Positions 1 through 64,000 of a stretch of DNA of 64,000 nt are shown in pieces. The stretch lies in the IMG/VR virus record IMGVR_UViG_2850808358_000005. One strand, 5' to 3'. The notes under the pieces were generated by a model that worked only from the letters and a program-made list of their open reading frames with translations, made no database searches and was not told the origin of the DNA. Position 1 is the first letter of the stretch. The number at the start of each line of letters is the position of its first letter. Made by a program: the position numbers and the translations under genes. The stretch comes from a virus (Duplodnaviria; Heunggongvirae; Uroviricota; Caudoviricetes).

Positions 1-1821
1 AGCGGCGGCCTGATACGCCAGCGGGCTGTTCCAGTTTGAATAACCTTCTTTGCGCGCCATCGACTGCATCAATGCTCCCATAGTCCGGGGATCTGTAAGA
101 TTCAATATTGCATTCGGTGATACTCCCATCCATTTCGCAACATCCTGTGCATACTTTTTCGGATCGTTGTTATCACCTGCCGGGGCCCAGGTACTGACAA
201 TATCCTGAATAGTCTGTAATGCCCGTCCGGTTGTTTTCCCGGTAAAGTAACGCATGAGCTGGTTTTTCATCGCCTCCCAGCCCTCAAGAGCTGATTCGAA
301 AAACCGGAACCCTTTACCGCTCACCGGGCGAATATTCCCTGGATTGTTATTCCGATCGGCTAAAGTACGCTTCGTAGACTGCGCATGTTGTTCCGGCTCA
401 GCACCTGGAATATCTGACTGAATATTTGCGCCTTTTACGGTATGAGGATTACGACCAAAATCGGTATCAATGCCAAGCCAGCGCAATGAATCTCCAATAT
501 TTTGTTTCGTGTAATCCCAGGATGACTTCGCACTGGCACCAATATTTTCGCGATCAGAGTACAAATACGCAGCATAAGCCATCCAGCCTTTTAACCACGG
601 CGGGACCAGCAAACCTGATATTTTCCCGAAAGCCCCCAGAACCTTGGATACCCAGACACCCGCGATGAATGTACCGAGGATTTCCAGTGCATTTTGCCAG
701 CCGCCAACACCATCTTTTAGTTCCAGAAGGTGATCACGAAGCCAGGTGATCGCATCCTTCGCTTTATCTATTGCTGGTTGCCATTTTTCCCAGTCGATAA
801 GACTGTTACCGCCTTCTTTCCATGTTTTGTAGTCTTCCCACAAGAGACCGAGAGCCACGATCAGACCGGTAATCAGCCCTATAGGTGACATCCAGAAAGT
901 AGAGTTAAGTATCCGCATGGCGACAACCAGACCGCCGATAACCTCTATCAGGGTTTTCGTTTCGGCATCCAGTTTCCCCCACCACTCGATGATATCTCCG
1001 ACACCATCGACTATCCGGAATGCACCCCGCCCGACTATCTCACCCAGCCAGAGGATCCCCTTTATGACCTTTGTGATGGTGACTTCAATTTTGGGAAAAT
1101 TTTCAATTATCTTTTTGCGCAGGTTATCAATCTGCCCCGCCAGTCCGTCCGCAAGATTCGATCCGATTTTGTCCCGCGCCATCCCGGCCATTTCACCGAG
1201 CGATTTCAGCGAGGTCATAAACCGGTTTGACGATAAGGCAGCCTGATCGGCATTAAATCCGATCGCTTTCACCATTTCTGAATACTGAGCGCTGAACTGC
1301 CCCACTCCGCGACGCATAGCCATAAGGGTATTTTCGTCAATGCCCAGCATCTGCGCATACTGGTTAGCCCGGTAATACGGCATACCGCTGAGCTTCTGGC
1401 CTACACCAGTAAAAATAGCGGCCATGTCACGCATGTTACCGCTGGCATCACGGGTCTGTACGCCCAGGCGATTCAGAAAGCCTTCTGCACCGGGATTGTT
1501 ACGAATAAACCGGGAGAAGCTTTCCAGAGAAGATCGCGCAGCGTCCACGCTGCCGCCAACCTGCGAAACCGCATAGCCAATAGACTGAATTCCCTGGACT
1601 GTCGCGCCGGTGCGCTGTGACGCCCAGTAAAGATTATCCAGACCGGAGGCGATCTTAGCCGTGAAGGCCACCACGGACAGCGCAGCTCCTTCAACAGCCA
1701 GCCCCATTTTGATGACATTTGCAGTTGTACCGGCGAGGACAGAACCGAACTTTTTCGCTCCTGCATCATCCACACTGAAGCCAAGCGAGACGAGGAAATC
1801 TTTAATAGTCTCGGCGTTCAT
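1..1821 (-). CDS. phage tail tape measure protein, partial (start at 1821, runs off the left edge)
   Basis: Minus-strand translation from ATG 1819-1821 (MNAETIKDFLVSLGFSVDDAGAKKFGSVLAGTTANVIKMGLAVEG...) verified open for 67 codons and absent from the ORF track, consistent with no stop before position 1; Ala/Gly-rich; follows the chaperone gene. Confidence 0.5.
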   Translation of the reverse strand, partial: MNAETIKDFLVSLGFSVDDAGAKKFGSVLAGTTANVIKMGLAVEGAALSVVAFTAKIASGLDNLYWASQRTGATVQGIQSIGYAVSQVGGSVDAARSSLESFSRFIRNNPGAEGFLNRLGVQTRDASGNMRDMAAIFTGVGQKLSGMPYYRANQYAQMLGIDENTLMAMRRGVGQFSAQYSEMVKAIGFNADQAALSSNRFMTSLKSLGEMAGMARDKIGSNLADGLAGQIDNLRKKIIENFPKIEVTITKVIKGILWLGEIVGRGAFRIVDGVGDIIEWWGKLDAETKTLIEVIGGLVVAMRILNSTFWMSPIGLITGLIVALGLLWEDYKTWKEGGNSLIDWEKWQPAIDKAKDAITWLRDHLLELKDGVGGWQNALEILGTFIAGVWVSKVLGAFGKISGLLVPPWLKGWMAYAAYLYSDRENIGASAKSSWDYTKQNIGDSLRWLGIDTDFGRNPHTVKGANIQSDIPGAEPEQHAQSTKRTLADRNNNPGNIRPVSGKGFRFFESALEGWEAMKNQLMRYFTGKTTGRALQTIQDIVSTWAPAGDNNDPKKYAQDVAKWMGVSPNAILNLTDPRTMGALMQSMARKEGYSNWNSPLAYQAAA

Positions 1822-1998
1822 TATCCTCTCTCCATTTTTCTACCCGGACATCGTTGTCCTCGCACATATCAAGGTAGTCATTAAGAAGCGCGATGCGACA
1901 GAGATCTACCGCACCACTGTTAAGATCTTTCTGGTCAATATGGAAGGCAAGCGCCGGACGAAGAATAAAATCTTCACCACCCGGCAGGCTATTGAAGG

Positions 1999-2451
1999 TT
2001 ATTCCGCTGGCGGGATGGGCGTCTCTTTGGTAGGGTGTCCTTGCAAAAAATTTCCTAGCGAATCGGCGACCACCCGCGCCACCAGCTGCAGCATGACCAG
2101 CAGGTCAATATCATCAAACATCAGTTCGCCCTGGGTAAATACCGGCACCCATCCGTCCATATGACGCCGCGACACCACCGCAAGACAGGGATGAATAATT
2201 GCACTGGTGTCATCTTCGGTCAGGGAAGACAGTTCCTCAGCGATACGCGGGAGCATGGTTTCAAACACCGGTTTTAACTGCTCGAATTTCACGGTGTCTA
2301 TTTTGCCGTCAGCAGGCAAACGGGAGCGAATGCTCCCGAAATCTGACATCATTCCTGCCAGCACCGGCAGAAGTTTGCGGGTCACTTTCAGCTGGTCAAA
2401 AACGCTGAGTTTTGCCGCGCGATATTTCACGCCTTTGATTTCGAATTCCAT
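1999..2451 (-). CDS. phage tail assembly chaperone (putative)
   Basis: 150-aa ORF between tube-like and tape measure genes; position-based call. Confidence 0.4.
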   Translation of the reverse strand: MEFEIKGVKYRAAKLSVFDQLKVTRKLLPVLAGMMSDFGSIRSRLPADGKIDTVKFEQLKPVFETMLPRIAEELSSLTEDDTSAIIHPCLAVVSRRHMDGWVPVFTQGELMFDDIDLLVMLQLVARVVADSLGNFLQGHPTKETPIPPAE

Positions 2452-2454
2452 GTA

Positions 2455-2895
2455 TTAAAACTCCCCGAGAACCTGGTCAATCTTGCCGCAGTCAAGCACC
2501 CACGGCATCGTATTACCGGTTTTAGCGTTGGCGTTATCCGGTTGTTTCTGGAACGCAACACTGCGTGCCGTGATGATGTCGCCGCTGACCTTGTTTCGGA
2601 TCACAATAACGTTATTCCCCCATGTGGCAGAAGACTGGCTCTGTGCGTTATACGCCAGCGACAATTTTTTATTTGTCGGTGATGTCTTCAGAAGGTTAAC
2701 GGTAATCGTCCCGCTTTTATCTGCATGGAGACTGTGCATCACTTCGCCATCAGCACCGATGGTCATGGTGTTTTTAGGACCGCCCATCGCAACCACAATC
2801 CCCTCTTCAGAACTTGCCGAACCGTACCCGAGGTCAATCGAACCGGTCGGCCCGGTCAGCGTCGCAGTGACATCCATAAAAGAATAGGTAGACAT
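2455..2895 (-). CDS. phage tail tube-like protein (DUF3277-like)
   Basis: 146-aa ORF immediately downstream of the sheath-like gene; family assignment from memory. Confidence 0.4.
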   Translation of the reverse strand: MSTYSFMDVTATLTGPTGSIDLGYGSASSEEGIVVAMGGPKNTMTIGADGEVMHSLHADKSGTITVNLLKTSPTNKKLSLAYNAQSQSSATWGNNVIVIRNKVSGDIITARSVAFQKQPDNANAKTGNTMPWVLDCGKIDQVLGEF

Positions 2896-2905
2896 TCACT
2901 TCCCC

Positions 2906-4051
2906 TTAGCGAACAACGTTAATCTGTACGTCAGCGTAATGAACCGCGCCTGCAAGTTTTATTGCAGCCTGAATCACCGGAGCCTTACGGGCTTCACGTT
3001 CTGATTGTGCCTGTTCATCCAGCGGCTGGGCGTATACGTAATAACCTTTGGGCAGCGTGTCACCTGATGACAACTGACCAAGGTCGCCACCGTTCCATAC
3101 GCCCGGAGCAATCAGTCCATTCTGAACGGCCTGATCCAGTGATTTTTCAACACTTGATAACAGTCGGGTAATACCGGCTTCACTCTGGGGTACTTTCGTG
3201 GTGCTGGTATAAAGCAGGTTATAGAGGTTGGTCTGCACATAATTCTGTAACCAGTCCAGGCCGTGGCGTTCATCAAAGAAATCGCCGTTAGCCATCACTC
3301 CCTGCTGGAGGATAGCCGTATCATTCTGGTAGTACACGAATACATTGCAGTTTTTTGCATCAAGTGCCGATGCCTGGCTGACTGTCAGTGTTTCATACCC
3401 GACACCCGGCTCCTGCTTAAACTTGAGCGTAATCGCGGTATTACTGCCATTGAAATTAACCGTGAATGCCCGGCCAAATGCAGATAACGCAGCGTATTTA
3501 TTACCCGATGAATACTGAATAAAACTGCGTGAATATCCGGCGGTTTTCAGTTTTGATGCCAAATCATCGCTGGATGCAGTCTGCAGGCATTTCTCATCGC
3601 TTGTCGTAATCGCCAGAATACGGCTTACAGAAGAGGATTCGATCGCCGCAGCCACTTTCAGCCAGTCTGCATCCGGAATATCTGCATCGTCTGCAATCCC
3701 CAGCCCATACCATGAAGTATAATCAAGCATGGCATTCACAGCCTGCTCCAGCGTCTCAGGCGTGGCCTGTTCGCTGTCTCCCTTCGTTTTCACCCAACGA
3801 CCAACAAAAACCTCCTGAGGTTTCGGTGATTGTGAGAAAAACACCTGCGCAGCCTTATATTCTGGTGATTCCACGCCAAAATCTTTTCCAATATCTTCCG
3901 CAGCAGAATAACGGCGAATGCGCTCACTTACCGGAATGATTGTGGACGGGCCGAGAATGAGTAATGCACCAAAATTTCGCCCTGATGCTGCACGCGGCGA
4001 CATGATCACATCAACATTAACAACGTTTGATACAGGCAAGCCCTGTGCCAT
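2906..4051 (-). CDS. phage tail sheath-like protein (DUF3383-like)
   Basis: 381-aa ORF preceding tube, chaperone and tape measure genes; gene order typical of a tail module. Confidence 0.4.
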
Positions 4052-4054
4052 AGC

Positions 4055-4618
4055 TTAATCTCCGAAAAAGATGACTGGTGCTTCCACCAGCGATTTAATA
4101 CCGTACTCGCGCACAACCTTCCGGCGCAGACGCACCGTCATATCGTAGCGGCGGACCCATTGCTGATTAATAAGTTCAGGGAAGGGAGTCAGACCTGTGT
4201 AATCGCCAAGAGACAGCCCCAGCGCATTCAGTGCTGCATTGTTCTGCGGCACAGATATACCGTCACGAAACCGGGACGCATACACCATCCCCGCCGGACC
4301 ATAAAACGAAGCCATACACTCAATCGTTTCATGCCGCCAGAGCTGAGAGCCATCATCGGTCTGTCTGGTGAATGCCGGACTGTCATCACCTGACCATCCG
4401 ATAACCCCAAACGCACACCAGCTCGTTTCAGCCGGTAGCAGTGGCGGCTGCTCTTTCTGCCAGCGCGGACGAACCATCCCGGCAGACAGACCGGAAACGT
4501 TACGCATCCACTGGCTTAACAGCCTGTCGAGCGCTTCGTCATAATCCGGATCGCCACTGGTTGGTATCAGCCATCCGCGCTCTGTGCTGGTGTTATTGCT
4601 CAACCGGAATTCCCCCAT
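4055..4618 (-). CDS. phage structural protein (head-tail joining region), hypothetical
   Basis: ORF in the co-directional structural operon; start placed at internal Met (MGEFRL...) to limit overlap with the upstream gene. Confidence 0.35.
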   Translation of the reverse strand: MGEFRLSNNTSTERGWLIPTSGDPDYDEALDRLLSQWMRNVSGLSAGMVRPRWQKEQPPLLPAETSWCAFGVIGWSGDDSPAFTRQTDDGSQLWRHETIECMASFYGPAGMVYASRFRDGISVPQNNAALNALGLSLGDYTGLTPFPELINQQWVRRYDMTVRLRRKVVREYGIKSLVEAPVIFFGD

Positions 4619-4982
4619 CAAACGGCAGCAACTCACAATGCGCCTGAACGAATCCGGCACCATACGCTGTATACGGGTCGACGAAAGTCACACGATAATC
4701 ACGGCCCTGATACGTCACGATATCGGCATCACGGCCAGTCTGTCCCTGCGTCAGTCGCTCAGTCGTCACAATCAGAATTGCACCACTGATTACCTGCCCG
4801 GCCTGCATACGACGGTTTTCCAGAGAGCGATCAACAGTAACGACTCCGGCAAACTGCTTTTTAACTTCGCTGTCGCTGCCGATCCCATCCTCATCCACCG
4901 TTTGCACACGGCGTGTTACCCACAAATTGAAGTCGCAAAAATCGGGGTCAAAAAGCACATCTGTTACATCAAGAGTCGGCAT
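4593..4982 (-). CDS. phage structural protein, hypothetical
   Basis: 129-aa ORF, tightly packed in the head-tail operon. Confidence 0.35.
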   Translation of the reverse strand: MPTLDVTDVLFDPDFCDFNLWVTRRVQTVDEDGIGSDSEVKKQFAGVVTVDRSLENRRMQAGQVISGAILIVTTERLTQGQTGRDADIVTYQGRDYRVTFVDPYTAYGAGFVQAHCELLPFDGGIPVEQ

Positions 4983-5523
4983 CTTTATCCCTCACAACAT
5001 GGGTAATAGCTCTGCGATATTGCCCGGTGTCAATTAATGGTTTCGCCAGATCGGTTCCGGGAGATTCGCCAGCAGCGCGCCGGGCAAGTTCCAGTGTTGC
5101 CCCCTTGCGCCCCCGACGAGCCCGGGCTTCAACAGTGCTGTCAGCAAGCGGCGTAAAGCCGGTAATGGTCATGTAACGCCTGACGCCATTAGCGGCCAGC
5201 GTTCCGGCACGGTTGAGTGCGCGTTCTGCTCCCGCAGCATTACCATCAAGTGCAGCCTGCGCCGCGGCTTTGAGCTGCGGCACCGTCTGCTCTTCTGCCG
5301 ATTTAACGCCGGGGACCAGGTGAGGTCGTGGCGGGATGTTCTGCTCTGGTGAGCCGTATTCGTTGAGGTAACCGATGCCCGCATTACCAAACGGAACATC
5401 ATCCCGCCCGCTGTCTTCCGAAGGGATGCCGACCAGCACATCTTTTTTGGTTAACGACCTGAGCGCATCCAGAATGGCCTTAGCGTTATCCACCCTCGTT
5501 GTTACACCGCTTTTGAAACTCAT
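4969..5523 (-). CDS. phage structural protein, hypothetical
   Basis: 184-aa ORF in the head-tail operon. Confidence 0.35.
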
Positions 5524-5927
5524 AGCTGGCGACCGCCTGCACCGAACATCGTGATCAACTGATAAAATTCAGCGCCATATCGGGTGTTATTCCAGAAACC
5601 TGCATCAGGATTCAGCGTCGCGCTGGTGTCATAACTGACGCTTACCTTATCCACGGACTTTGAGGACTGAACACCATTGGTTGAACCGCCCGGACCACCA
5701 GCCAGCATCGCCCGGCTGTCTGCCGCCCAGAGCGTCATGTAGTGCGCAACGAACAATCCGGCAAAGTACGGAAACAACTTTTTTTCGGTGACGTTTTCGC
5801 TCAGCAGTTCATCGGCCAGATTCAGACGAAACTGGATTTGCGCTTCGGGATATTTGGCAGGGTCAGCAAACTGCGGGAAGTCGCGGCGAAAATCACTTAC
5901 CGCTGGCAGACTTTGATTCTTTGGCAT
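5520..5927 (-). CDS. phage structural protein, hypothetical
   Basis: 135-aa ORF; 4-nt overlap with the downstream gene. Confidence 0.35.
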
Positions 5928-6114
5928 TTTTTACCTCGTTACGCGCGTCTGTGGCTTTGCCAACGGATACTTCCGCGTGCGCACGAGTGAACCAGTGCGT
6001 GGCAACGTCTTCCTCCACTGCATGACGGCCTTTAACAAACTCGCGCCGCGAACCGTCGGGAAGCGTGAGCACAAACGGGGTATGTACGTGTATTACTGCA
6101 TTATTTTTTGCCAT
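5893..6114 (-). CDS. small phage protein, hypothetical
   Basis: Internal Met ([10 protein letters not shown]...) of ORF 5893..6345, chosen so the gene starts after the capsid stop at 6155. Confidence 0.3.
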
Positions 6115-6154
6115 CGGGTCATCCTTAATGGCCCCGCCAGGGGCCATGTGGCTG

Positions 6155-7096
6155 TTAAATGCCATCAACGTACGAAATGGTTTCTTTGTACACTGGCTCG
6201 ACTGCACCCAGCTTGCCGTAGTAAGTGACGATCTGATACAGACCGCGATACTGCACCGGCACGCTCTGAAGCGGAACCAGCGGGTAGCGGACGTATTTTT
6301 TATCGTTGGTGTACGCAACCATGCGATCCTTATTCCCCACACCACGGCCTTTCAGCCATTTAACCGCGCGGATATTCAGCGGAACACCGTTCTGGTGATA
6401 GCTGATGGTGTTGGTCTGAAGGTACGTCAACAGGGACTGGTTACCTGCAGATGAAACGATGATGCTGGACAACAGAGCAAACTGCTCAGGCGGGATCAGC
6501 AAATCACGCGGAACCACAGAGTAACCAGAAGCGGCCCACGCATCAGACAGCACCTGGTTAATGCTTGCGCGGATTTCGTCCGGTGTTGAGGTTGCCCACG
6601 TTTTGGCAGCGTTGTTGACAGGCACGCCGTCCAGGGTAACAAGGCCTTTCAGGTTTAATGCGGAATCGCCAACATATACCTGTTCATCGTTATCCATCTG
6701 CCATTTCAGTTGCATACCGTCATACTTCTGCGTATCAATCGGGCGGCCGACCTGCTGAGCAGCCTGCAATTCTATGACCGTCCAGCCAAGTTCCATCCCC
6801 CACAGGTTCAGCGGGTTACCGGATTTGCCGATATCCACGTTCACGCCAGCAATAGCGGTTGAGTCTTTGCCTACCCAGTTTTTTCCATTCGGATTTGCGC
6901 CAGTACCCGCAGCGGCGAAGCTGGTATTCGTCCAGCTGGAAATGTCATCTGCGATGGAGACGTCTTCACGCAGTTGAATATCGCGGCTCCAGGTGTACCC
7001 CACCAGTGGCAGGTTCAGCGTCTGGTCGAGTCGCTCCAGCTCCCCGATGAGAAAGGCACCAGAGCTGTCAACGGTTGCCTGATCAAAAGTAATCAT
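6155..7096 (-). CDS. phage major capsid protein (putative)
   Basis: 313-aa ORF following scaffold-like and accessory head genes; positional call. Confidence 0.45.
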   Translation of the reverse strand: MITFDQATVDSSGAFLIGELERLDQTLNLPLVGYTWSRDIQLREDVSIADDISSWTNTSFAAAGTGANPNGKNWVGKDSTAIAGVNVDIGKSGNPLNLWGMELGWTVIELQAAQQVGRPIDTQKYDGMQLKWQMDNDEQVYVGDSALNLKGLVTLDGVPVNNAAKTWATSTPDEIRASINQVLSDAWAASGYSVVPRDLLIPPEQFALLSSIIVSSAGNQSLLTYLQTNTISYHQNGVPLNIRAVKWLKGRGVGNKDRMVAYTNDKKYVRYPLVPLQSVPVQYRGLYQIVTYYGKLGAVEPVYKETISYVDGI

Positions 7097-7107
7097 TCGT
7101 CTGTTCC

Positions 7108-7614
7108 TTAAATCTTCCAGGAAATTTCTGCATTGCCGTCAGCATCACCGGCACCTGTGAATTCAGCGTTGGTCAGCACCACGTTTTTGCCACTGACTGA
7201 CGTGGACATGAATCCACCCAGCGGCACTTTGATGGATTCATCAGTGGAGACGACAACGTATACCGGATCGCCTTTTTTGATAGTGCTGGCATCAAAATCA
7301 GAACCGAGATTAACGGTCACGTAGCCACGCTTCATGGCGTCGCCCGGGAAGTTCTTGCCTGTTCCCACCTGGCGAACCATGTCCGGCTGCGACGTGGTCG
7401 GATAAGGGCGCACGTAGATCCCCTTCACCTTGTCTGCGGTATCACCATCTGCCAGCGGCACGAAAAAACCGTCATCATCGTATTTACCAGCCAGGCCATA
7501 GGCAGCGAAGGCGTTATCGGATTTAAGGACCACCGGTTCGACGGTTAAGTCCTGCGGGCGAGAGACAGCCCCGGCAATGCCAACAGGCATCCGGTACAGA
7601 AATACATTATTCAT
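7108..7614 (-). CDS. phage head accessory/decoration-like protein
   Basis: 168-aa ORF between scaffold-like and capsid genes. Confidence 0.35.
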   Translation of the reverse strand: MNNVFLYRMPVGIAGAVSRPQDLTVEPVVLKSDNAFAAYGLAGKYDDDGFFVPLADGDTADKVKGIYVRPYPTTSQPDMVRQVGTGKNFPGDAMKRGYVTVNLGSDFDASTIKKGDPVYVVVSTDESIKVPLGGFMSTSVSGKNVVLTNAEFTGAGDADGNAEISWKI

Positions 7615-7617
7615 TTT

Positions 7618-8838
7618 TTACCCTTTACGGTTTGCCCAGAATTCAGCGTTTTGTTTGTTCAGGGAAGCGATACTGGTCATGCCCATGTTTAGGCGCTGTG
7701 CATCGCCGGTGGTGGCGCGGGTGTTTCGCCCTTTGGCAACCTCAGACACGGCATTAAACGCCATGTCGACCGATTGTTTCGGTAATTTGCGGATATCCGC
7801 ATCACCGACTATCTGGCGAACCAGCGTTTTGTCAGCAGAAGCCAGAACCTCGCGTTTGAACGCGGTCGGTTTCATCTTACGGCTCAGATCGATACCCGGA
7901 ACGATAACTTCGGCACGCCAGGCTGAGTCACCAGTAATCGTGGTTTCCTCTTCATCGTCCTCGCCGTCACCGGTCGGATTATCGTCAGGCTTATTATCGT
8001 TATCGCCCGTGGCATTTCTTTCCAGCTTAGCCAGCAGGGCTTTCAGTAATGTTTTGAGGTCATCATCACTGTCGCCGGTTGGATCTCCGCCCATCTCTGG
8101 TGCTTTGTCCGGTAGTGGTTGCTGCGGGGACAGGTTGATGTTGAGATTAACGCCCTGCGGCAAATCCCCCTCATCTCCTGTAACCGATGCGGGAGCCGAC
8201 TCCACCAGTTCGTTCATGGTGTCGGCATCTCCTGTCTTGATGGCCGCACGCATGCGGTTCCACCAGTTTTTCTTTTGATTTGCCATTGTGTCTCTGTCTC
8301 CAATTGCACAACGATTTCCGGCTCTGCCTTTAGGGACAAGAGCCACATGGTTTCCGGTAATATCGACCTGCTCGGCTTTACCTGGCTCGGTCTGCTCGTA
8401 CTCCGCGTCATAGCCGCACGACACTTCGCGCAGGCCATCTTCGATAAGCTGAATGGCGCTTTCGTCTTTGACGATAAGGTCAGCCAGCATCAAATCAGAC
8501 TGCTCACCCGTCCCGCGCCGGACATTCTGGAGGTGCCCGACAGCAAGCTCTTTCCAGTTCTCGGGATTTACCAGCCGCACATTCCCGTTTTCATCTTCAG
8601 GATGCAGGATCGTGATGCTCATCCCTTCGAATGAGGCAAGCGTGGCCGGATGGAATACCTGCTCAGGAGAACGCGTGACGACTATTTCACCGAACTTATC
8701 GGGTTTCAGTTTTGGCAGGTCATCAGCACCATAGAGCTGCTTACCTGTTCGTCCTATCGGCACGTCTTTGCACAGCAACGAGCCGTCAGCCAGGCGGTAT
8801 CGGGTTTCCCCGAGCCTGGTCTCAAAAAAGTATTTCAT
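7618..8838 (-). CDS. phage head scaffold/maturation-like protein (DUF2213-like) with acidic low-complexity C-terminus
   Basis: 406-aa ORF after the head morphogenesis gene; D/E/G-rich repeats in the C-terminal half. Confidence 0.4.
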   Translation of the reverse strand: MKYFFETRLGETRYRLADGSLLCKDVPIGRTGKQLYGADDLPKLKPDKFGEIVVTRSPEQVFHPATLASFEGMSITILHPEDENGNVRLVNPENWKELAVGHLQNVRRGTGEQSDLMLADLIVKDESAIQLIEDGLREVSCGYDAEYEQTEPGKAEQVDITGNHVALVPKGRAGNRCAIGDRDTMANQKKNWWNRMRAAIKTGDADTMNELVESAPASVTGDEGDLPQGVNLNINLSPQQPLPDKAPEMGGDPTGDSDDDLKTLLKALLAKLERNATGDNDNKPDDNPTGDGEDDEEETTITGDSAWRAEVIVPGIDLSRKMKPTAFKREVLASADKTLVRQIVGDADIRKLPKQSVDMAFNAVSEVAKGRNTRATTGDAQRLNMGMTSIASLNKQNAEFWANRKG

Positions 8839-8841
8839 GGG

Positions 8842-9624
8842 TTATGCTGCCCTTTTCATTGCGAATGGAACGCGAACAAACACGATCTCTTTATAGCAGC
8901 GGCAGTTTGGCAGCTCGCCCGCGTGGCCGGTCATGCCGTCCAAAGTTGGAGGTGAATCCCAGCGGACGAATTTACCTTTCATGTGATCGTGGGAATCTCG
9001 GACATCGCCATCATCGGCTGTACGCCAAATATAACCATCCGAGCCAATAGCTATCGCTCGGGCCATATCCAGCGCGCCCGTTGCTCTTCCCAGTTCCGTT
9101 CGGGCAATCAGATCGGCCCTAGACTTAGCAACATCGCCGGTAGATGCAATCTCTTTAGCAAACTGCTCCGCCCGACCACCGGTGACAACAGCCTCTATCG
9201 CTTTGTTCTGGATGTCGTACACCCTGTCTGCGGCCTCGAGAGGCAGAGATTTGATGTACTTGACCTGTTCGGCGATGATGGATTGCATCACCTGGCCCAC
9301 AGGAGCGCTTTCCACAAGATTGCGGAGCTCGCGACTGATGTTCTTGCTGTGTTGCCGCCAAACTTTCTCGTTCTGCCGGGTTAGGTCCGCAGTAAAGTTT
9401 TCCGCGACCTTTGTCGCCCAGGGGGTGATGATTTCACTGTAACGCTCCAGCGCCGCAATAATTTCCGTGATACTGTCATTTGAACCATCGTAGCGACCAT
9501 TTACGATGTCTCCGACCGCCCTCGCTATCCTGCGTAGGCTGGTTCGATACCGGATTTCCGCCTGACGGCTCCTGCGGTTCGTCATCAGGTTCGCCGATGC
9601 CGGGCGGCGCTTCATCTTCGGCAT
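8842..9624 (-). CDS. phage head morphogenesis protein (Mu F / SPP1 gp7 family)
   Basis: C-terminal ...GHAGELPNCRCY... motif typical of the family; located after portal. Confidence 0.6.
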   Translation of the reverse strand: MPKMKRRPASANLMTNRRSRQAEIRYRTSLRRIARAVGDIVNGRYDGSNDSITEIIAALERYSEIITPWATKVAENFTADLTRQNEKVWRQHSKNISRELRNLVESAPVGQVMQSIIAEQVKYIKSLPLEAADRVYDIQNKAIEAVVTGGRAEQFAKEIASTGDVAKSRADLIARTELGRATGALDMARAIAIGSDGYIWRTADDGDVRDSHDHMKGKFVRWDSPPTLDGMTGHAGELPNCRCYKEIVFVRVPFAMKRAA

Positions 9625-10942
9625 TCTCGATGTCCTCGTCGGTAATGGATGCCCCGATGCCGGTTACGTCAGAATTTTCTCGCAAATCAGTCATAGCGGC
9701 TTTCAGTGTCATCAGACCATCACCCAGCGCCGTACTGATTGCGTTGGTGGTGTTTAACGCCACCGTTGAGCGATCGACATCAGACATTTGCCAGAGCGGG
9801 TTAAACTCAAACGTGAAATCGTCCGGCAGCGGCTTGCCAAGTTCCGAACGATGCATGATGTCCAGTATCCGCCGCACCGGAAGACGTAAACGCCTCTCCT
9901 GCAACGAACTGATGCGATCGTAATAGTTGGCAAGGTCTGCATCACCGGTAGAAAATCCTTTCGGGGACTGTCCGAACAACCGCACCAGTGGGATACCAAC
10001 AGCGCCACTAATCTGTTCTGCAAACTGCGAAAGGATGTCATCCAGACCACTGAAGCTGTACTGATGGGTTTCAAACTTATCCCGCGAGTCCATGAGCGTC
10101 ATGCCTTCATTACTCTGGAACTGTCGAATCAGGTCGATATTCTTCAGCAACGCTTCATACGCAGGACCACCAAGTGCGATAAGCTCGCGTAGCTTCTCCA
10201 CGCTGTAGGTACGCAAATGCGCCTTGTAGACCAGCTGCGCCGCGCCGACAGTAGCGCTGTCGAACGCGGTAAGACGATCCCAGATACGCTCTACAACCGA
10301 CATTCCCCATTCGTTCTCGGTCATCTTCTGCTGAAATGGCAACGTGACGCCATCAAAGCGAATCAGGCGACTGTGATGAATGCGCCAAGCAGGAATTCCC
10401 GTTGCTGTGGTCACCACATCGTAAAACTCAGGTTTACCCAGGTCCGGCCCCATATCTTTAATGCGGCGGGTCAGTGCCGGGTCGACCATCCAGCGGTCGA
10501 GCGGGAGAATCCCCTTAAACTTGCCCTTACCGATGGTTTCGGGTCGCAGCGGGGTCATTGGTGCCTGCCCCTCAATCATGATGAAACCCACCGCGCCGCC
10601 GTAGAGGCGCGACCATTTCAGCACGTCATTCAGCGCATCCCAGATTTGCAACTCATCCAGTTGTGATTCGAGAATGCCACGATCTTTTGCATCAATTTCC
10701 GAAGTGATGCGAATGCCTTTGCGGGTCATATCATCCGGGATAGCATCGACTGCTTCGCCGATGATCCAGGATGAACGATAGGACCATTCCACCAGCATGC
10801 GGTTACGACTGGTGAAATTAGCCCGGTAGGTGGATGCTGAGTGCTGGTTAGGTGTCTGCATCCCTACGCGGGCAATAAAATTCTCATAACCATCAGCTGT
10901 GGCCTGCACAGTTCGCCGCAGGGCTTGTTTGTTTCGTGCCAT
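9476..10942 (-). CDS. phage portal protein (DUF1073-type)
   Basis: 488-aa ORF directly downstream of terminase large subunit; acidic C-terminal tail. Confidence 0.6.
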   Translation of the reverse strand: MARNKQALRRTVQATADGYENFIARVGMQTPNQHSASTYRANFTSRNRMLVEWSYRSSWIIGEAVDAIPDDMTRKGIRITSEIDAKDRGILESQLDELQIWDALNDVLKWSRLYGGAVGFIMIEGQAPMTPLRPETIGKGKFKGILPLDRWMVDPALTRRIKDMGPDLGKPEFYDVVTTATGIPAWRIHHSRLIRFDGVTLPFQQKMTENEWGMSVVERIWDRLTAFDSATVGAAQLVYKAHLRTYSVEKLRELIALGGPAYEALLKNIDLIRQFQSNEGMTLMDSRDKFETHQYSFSGLDDILSQFAEQISGAVGIPLVRLFGQSPKGFSTGDADLANYYDRISSLQERRLRLPVRRILDIMHRSELGKPLPDDFTFEFNPLWQMSDVDRSTVALNTTNAISTALGDGLMTLKAAMTDLRENSDVTGIGASITDEDIENAEDEAPPGIGEPDDEPQEPSGGNPVSNQPTQDSEGGRRHRKWSLRWFK

Positions 10943-12285
10943 CAGGCCTGTCTCCCCAGCTGTTCCCAGATATCCAGCGATGTATCGATTGGCGCGAAGG
11001 CCATAATGAATGCATCAGCAACGTTTGGTGACGGTATCTCGCGTTTTGCGAGGTCTTTTTTACTTTCGACCATCACACGTCCGTTACGGTCGAAATCACG
11101 ATGAGGTGTTGTCAGTTCCAGTTTCAGCTTTTCAAGCAACGGACAACGAGAATCTATGCTGATCAGCTCATCCACAGGATACTGTTCTCCGTTGTTAATG
11201 GCGTTAAACGTATTTCTGAAACGGTCAGCCACCAGCCACCATGCCTGAGCCTTAAGATTTGCGAAAAAGTCTTTGTTGGGGATGCCGTTGTACTCGTCAT
11301 CTGGCTCATGCACACCAGCACCGGCGTTAAACCTCTGGTAATTCACACGTCGCGCGTATGCGTTCTCGCTCTTCCGGTCAGCGTTAATTTCAGAGAATTT
11401 AGCACCGGCAGACGCACCAACACCGATAGAGTCGTAAACAATATCTGCTTCACGCTCCAGCGCCGCCTGATAAGTACGCTGGCAGCTCTTCAGTAATTCA
11501 TCTTCTTTGGCCTTCCATTCGTCGGCCCAGAAAACAACGGATCCGTGACGGTAAACGTTAGCGCACTTATCTGTACCACTGTCAGCCACGTCAAAGCCAA
11601 TACGCTTTCTTCCACTGGGTTCGAAATTTAACGTTTTGTGCGCATCCACTGCGGCTTCTATCCAGGACAGTTTGATGATTGCCGCATCATCATCAGACTC
11701 CGGAACGCCCTCATACACATGTTTAAAACCATCCGGATCACGGCGTCGCGCCGCGTCGATAACCTTAAGCATGGTGTCAGACAGAAACGGATTTTCGTCA
11801 TAGTTAATTTTGCGGATGAGAGTGCCTTCGGGCGGATCAACAACGAAGTTGCGCCAGACGAAATCAGTAACAAGTCCGGGGTTGAATATGAACCAGCATT
11901 CCGAACCCTCTTTACGGATCGTTGGCTCCAGAATTTTCCACTGGTATTCCGTCAGTGCGTGGGCTTCTTCCAGCCACAACACATCGATCCCCTCCAGTGA
12001 CTTAATTTCTTCGATGTTGCGCCATAATCCATAAAAAACAAATTCCGAGCCAGTAACCCGGTTTATGATTTTGTTGTTCAGAATACGGAAACGGTGCCGC
12101 AGACCAAACCTGTCTATCTGAATTTTGAGCAGGGTATACACCGACTCTTCGATTTTATTCTGGATCTGACGGGCACAACAAAAACGCAGGGTGTATTTAT
12201 TCGACAGAAATATGGCAATGCCAGCGGCATCCCATGATTTTGACGATGACCGACCACCATAAAGCACTTTGTTACGTGCCCGCAT
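10942..12285 (-). CDS. terminase large subunit
   Basis: N-terminal P-loop (KVLYGGRSSSKSWD); start placed at Met of MRARNKVLYGG, 11 nt after the small-subunit stop (track ORF extends to 12453). Confidence 0.65.
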   Translation of the reverse strand: MRARNKVLYGGRSSSKSWDAAGIAIFLSNKYTLRFCCARQIQNKIEESVYTLLKIQIDRFGLRHRFRILNNKIINRVTGSEFVFYGLWRNIEEIKSLEGIDVLWLEEAHALTEYQWKILEPTIRKEGSECWFIFNPGLVTDFVWRNFVVDPPEGTLIRKINYDENPFLSDTMLKVIDAARRRDPDGFKHVYEGVPESDDDAAIIKLSWIEAAVDAHKTLNFEPSGRKRIGFDVADSGTDKCANVYRHGSVVFWADEWKAKEDELLKSCQRTYQAALEREADIVYDSIGVGASAGAKFSEINADRKSENAYARRVNYQRFNAGAGVHEPDDEYNGIPNKDFFANLKAQAWWLVADRFRNTFNAINNGEQYPVDELISIDSRCPLLEKLKLELTTPHRDFDRNGRVMVESKKDLAKREIPSPNVADAFIMAFAPIDTSLDIWEQLGRQA

Positions 12286-12295
12286 AGTCCAGAAA

Positions 12296-13060
12296 CTACG
12301 TAAAGCCGGATTCAGCGTCGGTTTGGATGTCAGAGTAGAAGTCATTGAGGTCACGCTCTCCATTGCCATCATCAATACCTGCATCACGGCGAAGACGATC
12401 AGCCTCCAGAGACACCTTATCAGTGGCGGCCTTGCGGTAGGCTGTATCAGCAAATATTTTTCCTACCGTCGCAAGCGTGCCAACGATGGACTCAATACGA
12501 ACTGTATTGCGCATCATTGCTTTCTCGGCGGCGCTGATATTTTCAATCAGCATCTTCCTTTCCTGGTCCCCATTAGCATCTTCCAGCGACACCAACCACC
12601 GGCCAATATTCTCTGCAGCGACAAGGTTGTTAGCACGAAGGCGAAATAATTCGTCCTCGAGCGTCAACGCTTTAGCGTCCTCTATCACCTCATCTTTGAG
12701 CAGAAGGCGACGGGCATAACCACCGTGTTTTAATGCCTGCTGGTTACCGGGTTGGAATGGGTTAGTCGGGGGATCGGTACGCATTCCGCGTATCGGTTTC
12801 GTATCCGGTGTAGATTCTGTTTTTAGTTGCGTACTTTTTTGTGTAAGGCCAGTAATGGCAGGCTTTCTGCTGGTACGCACTTTCCTTTTTTGCGTACCAT
12901 TTTTGCAAACCTGCGTACCGCCACTGCGTGCCCAACCAAGCTTTTTGGCCCTCTTCCTGATAGCCCCTTCTGTAACGCCGTATTTCTCGCCTATATCACG
13001 GAGGCTAAGGACTCCGGCCCGGTATGCCGATTCGATGGCCTCCCAGTCCGGTTTTGCCAT
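12296..13060 (-). CDS. terminase small subunit (putative, N-terminal HTH)
   Basis: 254-aa ORF immediately upstream of the large subunit; HTH-like N-terminus. Confidence 0.5.
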   Translation of the reverse strand: MAKPDWEAIESAYRAGVLSLRDIGEKYGVTEGAIRKRAKKLGWARSGGTQVCKNGTQKRKVRTSRKPAITGLTQKSTQLKTESTPDTKPIRGMRTDPPTNPFQPGNQQALKHGGYARRLLLKDEVIEDAKALTLEDELFRLRANNLVAAENIGRWLVSLEDANGDQERKMLIENISAAEKAMMRNTVRIESIVGTLATVGKIFADTAYRKAATDKVSLEADRLRRDAGIDDGNGERDLNDFYSDIQTDAESGFT

Positions 13061-13253
13061 GATTATGCTTCCTGTGATTTACTGTTATCGCTGCCTGTCA
13101 CAATAGGTTGCTTTAATTCTTCCTCATCACTCACTCCTGCGACGCTCCGTGGCAGGCCCCCCACAGGAGTACCTTGTAAATGTAAGGTGTTTAAGCCTAA
13201 ATTAAGTCGTATCACGGTTAAATAGCAAAGAAAAATTCACAGAAGGAAAGACA

Positions 13254-13766
13254 TTGATGGAGTGGATAAATGCTTTGATGAACTATTTTGTACTTCATCC
13301 ATATCGCCTATGGGGGCTTCTTTTTATAATAGCGTTCACAAAATCCACTTTACTCATTTCGGCGATATTGCCACCAGCATCAATTATGATGGCCACTGTA
13401 ATTACAGTCAGCAAGACGACTCTTTCACCATGGGAAGCTGGAATCACGGTCATGAGTGGCGCATGGTGCGGTACTATCGTTAATTACCATCTTGGTATAA
13501 TAATTGGGCATATCCCTCAACTTGCATGTATAATATCGAGCCGTTCCAATACAATAGAACGGGTTCGCCTTCAGTTGCAAAATAACTCTGTGTCAATACT
13601 TTTCACTTCGCGCTTTATCGCCGTGCTGCGTTATATTGCTCCTTTGGTGGCAGGAATGTTGCAACTTCATCCAGTGAAAGTGTATACAGTGAGTCTGATT
13701 TCAGCTGCTAGCTGGTCAGCACTTTATGTTGGTAGTTTTAGCTTCGTGTTGCCTTTTTTTAGCTAA
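13254..13766 (+). CDS. DedA/VTT-family membrane protein (moron)
   Basis: 170-aa multi-TM protein with a SRFIAVLRYIAPLVAGM motif resembling DedA proteins; AT-rich, opposite strand to the flanking phage operons. Confidence 0.45.
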   Translation: MMEWINALMNYFVLHPYRLWGLLFIIAFTKSTLLISAILPPASIMMATVITVSKTTLSPWEAGITVMSGAWCGTIVNYHLGIIIGHIPQLACIISSRSNTIERVRLQLQNNSVSILFTSRFIAVLRYIAPLVAGMLQLHPVKVYTVSLISAASWSALYVGSFSFVLPFFS

Positions 13767-13854
13767 ACTGCCCATAAAAAGCTCTTGCGAATCCAGCTTC
13801 CCCCATTCCTCTGACAACAGAATCTGATTTGAAGGATAATGAGTAAAATTACCG

Positions 13855-14337
13855 CTACCCCCCAAGGCATTGGATCCTGATGTACTCCTGAAGCATTCTC
13901 AATGCTGTCTGGTCGCTGATGATTCCGTCCCGGATACCGAGAACGTTTCGTCCAGCAACTGGAGAGAGTTCGACGGTGGCATCATTGCCCATGCCGGAGG
14001 CGCTGGAGGTTTCGGCTGAGGATGGCACAGGGCATTTTCCTTTGACGAGCACCCGACCACCATTATCAAGCTTGCGCCGAAGAGCATCATTTTCAGCTTT
14101 CGCATTGGCTAACTCCTTCGTGTATTTAGCATCGAGTGCATCAGCAGCACGCTGGCGCTGCTGCATGTCAGTAATGGTTGCGTTCGCCAGCTTCAGTTCT
14201 CTTGCGTTTTTGTCGCGCTGCTCTTTGTAGGTAATGGCGTTATCACGGTAATGATTAACAGCCCATGACAGGCGGACGATGATGCAGATAACCAGAGCGG
14301 AGATAATCGCGGTGACTCTGCTCATTGCTGCCCCCAC
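13855..14337 (-). CDS. Rz: i-spanin Rz
   Basis: N-terminus [17 protein letters not shown]...[11 protein letters not shown] matches lambda Rz; directly downstream of the endolysin. Confidence 0.85.
13899..14105 (-). CDS. Rz1: o-spanin Rz1 (embedded in Rz, +1 frame)
   Basis: Lipoprotein signal ([16 protein letters not shown]) and proline-rich segment, embedded in Rz as in lambda. Confidence 0.7.
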
Positions 14338-14819
14338 AAACAGACTTCACGCTCAATCTCACGACGGGTCATCAGCCCTTTCCATTGCTTACCGCCAGCA
14401 TATGTCCAGCGACGTAGCTGGTCACATGCGCCTTTGATATCGCCCTGGTTTATTTTGCGAAGAAGCGTCGATGTTCTGAAATTGCCAGCGCCCACGTTGT
14501 AAACGAACGAGTAAAGAGCGCCGCGCGTTGTTTCCGGTATATCGACTTTGATGTACGGGTTAATTTGTCTGGCGACAGTGGCAAGGTCTTTATTCAGGAG
14601 AGCTTTGCATTCTGCTTCGGTATACGTTTTACCAGGCATGATGTCTTTTCCGGTGTGTCCGTGACATACAGTCCATACACCAATGATATCTTTGTATGGT
14701 ATGTAGCTGACACCTTCCAGACCATCGTTACCACCTGGGCCAGTGATTAACACAGATGCTATAGCAACAGCCCCGCCACCAATAGCAACTGCAACAGCCT
14801 TGCGTAATGATGGCGACAT
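14322..14819 (-). CDS. SAR endolysin (phage lysozyme, RrrD/R21-like)
   Basis: Near-identity to E. coli prophage lysozyme ([22 protein letters not shown]...); N-terminal signal-anchor-release segment. Confidence 0.9.
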
Positions 14820-15034
14820 TATTCACCTCTCGCAGCCTTACGCTTATCTTCTCTTATTTTGAAATACAGATTCGTCAGATAAGTCAGAAGCCCCAGAAGC
14901 AGACTTCCCAGCACACCAATCGCAGCCCACTGTGATGGACTGACCTGATCCAACCACTGCAAAAACCAGTAGCCGGCACTGCCGGCGGAGGTGCCGTAGG
15001 CAATGCCTGTTGATATTTTTTCCATCTGATACAT
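14819..15034 (-). CDS. holin (EssD/S21-like pinholin)
   Basis: 71-aa 2-TM protein [24 protein letters not shown]; immediately upstream of the endolysin. Confidence 0.85.
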
Positions 15035-15712
15035 ATCCCGCCCCCCGACAGACCTGTGCTATCGGAAAGAAAAAAGGCCATCAGCAAAACTCTGATGGCC
15101 TGAATCACCTTTACCAATATTGTATGAAAAAACACGCACGTCTAATTGACAATAATTTTCATTTCCATTAAAAAAGATCGCGTAGCATTCTTAATTCATG
15201 AGGAACTTTACCCGCCAGCAATCTGAGTAGCGAAAGCTGTTCATCCCCAATGTTTTTGCTGGCGGGTCCTTTTTTCTACGGTCCTCCTCCCCGGAGGGGC
15301 ATTTCATTATTTTTCTAATCATTACTGGTGAGAAGGCGGAAGAAAAAGCCAGTTCTTCGCCCCTAAATAACAGCATGATTCCAGTCCATGCAAAATCTGA
15401 TTTCCAGCTCACACATACCGAGCACTGTACAAAAAACCGCCAGCCAAGGCAGTTAAGAGTGTGTTCCCGGGGTTTGCTTAGAATATTTTGTAAGTTGTCC
15501 GAAGAGATATTTACAACACCAGAATGATGCATTATCAGTCCCCTGCCAGAGGTTCACTACGTAACCTGACCGACAATGCACCATTCTGGTGCTGAAAAAA
15601 GAGCACTGGAACTGCAACAAAACAACATCACAGAACAGGAGATGGTAAGGAGTCAGACATTCCCACACAATATTGTGTCAGTGCAAATAACAACCTTCGT
15701 CTCAAATCTCGC

Positions 15713-15787
<75 letters not shown>

Positions 15788-15790
15788 ATA

Positions 15791-15866
<76 letters not shown>

Positions 15867-15868
15867 GC

Positions 15869-15945
15869 TGGCCCACCACCGAGGACTCGAACCTCGCACC
15901 GTCAACTTAGAAGGTTGATGCTCTATCCGGATGAGCTAGTGGTGG
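15869..15945 (-). tRNA. tRNA-Arg (anticodon UCU, reads rare AGA)
   Basis: Anticodon arm TCAAC-CTTCTAA-GTTGA; T-arm GGTTCGAGTCC; CCA encoded; phage argN/argO-like. Confidence 0.8.
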
Positions 15946-15946
15946 T

Positions 15947-16023
15947 TGGTGGCCCTTGCTGGACTTGAACCAGCGACCTGGCGATTATGAGTCGCTCGCT
16001 CTGACCAACTGAGCTAAAGGGCC
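15947..16023 (-). tRNA. tRNA-Ile2-like (anticodon CAU; could be elongator Met)
   Basis: Closely resembles E. coli ileX (GGCCC.TTAGCTCAG...GCGACTCATAATCGC...GGTTCAAGTCCAGC); anticodon loop CUCAUAA. Confidence 0.7.
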
Positions 16024-16111
16024 GGAGGCAGAATAATAACCATATGTCATCACATCTGCAAACTCATCTGACCACCAGCACGTTTAACGTCCTGTGCCGT
16101 TTTTCAGGTAT

Positions 16112-16133
16112 AAAAAAACCCGCATAAAGCGGG
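16112..16133 (-). terminator. rho-independent terminator between Q and the tRNA/lysis genes (tR'-like)
   Basis: Minus strand GCCCGCTTTATGCGGG followed by TTTTTTT. Confidence 0.55.
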
Positions 16134-16212
16134 CTCTTTCAAATGTCCATGTCTGCTATTCGCCTCGCGGTACAGCTTTGCGAAGCGTACAAGAATTGAA
16201 GCAGTTTTTACG

Positions 16213-16767
16213 TCAAAAAGCAATAACTTTTTTCTCTATACCAAAAGCCATAACCATTGGTTTGTACAAAATAAATTCTGCCACCTTTAGCCAATGCTCA
16301 ATGCGTCTTTCACAGGTTCTTAAACTCCATTTCGGGTGTGCATCATTCAGCAGTTCAGCCATTTTGCGTTTGGTCATCCCCCGCCCCTCATACCGTTGCC
16401 GAAGGACGCTAATCAATCCTGGATGCTCTGCCAGCACCTCACTTATAACCCGATCAATACATAACGCCTCTGCATCAGTACAATGCGCCAGCCAGCTCTT
16501 TTGCTTACCGTTAATCATATCCCGCAAAAAAGCCTCAAGTTCAGACTTGTTCAGACCTGCTTTTTTCATCCTCCGGAGCGCCTCGTTAATTGCCGTTTTT
16601 GTCAGCTTTTTAGAGGTCAACATCAGGTTAAACATATTCCCCGTCTTACCGCCACCAATATACGACCAGCGCCCCCACATACGTAGTTTTCCCTGAATCC
16701 AGACACTTTCCAGCGTGGTGAGACGAAGGTGTTCTCCGCTTTTTCCTGTATTCGTTGGGTAAATCAT
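16213..16767 (-). CDS. late-gene antiterminator Q-like protein
   Basis: Position upstream of tR', tRNAs and lysis cassette; start at internal ATG forming an ATGA overlap with the YbcO-like stop (track ORF extends to 16887). Confidence 0.55.
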   Translation of the reverse strand: MIYPTNTGKSGEHLRLTTLESVWIQGKLRMWGRWSYIGGGKTGNMFNLMLTSKKLTKTAINEALRRMKKAGLNKSELEAFLRDMINGKQKSWLAHCTDAEALCIDRVISEVLAEHPGLISVLRQRYEGRGMTKRKMAELLNDAHPKWSLRTCERRIEHWLKVAEFILYKPMVMAFGIEKKVIAF

Positions 16768-17054
16768 AAATATCCCTCCTTTCTCCAGATTTCTTGTGTG
16801 CGAAAAACACCTTCTGCATGCATCAGGCGTAATTCTTCTTTGGTGTAATCGCTGGTTTTTACCCGCCCGTCGATTAAATCGTGGCACGAGCTACAGGCAA
16901 TCGCTGCCTGCATATCGTGTGGCTTTATCGCTGTTCCGCACGTTCCCGCCAGTCGGTAATGCGCCAGCACAGACGTTTCCGGATCGTGATTGCAGTAGCC
17001 AGGAATTCTGACGGTGCACATCTGCCCCCGCGCCGCTTTAAGTAAATCCACCAT
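16764..17054 (-). CDS. YbcO-like protein (DUF1364, putative nuclease)
   Basis: Resembles E. coli DLP12 YbcO (KAARG..C.VRIPG.CN..PETSVLAH.RL.G.CGT..KP); Cys-rich. Confidence 0.55.
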   Translation of the reverse strand: MVDLLKAARGQMCTVRIPGYCNHDPETSVLAHYRLAGTCGTAIKPHDMQAAIACSSCHDLIDGRVKTSDYTKEELRLMHAEGVFRTQEIWRKEGYL

Positions 17055-17653
17055 TACGCAAACTCCAGCAGCTGCGCGGCCACATTTTCGACTTGTTCCG
17101 GAGAGGAAAATTTACGGAACAGAATCCAGTTCCACAGCACATTCAGTACAGATTTATAAACCTGCTGAAACTCGGTTTCGTCCATATTCGCAAACGCGAT
17201 AGATTTCGCCCGACACCCACGGCTACCGTCCGGATAAAAATGCTCGGTGTAAAATCCGGCCTGAATGGCTACCCACTCGCGGAAAGCCTCAAACGACTTT
17301 AGCAATGCCGTATCACGGGTTCTGCGTGTCGCAACTGTATTCAGATATTGCTCTACGGCTTCGCTCAGAGCTGGCGTATGTTCCCGACCTACTGATTCGC
17401 GCAGGTACTCAACGAAGCCTGAAACCAGTTTTTGTTCGCTAGGCGTGATCGCCCCTCCGACCGGAGTCCAGTAATCGAACCCCAGTTGCAGGAGTTTGAA
17501 AAAACGCTTGTGGAATGCGTAGTTACGAACGCGCTTAAAATCAGCGTGTATCCACTCACCTGTTTTGATTTGATGCAGAAAATCGCAACTCTCCGGCGTC
17601 GCCGGGAGAAGTAAACCAGAAGAAGTTTGTTTGACTAACTGTAAATGCACCAC
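17054..17653 (-). CDS. DUF1367-family phage protein (nin region)
   Basis: 199-aa ORF, translationally coupled to the YbcO-like gene; family call from memory. Confidence 0.45.
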   Translation of the reverse strand: MVHLQLVKQTSSGLLLPATPESCDFLHQIKTGEWIHADFKRVRNYAFHKRFFKLLQLGFDYWTPVGGAITPSEQKLVSGFVEYLRESVGREHTPALSEAVEQYLNTVATRRTRDTALLKSFEAFREWVAIQAGFYTEHFYPDGSRGCRAKSIAFANMDETEFQQVYKSVLNVLWNWILFRKFSSPEQVENVAAQLLEFA

Positions 17654-17713
17654 TACTACCCTCGTAATGGTGCGACAGGTACCAGGTGTTCAGACTGGCG
17701 TTGCCAGTATAAT

Positions 17714-17908
17714 TTAGTCTTCTTTAATACAGAAGTGGCTTACAGAATCTGCGTGCGATTCTTTGCTGATTAGAATTGCATCAGGAGGTAATGGCGTTAC
17801 GATAAACTCCCCATTTTCGAGCGTTATCACTTCGTAGTGACCTGGTAAAGAAAGCACAACAATCAATTCTTTAACGTTCATAACAAAAAGCCTGTGAACT
17901 TTTAACAC
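17714..17908 (-). CDS. hypothetical small protein
   Basis: 64-aa ORF; no recognisable family. Confidence 0.25.
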   Translation of the reverse strand: MLKVHRLFVMNVKELIVVLSLPGHYEVITLENGEFIVTPLPPDAILISKESHADSVSHFCIKED

Positions 17909-18011
17909 TTCCCCTTAAGGGGTCCATCCCTCTTCTCCCTGCGCGCTACTTAAGTGTTTTTGATTCTATTCCTGCGCATTCTGAAAGTTCAAACGCGTTG
18001 AAAATCGCAAC

Positions 18012-18034
18012 AAAAAACCCGCCGAAGCGGGTTA
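18012..18034 (-). terminator. rho-independent terminator at the hok mRNA 3' end
   Basis: Minus strand CCCGCTTCGGCGGG followed by a T-run, about 70 nt after the hok stop. Confidence 0.5.
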
Positions 18035-18103
18035 AGTGCGGGTGCGTTGAGGATGCCTGACACATCAGAGGTGGCGAGGGATTTCTCCCTCGCCTGGTCA
18101 CTC

Positions 18104-18259
18104 TTACTTCCTGGATTCGTAGTCTACGAAGACAGCGACCTCCGTCTGGCCGGTTCGGATTCGTACCTCACAGAGGTCTTTCCTCGTTACCAGTGCCGTC
18201 ACTATGACGGTTAAACAGATGACGATCAGGGCGATTAACATCGCCTTTTGCTGCTTCAT
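18104..18259 (-). CDS. hok: Hok/Gef-family type I toxin
   Basis: MKQQKAMLIALIVICLTVIVTALVTRKDLCEVRIRTGQTEVAVF... is near-identical to E. coli HokD/RelF; the in-frame upstream extension in the ORF track is likely the mok-like leader. Confidence 0.8.
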   Translation of the reverse strand: MKQQKAMLIALIVICLTVIVTALVTRKDLCEVRIRTGQTEVAVFVDYESRK

Positions 18260-18486
18260 AGCCTGCTTCTCCTTGCCTTTCGGCATGTAAGAGGCTAACC
18301 TACATGTGCAAAGCATGAAATTGGCCTCAGATTAATGTTAAGCGTCTTGCCGGACGCGTAATGTTAACTGGGGCTTTTCTCTATCTGCCTTTTGGTGTTC
18401 ATGCCTGAAGCAGATAGCCTCAAGCACCCGCAGTCATTCTACTTACCTCGCCAATATGAAATCAATCAGAAAGGTGCCCCATAAAA

Positions 18487-19173
18487 TCACTCCTTCTCTT
18501 CTTTACCGTAGTGGAGTTGACCAATTTTGATAAGAGGGCGTCCCTGAGATTTGCGGTGTAGATTGGTATCGCGCAGAGAATACACACAGCCACAATATTC
18601 CTGCTGATAGAATTTTTCGCGCTTGCTGATTTCAATCATACGGGACGAGCCGCCCTGCTTGCGCCAGTTATAATCCCAGTACACCATGCCCGGATAATGC
18701 GCGACGGCTCGCCGCCCACAGTCGTTAACCTGCTGCATATTTTTCCAGCGTGAAATGCCCAGTGAACTGCTGATCACACTGAAACCATTTTCAGCGGCGT
18801 ACAGCGCTGTCCGCTCAAAACGCATGTCAAAACACATGGTGCAACGGATCCCTCGTTCGGGCTCCCATTCCATTCCTTTGGCTCGTTCAAACCAGTTGTC
18901 TGTGTCGTAATCAGCATCAATAAACGGCACGCCGTGTTGTTCAGCAAAGCGAATATTCTCATCCTTACGAATTAAATACTCTTTCTGAGGATGAATGTTC
19001 GGGTTGTAGAAAAAGATGGTGTAGTCGATTCCCGAGGCCTGAAGCGCCTCCATCACCTCACCGGAACATGGAGCACAGCAAGAGTGCAGTAGTAGTTTGT
19101 TTGCCCCGTTTGGGAGCTCCAATTTGGGCCGTTTGAAATCAGCAACTGTCATAAATATGTTTATTGGGGTCAT
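18487..19173 (-). CDS. epoxyqueuosine reductase QueH-like protein (DUF208)
   Basis: Cys motifs [11 protein letters not shown] and EYCGCVYS characteristic of DUF208/QueH; 228 aa. Confidence 0.6.
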
Positions 19174-19320
19174 AAAAATATCAAAGAGTGTAGCATTAGA
19201 ACGGGGCTATCGGAAACAGATGTGTGACTGCTCCCCGCCCTTTCGGGCGGTCTCCTGATGATTTGAGGGTGCAGAAATCCCTCCGGTTAAGGATTAAATT
19301 TTTAACAGTGCTAAATTTAA

Positions 19321-19677
19321 TTATTCAGTTCTGGATTTTGTCGCCCTGCGTATCCGCGCTTTCGCGTTACGCTCAATCTGTATCAGCTTTTCTATATTTC
19401 TCCGCCTTTCCTGTTCCTCCTGGCGCAATAGCCTTACATCATCTGCCAGTCTGGTTTCTCTTTTTGCCACAGAGAGCATCCAGTCAAACGGCTCCACAAC
19501 CGCACCGCAGATTTTACAGCGGACCTGACGCTCTTTTTCGTCAACCCGTACAGAGGCGTGATGGCAATATGGTCTTTCCGATGGCTCATAAAGAAAATTA
19601 ACCTGATTACGAGGGTCATCCTCTTTTATCGGAAATAAAACGATATTGCTTAACTCATCTTCTGGTTTTATTTCCAT
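19321..19677 (-). CDS. hypothetical zinc-finger-like protein
   Basis: CHH...CxxC spacing plus basic coiled-coil C-terminus; start placed at internal Met MEIKPED. Confidence 0.3.
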   Translation of the reverse strand: MEIKPEDELSNIVLFPIKEDDPRNQVNFLYEPSERPYCHHASVRVDEKERQVRCKICGAVVEPFDWMLSVAKRETRLADDVRLLRQEEQERRRNIEKLIQIERNAKARIRRATKSRTE

Positions 19678-19734
19678 GCTCCTCTCCTTTGATGCGAATG
19701 CCAGCGGTAATTGAAGCCTGATAGCTAATTTCAT

Positions 19735-20157
19735 TCACAGTATCGCCTCCTGAAAATTACCCTGATAGAAAGCCAGTACACGCTGCATAGCTTCGCTCTT
19801 CCGGCACTCGCGATAGATTATATTCAGGCGCCTGTCGTAGCGGCGTATTTCTCCGTCAGGTAATGACCAGATAAGGTCCGGATCAACAACAACCGGTTTC
19901 CTCACCTTTACTCTCGAGAGTTTTTTGCGGGCGCTTTGCCAGTCCTTGCGAGCCTGTTCAGACGGGAATAAGCCGTAGCCAGAATTATATACATCACCAC
20001 TTGCGACCAGTTCCATGCATAAGCGACCGACAGACGCACGACTGATACCTGTTTCATCTGACAACTGCCGAATCGTGACCCGACCGTCCTGATGCACGAG
20101 TTCCACAATTCGCGTCTTCAGTTCTTCCCGCTGTTCGGGAGTAAAAGGTTTCGCCAT
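19735..20157 (-). CDS. HTH protein, YdaW-like (DUF977?)
   Basis: Winged-helix-like N-terminus (RVTIRQLSDETGISRASVGR); position after the DnaC-like gene as in Rac. Confidence 0.35.
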   Translation of the reverse strand: MAKPFTPEQREELKTRIVELVHQDGRVTIRQLSDETGISRASVGRLCMELVASGDVYNSGYGLFPSEQARKDWQSARKKLSRVKVRKPVVVDPDLIWSLPDGEIRRYDRRLNIIYRECRKSEAMQRVLAFYQGNFQEAIL

Positions 20158-20171
20158 AAATCCTCCTGAAA

Positions 20172-20918
20172 CTACTTAACAACCCTCGAATGGCTAACAT
20201 TCGGACGCCAGCTCTCCCAGTTAAAATTCACCCAGCGCCCGCCGTTCATGACCATGCGATCCATCACCCGCTCGCCGAGCAATGTTTTCATCACCTCATA
20301 GTTCAGGTTTGTCAGCATCCCCACGCTGCGCATCGACGCTGTCCGGCGATCAACAATCTGGTGCAGCACCACCTGCTCGTTTTTCGTCTCGCGCTGAATG
20401 CCAATTTCATCAAGAACCAGCAGATCCACTTCGCACAGCTCCCGCAAAAATTTTTCGCCTGACTGCCCGTCGTCATAGCTGGCGTGCAGGGCGCTCATAA
20501 CATCAGCCACGGTAACCACAATCACTGTCTGACCGTCTTTCAGCAGGCGATTCCCGATAGCTGCCGCTAAGTGATTCTTCCCGGTACCAGGTTTTCCGCT
20601 GAACGCAAAATTTGTACACCCGGTCATCAGTTCATCGGCGATGGATTTCGCCTGGCTTAACGCGTATCGCTGGCCGTCGTTCTGCACCTGGTAATTCGCA
20701 AACGAGCATTTACGGTGCAACGGCTGGATGCCTGAGCGATTCAGAATTTTTTCCACCCGCAACTGGCGATTCAGGCGGTTGATCTCCTCGCTACGTTTCT
20801 GGCCTTCAGCAAGTTGCCACTCGCGCCACTCCGCTACCGTTCTGAATGGGGCGGTTACATGTGGCGGGGTCAGTCGGCGGATGCGTTCCAGAACGCCGCC
20901 TGTCGCAATATTTTTCAT
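20172..20918 (-). CDS. DnaC-like replication ATPase (YdaV-like)
   Basis: Walker A GKPGTGKNHLAAAIG and Walker B LLVLDEIG; follows the O-like gene. Confidence 0.75.
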   Translation of the reverse strand: MKNIATGGVLERIRRLTPPHVTAPFRTVAEWREWQLAEGQKRSEEINRLNRQLRVEKILNRSGIQPLHRKCSFANYQVQNDGQRYALSQAKSIADELMTGCTNFAFSGKPGTGKNHLAAAIGNRLLKDGQTVIVVTVADVMSALHASYDDGQSGEKFLRELCEVDLLVLDEIGIQRETKNEQVVLHQIVDRRTASMRSVGMLTNLNYEVMKTLLGERVMDRMVMNGGRWVNFNWESWRPNVSHSRVVK

Positions 20919-20924
20919 GGTCCG

Positions 20925-21707
20925 TTACCCCCTGAAGCCTGGCGGGATCGCACTGTCCGGCAACGAGACGGTGTTAACCTGTCGGAGCAACGTCTCAGGC
21001 CGAACACCTTTCGGCGCGAACAGGCCCTGGTATTCATTGGCGATGCTGTGTCGAATCACCTGCTCAGGTGTAAAACCCTGCTGACGGAATTTTTCCAGTT
21101 CCCGTATCGCCCCGTTAGCGCCCTGCTCCGTTCGAATCGGTTTTCGCAATGCCTGTCTGAACCGGACCCACTCATGCCAGAGTGTTTCCGGCAACCAATC
21201 GGGCAGCTCAATAGCCTCCGGCTCGAATTTTTTAGACGCTCGTTTTTGGCGAGGGGGATTTAGGGGGAGATCAGTATTTAGATCTTCCTCTTCCTCTGGT
21301 AACGCTTTTTGATCCGTTTGTGTAACGCTGGCAGCGTTACCTTTTCGTTTCAGTTCGCGTATTTTTGTTACTCGCTCGTTTGTAACCGCCCGTTTTTTAG
21401 AGCTTTTTCCGTTATGACGTTCAAAGTTAGGTAGAGAAAGCCCACCGTCATTTTCGACCAGCCATCCAACCTGAATTAACGCATCAGCAAAACCAGACAT
21501 AAAAGTGATGCGATCTATTGCACTTTTTGTAACGCCGCGAGCGTTACAATCTGCATTACCGTCTATCATTTGTTGATCCGCCCATGCCCAGAAGCGAATA
21601 ACCTTCCCTAATGCGGCATCTGGATCAATATTCAGAATCTCAGCAAGCCTGAATATTTCCGGCTTATCCGGCGTAATAACCTCGAGCTTTATCCAGTTTG
21701 AAGCCAT
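20925..21707 (-). CDS. replication initiation / primosomal protein (YdaU / O-like)
   Basis: 260-aa ORF upstream of the DnaC-like gene; contains palindromic TGTAACGC-N5-GCGTTACA motifs in its coding region. Confidence 0.55.
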   Translation of the reverse strand: MASNWIKLEVITPDKPEIFRLAEILNIDPDAALGKVIRFWAWADQQMIDGNADCNARGVTKSAIDRITFMSGFADALIQVGWLVENDGGLSLPNFERHNGKSSKKRAVTNERVTKIRELKRKGNAASVTQTDQKALPEEEEDLNTDLPLNPPRQKRASKKFEPEAIELPDWLPETLWHEWVRFRQALRKPIRTEQGANGAIRELEKFRQQGFTPEQVIRHSIANEYQGLFAPKGVRPETLLRQVNTVSLPDSAIPPGFRG

Positions 21708-21784
21708 TTGTTTTCACCTTGTAACGCTCGCAGCGTTACATTTAACTGATACCGAACAAAACAATCCGGCACGATTAATTTCAA

Positions 21785-22207
21785 TCAATGCACTACGACA
21801 GAATCGCCGGGCGACCCACCACCGCTGAAATGTGCTTTCCGGTAAACGGCCTGGACAGCATCATCATGCGCATCAATTGCCGTACTCAACGCTTCCTGCG
21901 CCGCCAGTAATGCACGGCGTTCCAGGGTATCGAAGATACAGAGTCGGTGACGCAGCTCACGCGGAAGAATTGCCAGAACCGCAGGGATCAGTTTCTGAAT
22001 TTTTTCCCTTTGCGCTTTCGTTTCACCTTTCAACCAACGGTGATAGATATTCTGCTGATTGTTCCAGTCCTTGCCTGGTACCAGAGACAATTCGCCGCCC
22101 CCCTGCCGCAGATATTCTTCAGTAATTGCGTTAGCGACCCACGCCTGCCCTTTTTCGGCTGCCAGGGCTAACAACACTGATTCGATGTGCTCATGCCTGA
22201 TTTTCAT
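21785..22207 (-). CDS. YdaT-like protein (CII-position regulator)
   Basis: MKIRHEHIESVLLALAAEKGQAWVANAITEEYLRQGGGEL... closely matches my recollection of Rac YdaT. Confidence 0.6.
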   Translation of the reverse strand: MKIRHEHIESVLLALAAEKGQAWVANAITEEYLRQGGGELSLVPGKDWNNQQNIYHRWLKGETKAQREKIQKLIPAVLAILPRELRHRLCIFDTLERRALLAAQEALSTAIDAHDDAVQAVYRKAHFSGGGSPGDSVVVH

Positions 22208-22466
22208 GAATCATCCCCCGTGAATTTTGTGTGCTAGCCTTACATCCAACAGGTAAACCGTCGGTTGGGTTGGGGTACAAATCTGGCCGCAACTCATGAG
22301 GAGTAACCCCAGTTGCAAGGTAAATTTGGCGAACTCGTTCTCCTGTCGGCACTCGACCATGGTATTCATTTACCCATTTGTGTATTTGGGACGGCCAGGC
22401 CCCTATTGCGCGCCCTAACGGGCGAATACCACCAGCAATCTTTATTGCTTTATCCAAAGCAGTCAT
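22191..22466 (-). CDS. Cro-like HTH regulator (YdaS-like)
   Basis: Divergent from the repressor gene; HTH-like; start at internal Met MTALDK to leave a 104-bp operator region. Confidence 0.55.
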   Translation of the reverse strand: MTALDKAIKIAGGIRPLGRAIGAWPSQIHKWVNEYHGRVPTGERVRQIYLATGVTPHELRPDLYPNPTDGLPVGCKASTQNSRGMIHENQA

Positions 22467-22570
22467 ACAATCCTCCACTTCAATCAAACACAACAATTGT
22501 TCACTTAAAAAGAACATAAGTCAACACCCTGAGAAATTGTTAGTGTTCACTGAACGGTTATAATTGCCAA
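22467..22570. promoter_or_regulatory. divergent immunity promoter/operator region
   Basis: Palindromes TGTTCACTTAAAAAGAACA (22498..22516) and GTTCACTGAAC (22545..22555); TATAAT at 22559..22564 only 6 nt before the repressor ATG (leaderless-like). Confidence 0.45.
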
Positions 22571-22960
22571 ATGGACATGAGAAAAAAGCAATACGACACC
22601 CCGCTGGCAGAAAGGTTAGATACGATCTCGCAACAGCATCACTTAAGCGGTTCAGATTTAGCGCGTATCGCTGGTGTAGGTCGCTCATCAGTTAACGCAT
22701 GGAAAAAAAGAGGAACAATCAGTAAAGATTCCGCGGCAAAAATTGCAGAAGCTACAAACGTATCCCTTTCCTGGTTGCTGACAGGAAAAGAAGATAGCAA
22801 TAGAGAGACACTTGATGATGATGAGAAAGCCCTGCTTGATGTTTACAGAAATCTGCCACCTGTAGAACGCAGAAATATGCTTGCAGCTTTTCAAATGCGA
22901 CTTCAAAAACTGACTGAATTTTATTCAGAATACGTTGACCCAGCAACGCGTCAAAAATAA
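22571..22960 (+). CDS. cI-like prophage repressor (XRE-family HTH, RacR-like)
   Basis: HTH motif LSGSDLARIAGVGRSSVNAWKK; divergently arranged with the cro-like gene. Confidence 0.6.
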   Translation: MDMRKKQYDTPLAERLDTISQQHHLSGSDLARIAGVGRSSVNAWKKRGTISKDSAAKIAEATNVSLSWLLTGKEDSNRETLDDDEKALLDVYRNLPPVERRNMLAAFQMRLQKLTEFYSEYVDPATRQK

Positions 22961-22982
22961 TTCTTTATTTTACAAAACAATA

Positions 22983-23004
22983 CCGCCGAAAGGCGGTTTT
23001 TTTT
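22983..23004 (+). terminator. rho-independent terminator after the repressor gene
   Basis: CCGCCGAAAGGCGG followed by TTTTTTTT. Confidence 0.6.
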
Positions 23005-23127
23005 GCCTTTTATGAATTCATAATGTTGACATATGTTCATTTAAAGAGAACAATGTATTCCATCAAAGCACAACGGTGCGACAGGTTTTAGTTCCGCCAC
23101 CCGGCGTTAAGGGGAAATGAGGTCAGC

Positions 23128-23283
23128 ATGGATACTATCGATCTTGGCAACAACGAATCCCTGGTGTGTGGCGTGTTTCCCAACCAGGACGGCACGTTCA
23201 CCGCGATGACGTATACCAAAAGCAAAACGTTTAAAACCGAATCTGGCGCGCGTCGCTGGCTGGAAAGAAACTCAGGTGAGTAA
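23128..23283 (+). CDS. YdaF-like small protein (DUF1391)
   Basis: 51-aa ORF MDTIDLGNNESLVCGVFPNQDGTFTAMTYTKSK...; good RBS (AAGGGGAAATGAGG); below the ORF-track size cutoff. Confidence 0.5.
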   Translation: MDTIDLGNNESLVCGVFPNQDGTFTAMTYTKSKTFKTESGARRWLERNSGE

Positions 23284-23284
23284 T

Positions 23285-23413
23285 ATGGATTTCGACACAA
23301 TCATGAAAAAGGCTTACGAAGAATACTTCGAAGGCCTTGCCGAAGGCGAAGAAGCTCTCAGCTTCAGTGAGTTTAAACAGGCGCTTTCCAGTTCGGCAAA
23401 ATCTAACGGCTGA
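23285..23413 (+). CDS. YdaG-like small protein
   Basis: 42-aa ORF MDFDTIMKKAYEEYFEGLAEGEEALSFSEFKQ...; starts 2 nt after the previous stop. Confidence 0.35.
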   Translation: MDFDTIMKKAYEEYFEGLAEGEEALSFSEFKQALSSSAKSNG

Positions 23414-23442
23414 TAAGCGAAACAGCACCGCGAGGAATCGGT

Positions 23443-23661
23443 ATGCAGAAACGTGACCCCGTCATCATCGCGCCAGACTATACCGATGATGAACTTTATG
23501 AGTGGATGCACCAGAAAATTCAGGCTGCGCAGGACCTGAAGTGGGCCAATGAAGCCCGGGCTAAGGAGGCCGAAAATCTGTCCGCTCAGGAGCAGGATAT
23601 CACCAGGCTGGAAAAAGCAGCGGCATTAAGCATTGCCAGAATGATTACATACCAGCGTTAA
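23443..23661 (+). CDS. hypothetical small protein
   Basis: 72-aa ORF with coiled-coil-like C-terminus. Confidence 0.3.
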   Translation: MQKRDPVIIAPDYTDDELYEWMHQKIQAAQDLKWANEARAKEAENLSAQEQDITRLEKAAALSIARMITYQR

Positions 23662-23779
23662 TGGCTAACCAACGAAGCCAAGGTTGGTAATTAAGGAGTT
23701 CTCCACGGGTGAGGTGGAGTGCGTGCGCCGGACACGGGTGAGTATCCGGCATGTTCTTTAAAAATCTGAATACCTTGAC

Positions 23780-24250
23780 TCAAAAATCATTATTGAAATT
23801 GTAGTCCATGAGATACTCATTTTTACAGGAGGGACATTGAGTTTTCGTATATTTATCGCCTTCCTCGATAGGGAAAGGTTGCAATATAGATATTGCTCTC
23901 TTCGCAAAACATTCTGGACAAAAATACATGGTAATCTTGCCAGAGCTAGTATTGCACTGTCTGGCATACACAATCGTTCCAGTAATCAATTGGCGAGGTT
24001 CGCAGTCTTCACTTTGGAACTTAAACTTTTCTATCTCCGTGAGTTTTGCTTTGAGCGCAGCCTCATTGCTTTTAGAGATTGTCAGCTCATCAATGAGAGA
24101 CAAATATTCAAGCTGAATGCTTGACAACTTAGAGTTTATTTCAGACACAGCGCGATCAACCTCAGCCTGAGTTTTTGCTTCATTGAATAATTTTAACATT
24201 GATGCAGTCTCTTTGAGAGCTGACATCGCTAATGATAGATCAAACATCAC
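23780..24250 (-). CDS. hypothetical coiled-coil protein with C-terminal zinc-ribbon (CPEC...CPSC)
   Basis: 156-aa ORF in an AT-rich block on the strand opposite the early-left operon. Confidence 0.4.
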   Translation of the reverse strand: MMFDLSLAMSALKETASMLKLFNEAKTQAEVDRAVSEINSKLSSIQLEYLSLIDELTISKSNEAALKAKLTEIEKFKFQSEDCEPRQLITGTIVYARQCNTSSGKITMYFCPECFAKRAISILQPFPIEEGDKYTKTQCPSCKNEYLMDYNFNNDF

Positions 24251-25011
24251 TTGCTCACTCTTCTTATTGTTGGGGTATTCAGATTATACAAATTTCTTGT
24301 TGTTGGGGAATAACAGGAACCACCTCGCCTGACGTGGTTAAAAGCAGGCACACAACACGAAAGCGCACGGCGAGGTAGCTGGTCATAGATAGCCTGTCGT
24401 TAAATTTTCGCCGACCGTGCGCTTCCGGTTGTGGCAATCCGCGAAATGGCGCGGCGGTAAGTATGGCGGGGTTTCTCCGTTCCTCGCAAATGTCCACCGG
24501 GTTGTCAGGTTGACCATACGATTAAGTGACAACCCGCCACAACATCTCCAGATTGAGTTGTTGGCGATGAAACTTTTGGCGGCATCAGTTTTGCTCTGCC
24601 GCCCTTTTTAAAGTGAATTTTGTGATGCGGTGAATGCGGCTGAGCGCACGCGGAACAGTTAAAACAGTAAGGAAAATCCCTTATTCCGGCGTTAATTGTT
24701 AACTGGTTAACGTCACCTGGAGGCACCAGGCACCGCATCAACAAAATTTATTTAATTAATTATGCGCGAATTAACCGTTATTCGTGCAGGGGATTTCCAC
24801 ACCTGAAATCCGCCGCTCTTTAACAATATGAACCGGGCTGTCACGTAAACCACAATTCGGGGTGCCGCCGAATGCCCTGATATATCCGCAGAACCGGAAC
24901 GCAGGGTCGGGATGTGACTTTTTGAACAAACCAAACTGGCGGCTTCCGCCACTTGCGAGAAAACTAAATTCAGACTAAATTATAACTCCCAATGAAAAAA
25001 GGAACACCCAT

Positions 25012-25245
25012 ATGAAAATAGAAACTATCAGCTACATCAAGAAAAACGCAGCCTCACTGGACCTGGCGGAACCCATTCTTGTCACGCAGAATGGTGTTCC
25101 TGCATACGTAATTGAATCCTATGAGCAGCAACAGGAACGCGAGAACGCTATTGCGTTACTGAAACTTCTCACTATTTCAGAAAACGACAAGTCTGAAGGT
25201 CGCGTGTTTTCAAAAGCACAGTTGCTGGATAGCTTTAACAACTAA
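25012..25245 (+). CDS. Phd/YefM-family antitoxin (putative)
   Basis: 77-aa protein with the family N-terminal pattern (ISYIKKNAASLDLAEPILVTQNGVPAYVIESYE); 8-nt gap to the toxin gene. Confidence 0.55.
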   Translation: MKIETISYIKKNAASLDLAEPILVTQNGVPAYVIESYEQQQERENAIALLKLLTISENDKSEGRVFSKAQLLDSFNN

Positions 25246-25253
25246 GGTTAACT

Positions 25254-25574
25254 ATGCAGGTTGAATACACACTTACCGCCAGAACAAGCCTTGAGCAAAT
25301 TGCCGACCATCTCCGGAGTAACGACATTGACCCACGCCCTGTAATAGCAGAAATTCTTGAGCGATTTGAAACAAGAGTTACTGCATTCCCGTCCGGATGT
25401 CAGTTATGCCCGGAGTTGCTCAAGCTTGGCGTGGCTAAATACAGAGAGTGCAACACACCAGAAGGCTACAGAGTGCTGTACTCTGTCGAGGAGGATATTA
25501 TCACTGCACACGTGATTCTTTCCCAACGTCAGGATATTAAACAGTTACTGTTCAGACGATTGATCAGAGTTTAG
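25254..25574 (+). CDS. RelE/ParE-family toxin (putative)
   Basis: 106-aa protein with C-terminal EGYRVLYSVEEDIITAHVILSQRQD typical of the RelE/ParE fold; terminator follows. Confidence 0.5.
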   Translation: MQVEYTLTARTSLEQIADHLRSNDIDPRPVIAEILERFETRVTAFPSGCQLCPELLKLGVAKYRECNTPEGYRVLYSVEEDIITAHVILSQRQDIKQLLFRRLIRV

Positions 25575-25594
25575 CAATTACACATTTAGTAGCG

Positions 25595-25624
25595 CCCCTG
25601 TCCCCACCAGTTCAGGGGTTTTTG
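25595..25624 (+). terminator. rho-independent terminator after the toxin-antitoxin pair
   Basis: CCCCTG...CAGGGG stem followed by a T-run. Confidence 0.5.
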
Positions 25625-25893
25625 CTTTCTGATATCCGGGATATTGACAAAGCAACCTGCATTGTTGCAAGATGATCGCACTAGAAACAGTTAAGCGGTC
25701 ATCCGCACCCGATAGCCTTGCGGCTTTTTTATGCCTGAAATACGGCACATCCGTACAAAGATCGGGTGGAGAGGCGTAATACAATACCCGTAAGGGGAAT
25801 ATGCCCGGAGCTTCTTAACTGGCTCTAGTTGACACCCGATCACCAGCTACTAACTGGTAATCGCAGACTAAAACAGTTAAGGAGGCCACTAAA

Positions 25894-26448
25894 ATGGCTA
25901 CTATCCCTGCCCTTTCTCACCCTGACGTAACCATCGAAAATGGTCGCGCTGTCACTACGTCTGTTGCTATTGCGGAGTTCTTCGGCAAACGCCACGAACG
26001 TGTGCTGGATAAAATTCGCAATTTAGACTGCTCATCAAATTTTAACGAACACAATTTTGTGTCGGTCACCTACACCGACACCAAAGGCGAAAAACGCCCA
26101 ATGTACCAAATCACCAAAAACGGCTTCGTTTTCCTGGTGATGGGCTTCACTGGCAAAAAAGCCGCCGCATTCAAAGAAGCCTACATTGCTGAGTTCGACC
26201 GCATGGAGGCCGAACTGCGCCAGAATAATACCCTGCCCGCTGACAAAATTATCCCGGGAGATGGCCGTACTCTCGTTGTTCACTTCGACGAACACGGCAA
26301 CATCAGATTCACCGAAACCGTTCCTGACGGTGCAATGGTCTGTACCCTGGATACTTTCCAGTTTTATCTGGAAAAACAGGGGTGGGCTCTTGTAAACCGG
26401 AGCGCAATTAAAAACATGACCGTAGAGCAGTTGCTTTCCTTAAAATAA
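25894..26448 (+). CDS. Rha-family phage regulatory protein
   Basis: N-terminal Rha-like domain (HPDVTIENGRAVTTSVAIAEFFGKRHERVLDKIRNL). Confidence 0.6.
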   Translation: MATIPALSHPDVTIENGRAVTTSVAIAEFFGKRHERVLDKIRNLDCSSNFNEHNFVSVTYTDTKGEKRPMYQITKNGFVFLVMGFTGKKAAAFKEAYIAEFDRMEAELRQNNTLPADKIIPGDGRTLVVHFDEHGNIRFTETVPDGAMVCTLDTFQFYLEKQGWALVNRSAIKNMTVEQLLSLK

Positions 26449-26458
26449 AAATGGAGCT

Positions 26459-26746
26459 ATGGATATGAACCCCATGCTTGATTATTGTTTTACACCTGCC
26501 CTCAGGCAGACCATCAGTCATACCGGGATTAAAAAATGGCTGTGGAGAATCAGAAAAATTCTCCAGCAAAAAGGTGACCCGGATTTAATACAATGTGATT
26601 ACCATCTCTGCAATAAACAGTTTTTACCTGAAAAAGCTTTTACTGGCGAGCTTATTTATATGCATGGAAACATGATTGCCAGAAAGAAACGAAAATATTG
26701 CAGTGCAGCTTGTGCCGAAAAAGACAAGATGGCACACGAACTTTAA
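26459..26746 (+). CDS. hypothetical Cys/His-rich small protein
   Basis: 95 aa; CDYHLCNK and YCSAAC motifs; AT-rich. Confidence 0.3.
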   Translation: MDMNPMLDYCFTPALRQTISHTGIKKWLWRIRKILQQKGDPDLIQCDYHLCNKQFLPEKAFTGELIYMHGNMIARKKRKYCSAACAEKDKMAHEL

Positions 26747-26772
26747 TTAACTGAATATTCGAAACTGAATTT

Positions 26773-27117
26773 ATGCCAGCAATGGCAGGGATTCACTCAA
26801 CCTTAAAAAAGGAAACAGCAATGAGCATTATTGAATGTGAAATTGAACTTGATGTTATTAACGATTCTCTCGCCGAATTTAAATGTGGGAATACATTACA
26901 TAGTTTCATTCAGATTTCCCAAAAAGAAAACGTCACGGTAATTATTGATGACGGTTACGTTCTGGGAACATTTGATTGTTGTGTATGTGCCATTAAAGAA
27001 ATTGCATTACTCACAGCTCGCATTGAAGAGGCTGACAAGAAATACGGTATCAGTTATCAACGACTGAAAGAACTCTCTCATATCGCATCATCAGTTCGTT
27101 TCTTTTATGCAATCTGA
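26773..27117 (+). CDS. hypothetical protein
   Basis: 114 aa; contains FDCCVC; AT-rich; start may be the internal Met MSIIECE. Confidence 0.3.
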   Translation: MPAMAGIHSTLKKETAMSIIECEIELDVINDSLAEFKCGNTLHSFIQISQKENVTVIIDDGYVLGTFDCCVCAIKEIALLTARIEEADKKYGISYQRLKELSHIASSVRFFYAI

Positions 27118-27140
27118 ATATGAGTTGAGGTTAAAAAACA

Positions 27141-29009
27141 ATGAGCACCGATAAACAAGTTTACCCACTGTATTACGAAGCAAAAAATGACAAAGTAAGA
27201 AAACGCCTCGGTATTAAAGGCGGTTTTTACTGGGCTGAAGCGAAAAAATTATCCATTGCCATCTCCCGTGGTGCTGTTGCGATTGACGATGCTGGCTACG
27301 ATGAAGATGACTTTAAAAAACCTGTTCGCGTCAATTTGCCCGTTGTTGATGACCTCCCACCAGAAGGCGTGTTTGATACGGAATTCTGCAACCGTTACGA
27401 AAAAGGCGGGGAAGATGGCATCACAATGGTATTTATCGCATCTTCTCCCTCTGTTCAGGACAAACCAGCCAGCACTGACAATACCAACGTCAACGGCGAA
27501 GACATGACAGAAATTGAGGAGAACATGCTCCTGCCAGTTTCCGGTCAGGAACTGCCCATTCGTTGGCTTGCGCAACACGGCAGCGAAAAACCGGTAACGC
27601 ACGTTTCACGCGACGAACTCCAGGCATTACACATTGCTCGGGATGAAGAACTACCGGCTGTTACTGCTCTGGCTGTTTCGCATAAAACCAGTCTGCTCGA
27701 CCCGCTGGAGATTCGCGACCTCCACAAACTCGTGCGTGATACTGACAAAGTTTTCCCTAATCCTGGCAATTCAAATCTGGGACTGATGACTGCTTTTTTC
27801 GAAGCATATCTGGATGCCAACTACACCGATCGCGGTCTGCTGACAAAAGAGTGGATGAAAGGAAATCGTGTTTCGCGTATCACTCGCACGGCTTCCGGTG
27901 CTAATGCTGGCGGCGGGAACCTCACCGATCGCGGCGAAGGTTTCGTTCACGATCTGACGTCACTGGCGCGCGACGTAGCCACTGGCGTACTGGCTCGTTC
28001 AATGGACGTGGACATTTATAACCTTCATCCGGCACACGCTAAACGTGTCGAGGAAATTATCGCTGAAAATAAACCGCCCTTTTCTGTTTTCCGCGACAAA
28101 TTCATCACCATGCCTGGCGGGATGGATTATTCCCGCGCCATCGTGGTTGCGTCAGTGAAAGAAGCACCGATTGGTATCGAGGTCATCCCCGCGCACGTCA
28201 CTGAATATCTGAACAAGGTACTGACTGAAACCGATCATGCCAACCCTGATCCGGAAATCGTGGATATTGCCTGCGGTCGCTCCTCTGCCCCGATGCCGCA
28301 ACGTGTAACAGAAGAAGGAAAACAGGATGCAACTGAACATCATCAGGACACGCAGCCGCTGGATGCTCAGTCACAGGTAAATGCTGTTGATGCGAAATAT
28401 CAGAAACTGCGGACAGAACTCCATGAAGCCCGGAAAAACATTCCGCCCAAAAATCCTGTCGATGCAGACAAATTACTGGCTGCCTCTCGCGGAGAATTTG
28501 TTGAAGGGATTAGCGACCCGAATGATTCGAAATGGATTCCCGGTCATCATATCTCCTCAAATGAAGTCAAAAAAACGGAAAATGAAGTGCGACAGACTGA
28601 AGATAAACAGCACCAGAACAGCGAACCGGAGGAGGGAACACCCTGCAATCTGACTGGCGAGGATAACTGCCCTGACTGTGGCGCGGTGATGGGAGACGCA
28701 ACTTATCAGGAAACTTTTGACGAAAAAAAACCAGATGAAGCACAGGAAGAAGAGCCGAAGAAAACGGAAAAAGCTGATGATTTGTTACCGGAGAACGCTG
28801 GCAGCGATCAGCATAATGATAGCAATAATGAAACTGGCGAAGATGAACTCAACTGGAAAAGACAGGTGTTGATTGCGGCGGTTTACGGTTTATGTGCGAA
28901 TCCTGCGTGCATAGCCTATGCGCCTGCAATCCCTGACATCGCAATGATGATTGCCAACAAGCTTGAAAATTTTGGAGTGACCAGTGATGAGCGCTTACCC
29001 GATTTTTGA
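27141..29009 (+). CDS. RecE-like protein (resembles the N-terminal region of exodeoxyribonuclease VIII; C-terminal nuclease domain not evident)
   Basis: 622 aa; Rac-like context; acidic low-complexity tail with a [10 protein letters not shown] motif; family call from memory. Confidence 0.4.
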
Positions 29010-29283
29010 TCGTATTGAAGAAATGGCATGGGCTCGTCACTACCAGCAGATCGTTCGTGAAGAAAAAGAAACGGAACTGGCGGACGACCTGGAAAAAGGT
29101 CTGCCTCAGCACCTGTTTGAATCGCTCTGCATCGACCATTTGCAACGCCACGGTGCCAATAAACAGGCAATCAGCCACGCATTTGATGATGATGTTGAGT
29201 TTCAGGAGCGCATGGCAGAACACATCCGGTACATGGCTGAAACCATTGCCCACCACCAGGTTGATATTGATTTGGAGGACTAA
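28984..29283 (+). CDS. hypothetical protein
   Basis: 99-aa ORF overlapping the RecE-like stop. Confidence 0.3.
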
Positions 29284-29692
29284 AATCTATGGCGCTTTTT
29301 CAACGAGCAATAAACACACAGGCCTATCTAAAAGCAGGAATTATGGGGTTTGCTGGCGACGGCAAAACCTACACAGCAAGCGAACTGGCTATTGGTCTGG
29401 TAATGCTTATGCGGCAACGGGGAATTGAAGCTGGTAACCGCCCGGTAATGTTTCTGGACACAGAAACAGGCTCTGACTGGGTTAAACCCCGCTTTGATGC
29501 GGAAAATATCGAATTATTTACGGCAAAAACCCGCTCGTTTGTTGATCTGCTTGAAGCCATTAATGAAGCGGAAAGCAGCGGTTCCGTAATGATCATCGAC
29601 TCCATCAGTCACTTCTGGACCGGATTATGCGACGAGTATGCCAGACGCCGAAACCGTAAACGAGGACTGGAATTTTCAGACTGGGCGTGGCT

Positions 29693-39683: not shown

Positions 39684-39986
39684 TTAACGCGTATTTTTCA
39701 GCGACTCCTGTGCAAAATACGCTGTTGCTTTTTTTAATATATCTCGCTCAAGGCGAGCTTCATTTAACGCCTTACGCAGTTGCAGAATTTCAGATTCCAG
39801 TTCAGCCACCGTGCGGGAACCAGGAGTACCGAGCCCTTTTCTGGCGGCGGTAACCCATTGTCCTAAAGTGCCTTCAGGAAGGGATAATCGGGAAGCGCCT
39901 TCACTGATCGAAAGTTGATTTTCAAGAACCGTTCTGACAGCTTCGGCTTTGAACTCTTTAGAGTAACGTTGGGTTTTTCTGCTCAT
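39684..39986 (-). CDS. IS600 transposase OrfA
   Basis: Near-identical to the other OrfA copies. Confidence 0.85.
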   Translation of the reverse strand: MSRKTQRYSKEFKAEAVRTVLENQLSISEGASRLSLPEGTLGQWVTAARKGLGTPGSRTVAELESEILQLRKALNEARLERDILKKATAYFAQESLKNTR

Positions 39987-40050
39987 TATTAGCTCCTTCT
40001 GATGCCATTCTATTTCAGGAAGGAGTGTCCGTTAAACTCAGGCTACCTCA

Positions 40051-40718
40051 GTGTCATTTTGCGCGGCTGCCAGTGTATTGAGCAAATTACCAACACCAGA
40101 AAAATAAGGCGAATAAGTGCTTTCTGCCGCCTTTAACTCTCCTGGAGTTGCCTGCAATTCATCAGCATTTTTCTGTTTCTCTACAACATTACGAGCCATC
40201 ATGCCAAAGCCAAACGGCCCGGCAACGCCCATAACCGCAAGTTTTGTCCCCCACGATACGGTGGTTTTAAACAGGTTGTTTAATCTCGAAGTGGTCGTCC
40301 GTAGCGTAGAATTGATCTGCTTGTAAGTTTTCAGCGTCTGTTTGGCGTTTTTCCCCAGCCCGCTGAGGTACTTATCAAACATCGTTTCGCCGCGACCTTT
40401 ATAGTTGCTCACCAGCGAATCAGGTGTTTTCCCGCTGCCAACAAAGCGCCATTTTTCATCCCTTAAACGTCCATCAGTGGAAGCAGCCAGAACTGGCGCG
40501 GGTGAAGATGGTTTCCTGGGAGCCTGATTGGCTTCTCCGCCTGTGGTTGTCTGCCAAGAGCCACCTCCCGGACCGGTATTTGAAGGTATTTTAAGCGGCG
40601 TACCGGCAGGGCCAATCATCAGTCCGTTGCGATACTTTTCAAATATCGCCTCAAGCCGCCTGAGGTGTTCTTCATTAACATCCAGCGTCAGAACTGGCAT
40701 CTGGTTACCAGCCATCAC
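40051..40718 (-). pseudogene. phage structural gene (possibly tape measure N-terminus), C-terminally truncated by IS600 copy 3
   Basis: 223 native codons then 3 IS-derived codons and a stop; last gene of the structural operon before the IS. Confidence 0.35.
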
Positions 40719-40945
40719 AATACTCCTGCGGGATTTTTGAATTTGAGCAGCTCACGAAACTGAGCTGCTGTTTTTACATTTAGGCCGGAATCTGCACAGA
40801 TGTCTCTGAATCCGGCTCCGGCTGAGTAGTCGAGGATGTCGCTGATGACGTGTTCGCCGTCGCGCCAGAACTGGCGGCTGATTTCAATGTCGGCAATGAA
40901 GCGATCCATTCCGTAAGATTCAATAACGAGCATTGAGTGCTCCAT
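40715..40945 (-). CDS. small phage structural/assembly protein, hypothetical
   Basis: Start placed at internal Met MEHSMLV (track ORF extends to 41191). Confidence 0.25.
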   Translation of the reverse strand: MEHSMLVIESYGMDRFIADIEISRQFWRDGEHVISDILDYSAGAGFRDICADSGLNVKTAAQFRELLKFKNPAGVL

Positions 40946-40991
40946 ACTCCATTGACCACATCCATAGTCCCCTTCGCCTGCTCCGGTGAAT

Positions 40992-41408
40992 TTATCGACG
41001 AGACGCATGTAAAAAAATGAGCTCACCCGCCACTTCATCCAAATCAATGATTTCACGCTCCAGCGCCATATCGAGAGGGATTGTGTCGTAGCCTTTACCC
41101 TCCACTGGGTAAACAAGGTTTGCCAGGCGAATGACCTCATTAACAAGTGTATTACGGACCCCTTTATCACCTTCCCAGATATTAGAATCACGCGAGATCC
41201 GCTCCAGCATCAAAAAAGCGATACGCGGACCCGCAACGACGCCAAGACCTTCTGAAAAAATGGCAGAAAAAGTTTTACTCAGAATGAAGAAATGCTCTTT
41301 AAACACCTCTTTGCTGATCGGCGTGGCATGGATCCAGCCATTACCCTTTTCTGTCCGGACAGGAATAATCAGGTTTAAATTTCGCGCGATTTTCATACCA
41401 GATCCCAC
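40992..41408 (-). CDS. phage tail-module protein, hypothetical
   Basis: 138-aa ORF in the co-directional structural operon. Confidence 0.3.
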   Translation of the reverse strand: MGSGMKIARNLNLIIPVRTEKGNGWIHATPISKEVFKEHFFILSKTFSAIFSEGLGVVAGPRIAFLMLERISRDSNIWEGDKGVRNTLVNEVIRLANLVYPVEGKGYDTIPLDMALEREIIDLDEVAGELIFLHASRR

Positions 41409-41836
41409 ATTTCAGAGTTGATGTAATACGTACCAGTAATGGTGATGGCCACACCCGGCTCGCCCCCGGCGAAGGTCATATCCTGCACGTTGGTGATCGC
41501 CGTGTTATAGATATCGAAGTCACCGAACACCGTGCTGTCGCTATACACTTTTGCGTCGCCGATCGTGGCATTCTTTTTCCATTGCGCCTTGAATTGTTTT
41601 CCCAGCGCCTGGCTACGCAGCAGATGAACACGCGCCTGTAAAATCATGTATGGCTGCGGCGACTGCACGGCTCCCGTCATAGCGGGTAAAAACTCCGTGA
41701 TATTGCCCTGAAAGGACAATTCGACGCCTTCTTTTGCCAGAAATGAGGCGGACACATTCAGTTCAGAATGGGAGGTGAATTTAACGCTGGCGCGAACCCG
41801 GTTAAGGGTGCCAACGGGGATCATTGGATTAGGCAC
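41393..41836 (-). CDS. phage tail-module protein, hypothetical
   Basis: 147-aa ORF in the structural operon. Confidence 0.3.
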   Translation of the reverse strand: MPNPMIPVGTLNRVRASVKFTSHSELNVSASFLAKEGVELSFQGNITEFLPAMTGAVQSPQPYMILQARVHLLRSQALGKQFKAQWKKNATIGDAKVYSDSTVFGDFDIYNTAITNVQDMTFAGGEPGVAITITGTYYINSEMWDLV

Positions 41837-41847
41837 GGTTCAGTCCC

Positions 41848-42222
41848 TCACGAAAGCTGCATTGTCACATTGATGTTAAAAATGATTTCGACAAATCCGC
41901 GCATCGGCGTATAGGAGGCCGAAAGGCCTGCATAACGCCCGATACCGTAATCATTGGGATTAGTGTTGATATACTGGCGGAAAGGCACTGCATCGACGAC
42001 AGGCTGACCGTTGACCAGGCCGTAAGATACGCCCGTATTGAACACCGCCTGTGCGACCTGCTGTAGACGGTCGATCCCGTCCTGGTTGTAGTAAAGCGGG
42101 TTAATTGAGTTATTGCTGCCGTTGATCACCGTGTTGGCGAGCTGCATATCGACATTAATCTGCACCCAGTCCACGGAATACCAGTACGTCATATCGTTAC
42201 CGTCACTGGTAACGCCTTTCAC
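41848..42222 (-). CDS. phage structural protein, hypothetical
   Basis: 124-aa ORF. Confidence 0.3.
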   Translation of the reverse strand: MKGVTSDGNDMTYWYSVDWVQINVDMQLANTVINGSNNSINPLYYNQDGIDRLQQVAQAVFNTGVSYGLVNGQPVVDAVPFRQYINTNPNDYGIGRYAGLSASYTPMRGFVEIIFNINVTMQLS

Positions 42223-42635
42223 CAGAATCGTGTTGGAAATTCCCCCTCAGCCCCCGTGTCGACGTAGTTAATATTCTGCTTCGTCATCGTGACCAGAATT
42301 GAATTTTTGCCCGTGTGGGCGTTTACCGCCTGTAGATAGCGAAATGCCATCGGCGGCACCTTGTTGATTTCTGAAGGTGATGCGGAAACATAGTTCCACA
42401 TTACGGCTGCTGCCGCGTTTGTCGCCGGGTACGTATCATCCGCCGTTGCAATAACCGACTTAATACCGGCATAAGGCGAAACGTAATTCGTGTCGTCCGG
42501 CGTTTTCGTCAGCACGAAGAAATACTGCATCGCTTCGTTGGCGGTGTGGAGTTTTGCCAGACTGATAAACTCTGCGTCACCATCCCACGGCTGCGGCACC
42601 AGATACGCATAAAAACGCAGGAGCGGATCTTCCAT
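42219..42635 (-). CDS. phage structural protein, hypothetical
   Basis: 138-aa ORF; may be one frameshifted gene together with 42661..42912. Confidence 0.3.
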   Translation of the reverse strand: MEDPLLRFYAYLVPQPWDGDAEFISLAKLHTANEAMQYFFVLTKTPDDTNYVSPYAGIKSVIATADDTYPATNAAAAVMWNYVSASPSEINKVPPMAFRYLQAVNAHTGKNSILVTMTKQNINYVDTGAEGEFPTRFW

Positions 42636-42660
42636 ATAAGCTTTCAGTGCAGCGATTTCC

Positions 42661-42912
42661 TTACTGACTCCACCTTTCTGTACTCCCAGCTCCAGCAGGT
42701 AAATCCCAACTGAATTTCCCTGGGCAAAAAAACGTGTTTACTGCCGTCACCAGATTTTCACTGCCAACAATGGAAAACTGCCCCAGTGTCACTGGCGAAC
42801 CGGAAAGCTGAGAATCAGCAATCGTCCAGGTCAGTGTTTTTTCATCCGTGACGGTAGCAGTATATTCGCCATTCCACGCGTCGGGCGAACACCCGGAAAC
42901 AACAATTTTCAC
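42661..42912 (-). CDS. phage structural protein, hypothetical
   Basis: 83-aa ORF. Confidence 0.25.
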   Translation of the reverse strand: MKIVVSGCSPDAWNGEYTATVTDEKTLTWTIADSQLSGSPVTLGQFSIVGSENLVTAVNTFFCPGKFSWDLPAGAGSTERWSQ

Positions 42913-43184
42913 CTCAGAACTGTTTTCGCGTCGGATGTTGCTCCTTCCGGAAGCGTCATCGTAACGGTGACGTTTGCCGCAGATTTTCCTGCAGCAGCCG
43001 CCGACAACGCAGCAATCGGATTTCTTACCAGATCGTTAATATCCTGATTACGGGTGAGTAATACAGGCTTTCCCGGCTCATGAGTCGTGGAGCCAAACGA
43101 GAGAACAGCAGACATCTGCTGCAAATTCGAGGGAATGGCCCCGATGGTCTGGGACACATTCACCGTGACGATATTAAACCCCAT
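42909..43184 (-). CDS. phage structural protein, hypothetical
   Basis: 91-aa ORF. Confidence 0.25.
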   Translation of the reverse strand: MGFNIVTVNVSQTIGAIPSNLQQMSAVLSFGSTTHEPGKPVLLTRNQDINDLVRNPIAALSAAAAGKSAANVTVTMTLPEGATSDAKTVLR

Positions 43185-44128
43185 TATTTAACCTCATATT
43201 TACAAATGACTTTTTCAATCAACTGCCGGGATATTTCCCGGGCGGTGCTCTGGTAGTAATTCACGTCAAAATCGACAATCTTTTTCTTCGCCAGAGCGTT
43301 GATTTCAACCTGTCCCGACTTTGCGTCCTGAACCACCGGAATATTGGTTACACCAAACTTTTCCTCCTCCAGCGCCCTGTTCACCACCGAGTCGACAAGA
43401 TCCAGCGCCATTTTATTGCTGAATCCATAAAGCGTCAGGCGAACCGAATCCTGGACGAGCTGGAATCGCTCACCACCGAAAACAACGGGAGCCACCTGCA
43501 ATGGAATACTGTTGCGAACATCCACCGCGATATACGGAGGGCGAAGGTTCTGCGGTACCAGGTAAGACGGATACACGGTCGCGGCATCTTTCATTTGCAG
43601 CCAGATCGGGATGCTGTTGGATATGATCTGCTCGTCGCTGATATCCTCCTCGCAGTCGATAATCTGGGAACGCATGGTTGGCAAAATCGCCATGCCGCGA
43701 TAATGAAAAATACCCGACTGCTGATAGCGGCTCTCCATTCGAGAAAAAGCGAACTGGACGCCGCCGTACTCACCGAGATAGATCGCATCGGGATTTTCCA
43801 CATTAAAATCATCAACCTGCTGAACAGGCGTGAAAATAATGTTGTTCACATCCTTCGAGACAGACTCGTCCTGAATCGCAATAATCTGACGATGCAGGCT
43901 GCCTTTGATTTTCAGACGAGTTGGTGACTCAATATTCAGACGACACAGTTCATCGCAACTGATGATTTCCGCATTAACCCAATAGACAAAGCCATCCAGC
44001 GGCAGAACCTGCCGGACATAGAGCCTGAACGTGATTTCCTGGTCTGACGAGATGGTTTCAACTGCGGATTTAAGAACGGACGAGAGCTGCGAACTGTGCT
44101 GTTCGGCTAATTCTTCAAGACTCGGCAT
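43184..44128 (-). CDS. phage structural protein (possible major tail/sheath-like)
   Basis: 314-aa ORF downstream of head-completion-sized genes. Confidence 0.3.
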   Translation of the reverse strand: MPSLEELAEQHSSQLSSVLKSAVETISSDQEITFRLYVRQVLPLDGFVYWVNAEIISCDELCRLNIESPTRLKIKGSLHRQIIAIQDESVSKDVNNIIFTPVQQVDDFNVENPDAIYLGEYGGVQFAFSRMESRYQQSGIFHYRGMAILPTMRSQIIDCEEDISDEQIISNSIPIWLQMKDAATVYPSYLVPQNLRPPYIAVDVRNSIPLQVAPVVFGGERFQLVQDSVRLTLYGFSNKMALDLVDSVVNRALEEEKFGVTNIPVVQDAKSGQVEINALAKKKIVDFDVNYYQSTAREISRQLIEKVICKYEVK

Positions 44129-44570
44129 TGTTATCTATCCACGCTATAAAGCTGCCCTTAAACAGGCCGCCATCTATGAATGACGGGCGCCGCTCCCCGG
44201 TATATTTGTCCTTAAGCCTTGAGTTAACACCCTGTAACGCAGCCTGGGTTGGGACCTGATTTCCGTTGATCGTCATTCCGGCCATTTCTTCGGTTTCAAG
44301 AAATATATGGAAAATCTTCCCGGTCCCTTCCAGAAAATGCTCGCCAGGTAGCGGAGCCTTATACTTGAAGTGATTGACCAACTGGTACGCCAGTTCAGTA
44401 CCTGCCTCCTGGATAATCTCGTCCTTATGCATTTCCCAGAAGTGCGTAAAAATTTCGTATCGCTCCTCGAGGTCACAGGCCACGTCAAACGTGGTTTTTC
44501 CCAGTTCGTCGCCGTAGTCATACGGCTGGTCGATAACCCCAAAACAAAGTTTCATGGCGTGTAACCCCAT
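44115..44570 (-). CDS. phage head-tail joining protein, hypothetical
   Basis: 151-aa ORF. Confidence 0.3.
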   Translation of the reverse strand: MGLHAMKLCFGVIDQPYDYGDELGKTTFDVACDLEERYEIFTHFWEMHKDEIIQEAGTELAYQLVNHFKYKAPLPGEHFLEGTGKIFHIFLETEEMAGMTINGNQVPTQAALQGVNSRLKDKYTGERRPSFIDGGLFKGSFIAWIDNNAES

Positions 44571-44992
44571 ACCGTGCCCATCTGCATCAGCACCGCAACA
44601 ACCTGTCGTCCATACGGATCCTGTAACATCTGCAAATCCAGCAAAGACAGATTACTCAGCGCGTCGCTGATGGTGATCGAACCAGATGTCCCCTGGTCTG
44701 CTGCCGCGCTGACAAGCCCGGTAGCCAGTTTCCCAAGGTTGAGTTTTTTTCTCAGGTCGGCAAACCGCGAGCCGGGAGCGAAATTCAGGAGAAATGAGGC
44801 GGCAGCGTTATAAACCGTTCGCACATAGATGATGGGTAAACGCTCCAGCCCCTGATCGTGAGGGATTAGCTCCATAGCAGACTGAAAGCAACATTCCAGC
44901 GTCGGATCATCGTCAGCAATAGCGTGAACCGATACTTTCATGTCGTCACGAACAAAGCGAATAAATCCCTCCAGTGACGGACGCAAGGTCAT
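44552..44992 (-). CDS. phage head-tail joining protein, hypothetical
   Basis: 146-aa ORF. Confidence 0.3.
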   Translation of the reverse strand: MTLRPSLEGFIRFVRDDMKVSVHAIADDDPTLECCFQSAMELIPHDQGLERLPIIYVRTVYNAAASFLLNFAPGSRFADLRKKLNLGKLATGLVSAAADQGTSGSITISDALSNLSLLDLQMLQDPYGRQVVAVLMQMGTVWGYTP

Positions 44993-45276
44993 TATTTTTT
45001 AACCTTAATATTTCGCTTTGTGCTGGGCGGATTTTCCTGTTCAGTGTTAATCGCTTCCCCGGTGATTTCCATTTCAATACCACCCGGTTGAGGTTTTTCG
45101 CCACTTTGAATCACTGCCTGATCCACTGCGTTATTCAGCGATACGGCGCTGGCTGCAAGAATTTCTTCTGACAGGGATTCCAGATTTTCCGTTTTCTGCT
45201 CCGCGCAATCCTCAATGCGACCGACGCTCACAGGTTTATCGATGGAATAGCAGATACCGGAAAAATTCTTGTCCAC
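44992..45276 (-). CDS. small phage protein, hypothetical
   Basis: 94-aa ORF. Confidence 0.25.
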   Translation of the reverse strand: MDKNFSGICYSIDKPVSVGRIEDCAEQKTENLESLSEEILAASAVSLNNAVDQAVIQSGEKPQPGGIEMEITGEAINTEQENPPSTKRNIKVKK

Positions 45277-45303
45277 CTTGTCACAACGCTGGAATCCGTA
45301 AGG

Positions 45304-45489
45304 CTAATGCTGTCGGATGATGTGGTCGATAATATCGGACTGATTTTCGATCATATGCTGACGTCCGGACGGAATTGTCACACCGAACGACTGCGTTTTT
45401 TCGGGGAGTTTGTAGTTGAACGTGTGCGGCTGACGTGAGCAGTTAGCGATGTAGAGCTTCATAAATTTTTCCCACAAAAAAGGGAGCAT
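45304..45489 (-). CDS. small phage protein, hypothetical
   Basis: 61-aa ORF after the capsid gene. Confidence 0.2.
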   Translation of the reverse strand: MLPFLWEKFMKLYIANCSRQPHTFNYKLPEKTQSFGVTIPSGRQHMIENQSDIIDHIIRQH

Positions 45490-45518
45490 TTAGCTCCCCG
45501 CGTTATCAGATTGAACGT

Positions 45519-46547
45519 TTATGCGTATTTGGCAGACAACAGGGTGATCCCCTCAGGGCGGAAGTTCCAGCCCGGCGTCGCGCGCATGGTATACAACGTG
45601 GTCAGGCCGCCATCCGGCATAGGGGACGGGATTTCCGTCGGCGCTGCCATATCACAGAACATCACGTTGACGGCCTGCTGGTTAGGTACCAGCGGGGAGA
45701 AAATATTGGTGTTAATGGTGTGACGCGCTTCCGGAACCTCAATCGTCGGGTTCGTAACGATGATCAGGTCATTACCACCAGCGCCTTTACCGATCAGCGT
45801 GTCGTCCTGGCAGAACATGATGTCGTCGCCTGTCGCCTTATCGGCGACGTCTTTAACCATCGTTCCCACCGTTCCGGTACCACCACCAGGACGCTGGTAA
45901 CTGGTCAGCTCAACAATTCCTGTCCACTCCAGCGCCTTCATGAATCGCTGTGGGCTCAGAATAACAGTCGTTAATGGCTGCCCCAGCAGCAACATGCGGG
46001 TTTTCTGGTCAGCAATCAGGCCAAGCATAAATTTAGCCATCTCGCCGGAATCCCAGGTGGTGTACGAATCGTTACCTTTGCTGTCGTTGCCCAGATTCAG
46101 CGTCACTGCGTTCGGTGAGTTGGTGATCCCCTCGTTATTAGCTGCATTCACGCCATACAGCAGCATATTACGCAACATTTGAGCGTGTCCCTGACGGTTA
46201 GCCAGGCGCAGGCCTTCAATCAGAGAATAGCCCCAGCGATCTGCTGCATCAGTATCGAGATAGCTGTATTGCGAGCGGGAAGAAATTCGGTAAGTCATCA
46301 TTCCGTCATAGCCGCCAGAGATACTGGAAGACGGTAACTGACCCGGCAGAGACTGGCTGACCTGCGCCTGCGAGGTCATGCGCAGATATTTCTGATAGAC
46401 CATCAAATCACTGGAACTGATTTTTACCGCTGGAGCACCACCGGCCAGGACTTCAAACGCCCCGGAAGCCATGCTCTGTTGCACGATCATTTCCGGCAGC
46501 ACCATTGACGGCGACACAATAGTAGTCGCAGGAGTAAATGCGCTCAT
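45519..46547 (-). CDS. phage major capsid protein (putative)
   Basis: 342-aa ORF in the same relative position as the prophage-1 capsid gene. Confidence 0.4.
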   Translation of the reverse strand: MSAFTPATTIVSPSMVLPEMIVQQSMASGAFEVLAGGAPAVKISSSDLMVYQKYLRMTSQAQVSQSLPGQLPSSSISGGYDGMMTYRISSRSQYSYLDTDAADRWGYSLIEGLRLANRQGHAQMLRNMLLYGVNAANNEGITNSPNAVTLNLGNDSKGNDSYTTWDSGEMAKFMLGLIADQKTRMLLLGQPLTTVILSPQRFMKALEWTGIVELTSYQRPGGGTGTVGTMVKDVADKATGDDIMFCQDDTLIGKGAGGNDLIIVTNPTIEVPEARHTINTNIFSPLVPNQQAVNVMFCDMAAPTEIPSPMPDGGLTTLYTMRATPGWNFRPEGITLLSAKYA

Positions 46548-46561
46548 TAATTAATATCCCC

Positions 46562-47101
46562 TTAAATTAAAAACAGGCCGCACGGTTTGCCGATTTCCCA
46601 GACAACGTTACCACCATCCTCTTTTTTCACCGTCAGGTTTCCGTCAACTGAAACCATCAGCAGCTTAATATCCACTTTCGGATTAGCGCCGGGTGATCCC
46701 GAATAAACATCAACCATGTTTTTCGTCAGATCCCACACAAAACCACTGGCAGCAACGGTGTTATTTCCATCAGCCAGCGCAACAACTTCTGCACTGACAG
46801 GGAGAGGAATGCGGGCACCTGAGCCAACGCGGTAATAGTGAACAAAGCCACCCGCGAGATATAACGGCACCGGATTATCCGGCGTGGTAATGCCATGAAA
46901 TGCCTGATTAAAGACAGTAAAGGCGTTACAGGCGTCCTTCGTGGCTTGTTTAATTACCGCGCCGTTAACGCTGTCTTTCGCGGGGGCAATGCACTCCATA
47001 ACTCCAACGCCACCCCATACCGGTTCAGTGATTTTGCTGTCCAGTCGACCGGAGCAAAGTTGCAGACGAATTGCCGGATCATCCTGCGCATCCCCCTGCA
47101 T
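46562..47101 (-). CDS. phage head accessory/decoration-like protein
   Basis: 179-aa ORF preceding the capsid gene; IS4 lies 41 bp upstream of its start. Confidence 0.3.
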   Translation of the reverse strand: MQGDAQDDPAIRLQLCSGRLDSKITEPVWGGVGVMECIAPAKDSVNGAVIKQATKDACNAFTVFNQAFHGITTPDNPVPLYLAGGFVHYYRVGSGARIPLPVSAEVVALADGNNTVAASGFVWDLTKNMVDVYSGSPGANPKVDIKLLMVSVDGNLTVKKEDGGNVVWEIGKPCGLFLI

Positions 47102-47142
47102 CAGCCCACGGGATTCGACGTTAAAAAGGCCACCAAATGCTC

Positions 47143-48567
47143 TAATGCCAGTCAGTTAAGCAACTGACTGGCTCTTTTTCGGGGCTGTGGGGTATTTCCA
47201 GGGCCTCTCCTTTACCACTCTCGGGAAGGCCCTTTCCCTTCTCGTCGGTAATTTCACAAGTTGTCCCATACTTGCAAGATCGCGCATCAGCTCCGGTATA
47301 CGTCCCGGTGAAACGCCCTGCAATGTCATCAGCATTCTCATCACCATTCCGCATGATTCTGAGAAACTCAGTTGATTCGGCCAGTAACCTTTCAGATGTT
47401 CCGCCATTTTAATCATCTGATATCTCACCAGATTATAAGCCAGTAAGACACCCCACAGCTCTTGCTCCACAAGCTCCGGCTTTTTACTTCTCAGCGTCAG
47501 CCTGCTCAGTTGCATCGTCTGTTTTATCTCCCTGTATCCCAGTTCGATTTCCCAGCGATGACTGTACAGATCCGCCATTTCTCCTCCGGGGAAGCGCATG
47601 GCGTCCGTCATCGACGTCAGCAGATGGCAGACTTTTCCTTTGCGCGTCACGGTCAGCAGGCGGGCTGTCACTTCATTTCCCAGTCCCGGCCACTTTTTTC
47701 GTGCCTGCGGGCTGGTTTTCAGCTTCACCAGATGATCGCCTTTACCCAGTTTTCTGAGCTCTTCATATTGCGCTCCCTTTCTGAGAGGTATCATCCAGTG
47801 GCGGTGTTCTCCCGCCAGGCTCCAGGCATTTAACAGTCCCAGTGAGTAATAACCTTTATCCATTAACGTCAGAGTGTTATCGCCGGTTTGTTCTATAAGT
47901 TGCTCAGCAAGCTCATTTTCGCTGTTCTTCATCGTGCCGAAGGCTGCAGCCGTCAGCAGATGGCTGGTCAGTTCCATCTGGCAGACCATTTTGACCTGCG
48001 GGTAGAGCGCCGGGTTCCCGGCATGTGTCTGGCGGGGGAAGGCTGCATCGTTCTCTGGTGTATCCGGTGTGCGCCAGAACACACCATCGATGGCCAGCAG
48101 GGTCAGGCCGCACCAGTGCGGATGCGGCGTGGCGTTATGCCAGAGCTGCGCTGTTTTCGTGAACACGCGGCGGACAGCCTCACTTCCCAGGCGCTGGCGG
48201 GCCTGAATAACGGCACTGGGGCAACGAAGGGGCGATTGCCCGGCAGCATGATGTCCAGGCGATTCACAATCTGGTGAAGAGGTTCTTTACGCTCAAGCGC
48301 CATGCCAACAATACACCAGACCATCATTTCGAGGGGAAGACGGCGCTTGCGTAGCGTTACAGTACCTGATTCGGCAAGGCAACGAGAGATGAGTTCGGGG
48401 TCGAGGTAATCCCCCAGAGAAGTCAGTGGGTTACGCAGAGAATCGTAACGGGATACCAGATCAAGAGCCTGTCCAATGTGCATAAAAAAATCCGGAAACA
48501 AGTGAGCGTTTCCGGATTCTTACACAGCCACTGGATCGGTCAACTGATCCTTAACTGATCGGCATTA
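47143..48567 (-). mobile_element. IS4 (1425 bp)
   Basis: Ends TAATGCCAGTCAGTTAAG / CCTTAACTGATCGGCATTA; 12-bp target duplication CACCAAATGCTC at 47131..47142 and 48568..48579. Confidence 0.85.
47156..48501 (-). pseudogene. IS4 transposase, frameshifted
   Basis: Two overlapping ORFs (48103..48501 and 47156..48166) together match the IS4 transposase with a frame change near 48103..48166; element is 1 nt short of 1426 bp. Confidence 0.75.
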
Positions 48568-48608
48568 CACCAAATGCTCCACGGTTTTTAAACGGATGAA
48601 AGTTAATA

Positions 48609-49325
48609 TCAGCCATTGTTCAGGCTCCCTTGAGTGTTAATTTTTGCCAGACGACGCCCCGGAATTTTGAAAGCACTCAGCCAGACGTTCGGATCGCCCT
48701 GATATTCAGTAATGCGACGTCCGGCTTCATCGTTGCGGATACGTTTATGCAGTTGCCCCTGCGTACTCATCATTTCTTTTTCGATGGACTGACGGGCGGC
48801 ACTGAAAATTGCGTCCTCAAGCACAGCCAGCGTTGCAGAATCCGCAATCGCGCGAATATTGACGTCCTTATGTACCGAAGAGTGTTTCTGCATAGCGATT
48901 AGCGCACGCTTGCGGTAGTCCAGCGCATTTTCACCAGAAAACGGTGCTGGCGCGTTTTTACCGCAGGCACTGAATGCGGAGTCGGCTTTTGCCTGTGCTT
49001 CTGCCAAGGCTGAGTCATTGCGTTCTTTTTCTGCCTCCTCGGCAGCCTTACGCTGTTCTTCCGCTTCGGAATCAGCCTTTGCTTTCTCCTCAGCGTCTTT
49101 AGCTGCCGCCTCGTCAGCTTTGGCTTTTTCTTCCGCCTCCTTTGCCGCAGCTTCATCAGCTTTACGCCGTTCCTCTGCGGCTTCATCGGCTTTGGCCTTT
49201 TCTTCGGCCTCTTTTTTCACCTGTTCTTCGGCATCCGCCCGCGCTTTGTCCCGCTGTTCTAGTGAGTCCATGCGCGTAACGACACCATCGATTTTCTGAT
49301 TAATGCCTTGCAGGGCATCGCTCAC
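48609..49325 (-). CDS. phage scaffold-like protein with tandem EEKAKADEAAAK repeats
   Basis: 238 aa; in-frame repeat array in 49020..49230; first gene of the remaining head module. Confidence 0.35.
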   Translation of the reverse strand: MSDALQGINQKIDGVVTRMDSLEQRDKARADAEEQVKKEAEEKAKADEAAEERRKADEAAAKEAEEKAKADEAAAKDAEEKAKADSEAEEQRKAAEEAEKERNDSALAEAQAKADSAFSACGKNAPAPFSGENALDYRKRALIAMQKHSSVHKDVNIRAIADSATLAVLEDAIFSAARQSIEKEMMSTQGQLHKRIRNDEAGRRITEYQGDPNVWLSAFKIPGRRLAKINTQGSLNNG

Positions 49326-49555
49326 CCCGTTACTTTATTCGTACCCCTTATAATGGGGTGTTAGCCAGCCAGACCCGGCATGATTACTGCCCCCAGTCGT
49401 CCATGATCCGGGGGGTGATGTCACCGGGTCTGGTGGGGCGCTGGTAACCGCTAATAGGGGTCAGGTCAGGCACTTTTGCCGGGACCGTCTGTAACGTGGA
49501 TGCCGGTACCTGCTCCCCGTGGTTATCTGGTTAACCCATATACAAGGGAGACAGA

Positions 49556-50275
49556 ATGACCGAATCCAGCGATTACGAATCCGTCCAGGTCTTTATCGGC
49601 GTTGATGTCGGTAAAGATACGCATCACGCTGTTGCCATTAATCGTTCAGGTAAACGCCTGTTCGATAAAGCATTACCCAACGACGAAAACAAACTCAGGT
49701 CGCTAATATCTGACCTGAAACAACATGGTCAGATACTGCTGGTTGTTGATCAGCCAGCTACCATCGGTGCGTTACCTGTCACCGTTGCCCGCTCAGAAGG
49801 AGTCCTTGTCGGATACCTCCCTGGACTGGCCATGCGCCGCATAGCCGACTTACACGCCGGTGAAGCTAAAACTGATGCTCGTGACGCTGCCATCATTGCC
49901 GAAGCTGCCCGTACCCTGCCTCACGCGCTACGCACGCTGAAACTGGCTGACGAGCAAATCGCCGAACTCTCCATGCTCTGCGGCTTCGATGATGATCTTG
50001 CCGCACAGACAACGCAGGCCAGCAACCGTATCCGCGGCCTTCTGACCCAGATACATCCGGCACTGGAGCGCGTTCTCGGTCCGAGACTTGAGCACCCGGC
50101 GGTACTCGATCTTCTCCAGCGATATCCCTCACCAGAAAAACTCGCTTCGCTGGGTGAGAAGAAGCTGGCAGCCCAGCTCTGCAAACTTGCGCCTCGTCTG
50201 GGTAAACGCCTTGCAGCAGACATAGCTCAGGCACTGGCCGAACGATGTAAGAAAATCATATCCCATACCATTTAA
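49556..50275 (+). pseudogene. IS110-family transposase, C-terminally truncated
   Basis: N-terminal DEDD domain (VFIGVDVGKDTHHAVAIN...); ends abruptly where it meets the truncated trkG. Confidence 0.55.
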
Positions 50276-51540
50276 CACCAGTATAAAAAACACCGTGAAG
50301 AGAGTATAAAGAAAAAAGAAACTCCATACAGACCTCATGACACGATCTGTAACTATCTTCCCTCCTACATTTACACTCAACAACGCTCTGGGATGAGAAA
50401 GCTGGTTTATCTCGTGTTTGCTTTGTTTGAAAAGTATAAGAAATCGAAGTGACTTAATTCCACCACAAGTTGAACCTACACATCCCCCAAAGAAACTTGA
50501 CAACAGCAAAAACACTATCGTGTGCGTGGGCCAGTTTGCATAATCCTGCGTAGCTAAACCATTATCAGTGAGCATGGAGCTGGCAAGAAAAAACGAATGA
50601 ATAAAACTTCCAGGCAAGTCATACATACCTATATGCCAGACCTGGAAAGAGGTAACAATGATCACCCCTAAGGCTATTAACAGAAAGAAACGAAGTTCAA
50701 TATCTCTGATTAAAGGTTTTATCGTTTTCCTGCTAATAACAATATACCAAAGGGTGAAATTGAAAGCCGATAGCAGGGAAAAAGAACCAGCCACCAGCTC
50801 AACCAAATAGTTATTAAAATATCCGATACTCTCGCTATGAGTTGAGAAACCACCAAGCGAAACTGTGGATATCCCGTGACAAATAGCATCAAACAAAGGC
50901 ATTCCTGCAAGTCTATAACAGACAATACAAGCAATACCTAATAAAGAATAAGTTATCCAAAGTGTCCGTGACGTATCGGCCAGGCGGGGAGTAAGTTTGT
51001 CATCCTTAAATGGCCCCGGCATTTCTGACTGATAAAGCTTTGCACCACCAATACCCAATAATGGCAATACAGCAACCGCCAGAACAATAACTCCTAAACC
51101 ACCTATAAAATTTAACTGTGACCGATAGTACAAATATGCCCGAGGTAATGAACTAACATCATCAATTACAGTTGCTCCTGTTGTTGTTATTCCAGAAACC
51201 CCTTCAAATAGAGCATCGATAAACGTTAAATTAAGTTCTGAGTCAATCCATAAAGGGAATGCACTAATAACAGAAAACAAAATCCAAAACATTACAATTA
51301 TAATAAACCCATCACGGGTACGTAATTGAATACCAGATTTCTTAGTTGTATACCACGCTCCGCCACCAATGCAAAAAATATAACGAAAGTTATAAAGAAA
51401 ACGAACAGGCTTTTTTCTTTATAAAACAATGCTACAACCATTGGTGGCAACATTGAAAGACTATAGAGCCAAACCAGGAACCCACACATATGAGTAACAA
51501 CTCTTACATGAGATGTATTCATATCTAAATATTCTTTCAA
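50129..51540 (-). pseudogene. trkG: Trk potassium transporter TrkG homolog, frameshifted and C-terminally truncated
   Basis: Both ORFs (51298..51540, 50129..51292) match Rac-encoded TrkG as recalled; frame break near 51292; last ~45 codons unrelated. Confidence 0.7.
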
Positions 51541-51659
51541 TTATAACCACCTTGCTGCAACATTATGATTATACTGTATAAAATTTAACTCCTCTAAGAT
51601 CTTACTTCACTGTTCCTTATGAAACAATCATCAAAATGAATCATATTGTAGTTAAGATT

Positions 51660-52136
51660 TTACTTTAAACACTGTTCGGTTATGTATTGCTGAGCACCTT
51701 CAAGTTGGGCCTGCATCATTACCAGTCGTTCCCGGAGGGTGAAATAATCCCGTTCAGCGGTGTCTGCCAGTCTGGGGGAGACTGCATTATCCACGCTGGA
51801 GGCGATGGTGGCTTCACGCACGGACGGAGAGACTGCTTTGATGTGCAACCGACGACGACCAGCGGCAACATCATCACGTAGAGCATCATTTTCAGCTTTC
51901 GCATCAGCTAACTCCTTCAGGTATTTTGCATCGAGTGCAGCAACATCACGCTGGCGTATCTGCATGTCAGTAATGATTGCGGTCGCCTGGTTGAGTTTTT
52001 CCTTCACATTATCGCGCTGCTCTTTGTAGGTAATGGCGTTATCACGGTAATGATTAACAGCCCATGACAGGCGGACGATGATGCAGATAACCAGAGCGGA
52101 GATAATCGCGGTGACTCTGCTCATTGCTGCCCCCAC
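51660..52136 (-). CDS. Rz: i-spanin Rz (prophage 2 copy)
   Basis: Lambda Rz-like over its whole length. Confidence 0.85.
51719..51904 (-). CDS. Rz1: o-spanin Rz1 (prophage 2 copy)
   Basis: [14 protein letters not shown] lipobox and PPSPPAW proline-rich segment, embedded in Rz. Confidence 0.75.
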
Positions 52137-52618
52137 AAACAGACTTCACGCTCAATCTCACGACGGGTCATCAGCCCTTTCCATTGCTTACCGCCAGCAT
52201 ATGTCCAGCGACGTAGCTGGTCACATGCGCCTTTGATATCGCCCTGGTTTATTTTGCGAAGAAGCGTCGATGTTCTGAAATTGCCAGCGCCCACGTTGTA
52301 AACGAACGAGTAAAGAGCGCCGCGCGTTGTTTCCGGTATATCGACTTTGATGTACGGGTTAATTTGTCTGGCGACAGTGGCAAGGTCTTTATTCAGGAGA
52401 GCTTTGCATTCTGCTTCGGTATACGTTTTACCAGGCATGATGTCTTTTCCGGTGTGTCCGTGACATACAGTCCATACACCAATGATATCTTTGTATGGTA
52501 TGTAGCTGACACCTTCCAGACCATCGTTACCACCTGGGCCAGTGATTAACACAGATGCTATAGCAACAGCCCCGCCACCAATAGCAACTGCAACAGCCTT
52601 GCGTAATGATGGCGACAT
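52121..52618 (-). CDS. SAR endolysin (prophage 2 copy)
   Basis: Identical to 14322..14819. Confidence 0.9.
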
Positions 52619-52833
52619 TATTCACCTCTCGCAGCCTTACGCTTATCTTCTCTTATTTTGAAATACAGATTCGTCAGATAAGTCAGAAGCCCCAGAAGCA
52701 GACTTCCCAGCACACCAATCGCAGCCCACTGTGATGGACTGACCTGATCCAACCACTGCAAAAACCAGTAGCCGGCACTGCCGGCGGAGGTGCCGTAGGC
52801 AATGCCTGTTGATATTTTTTCCATCTGATACAT
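52618..52833 (-). CDS. holin (prophage 2 copy)
   Basis: Identical to 14819..15034. Confidence 0.85.
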
Positions 52834-53511
52834 ATCCCGCCCCCCGACAGACCTGTGCTATCGGAAAGAAAAAAGGCCATCAGCAAAACTCTGATGGCCT
52901 GAATCACCTTTACCAATATTGTATGAAAAAACACGCACGTCTAATTGACAATAATTTTCATTTCCATTAAAAAAGATCGCGTAGCATTCTTAATTCATGA
53001 GGAACTTTACCCGCCAGCAATCTGAGTAGCGAAAGCTGTTCATCCCCAATGTTTTTGCTGGCGGGTCCTTTTTTCTACGGTCCTCCTCCCGGAGGGGGCA
53101 TTTCATTATTTTTCTAATCATTACTGGTGAGAAGGCGGAAGAAAAAGCCAGTTCTTCGCCCCTAAATAACAGCATGATTCCAGTCCATGCAAAATCTGAT
53201 TTCCAGCTCACACATACCGAGCACTGTACAAAAAACCGCCAGCCAAGGCAGTTAAGAGTGTGTTCCCGGGGTTTGCTTAGAATATTTTGTAAGTTGTCCG
53301 AAGAGATATTTACAACACCAGAATGATGCATTATCAGTCCCCTGCCAGAGGTTCACTACGTAACCTGACCGACAATGCACCATTCTGGTGCTGAAAAAAG
53401 AGCACTGGAACTGCAACAAAACAACATCACAGAACAGGAGATGGTAAGGAGTCAGACATTCCCACACAATATTGTGTCAGTGCAAATAACAACCTTCGTC
53501 TCAAATCTCGC

Positions 53512-53586
<75 letters not shown>

Positions 53587-53589
53587 ATA

Positions 53590-53665
<76 letters not shown>

Positions 53666-53667
53666 GC

Positions 53668-53744
53668 TGGCCCACCACCGAGGACTCGAACCTCGCACCG
53701 TCAACTTAGAAGGTTGATGCTCTATCCGGATGAGCTAGTGGTGG
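53668..53744 (-). tRNA. tRNA-Arg (UCU), second copy
   Basis: Identical to 15869..15945. Confidence 0.8.
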
Positions 53745-53745
53745 T

Positions 53746-53822
53746 TGGTGGCCCTTGCTGGACTTGAACCAGCGACCTGGCGATTATGAGTCGCTCGCTC
53801 TGACCAACTGAGCTAAAGGGCC
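53746..53822 (-). tRNA. tRNA-Ile2-like (CAU), second copy
   Basis: Identical to 15947..16023. Confidence 0.7.
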
Positions 53823-53910
53823 GGAGGCAGAATAATAACCATATGTCATCACATCTGCAAACTCATCTGACCACCAGCACGTTTAACGTCCTGTGCCGTT
53901 TTTCAGGTAT

Positions 53911-53932
53911 AAAAAAACCCGCATAAAGCGGG
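53911..53932 (-). terminator. tR'-like rho-independent terminator (prophage 2 copy)
   Basis: Same hairpin and T-run as 16112..16133. Confidence 0.55.
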
Positions 53933-54029
53933 CTCTTTCAAATGTCCATGTCTGCTATTCGCCTCGCGGTACAGCTTTGCGAAGCGTACCGGAATTGAAG
54001 CAGTTTATGGCTAAAATTGCAAGAACTTT

Positions 54030-54587
54030 TTAAAGCTGCATCAGCCTTTCCACCAGTTTATCTCTGCGAACAACAAACCAACCATTGGCTCTCGCCAGTT
54101 CCAGCCATGACTCAAGGGAAATAACAATATCATCATCCCGCAACTGAATTGTGGAAACAGTGACACCGCCTTGCTGATAACAGAGAACTCGCGTGTCGTA
54201 ACTTTTCTGGCATGAAACTGGCGTTGACGGCTCCTTTTGACTGAAATAGCAGTCTTCCAGTTTTTCGAACACATCCCACGCCTGATCGGTTTCGAGCATT
54301 TTTGCGTGGCGGGCTGCGCCGCGTTCTGTCCAGAGAATGAGGGAGCGGGTTTTGGGAGAGATGGGATTTTGTGAGTAGTTTAAAGCTACCCGCAATTCTT
54401 TAAGGTCATTACCAACAACTTTGAAAAAGTGTTTCCCTTCAACGAAGCGTACTTTGTTCTCATAATGATTCTGGCGAATACGCACCGGCTCAGTGCCGTA
54501 AAGCTGCGCCAAAAGTTCGGTGGTAATAACAGGAATCTGGTTATAGGTAACAGGGGAAAGGTTTTTGACAGAAATCTGAACAGTCAT
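54030..54587 (-). CDS. ORF6N/KilA-N-like phage protein (antirepressor-like)
   Basis: N-terminal NQIPVITTELLAQLYGTEPVRIRQNH; paralog of 57299..57847; inserted between Q and tR' in prophage 2 only. Confidence 0.4.
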   Translation of the reverse strand: MTVQISVKNLSPVTYNQIPVITTELLAQLYGTEPVRIRQNHYENKVRFVEGKHFFKVVGNDLKELRVALNYSQNPISPKTRSLILWTERGAARHAKMLETDQAWDVFEKLEDCYFSQKEPSTPVSCQKSYDTRVLCYQQGGVTVSTIQLRDDDIVISLESWLELARANGWFVVRRDKLVERLMQL

Positions 54588-54856
54588 AACGACCTCGCGT
54601 TTCGATGGTTTTTAACTCACCACCTGCGACGCCAATAGCTGGGTGGTGAACTGTGCAGGGTTGGCGTAACCGGTCGAAACATCCGGCGAGTCTCTCAACT
54701 CCCCCACACAGCCCACCATAAATCGCGAATGTGACTGTGCTTAGCGCATAAAAAAACCGCCAGCGCGGTTATGCACCGTTTCGATATCCGGGACGCCAAT
54801 CCCGACGCCAGATTTTGCTGGCGCGTGAGGAATATAGCCCCGGATAACAGATTGAG

Positions 54857-55411
54857 TCAACAGACAGTTTTTAAATCCCCGGAAGAGAATGCATCACGCA
54901 TCGGCAGATAGAGCATAAACTCTGCCATTTTCAACCACGCATCTATGCGATTACGGCACGTGGCGTAACACCACTCAGGGTGTGAATCATTCAGCAATTC
55001 AGCCATTTTTCGCTTAGTCATCCCCCTCCCTTCATATCGTTGCCGGAGGATACAAATCAATCCTGGGTGTTCTGCCAGCACTTCACTAATCACCCGATCA
55101 ATGCATAACGCCTCTGCATCAGTACAATGCACCAGCCAGCTTTTTTGCTTGCCGTTGATCATATCCCGCAAAAAAGCCTCAAGTTCAGGTTTGTCCAGAC
55201 CTGCTTTTTTCATCCTCCGGAGCGCCTCGTTAATTGCCGTTTTTGTCAGCTTTTTAGAGGCCAACAACTGGTTGAACATATTCCCCGTCTTACCGCCGCC
55301 AATATACGACCAGCGCCCCCACATGCGCAGTTTTCCCTGAATCCAGACACTTTCCAGCGTGGTGAGACGAAGGTGTTCCCCACTTTTGCCTGTATTTGTT
55401 GGGTAAATCAT
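54857..55411 (-). CDS. late-gene antiterminator Q-like protein (prophage 2 copy)
   Basis: Homolog of 16213..16767; ATGA overlap with the YbcO-like stop. Confidence 0.55.
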   Translation of the reverse strand: MIYPTNTGKSGEHLRLTTLESVWIQGKLRMWGRWSYIGGGKTGNMFNQLLASKKLTKTAINEALRRMKKAGLDKPELEAFLRDMINGKQKSWLVHCTDAEALCIDRVISEVLAEHPGLICILRQRYEGRGMTKRKMAELLNDSHPEWCYATCRNRIDAWLKMAEFMLYLPMRDAFSSGDLKTVC

Positions 55412-55698
55412 AAATAACCTTCCTTTCTCCAGATTTCTTGCGTGCGAAAAACACCTTCTGCATGCATCAGGCGTAATTCTTCTTTGGTGTAATCGCTTGT
55501 TTTTACCCGCCCGTCGATTAAATCGTGGCATGAGCTACAGGCAATCGCCGCCTGCATATCGTGTGGTTTTGTCGCTGTTCCGCACGTTCCCGCCAGTCGG
55601 TAATGCGCCAGCACAGACGTTTCCGGATCGTGATTGCAGTAGCCAGGAATTCTGACGGTGCACATCTGCCCCCGCGCCGCTTTACGTAAATCCACCAT
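55408..55698 (-). CDS. YbcO-like protein (prophage 2 copy)
   Basis: Homolog of 16764..17054. Confidence 0.55.
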   Translation of the reverse strand: MVDLRKAARGQMCTVRIPGYCNHDPETSVLAHYRLAGTCGTATKPHDMQAAIACSSCHDLIDGRVKTSDYTKEELRLMHAEGVFRTQEIWRKEGYL

Positions 55699-56340
55699 TA
55701 CGCAAACTCCAGTAGCTGCGCGGCCACATTTTCGACTTCCTCCGGAGAGGAGAATTTACGGAACAGGATCCAGTTCCACAGCACATTCAGTACAGATTTA
55801 TAAACCTGCTGAAACTCGGTTTCGTCCATGTTCGCAAATGCGATAGATTTTGCCCTGCGCCCACGACTACCATCAGGATAAATATGCTCGGTGTAAAATC
55901 CGGCCTGAATGGTTACCCACTCGCGGAAAGCCTCAAACGACTTTAGCAATGCCGTATCACGGGTTCTGCGTGTCGCAACTGTATTCAGATATTGCTCTGC
56001 GGCTTCGCTCAGAGCTGGCGTATGTTCCCGGCCTACTGATTCACACAGGTAATCAACGAAACCGGACACCAGTTTTCGTTCGCGAGGCGTGATCGCCCCA
56101 CCGACCGGAGTCCAGTAATCGAAACCCAGTTGCAGGAGTTTGAAAAAAACGCTTGTGGAATGCGTAGTTACGCACACGCTTAAAGTCTGCGTGTATCCAC
56201 TCACCTATTTTGATTTGATGCAGAAAATCGCAACTCTCCGGCGTCGCCGGGAGAAGTAATCCGGAAGAGGTTTGTTTGACCAGTTGTATATGTGCCATCG
56301 GCTTTCTCCGGTGGCACGGTGTTACACAGCAGGAGTTCAA
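55698..56340 (-). pseudogene. DUF1367-family gene, frameshifted
   Basis: Split into ORFs 55698..56204 and 56053..56340; an A-run at 56143..56149 is A7 versus A6 in the prophage-1 copy. Confidence 0.5.
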
Positions 56341-56624
56341 TCCTGCTCAAGATTGTAGATGAGTTTATTCTTCAGCAAAAGCAGAAAACCAGCCTTAAAA
56401 CCAATCTCTTTCAAAACCCGTAATGATGTGACAAATTCGTCCTCACGCAAAATAAAACCGTCCGTCAGAAGTCCATTACAAAAATAAAATAACACAGCAC
56501 CGCTCTTCCTTTGTTGAGATTGCAAACATCTAATGCGGCAATGGCTGACAATCGCTCCATTCTCAACGCGCACAGCATAGAGGCCATTTTCACTAAAAAT
56601 TTCACGCAATTCTTCGATTTTCAT
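56337..56624 (-). CDS. hypothetical protein
   Basis: 95-aa ORF; no counterpart in prophage 1. Confidence 0.3.
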   Translation of the reverse strand: MKIEELREIFSENGLYAVRVENGAIVSHCRIRCLQSQQRKSGAVLFYFCNGLLTDGFILREDEFVTSLRVLKEIGFKAGFLLLLKNKLIYNLEQD

Positions 56625-56873
56625 CTTCAGAATCCTTCCAGATAAATAGCTCTCCCCTGTTCGGGGTCCATCCCTCTTCTCCCTGCGCGCTACTTAAGTG
56701 AGTCGATTCTATCTGCGAAGGTGCGCGAATCAAATTCACCGGAAATAAACAACAAAAAACCCGCCGAAACGCTGAGAGATCACAGCGATGGGCGGGTTAA
56801 GTGCGGGTGCGTTGAGGATGCCTGACACATCAGAGGTGGGCGGGGATGGGATCAGCTCCCCGCCCGGTCACTC

Positions 56874-57029
56874 TTACTTCCTGGATTCGTAGTCTACGAA
56901 GACAGCGACCTCCGTCTGGCCGGTTCGGATTCGTACCTCACAGAGGTCTTTCCTCGTTACCAGTGCCGTCACTATGACGGTTAAACAGATGACGATCAGG
57001 GCGACTAACATCGCCTTTTGCTGCTTCAT
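56874..57029 (-). CDS. hok: Hok/Gef-family type I toxin (second copy)
   Basis: MKQQKAMLVALIVICLTVIVTALVTRKDLCEVRIRTGQTEVAVF... Confidence 0.8.
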   Translation of the reverse strand: MKQQKAMLVALIVICLTVIVTALVTRKDLCEVRIRTGQTEVAVFVDYESRK

Positions 57030-57298
57030 AGCCTGCTTCTCCTTGCCTTCCGGCACGTAAGAGGCTAACCTACATGTGTCTAGCATGAAATTGGCCTCAG
57101 ATTAATGTTAAGCGTCTTGCAGGACGCGTAATGTTAACTGGGGCTTCTCATCTGCCTTTTGGTGTTCATGCCTGAGACAGATAGCCTCAAGCACCCGCAG
57201 CAATTCTACTTAACTTCCCTTTCACCGCAAATCATTTTATCCCCGGTGGTAATGTTCTCCCGATATGGGAATTCCCATATCGGGGCTAATTTAACCAG

Positions 57299-57847
57299 TT
57301 AAAGCTCCATTAATTTTCCGGCAAGTTCATCTCGCGGCATTACCAGCCATCCGCGCGATTTAAGCAACATCAGGGCTTCTTCAACCGTCACCAGCTGACC
57401 AGGCGCATAACTTCGGATGAAGGCAGTTTTATCATCACGGATCGCCAGGTGAATATCGATGTTCATTTTCCCCGTAGCCCGATCTTTCTCGTACTGGTTG
57501 AAGTAGCAGTCTTCCAATTTTTCGAATACTTCCCACGCCTGATCGGTTTCGAGCATTTTGGCGTGACGTGCTGCTCCGCGTTCTGTCCAGAGAATGAGGG
57601 AGCGAACGTTACGGGCAATTTTCACAGACTCGCTTAAAGATAGTCTGTGCTTCATACCTCTAAGCTCATCGCCCACTAACTTATAAAAATGCTTACCTTC
57701 AATAAAACGTTCAGCGTTTCTGGCGTGATTTTGCTGAATGCGAATCGCTTCTGTGCCGTACAACTGCGCCAAAAGTTCAGTGGTAATAACAGGTATCTGG
57801 TTATGGGCGATCGGGGAGAGAGTTTCAACAGAGATTTGAGTGGTCAT
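57299..57847 (-). CDS. ORF6N/KilA-N-like phage protein (antirepressor-like)
   Basis: Start placed at MTTQISVETLSPIAHNQIPVITTELLAQLYGTE (track ORF extends to 57979). Confidence 0.4.
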   Translation of the reverse strand: MTTQISVETLSPIAHNQIPVITTELLAQLYGTEAIRIQQNHARNAERFIEGKHFYKLVGDELRGMKHRLSLSESVKIARNVRSLILWTERGAARHAKMLETDQAWEVFEKLEDCYFNQYEKDRATGKMNIDIHLAIRDDKTAFIRSYAPGQLVTVEEALMLLKSRGWLVMPRDELAGKLMEL

Positions 57848-58174
57848 AACGATAACTCCGTACATTTGGAAATTATCGCCACCGACGACGCCAATCGAAC
57901 TGGTGGCGAACTGTGCAGGGTTGGCGTAACCGGGTACGGAAACCGGCGAGCCTTTCGGCTCCCCCACACAGCCCGCCATAAATCGCGAATGTGACTGTGC
58001 AAACGATATGAAAAAAGACGCGGACGCGTCTCATATCGCTCCGTAAACATCCGGGACGCCAATCCCGACGCCAGATTTTGCTGGCGCGTGAGGAATATAG
58101 CCCCGGATTAACGTTGTCGTCAACAGCCACTACAGGCTAAACTAACAATATTCCCCAACAACGAAGGATTTAAC

Positions 58175-58462
58175 ATGGCTCAGGTCTATTTTGATACACT
58201 GAAGTTCGTCGAAACCTTGGAAGCCGCAGGAATGCCGGCAGCTCAGGCGCGCGCTATATCTGCCGCAGTGAAAGATTCTCACGAAGCCGCAGAAGTCGCC
58301 ACAAAGCGCGACCTAAATGATGTCAGAACTGAACTAAAAAACGACATTGCAGCCCTTGATGCAAAAATAGACAAACTCAGCCTGCAACTGACCGTCAGAT
58401 TTGGTGGCATGCTCGTCGTTGCTGTTGGCGCACTGACAGCCATCATCAAATTACCTCTTTAA
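58175..58462 (+). CDS. coiled-coil small membrane protein (DUF1640-like)
   Basis: MAQVYFDTLKFVETLEAAGMPAAQA... with C-terminal hydrophobic segment; family call from memory. Confidence 0.35.
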   Translation: MAQVYFDTLKFVETLEAAGMPAAQARAISAAVKDSHEAAEVATKRDLNDVRTELKNDIAALDAKIDKLSLQLTVRFGGMLVVAVGALTAIIKLPL

Positions 58463-58571
58463 ATTACCAGCCCGTTCGGGGCTGGTTTACCTTACCCCCA
58501 GCGGCAAATCGAATACACAACCAGCGCCACCGCCATTGCAATTCCTACCGTGGTGAATGCTTCAGGCCAGG

Positions 58572-59090
58572 TCATCGTAAAACATCCTCCACGCTTATCA
58601 GTCCATTTCGCTTCAGGTAATCCATCGCCTTCTCCGGTAATTTGCAGTCAGGCTTAGCTTTTTTCAGTTGACTGACCAGTCGTTTAACCCACATTGTTAA
58701 TTCGCTAACCTGATTACTGGATGCTAGTAGGTTGTCGGCTTTACCCAGAATGACAGCACAGCAAGCCTCTTTGAGTACCCAGTCAACAGCGTCTTTCCAT
58801 GCTCCTGTTTCGACTGGTGGATTCTCACGCTTTACCTGTTCATAAAAGCGCACGGCTTTAACCAGTCCTTCTGATGTCACCTGGACTGGCGGGGCAGTGA
58901 ATAAGGCCTGAATTTCATAGTTCGGCCTGTCGTTACAATCCTCTTTTTTCGGTACATATTTCCAGTCACCAGACCACCACTTCCCCTGAAAGTCCGTAAC
59001 GCCTTTTTTTTTCACGTAGCGATATCGCCATGCCACTGTTTTTGCTTGCCCCGCCGTTTCATGCCCTTCCTGATAATTAATCTCGCTCAT
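58572..59090 (-). CDS. hypothetical protein (third gene of a small-gene operon)
   Basis: 172-aa ORF; ATGA overlap with the upstream small gene. Confidence 0.35.
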   Translation of the reverse strand: MSEINYQEGHETAGQAKTVAWRYRYVKKKGVTDFQGKWWSGDWKYVPKKEDCNDRPNYEIQALFTAPPVQVTSEGLVKAVRFYEQVKRENPPVETGAWKDAVDWVLKEACCAVILGKADNLLASSNQVSELTMWVKRLVSQLKKAKPDCKLPEKAMDYLKRNGLISVEDVLR

Positions 59091-59263
59091 TCATCGCCCC
59101 ACTCATCACAATATGCTTCGACCGGAGTTTTTCCTGCTTCATAATCATCACGCCATGCTTCAGCATCAGCAGCACTGCCACCACGTAACTCTGCATAGTC
59201 CATTAACAGTTCATGCCATTCTTCAAAACTGACGTTGTATTTAGTTGAACCAAAATCAGCCAT
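59087..59263 (-). CDS. small acidic protein, hypothetical
   Basis: 58-aa ORF MADFGSTKYNVSFEEWHELLMDYAELRGG...CDEWGDE found by manual translation; below the track size cutoff. Confidence 0.35.
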   Translation of the reverse strand: MADFGSTKYNVSFEEWHELLMDYAELRGGSAADAEAWRDDYEAGKTPVEAYCDEWGDE

Positions 59264-59438
59264 TTTGTTCTTCCTCTTCGTCTTTTATTTCGTGATATGA
59301 GTAATTGCAGTAGTTAAAGAAAATATCTTTTGCTTCGTCATGTATTTCATCAGGCGTCGCATCATCATCCACTTCGAATTCATCCTCGAAATCTCCACCG
59401 GCTATTCCCGTTTCAATAATAATTTTGAACTTTCGCAT
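59256..59438 (-). CDS. small highly acidic protein, hypothetical
   Basis: 60 aa from MRKFKIIIETGIAGGDFEDEFEVDDDATPDEIHDE...; about one third Asp/Glu. Confidence 0.35.
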   Translation of the reverse strand: MRKFKIIIETGIAGGDFEDEFEVDDDATPDEIHDEAKDIFFNYCNYSYHEIKDEEEEQNG

Positions 59439-59484
59439 TTCACTACCGCCCTTTCGGGCCTGAGGGATCCCCACAAAATTACTG

Positions 59485-59989
59485 CTAATAAACCAGCACC
59501 ATATTTCGGTAGGTTCTGGACAGATGGTTTAGAACTGTGCTCAGTACTGTTCGTCTTAAAATAAGTGGCGAGTGTCGAAGAACATTCTTCGCTAACGTCA
59601 GATATGAGATAACCCGCCGGGATTTAATGCTGTTAGCCTGATATTTCAGGTGTAACCCTTTATTTTCAGCGTGATAACCGAGTAACCACATTACGATAGT
59701 GCTCAACGTTGCCAGCAGACTCAGAACCAGAATTCTTCCTGTTGAACGACTTTTGCTGGCCCGAAGACCAAATCCGAAGCGCCCGTTCTTTTCATCACGA
59801 AAGTTTTGCTCTATCTGCATTCACCGACTGTATAACTTGATGATTTCTCGCGCTCTGAAGTCATTTGTACTGCTGAAGATCAACCAGGCTTCTTTTGCTG
59901 ATTTGCTCTGTTCTTTGTCTGTTTTGTTTAAACCACTCTGACCTTTCGAACGTTTCTTTTTTCGCCCTTTTGCCGATTTCTTATAGGTG
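59485..59989 (-). pseudogene. IS10-like (IS4-family) transposase gene fragment, C-terminal ~155 codons with internal stop
   Basis: YKKSAKGRKKK...SAKEAWL...YSR*MQIEQNFRDEK...GFGLR parallels IS10 transposase (YKSRSKGRKNQ...SAKEPWIL...SKRMQIEETFRDLK...GLGLR); in-frame TGA at 59821..59823; N-terminal part absent from the window. Confidence 0.55.
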
Positions 59990-60032
59990 TGAGGTGTACT
60001 GGCAATAGCGGACACTACCATTTGTTCTTTTT

Positions 60033-60851
60033 TTAAGCAGCCATCTGATGATATTTTTCCCTGAAGGCTGCCGGGGAGATATTCCCCAGACGAGAGTGAC
60101 GACGCTGACGATTGTAGAAAATCTCAATGTATTCCCGTATTACTGAGATGGCTTCATCCCGGTTATTAAAACGATAGTGGCTCAGGCTCTCATTTTTCAG
60201 CGTTCCCCAGAAGCTTTCCATCGGAGCGTTGTCGTAACAGTTACCTTTACGCGACATTGATGTTTTCAGACCAAACTGCTCCTGTATGACCCGGTAATCG
60301 TATGCGCAGTACTGTGAACCTCGATCAGAGTGGTGGATTAGCCCGGCAGGTGGGCGCTGGCTCCTGAGCGCCATAAACAGGGCTTTACCTGTCAGCTCTT
60401 TTGTCATGCGCGCTCCCATGGCGTAGCCGACAATTTCGCACGTATAAACATCTTTGATGCCAGCGAGGTACAACCATCCCTCCTGTGTGGCAACATACGT
60501 CAGGTCCGCCACCCAGACCTGATTTGGTGCTGTAGGAGCGAACGTCTGGTTCAGCAGATTTGGCGCAACTGGCAGATTGTGGTTCGGGTTCGTAGTCGCT
60601 CTGAACTTGCGTTTCTGCTTACAGCGTAGCCTTAGCTCCTTACGAAGACGTGCCAGTCGGTCACGACCAACGATGATGCCATTCTCTGCCAGCTCCGTCT
60701 GGAGCCGCCGGGTTCCATATGTTTCGCGAGTGCGGATATGTGCCACCTTAATCTCCAGTTTTAGCCGCTCATCACTTTGTTTTCTGTCTGAGGGTTCATG
60801 CTGTACCCAGTTGTAATAACCGCTCCTGGATACACCAAATACCTGACACAT
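60033..60851 (-). CDS. IS600 transposase OrfB
   Basis: 272-aa ORF, near-identical to the other copies (one substitution, GARM versus GERM). Confidence 0.8.
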   Translation of the reverse strand: MCQVFGVSRSGYYNWVQHEPSDRKQSDERLKLEIKVAHIRTRETYGTRRLQTELAENGIIVGRDRLARLRKELRLRCKQKRKFRATTNPNHNLPVAPNLLNQTFAPTAPNQVWVADLTYVATQEGWLYLAGIKDVYTCEIVGYAMGARMTKELTGKALFMALRSQRPPAGLIHHSDRGSQYCAYDYRVIQEQFGLKTSMSRKGNCYDNAPMESFWGTLKNESLSHYRFNNRDEAISVIREYIEIFYNRQRRHSRLGNISPAAFREKYHQMAA

Positions 60852-60886
60852 CGCTTCAATGGGAAATTGTTGTCGCCATTGTTCGA

Positions 60887-61190
60887 TTAACGCGTATTTT
60901 TCAGCGACTCCTGTGCAAAATACGCTGTTGCTTTTTTTAATATATCTCGCTCAAGGCGAGCTTCATTTAACGCCTTACGCAGTTGCAGAATTTCAGATTC
61001 CAGTTCAGCCACCGTGCAGGAACCAGGAGTACCGAGCCCTTTTCTGGCGGCGGTAACCCATTGTCCTAAAGTGCCTTCAGGAAGGGATAATCGGGAAGCG
61101 CCTTCACTGATCGAAAGTTGATTTTCAAGAACCGTTCTGACAGCTTCGGCTTTGAACTCTTTAGAGTAACGTTGGGTTTTTTCTGCTCAT
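60887..61190 (-). pseudogene. IS600 orfA, frameshifted after codon 4
   Basis: T-run at 61177..61182 is T6 versus T5 in copy 3, giving MSRKNPTLL-stop. Confidence 0.7.
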
Positions 61191-61254
61191 TATTAGCTCC
61201 TTCTGATGCCATTCTATTTCAGGAAGGAGTGTCCGTTAAACTCAGGCTACCTCA

Positions 61255-64000: not shown

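Follow-up and report, generated by a model that had tools for sequence, protein, structure and literature searches.

Two small acidic proteins of a decayed Shigella prophage belong to separate families spread over mobile elements

Introduction

Ocr (gp0.3) of phage T7 and ArdA, the latter carried on conjugative plasmids, are DNA mimics that form an elongated, mostly helical dimer whose surface carboxylates are spaced like the phosphates of DNA. T7 Gp2 is an inhibitor of RNA polymerase with a beta-beta-alpha-beta fold. It has two conserved arginines near its third strand that contact the beta' jaw (PMC8614690), and Orf55 of phage lambda, a 55-aa product of the exo-xis region, has been modelled as a three-strand, one-helix protein similar to p56, RNAP epsilon and Gp2 (PMC8614690). 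Genes of the exo-xis/ea region affect lysogenisation (PMC7093339, PMC8614690).

Here, we describe a computational analysis of a cassette of small genes, designated A to D, in a stretch of viral DNA of 64,000 nucleotides (hereafter the window). A sequence-only reading of the window had taken the cassette for an operon of two very acidic proteins and a third, larger one, and had put forward the two acidic proteins as candidates for anti-restriction or anti-defence DNA mimics. The acidic proteins are members of two unrelated small-protein families that move independently, and the distribution of B is the most informative result of the analysis.

Results

Organisation of the cassette

The four accessory genes A, B, C and D are stacked and coupled in translation (Table 1). 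The reading frames of A and B have 8 nt in common (ATGGCTGA), those of B and C 4 nt (ATGA); the ATG of gene D overlaps the stop codon of C, again by ATGA, and is preceded by a GGAGGA Shine-Dalgarno sequence. The open reading frames and their overlaps thus confirm the three overlapping minus-strand genes of the sequence-only reading, together with their positions. As for the three-gene operon that it saw in them, the translational overlaps are real, but they join a positional stack that includes a fourth gene and in which A and B are separable and C is interchangeable. In the annotation of relatives, ATGA-type overlaps are the norm throughout these early operons. The hairpin at the end of the cassette has a fold energy of -15.6 kcal/mol (z-score -1.9) and was not called by a consensus terminator scan.

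Table 1. Features of the cassette and of the surrounding prophage DNA in the window
Feature	Position	Strand	Description	Basis
Gene A	59256..59438	minus	60-aa acidic protein, DUF7167	ORF, composition, profile match
Gene B	59087..59263	minus	58-aa acidic protein, small family without Pfam entry	ORF, composition
Gene C	58572..59090	minus	172-aa basic mosaic protein, phrog_660	ORF, profile match
Gene D	58492..58575	minus	27-aa hydrophobic peptide MTWPEAFTTVGIAMAVALVVYSICRWG	ORF, conservation in relatives
A9 homopolymer	59004..59012	minus	tract of variable length in gene C (codons 27-29)	
Hairpin	58466..58486		8-bp, GC-rich, at cassette end / convergent plus-strand gene; possible bidirectional terminator	
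ISSfl1 fragment	59465..59990	minus	IS4-family transposase fragment, abuts gene A	99.8% identity
IS600 orfB	60033-60851			
DUF1187	61615-61836	plus		
xis	61928-62146	plus		
Integrase	62191-63266	plus	frameshifted	

Twenty of the residues of A are Asp or Glu (33%, the one third noted before), giving a net charge of -15 and a pI of 4.05. B, also rightly described as acidic, has the same pI with 16 such residues (28%) and a net charge of -12. Charge density per residue is thereby about -0.25 in A and about -0.21 in B. Gene C encodes a basic, not an acidic, protein (pI 8.9, net charge +5). The acidity of A and B is exceptional, not typical, for small proteins of the neighbourhood; among 44 annotated small coding sequences from three related loci, only the orthologues of A and B reach 25% Asp/Glu or more.

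Going by dN/dS, A, B and C are all real genes. Strong purifying selection is apparent in A (0.09; 28 alleles) and in B (0.08; 26 alleles), and the ratio is 0.29 over the whole of C, rising to 0.64 in its residues 1-45. Gene D, with a dN/dS of 0.19, is intact in about 40 related loci, and most differences among its 20 DNA versions there are synonymous. Gene B had been thought accessible by manual translation only; RefSeq annotates it in relatives (WP_000753058.1).

A promoterless remnant of a lambdoid prophage

The source of the cassette is a Shigella prophage of the lambdoid Rac/Qin type, in which it formed part of the delayed-early right operon; the closest homologue of gene C, at 99% identity, is from S. 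dysenteriae. Its native context can be read from intact relatives in E. coli THO-006, in a record named Actinobacillus phage pPE4 and in a Rac-type fragment. There, the cassette is preceded on its 5' side by replication genes (a DnaT-like O with P, or ydaU/ydaV) and small genes (DUF1627, DUF977/lygF), and followed on its 3' side by hokD, DUF968 or DUF1367 and a Q-like DUF1133 antiterminator. Marker mapping over 84 loci agrees with a slot between the replication genes and hok/Q, and the earlier mention of a nin region was therefore right in terms of position. The A-B pair is also found elsewhere: in the Stx2a phage ArgO145 it lies, at 97.7% DNA identity, in the leftward exo-xis/ea (early-left, pL) operon, coupled to an annotated ead/Ea22-like protein that holds the position of gene C.

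In the window, the native upstream operon is broken off. Prophage homology restarts at position 59459, 21 nt upstream of the ATG of gene A, and the DNA beyond this point is a fragment 99.8% identical to the transposase annotated as 'IS4-like element ISSfl1 family transposase', which is itself interrupted by IS600. What had been called an IS10-like remnant is this ISSfl1 fragment, and it marks the break. Because insertion-sequence DNA (the ISSfl1 fragment and IS600) now stands where the whole immunity and replication region was, the cassette is without its native promoter (pR), and a promoter scan found no above-chance promoter upstream of it in the window. The prophage is defective and decayed, the cassette is a promoterless remnant, and its genes may not be expressed in the window at all. 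The flanking gene previously labelled DUF1640-like scores 29.8 bits, below the Pfam threshold of 33.5, and matches over residues 6-35 only.

Gene A and the DUF7167 family

When A, B and C were compared by sequence and profile with Pfam, NCBIfam, PADLOC and the PDB, the sole real match was that of A to DUF7167. Weak matches to AnkX_ins, Cmr5, a DnaI chain (E=0.022) and uL23 (E=0.02) were taken as noise. Residues 2-53 of A align to positions 1-60 of the 60-position DUF7167 profile (PF23768; E=7.9e-15, 55.1 bits, cutoff 24.4), and by this profile match A is a full-length member of DUF7167, as well as of PHROG 1997 (phrog_1997), from which it differs in no way. In RefSeq, its orthologues in E. coli bear the name 'DUF7167 family protein', and relatives carry the identical 60-aa start. 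A longer version of 72 aa, from a GTG at 59474, was rejected because this codon lies within the ISSfl1 junction, upstream of the point where prophage homology starts.

An AF2 model of A (pLDDT 78) comprises a strand at residues 2-10, a strand at 15-23, a helix at 29-39, a strand at 45-51 and an acidic C-terminal tail. A is thus modelled as a beta-beta-alpha-beta domain, compact and about 50 residues long, with an acidic tail. Structure prediction had been suggested as a way of revealing an Ocr/ArdA pattern; run on A, it returned this predicted compact fold and no elongated helical mimic.

A scan of species-representative genomes for gene A returned two loci only, and degenerate patterns reach close relatives alone. 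Outside the lambdoid prophages of E. coli, DUF7167 relatives have 37-70% identity and no B alongside. In Klebsiella Guernseyvirinae, gene A overlaps the start of a 454-aa exonuclease gene within a replication module of helicase-primase, exonuclease, gp2.5-like SSB and DNA polymerase; in Enterococcus Brockvirinae it overlaps the end of a 180-aa exonuclease gene. Phapecoctavirus and a related Pseudomonas phage have it among small ORFs, and a further occurrence is in a Klebsiella prophage. A rule that A always stands beside an exonuclease was considered and rejected, as it fails in these last three settings.

Gene B, a small acidic family of phages and plasmids

Gene B has no match in Pfam, NCBIfam or PADLOC and no relative in the PDB by sequence or profile, and 38 members of its family have no Pfam match except to neighbouring domains. 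An exhaustive HMM search of 1.84 billion proteins yielded only 69 representatives at E<=1e-3, nearly all of them stand-alone proteins of 50-65 aa. The family alignment gives the motif F-E-E-W...L..A...GGS..D..AW..DY.AGKTP.EA..DEWG; in it W37 is invariant, W16, Y41 and G44 are nearly so, and 12 positions are Asp or Glu in 60-84% of members. Acidity holds down to about 35% identity, with a mean net charge of -8.7 over about 55 residues, and is a property of the whole family. The spacing of hydrophobic residues in the alignment suggests that B is probably made of three short helices with an aromatic (Trp/Tyr) core and acidic exposed faces.

Among close E. coli and Shigella relatives A stands next to B in 83 of 84 loci, and the pair, at a coverage of at least 80%, is present in 1750 of 5426 complete E. 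coli genomes. A genome holds up to four copies, and the annotation of the two genes reads 'DUF7167 family protein' and 'hypothetical protein'. This adjacency dissolves in other genera and elements. B without A is found in Enterobacter prophages, directly after an Ead_Ea22 gene and mostly just before xis/int; in P2-like phages, where it immediately follows replication gene A (gpA); and in virulent Ackermannviridae (about 170 records, orf183 of CBA120 being one), where its site is after the capsid genes. Plasmids account for 554 further records, 516 of them conjugative. The backbone of IncI2 (mcr-1) plasmids carries a copy 88% identical to gene B in the order CaiF/GrlA regulator, DUF1187, B, SPFH, NfeD, with B overlapping DUF1187 by 8 nt; it lies near repA and about 15.6 kb from mobC and the relaxase gene, on the side facing away. 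On IncT (Rts1-like) and Klebsiella MOBH plasmids, long arrays of small ORFs include copies of B that are more distant. Comparative genomics of the slot, which the sequence-only reading had recommended, thus upholds the A-B pairing among close relatives, but finds the two genes apart elsewhere and gene C replaced or frameshifted.

Genes C and D

Gene C is a weakly constrained, interchangeable and dispensable mosaic. Its residues 1-116 are also found alone, as 119-aa proteins, and its residues from about 60 to 172 recur behind other N-termini in proteins of 187-217 aa, among which there are some with Ead_Ea22 (PF13935) or DUF551 in the N-terminal part. The gene coupled to B starts at -4 in all 84 loci, and its product is of the 171-aa C type, of the 119-aa type or an unrelated Ea22-like protein (182-239 aa). 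At least five unrelated mosaics fill this position. Further variation comes from the homopolymer near the start of C, which is A6 in 35 loci, keeping the frame (171 aa), and A8 in 33-34, where the frameshift leaves an 85-aa product; the A9 tract occurs only in the window, where it is in frame and adds one Lys. C is therefore frameshifted in 33-34 of the 84 sampled loci (about 40%), and A and B stay intact.

C has no Pfam match at E<=1, to PF13935 or otherwise. AF2 modelled it poorly (pLDDT 51.6; above 70 for residues 18-64 only), and a Foldseek search with the model returned nothing below E=1. From its mosaic structure C would be an Ead/Ea22-type protein, D may be a small membrane peptide that travels with the C-terminal module of C, and neither would be needed for A or B.

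Discussion

The cassette resembles several described systems without falling into any of their families, other than DUF7167. With Ocr and ArdA, A and B share a very high density of negative charge, early expression from an incoming mobile element and, for B, a home on conjugative plasmids. They differ in being less than half the size and in having no homology: A and B have no Pfam or NCBIfam match at E<=1 to Ocr, ArdA, Gam, Ugi or similar proteins, and no PDB chain of the Ocr/ArdA type was matched by sequence or profile at E<=10. The model of A, moreover, is an alpha/beta domain rather than an elongated helical dimer. A likewise has no sequence relation to T7 Gp2 in Pfam or the PDB, and the region of its predicted third strand, CNYSYHEIKDEE, has no Arg where Gp2 needs arginines. 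Homology of A to lambda Orf55 was considered and rejected (hhalign probability 0.1%). The likeness of A to the Orf55/Gp2 class is one of kind, not of family membership.

Gene C occupies the slot held by an ead/Ea22-like protein in ArgO145, shares its residues from about 60 to 172 with proteins bearing PF13935 or DUF551 and is like them in its mosaic, recombining behaviour, but lacks a PF13935 match of its own, and the solved C-terminal domain of lambda Ea22 did not match it in a PDB sequence search. Lying in the accessory part of the pR operon, with the replication genes on one side and Q on the other, the cassette is equivalent in position to the nin region or ren slot of lambda; it differs from the nin region in that the A-B pair also sits in a pL operon, and none of A to D has a Pfam or NCBIfam match to NinA-H, Ren or the Rap/Orf families. 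The literature that we covered, including supplements and anti-defence papers, makes no mention of these sequences or of DUF7167.

From their charge, size, timing and distribution we infer a possible anti-defence role for A and B, and we propose, tentatively and at less than even confidence, that each is a stoichiometric inhibitor of the basic nucleic-acid-binding surface of a conserved host protein. Either protein, acting alone, would bind and cover such a surface soon after the DNA of the element enters the cell or is induced. A and B would then belong by function to the class of Gp2, p56, Gam, Ocr and ArdA, and by descent to none of those families. This proposal is suggested by their tiny size, strong purifying selection, conserved acidic surface, position in early operons and spread over elements. 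That strictly virulent phages and, for B, plasmids carry these genes speaks for a function during entry or lytic growth, directed against a conserved host factor. In a broader and rather doubtful form, B, and independently A with the rest of DUF7167, would be an unrecognised inhibitor shared across mobile elements that neutralises a conserved enterobacterial DNA- or RNA-binding protein, such as a defence nuclease or a xenogeneic silencer, as foreign DNA enters. The carriers of B in this broader form are temperate phages of the lambdoid and P2-like types, the virulent Ackermannviridae and conjugative plasmids of several families, the mcr-1 IncI2 plasmids among them.

Small acidic proteins may instead be partners of phage or plasmid proteins, and the main rival is that A and B serve as accessories to the replication or recombination machinery of the element that carries them, for example by modulating an exonuclease or an initiator. 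The overlaps of A with exonuclease genes in Klebsiella Guernseyvirinae and Enterococcus Brockvirinae would fit, as would the places of B after gpA in P2-like phages, after O/P in lambdoids and near repA in IncI2. Against this, A lies among unrelated small ORFs in Phapecoctavirus and in the Klebsiella prophage, and B after capsid genes in Ackermannviridae, before xis/int in Enterobacter and in the small-ORF arrays of IncT and MOBH plasmids; nor do theta O/P, rolling-circle gpA, RepA and T4-like systems have a partner in common. With such inconsistent neighbours and replication systems that are mutually unrelated, we consider the accessory role unlikely. A still smaller likelihood attaches to modulation of the lysis-lysogeny decision in the manner of the exo-xis/ea products Orf60a, Orf61, Orf63, Orf73 and Ea22. 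The genes do lie in the exo-xis/ea region, beside Ead/Ea22-like genes, in ArgO145, Stx2a phages and Enterobacter prophages, but strictly virulent phages have members of both families and conjugative plasmids have B, and in neither is there a lysogeny decision to modulate. No relation in sequence to the exo-xis proteins of lambda emerged: lambda itself is absent from the tblastn matches, and the comparison of A with Orf55 has been given above.

The proposal of the sequence-only reading, that A and/or B are DNA mimics of the Ocr/ArdA type blocking type I restriction enzymes, fared well on one side. The acidity is exceptional and conserved, both are early genes under purifying selection, and B rides on conjugative plasmids, as ArdA does. 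The charge density of Ocr is similar to that of A and B, and the high, family-conserved negative charge looked for in a DNA mimic is present (-15 over 60 aa in A and -12 over 58 aa in B, with acidic positions conserved in the B family and a family mean of -8.7). That reading had also named homology to a protein of known, unrelated function as what would count against it; none was found for A or B, so the objection does not arise. What did not hold is a relation to Ocr or ArdA themselves: sequence and profile searches for Ocr, ArdA, Gam and Ugi were negative, the 50-residue beta-beta-alpha-beta model of A falls short of an Ocr/ArdA-like rod in size and has a different architecture, the conserved positions of B are chiefly residues of the aromatic core, and no restriction-related genes neighbour the pair or its members in THO-006, pPE4, ArgO145, the Enterobacter prophage, P2-like, Ackermannviridae or IncI2 contexts. 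We rate this mimicry as highly improbable because homology is lacking and the architecture of A is wrong. Least probable is that A, B and C make up one functional unit, be it a complex or a set akin to a toxin-antitoxin system, with basic C neutralised by A and B. Tight coupling, the A-B adjacency in close relatives and the opposite charges would speak for such a unit, but coupling of this type is commonplace in these operons, and since A and B are found apart in other genera and elements and C is interchangeable and often broken beside intact A and B, a three-protein complex or toxin-antitoxin set is unlikely and already largely refuted by the distribution.

The locus itself is ordinary, already catalogued prophage accessory DNA, and the stack is common in lambda-like prophages. 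Within it, A and B are plausible candidate inhibitors of host proteins. The main value of the locus lies in offering a short, well-defined candidate pair for a functional screen, and its residual interest in B, and less clearly A, as a compact family that crosses types of mobile element. If A or B inhibits a host defence or other nucleic-acid-binding protein, a very small and very widespread counter-defence family would be added to those described, as roughly one in three complete E. coli genomes carries the pair. IncI2 plasmids spread mcr-1, and the presence of B in their backbone would, if the proposal is true, bear on how both phages and resistance plasmids become established in new hosts.

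State of the prophage and genes adjoining the cassette

The prophage in the window is defective. It lacks the immunity, recombination and replication region, and in the stretch 59465-63266 the end of the leftward early operon (pL arm), which carries DUF1187, xis and an integrase broken into two open reading frames, now lies approximately 2 kb from the accessory genes of the rightward (pR) arm. The gap between them is spanned by IS600 and a fragment of the IS4-family element ISSfl1 in which an in-frame stop is present. On its other side, the cassette adjoins an insert that is not present in the relative from E. coli THO-006 and contains a convergent 95-aa gene and an ORF6N antirepressor gene. 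Residues 1-44 of this antirepressor match Ash-family and regulator profiles, not the antirepressor PHROG.

Features in the window and in related loci
Feature	Coordinates	Strand	Remarks
A homopolymer of variable length within gene C	59004-59012	-	Length compared with relatives
Gene D	58492-58575	-	27 aa, hydrophobic, without annotation; MTWPEAFTTVGIAMAVALVVYSICRWG
Convergent 95-aa gene	58175-58462	+	Sub-threshold DUF1640/CCDC90-like N-terminus; hydrophobic C-terminal segment
ORF6N antirepressor	57299-57979	-	Next after 95-aa gene
Second ORF6N gene	54030-54587		
DUF1187 gene	61615-61836		E=2.5e-36; other prophage arm from B
B homologue and DUF1187	32120-32504		IncI2 plasmid NZ_CP025679.1 (L111/L114)
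DUF7167 homologue, L101	4001-4171		Overlaps 'exonuclease' gene
DUF7167 homologue, L102	4001-4168		Overlaps 'exonuclease' gene
DUF7167 homologue, L103	4001-4171		Overlaps 'exonuclease' gene

Relatives of genes A and B

In both the Klebsiella Guernseyvirinae and the Enterococcus Brockvirinae, virulent phages that belong to two unrelated groups, the gene for a homologue of the DUF7167 protein encoded by gene A shares nucleotides with an 'exonuclease' gene; no such overlap occurs in Phapecoctavirus or in one Klebsiella prophage. In IncI2 plasmids, a DUF1187 gene overlaps the homologue of the acidic gene B by 8 nt, a length equal to that of the A/B overlap in the window. Two long proteins, P0271 (4322 aa) and P0298 (1488 aa), gave 7-9 short matches each to profile positions 22-34 and 32-47 of B; these are probably composition-biased acidic repeats rather than homologues. 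Two database records look like misattributed E. coli prophage DNA. Over the cassette region, 'Actinobacillus phage vB_Apl-pPE4' (PP818812.1) shares ~91% identity with the DNA of E. coli lambdoid prophages. The other record, JAIHTM010000290.1, is a contig of 3 kb assigned by binning to a Collinsella metagenome-assembled genome, and it carries an A gene that is 98% identical.

Coding potential of genes C and D

The homopolymer in gene C, which encodes a 172-aa basic mosaic protein, is A6 in 35 relatives, where the reading frame is kept, and A8 in 33-34 relatives, where the resulting frameshift yields an 85-aa product. Found in the window only, A9 restores the frame with one additional lysine. 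This variation could reflect on/off switching by slippage or a gene that decayed and later reverted, or it could have arisen as an error in sequencing. The start of gene D is joined to the stop of gene C through an ATGA overlap and is served by a strong Shine-Dalgarno sequence. Gene D is intact and conserved in approximately 40 related loci, with a dN/dS of 0.19; it probably encodes a genuine small membrane protein overlooked by RefSeq annotation.
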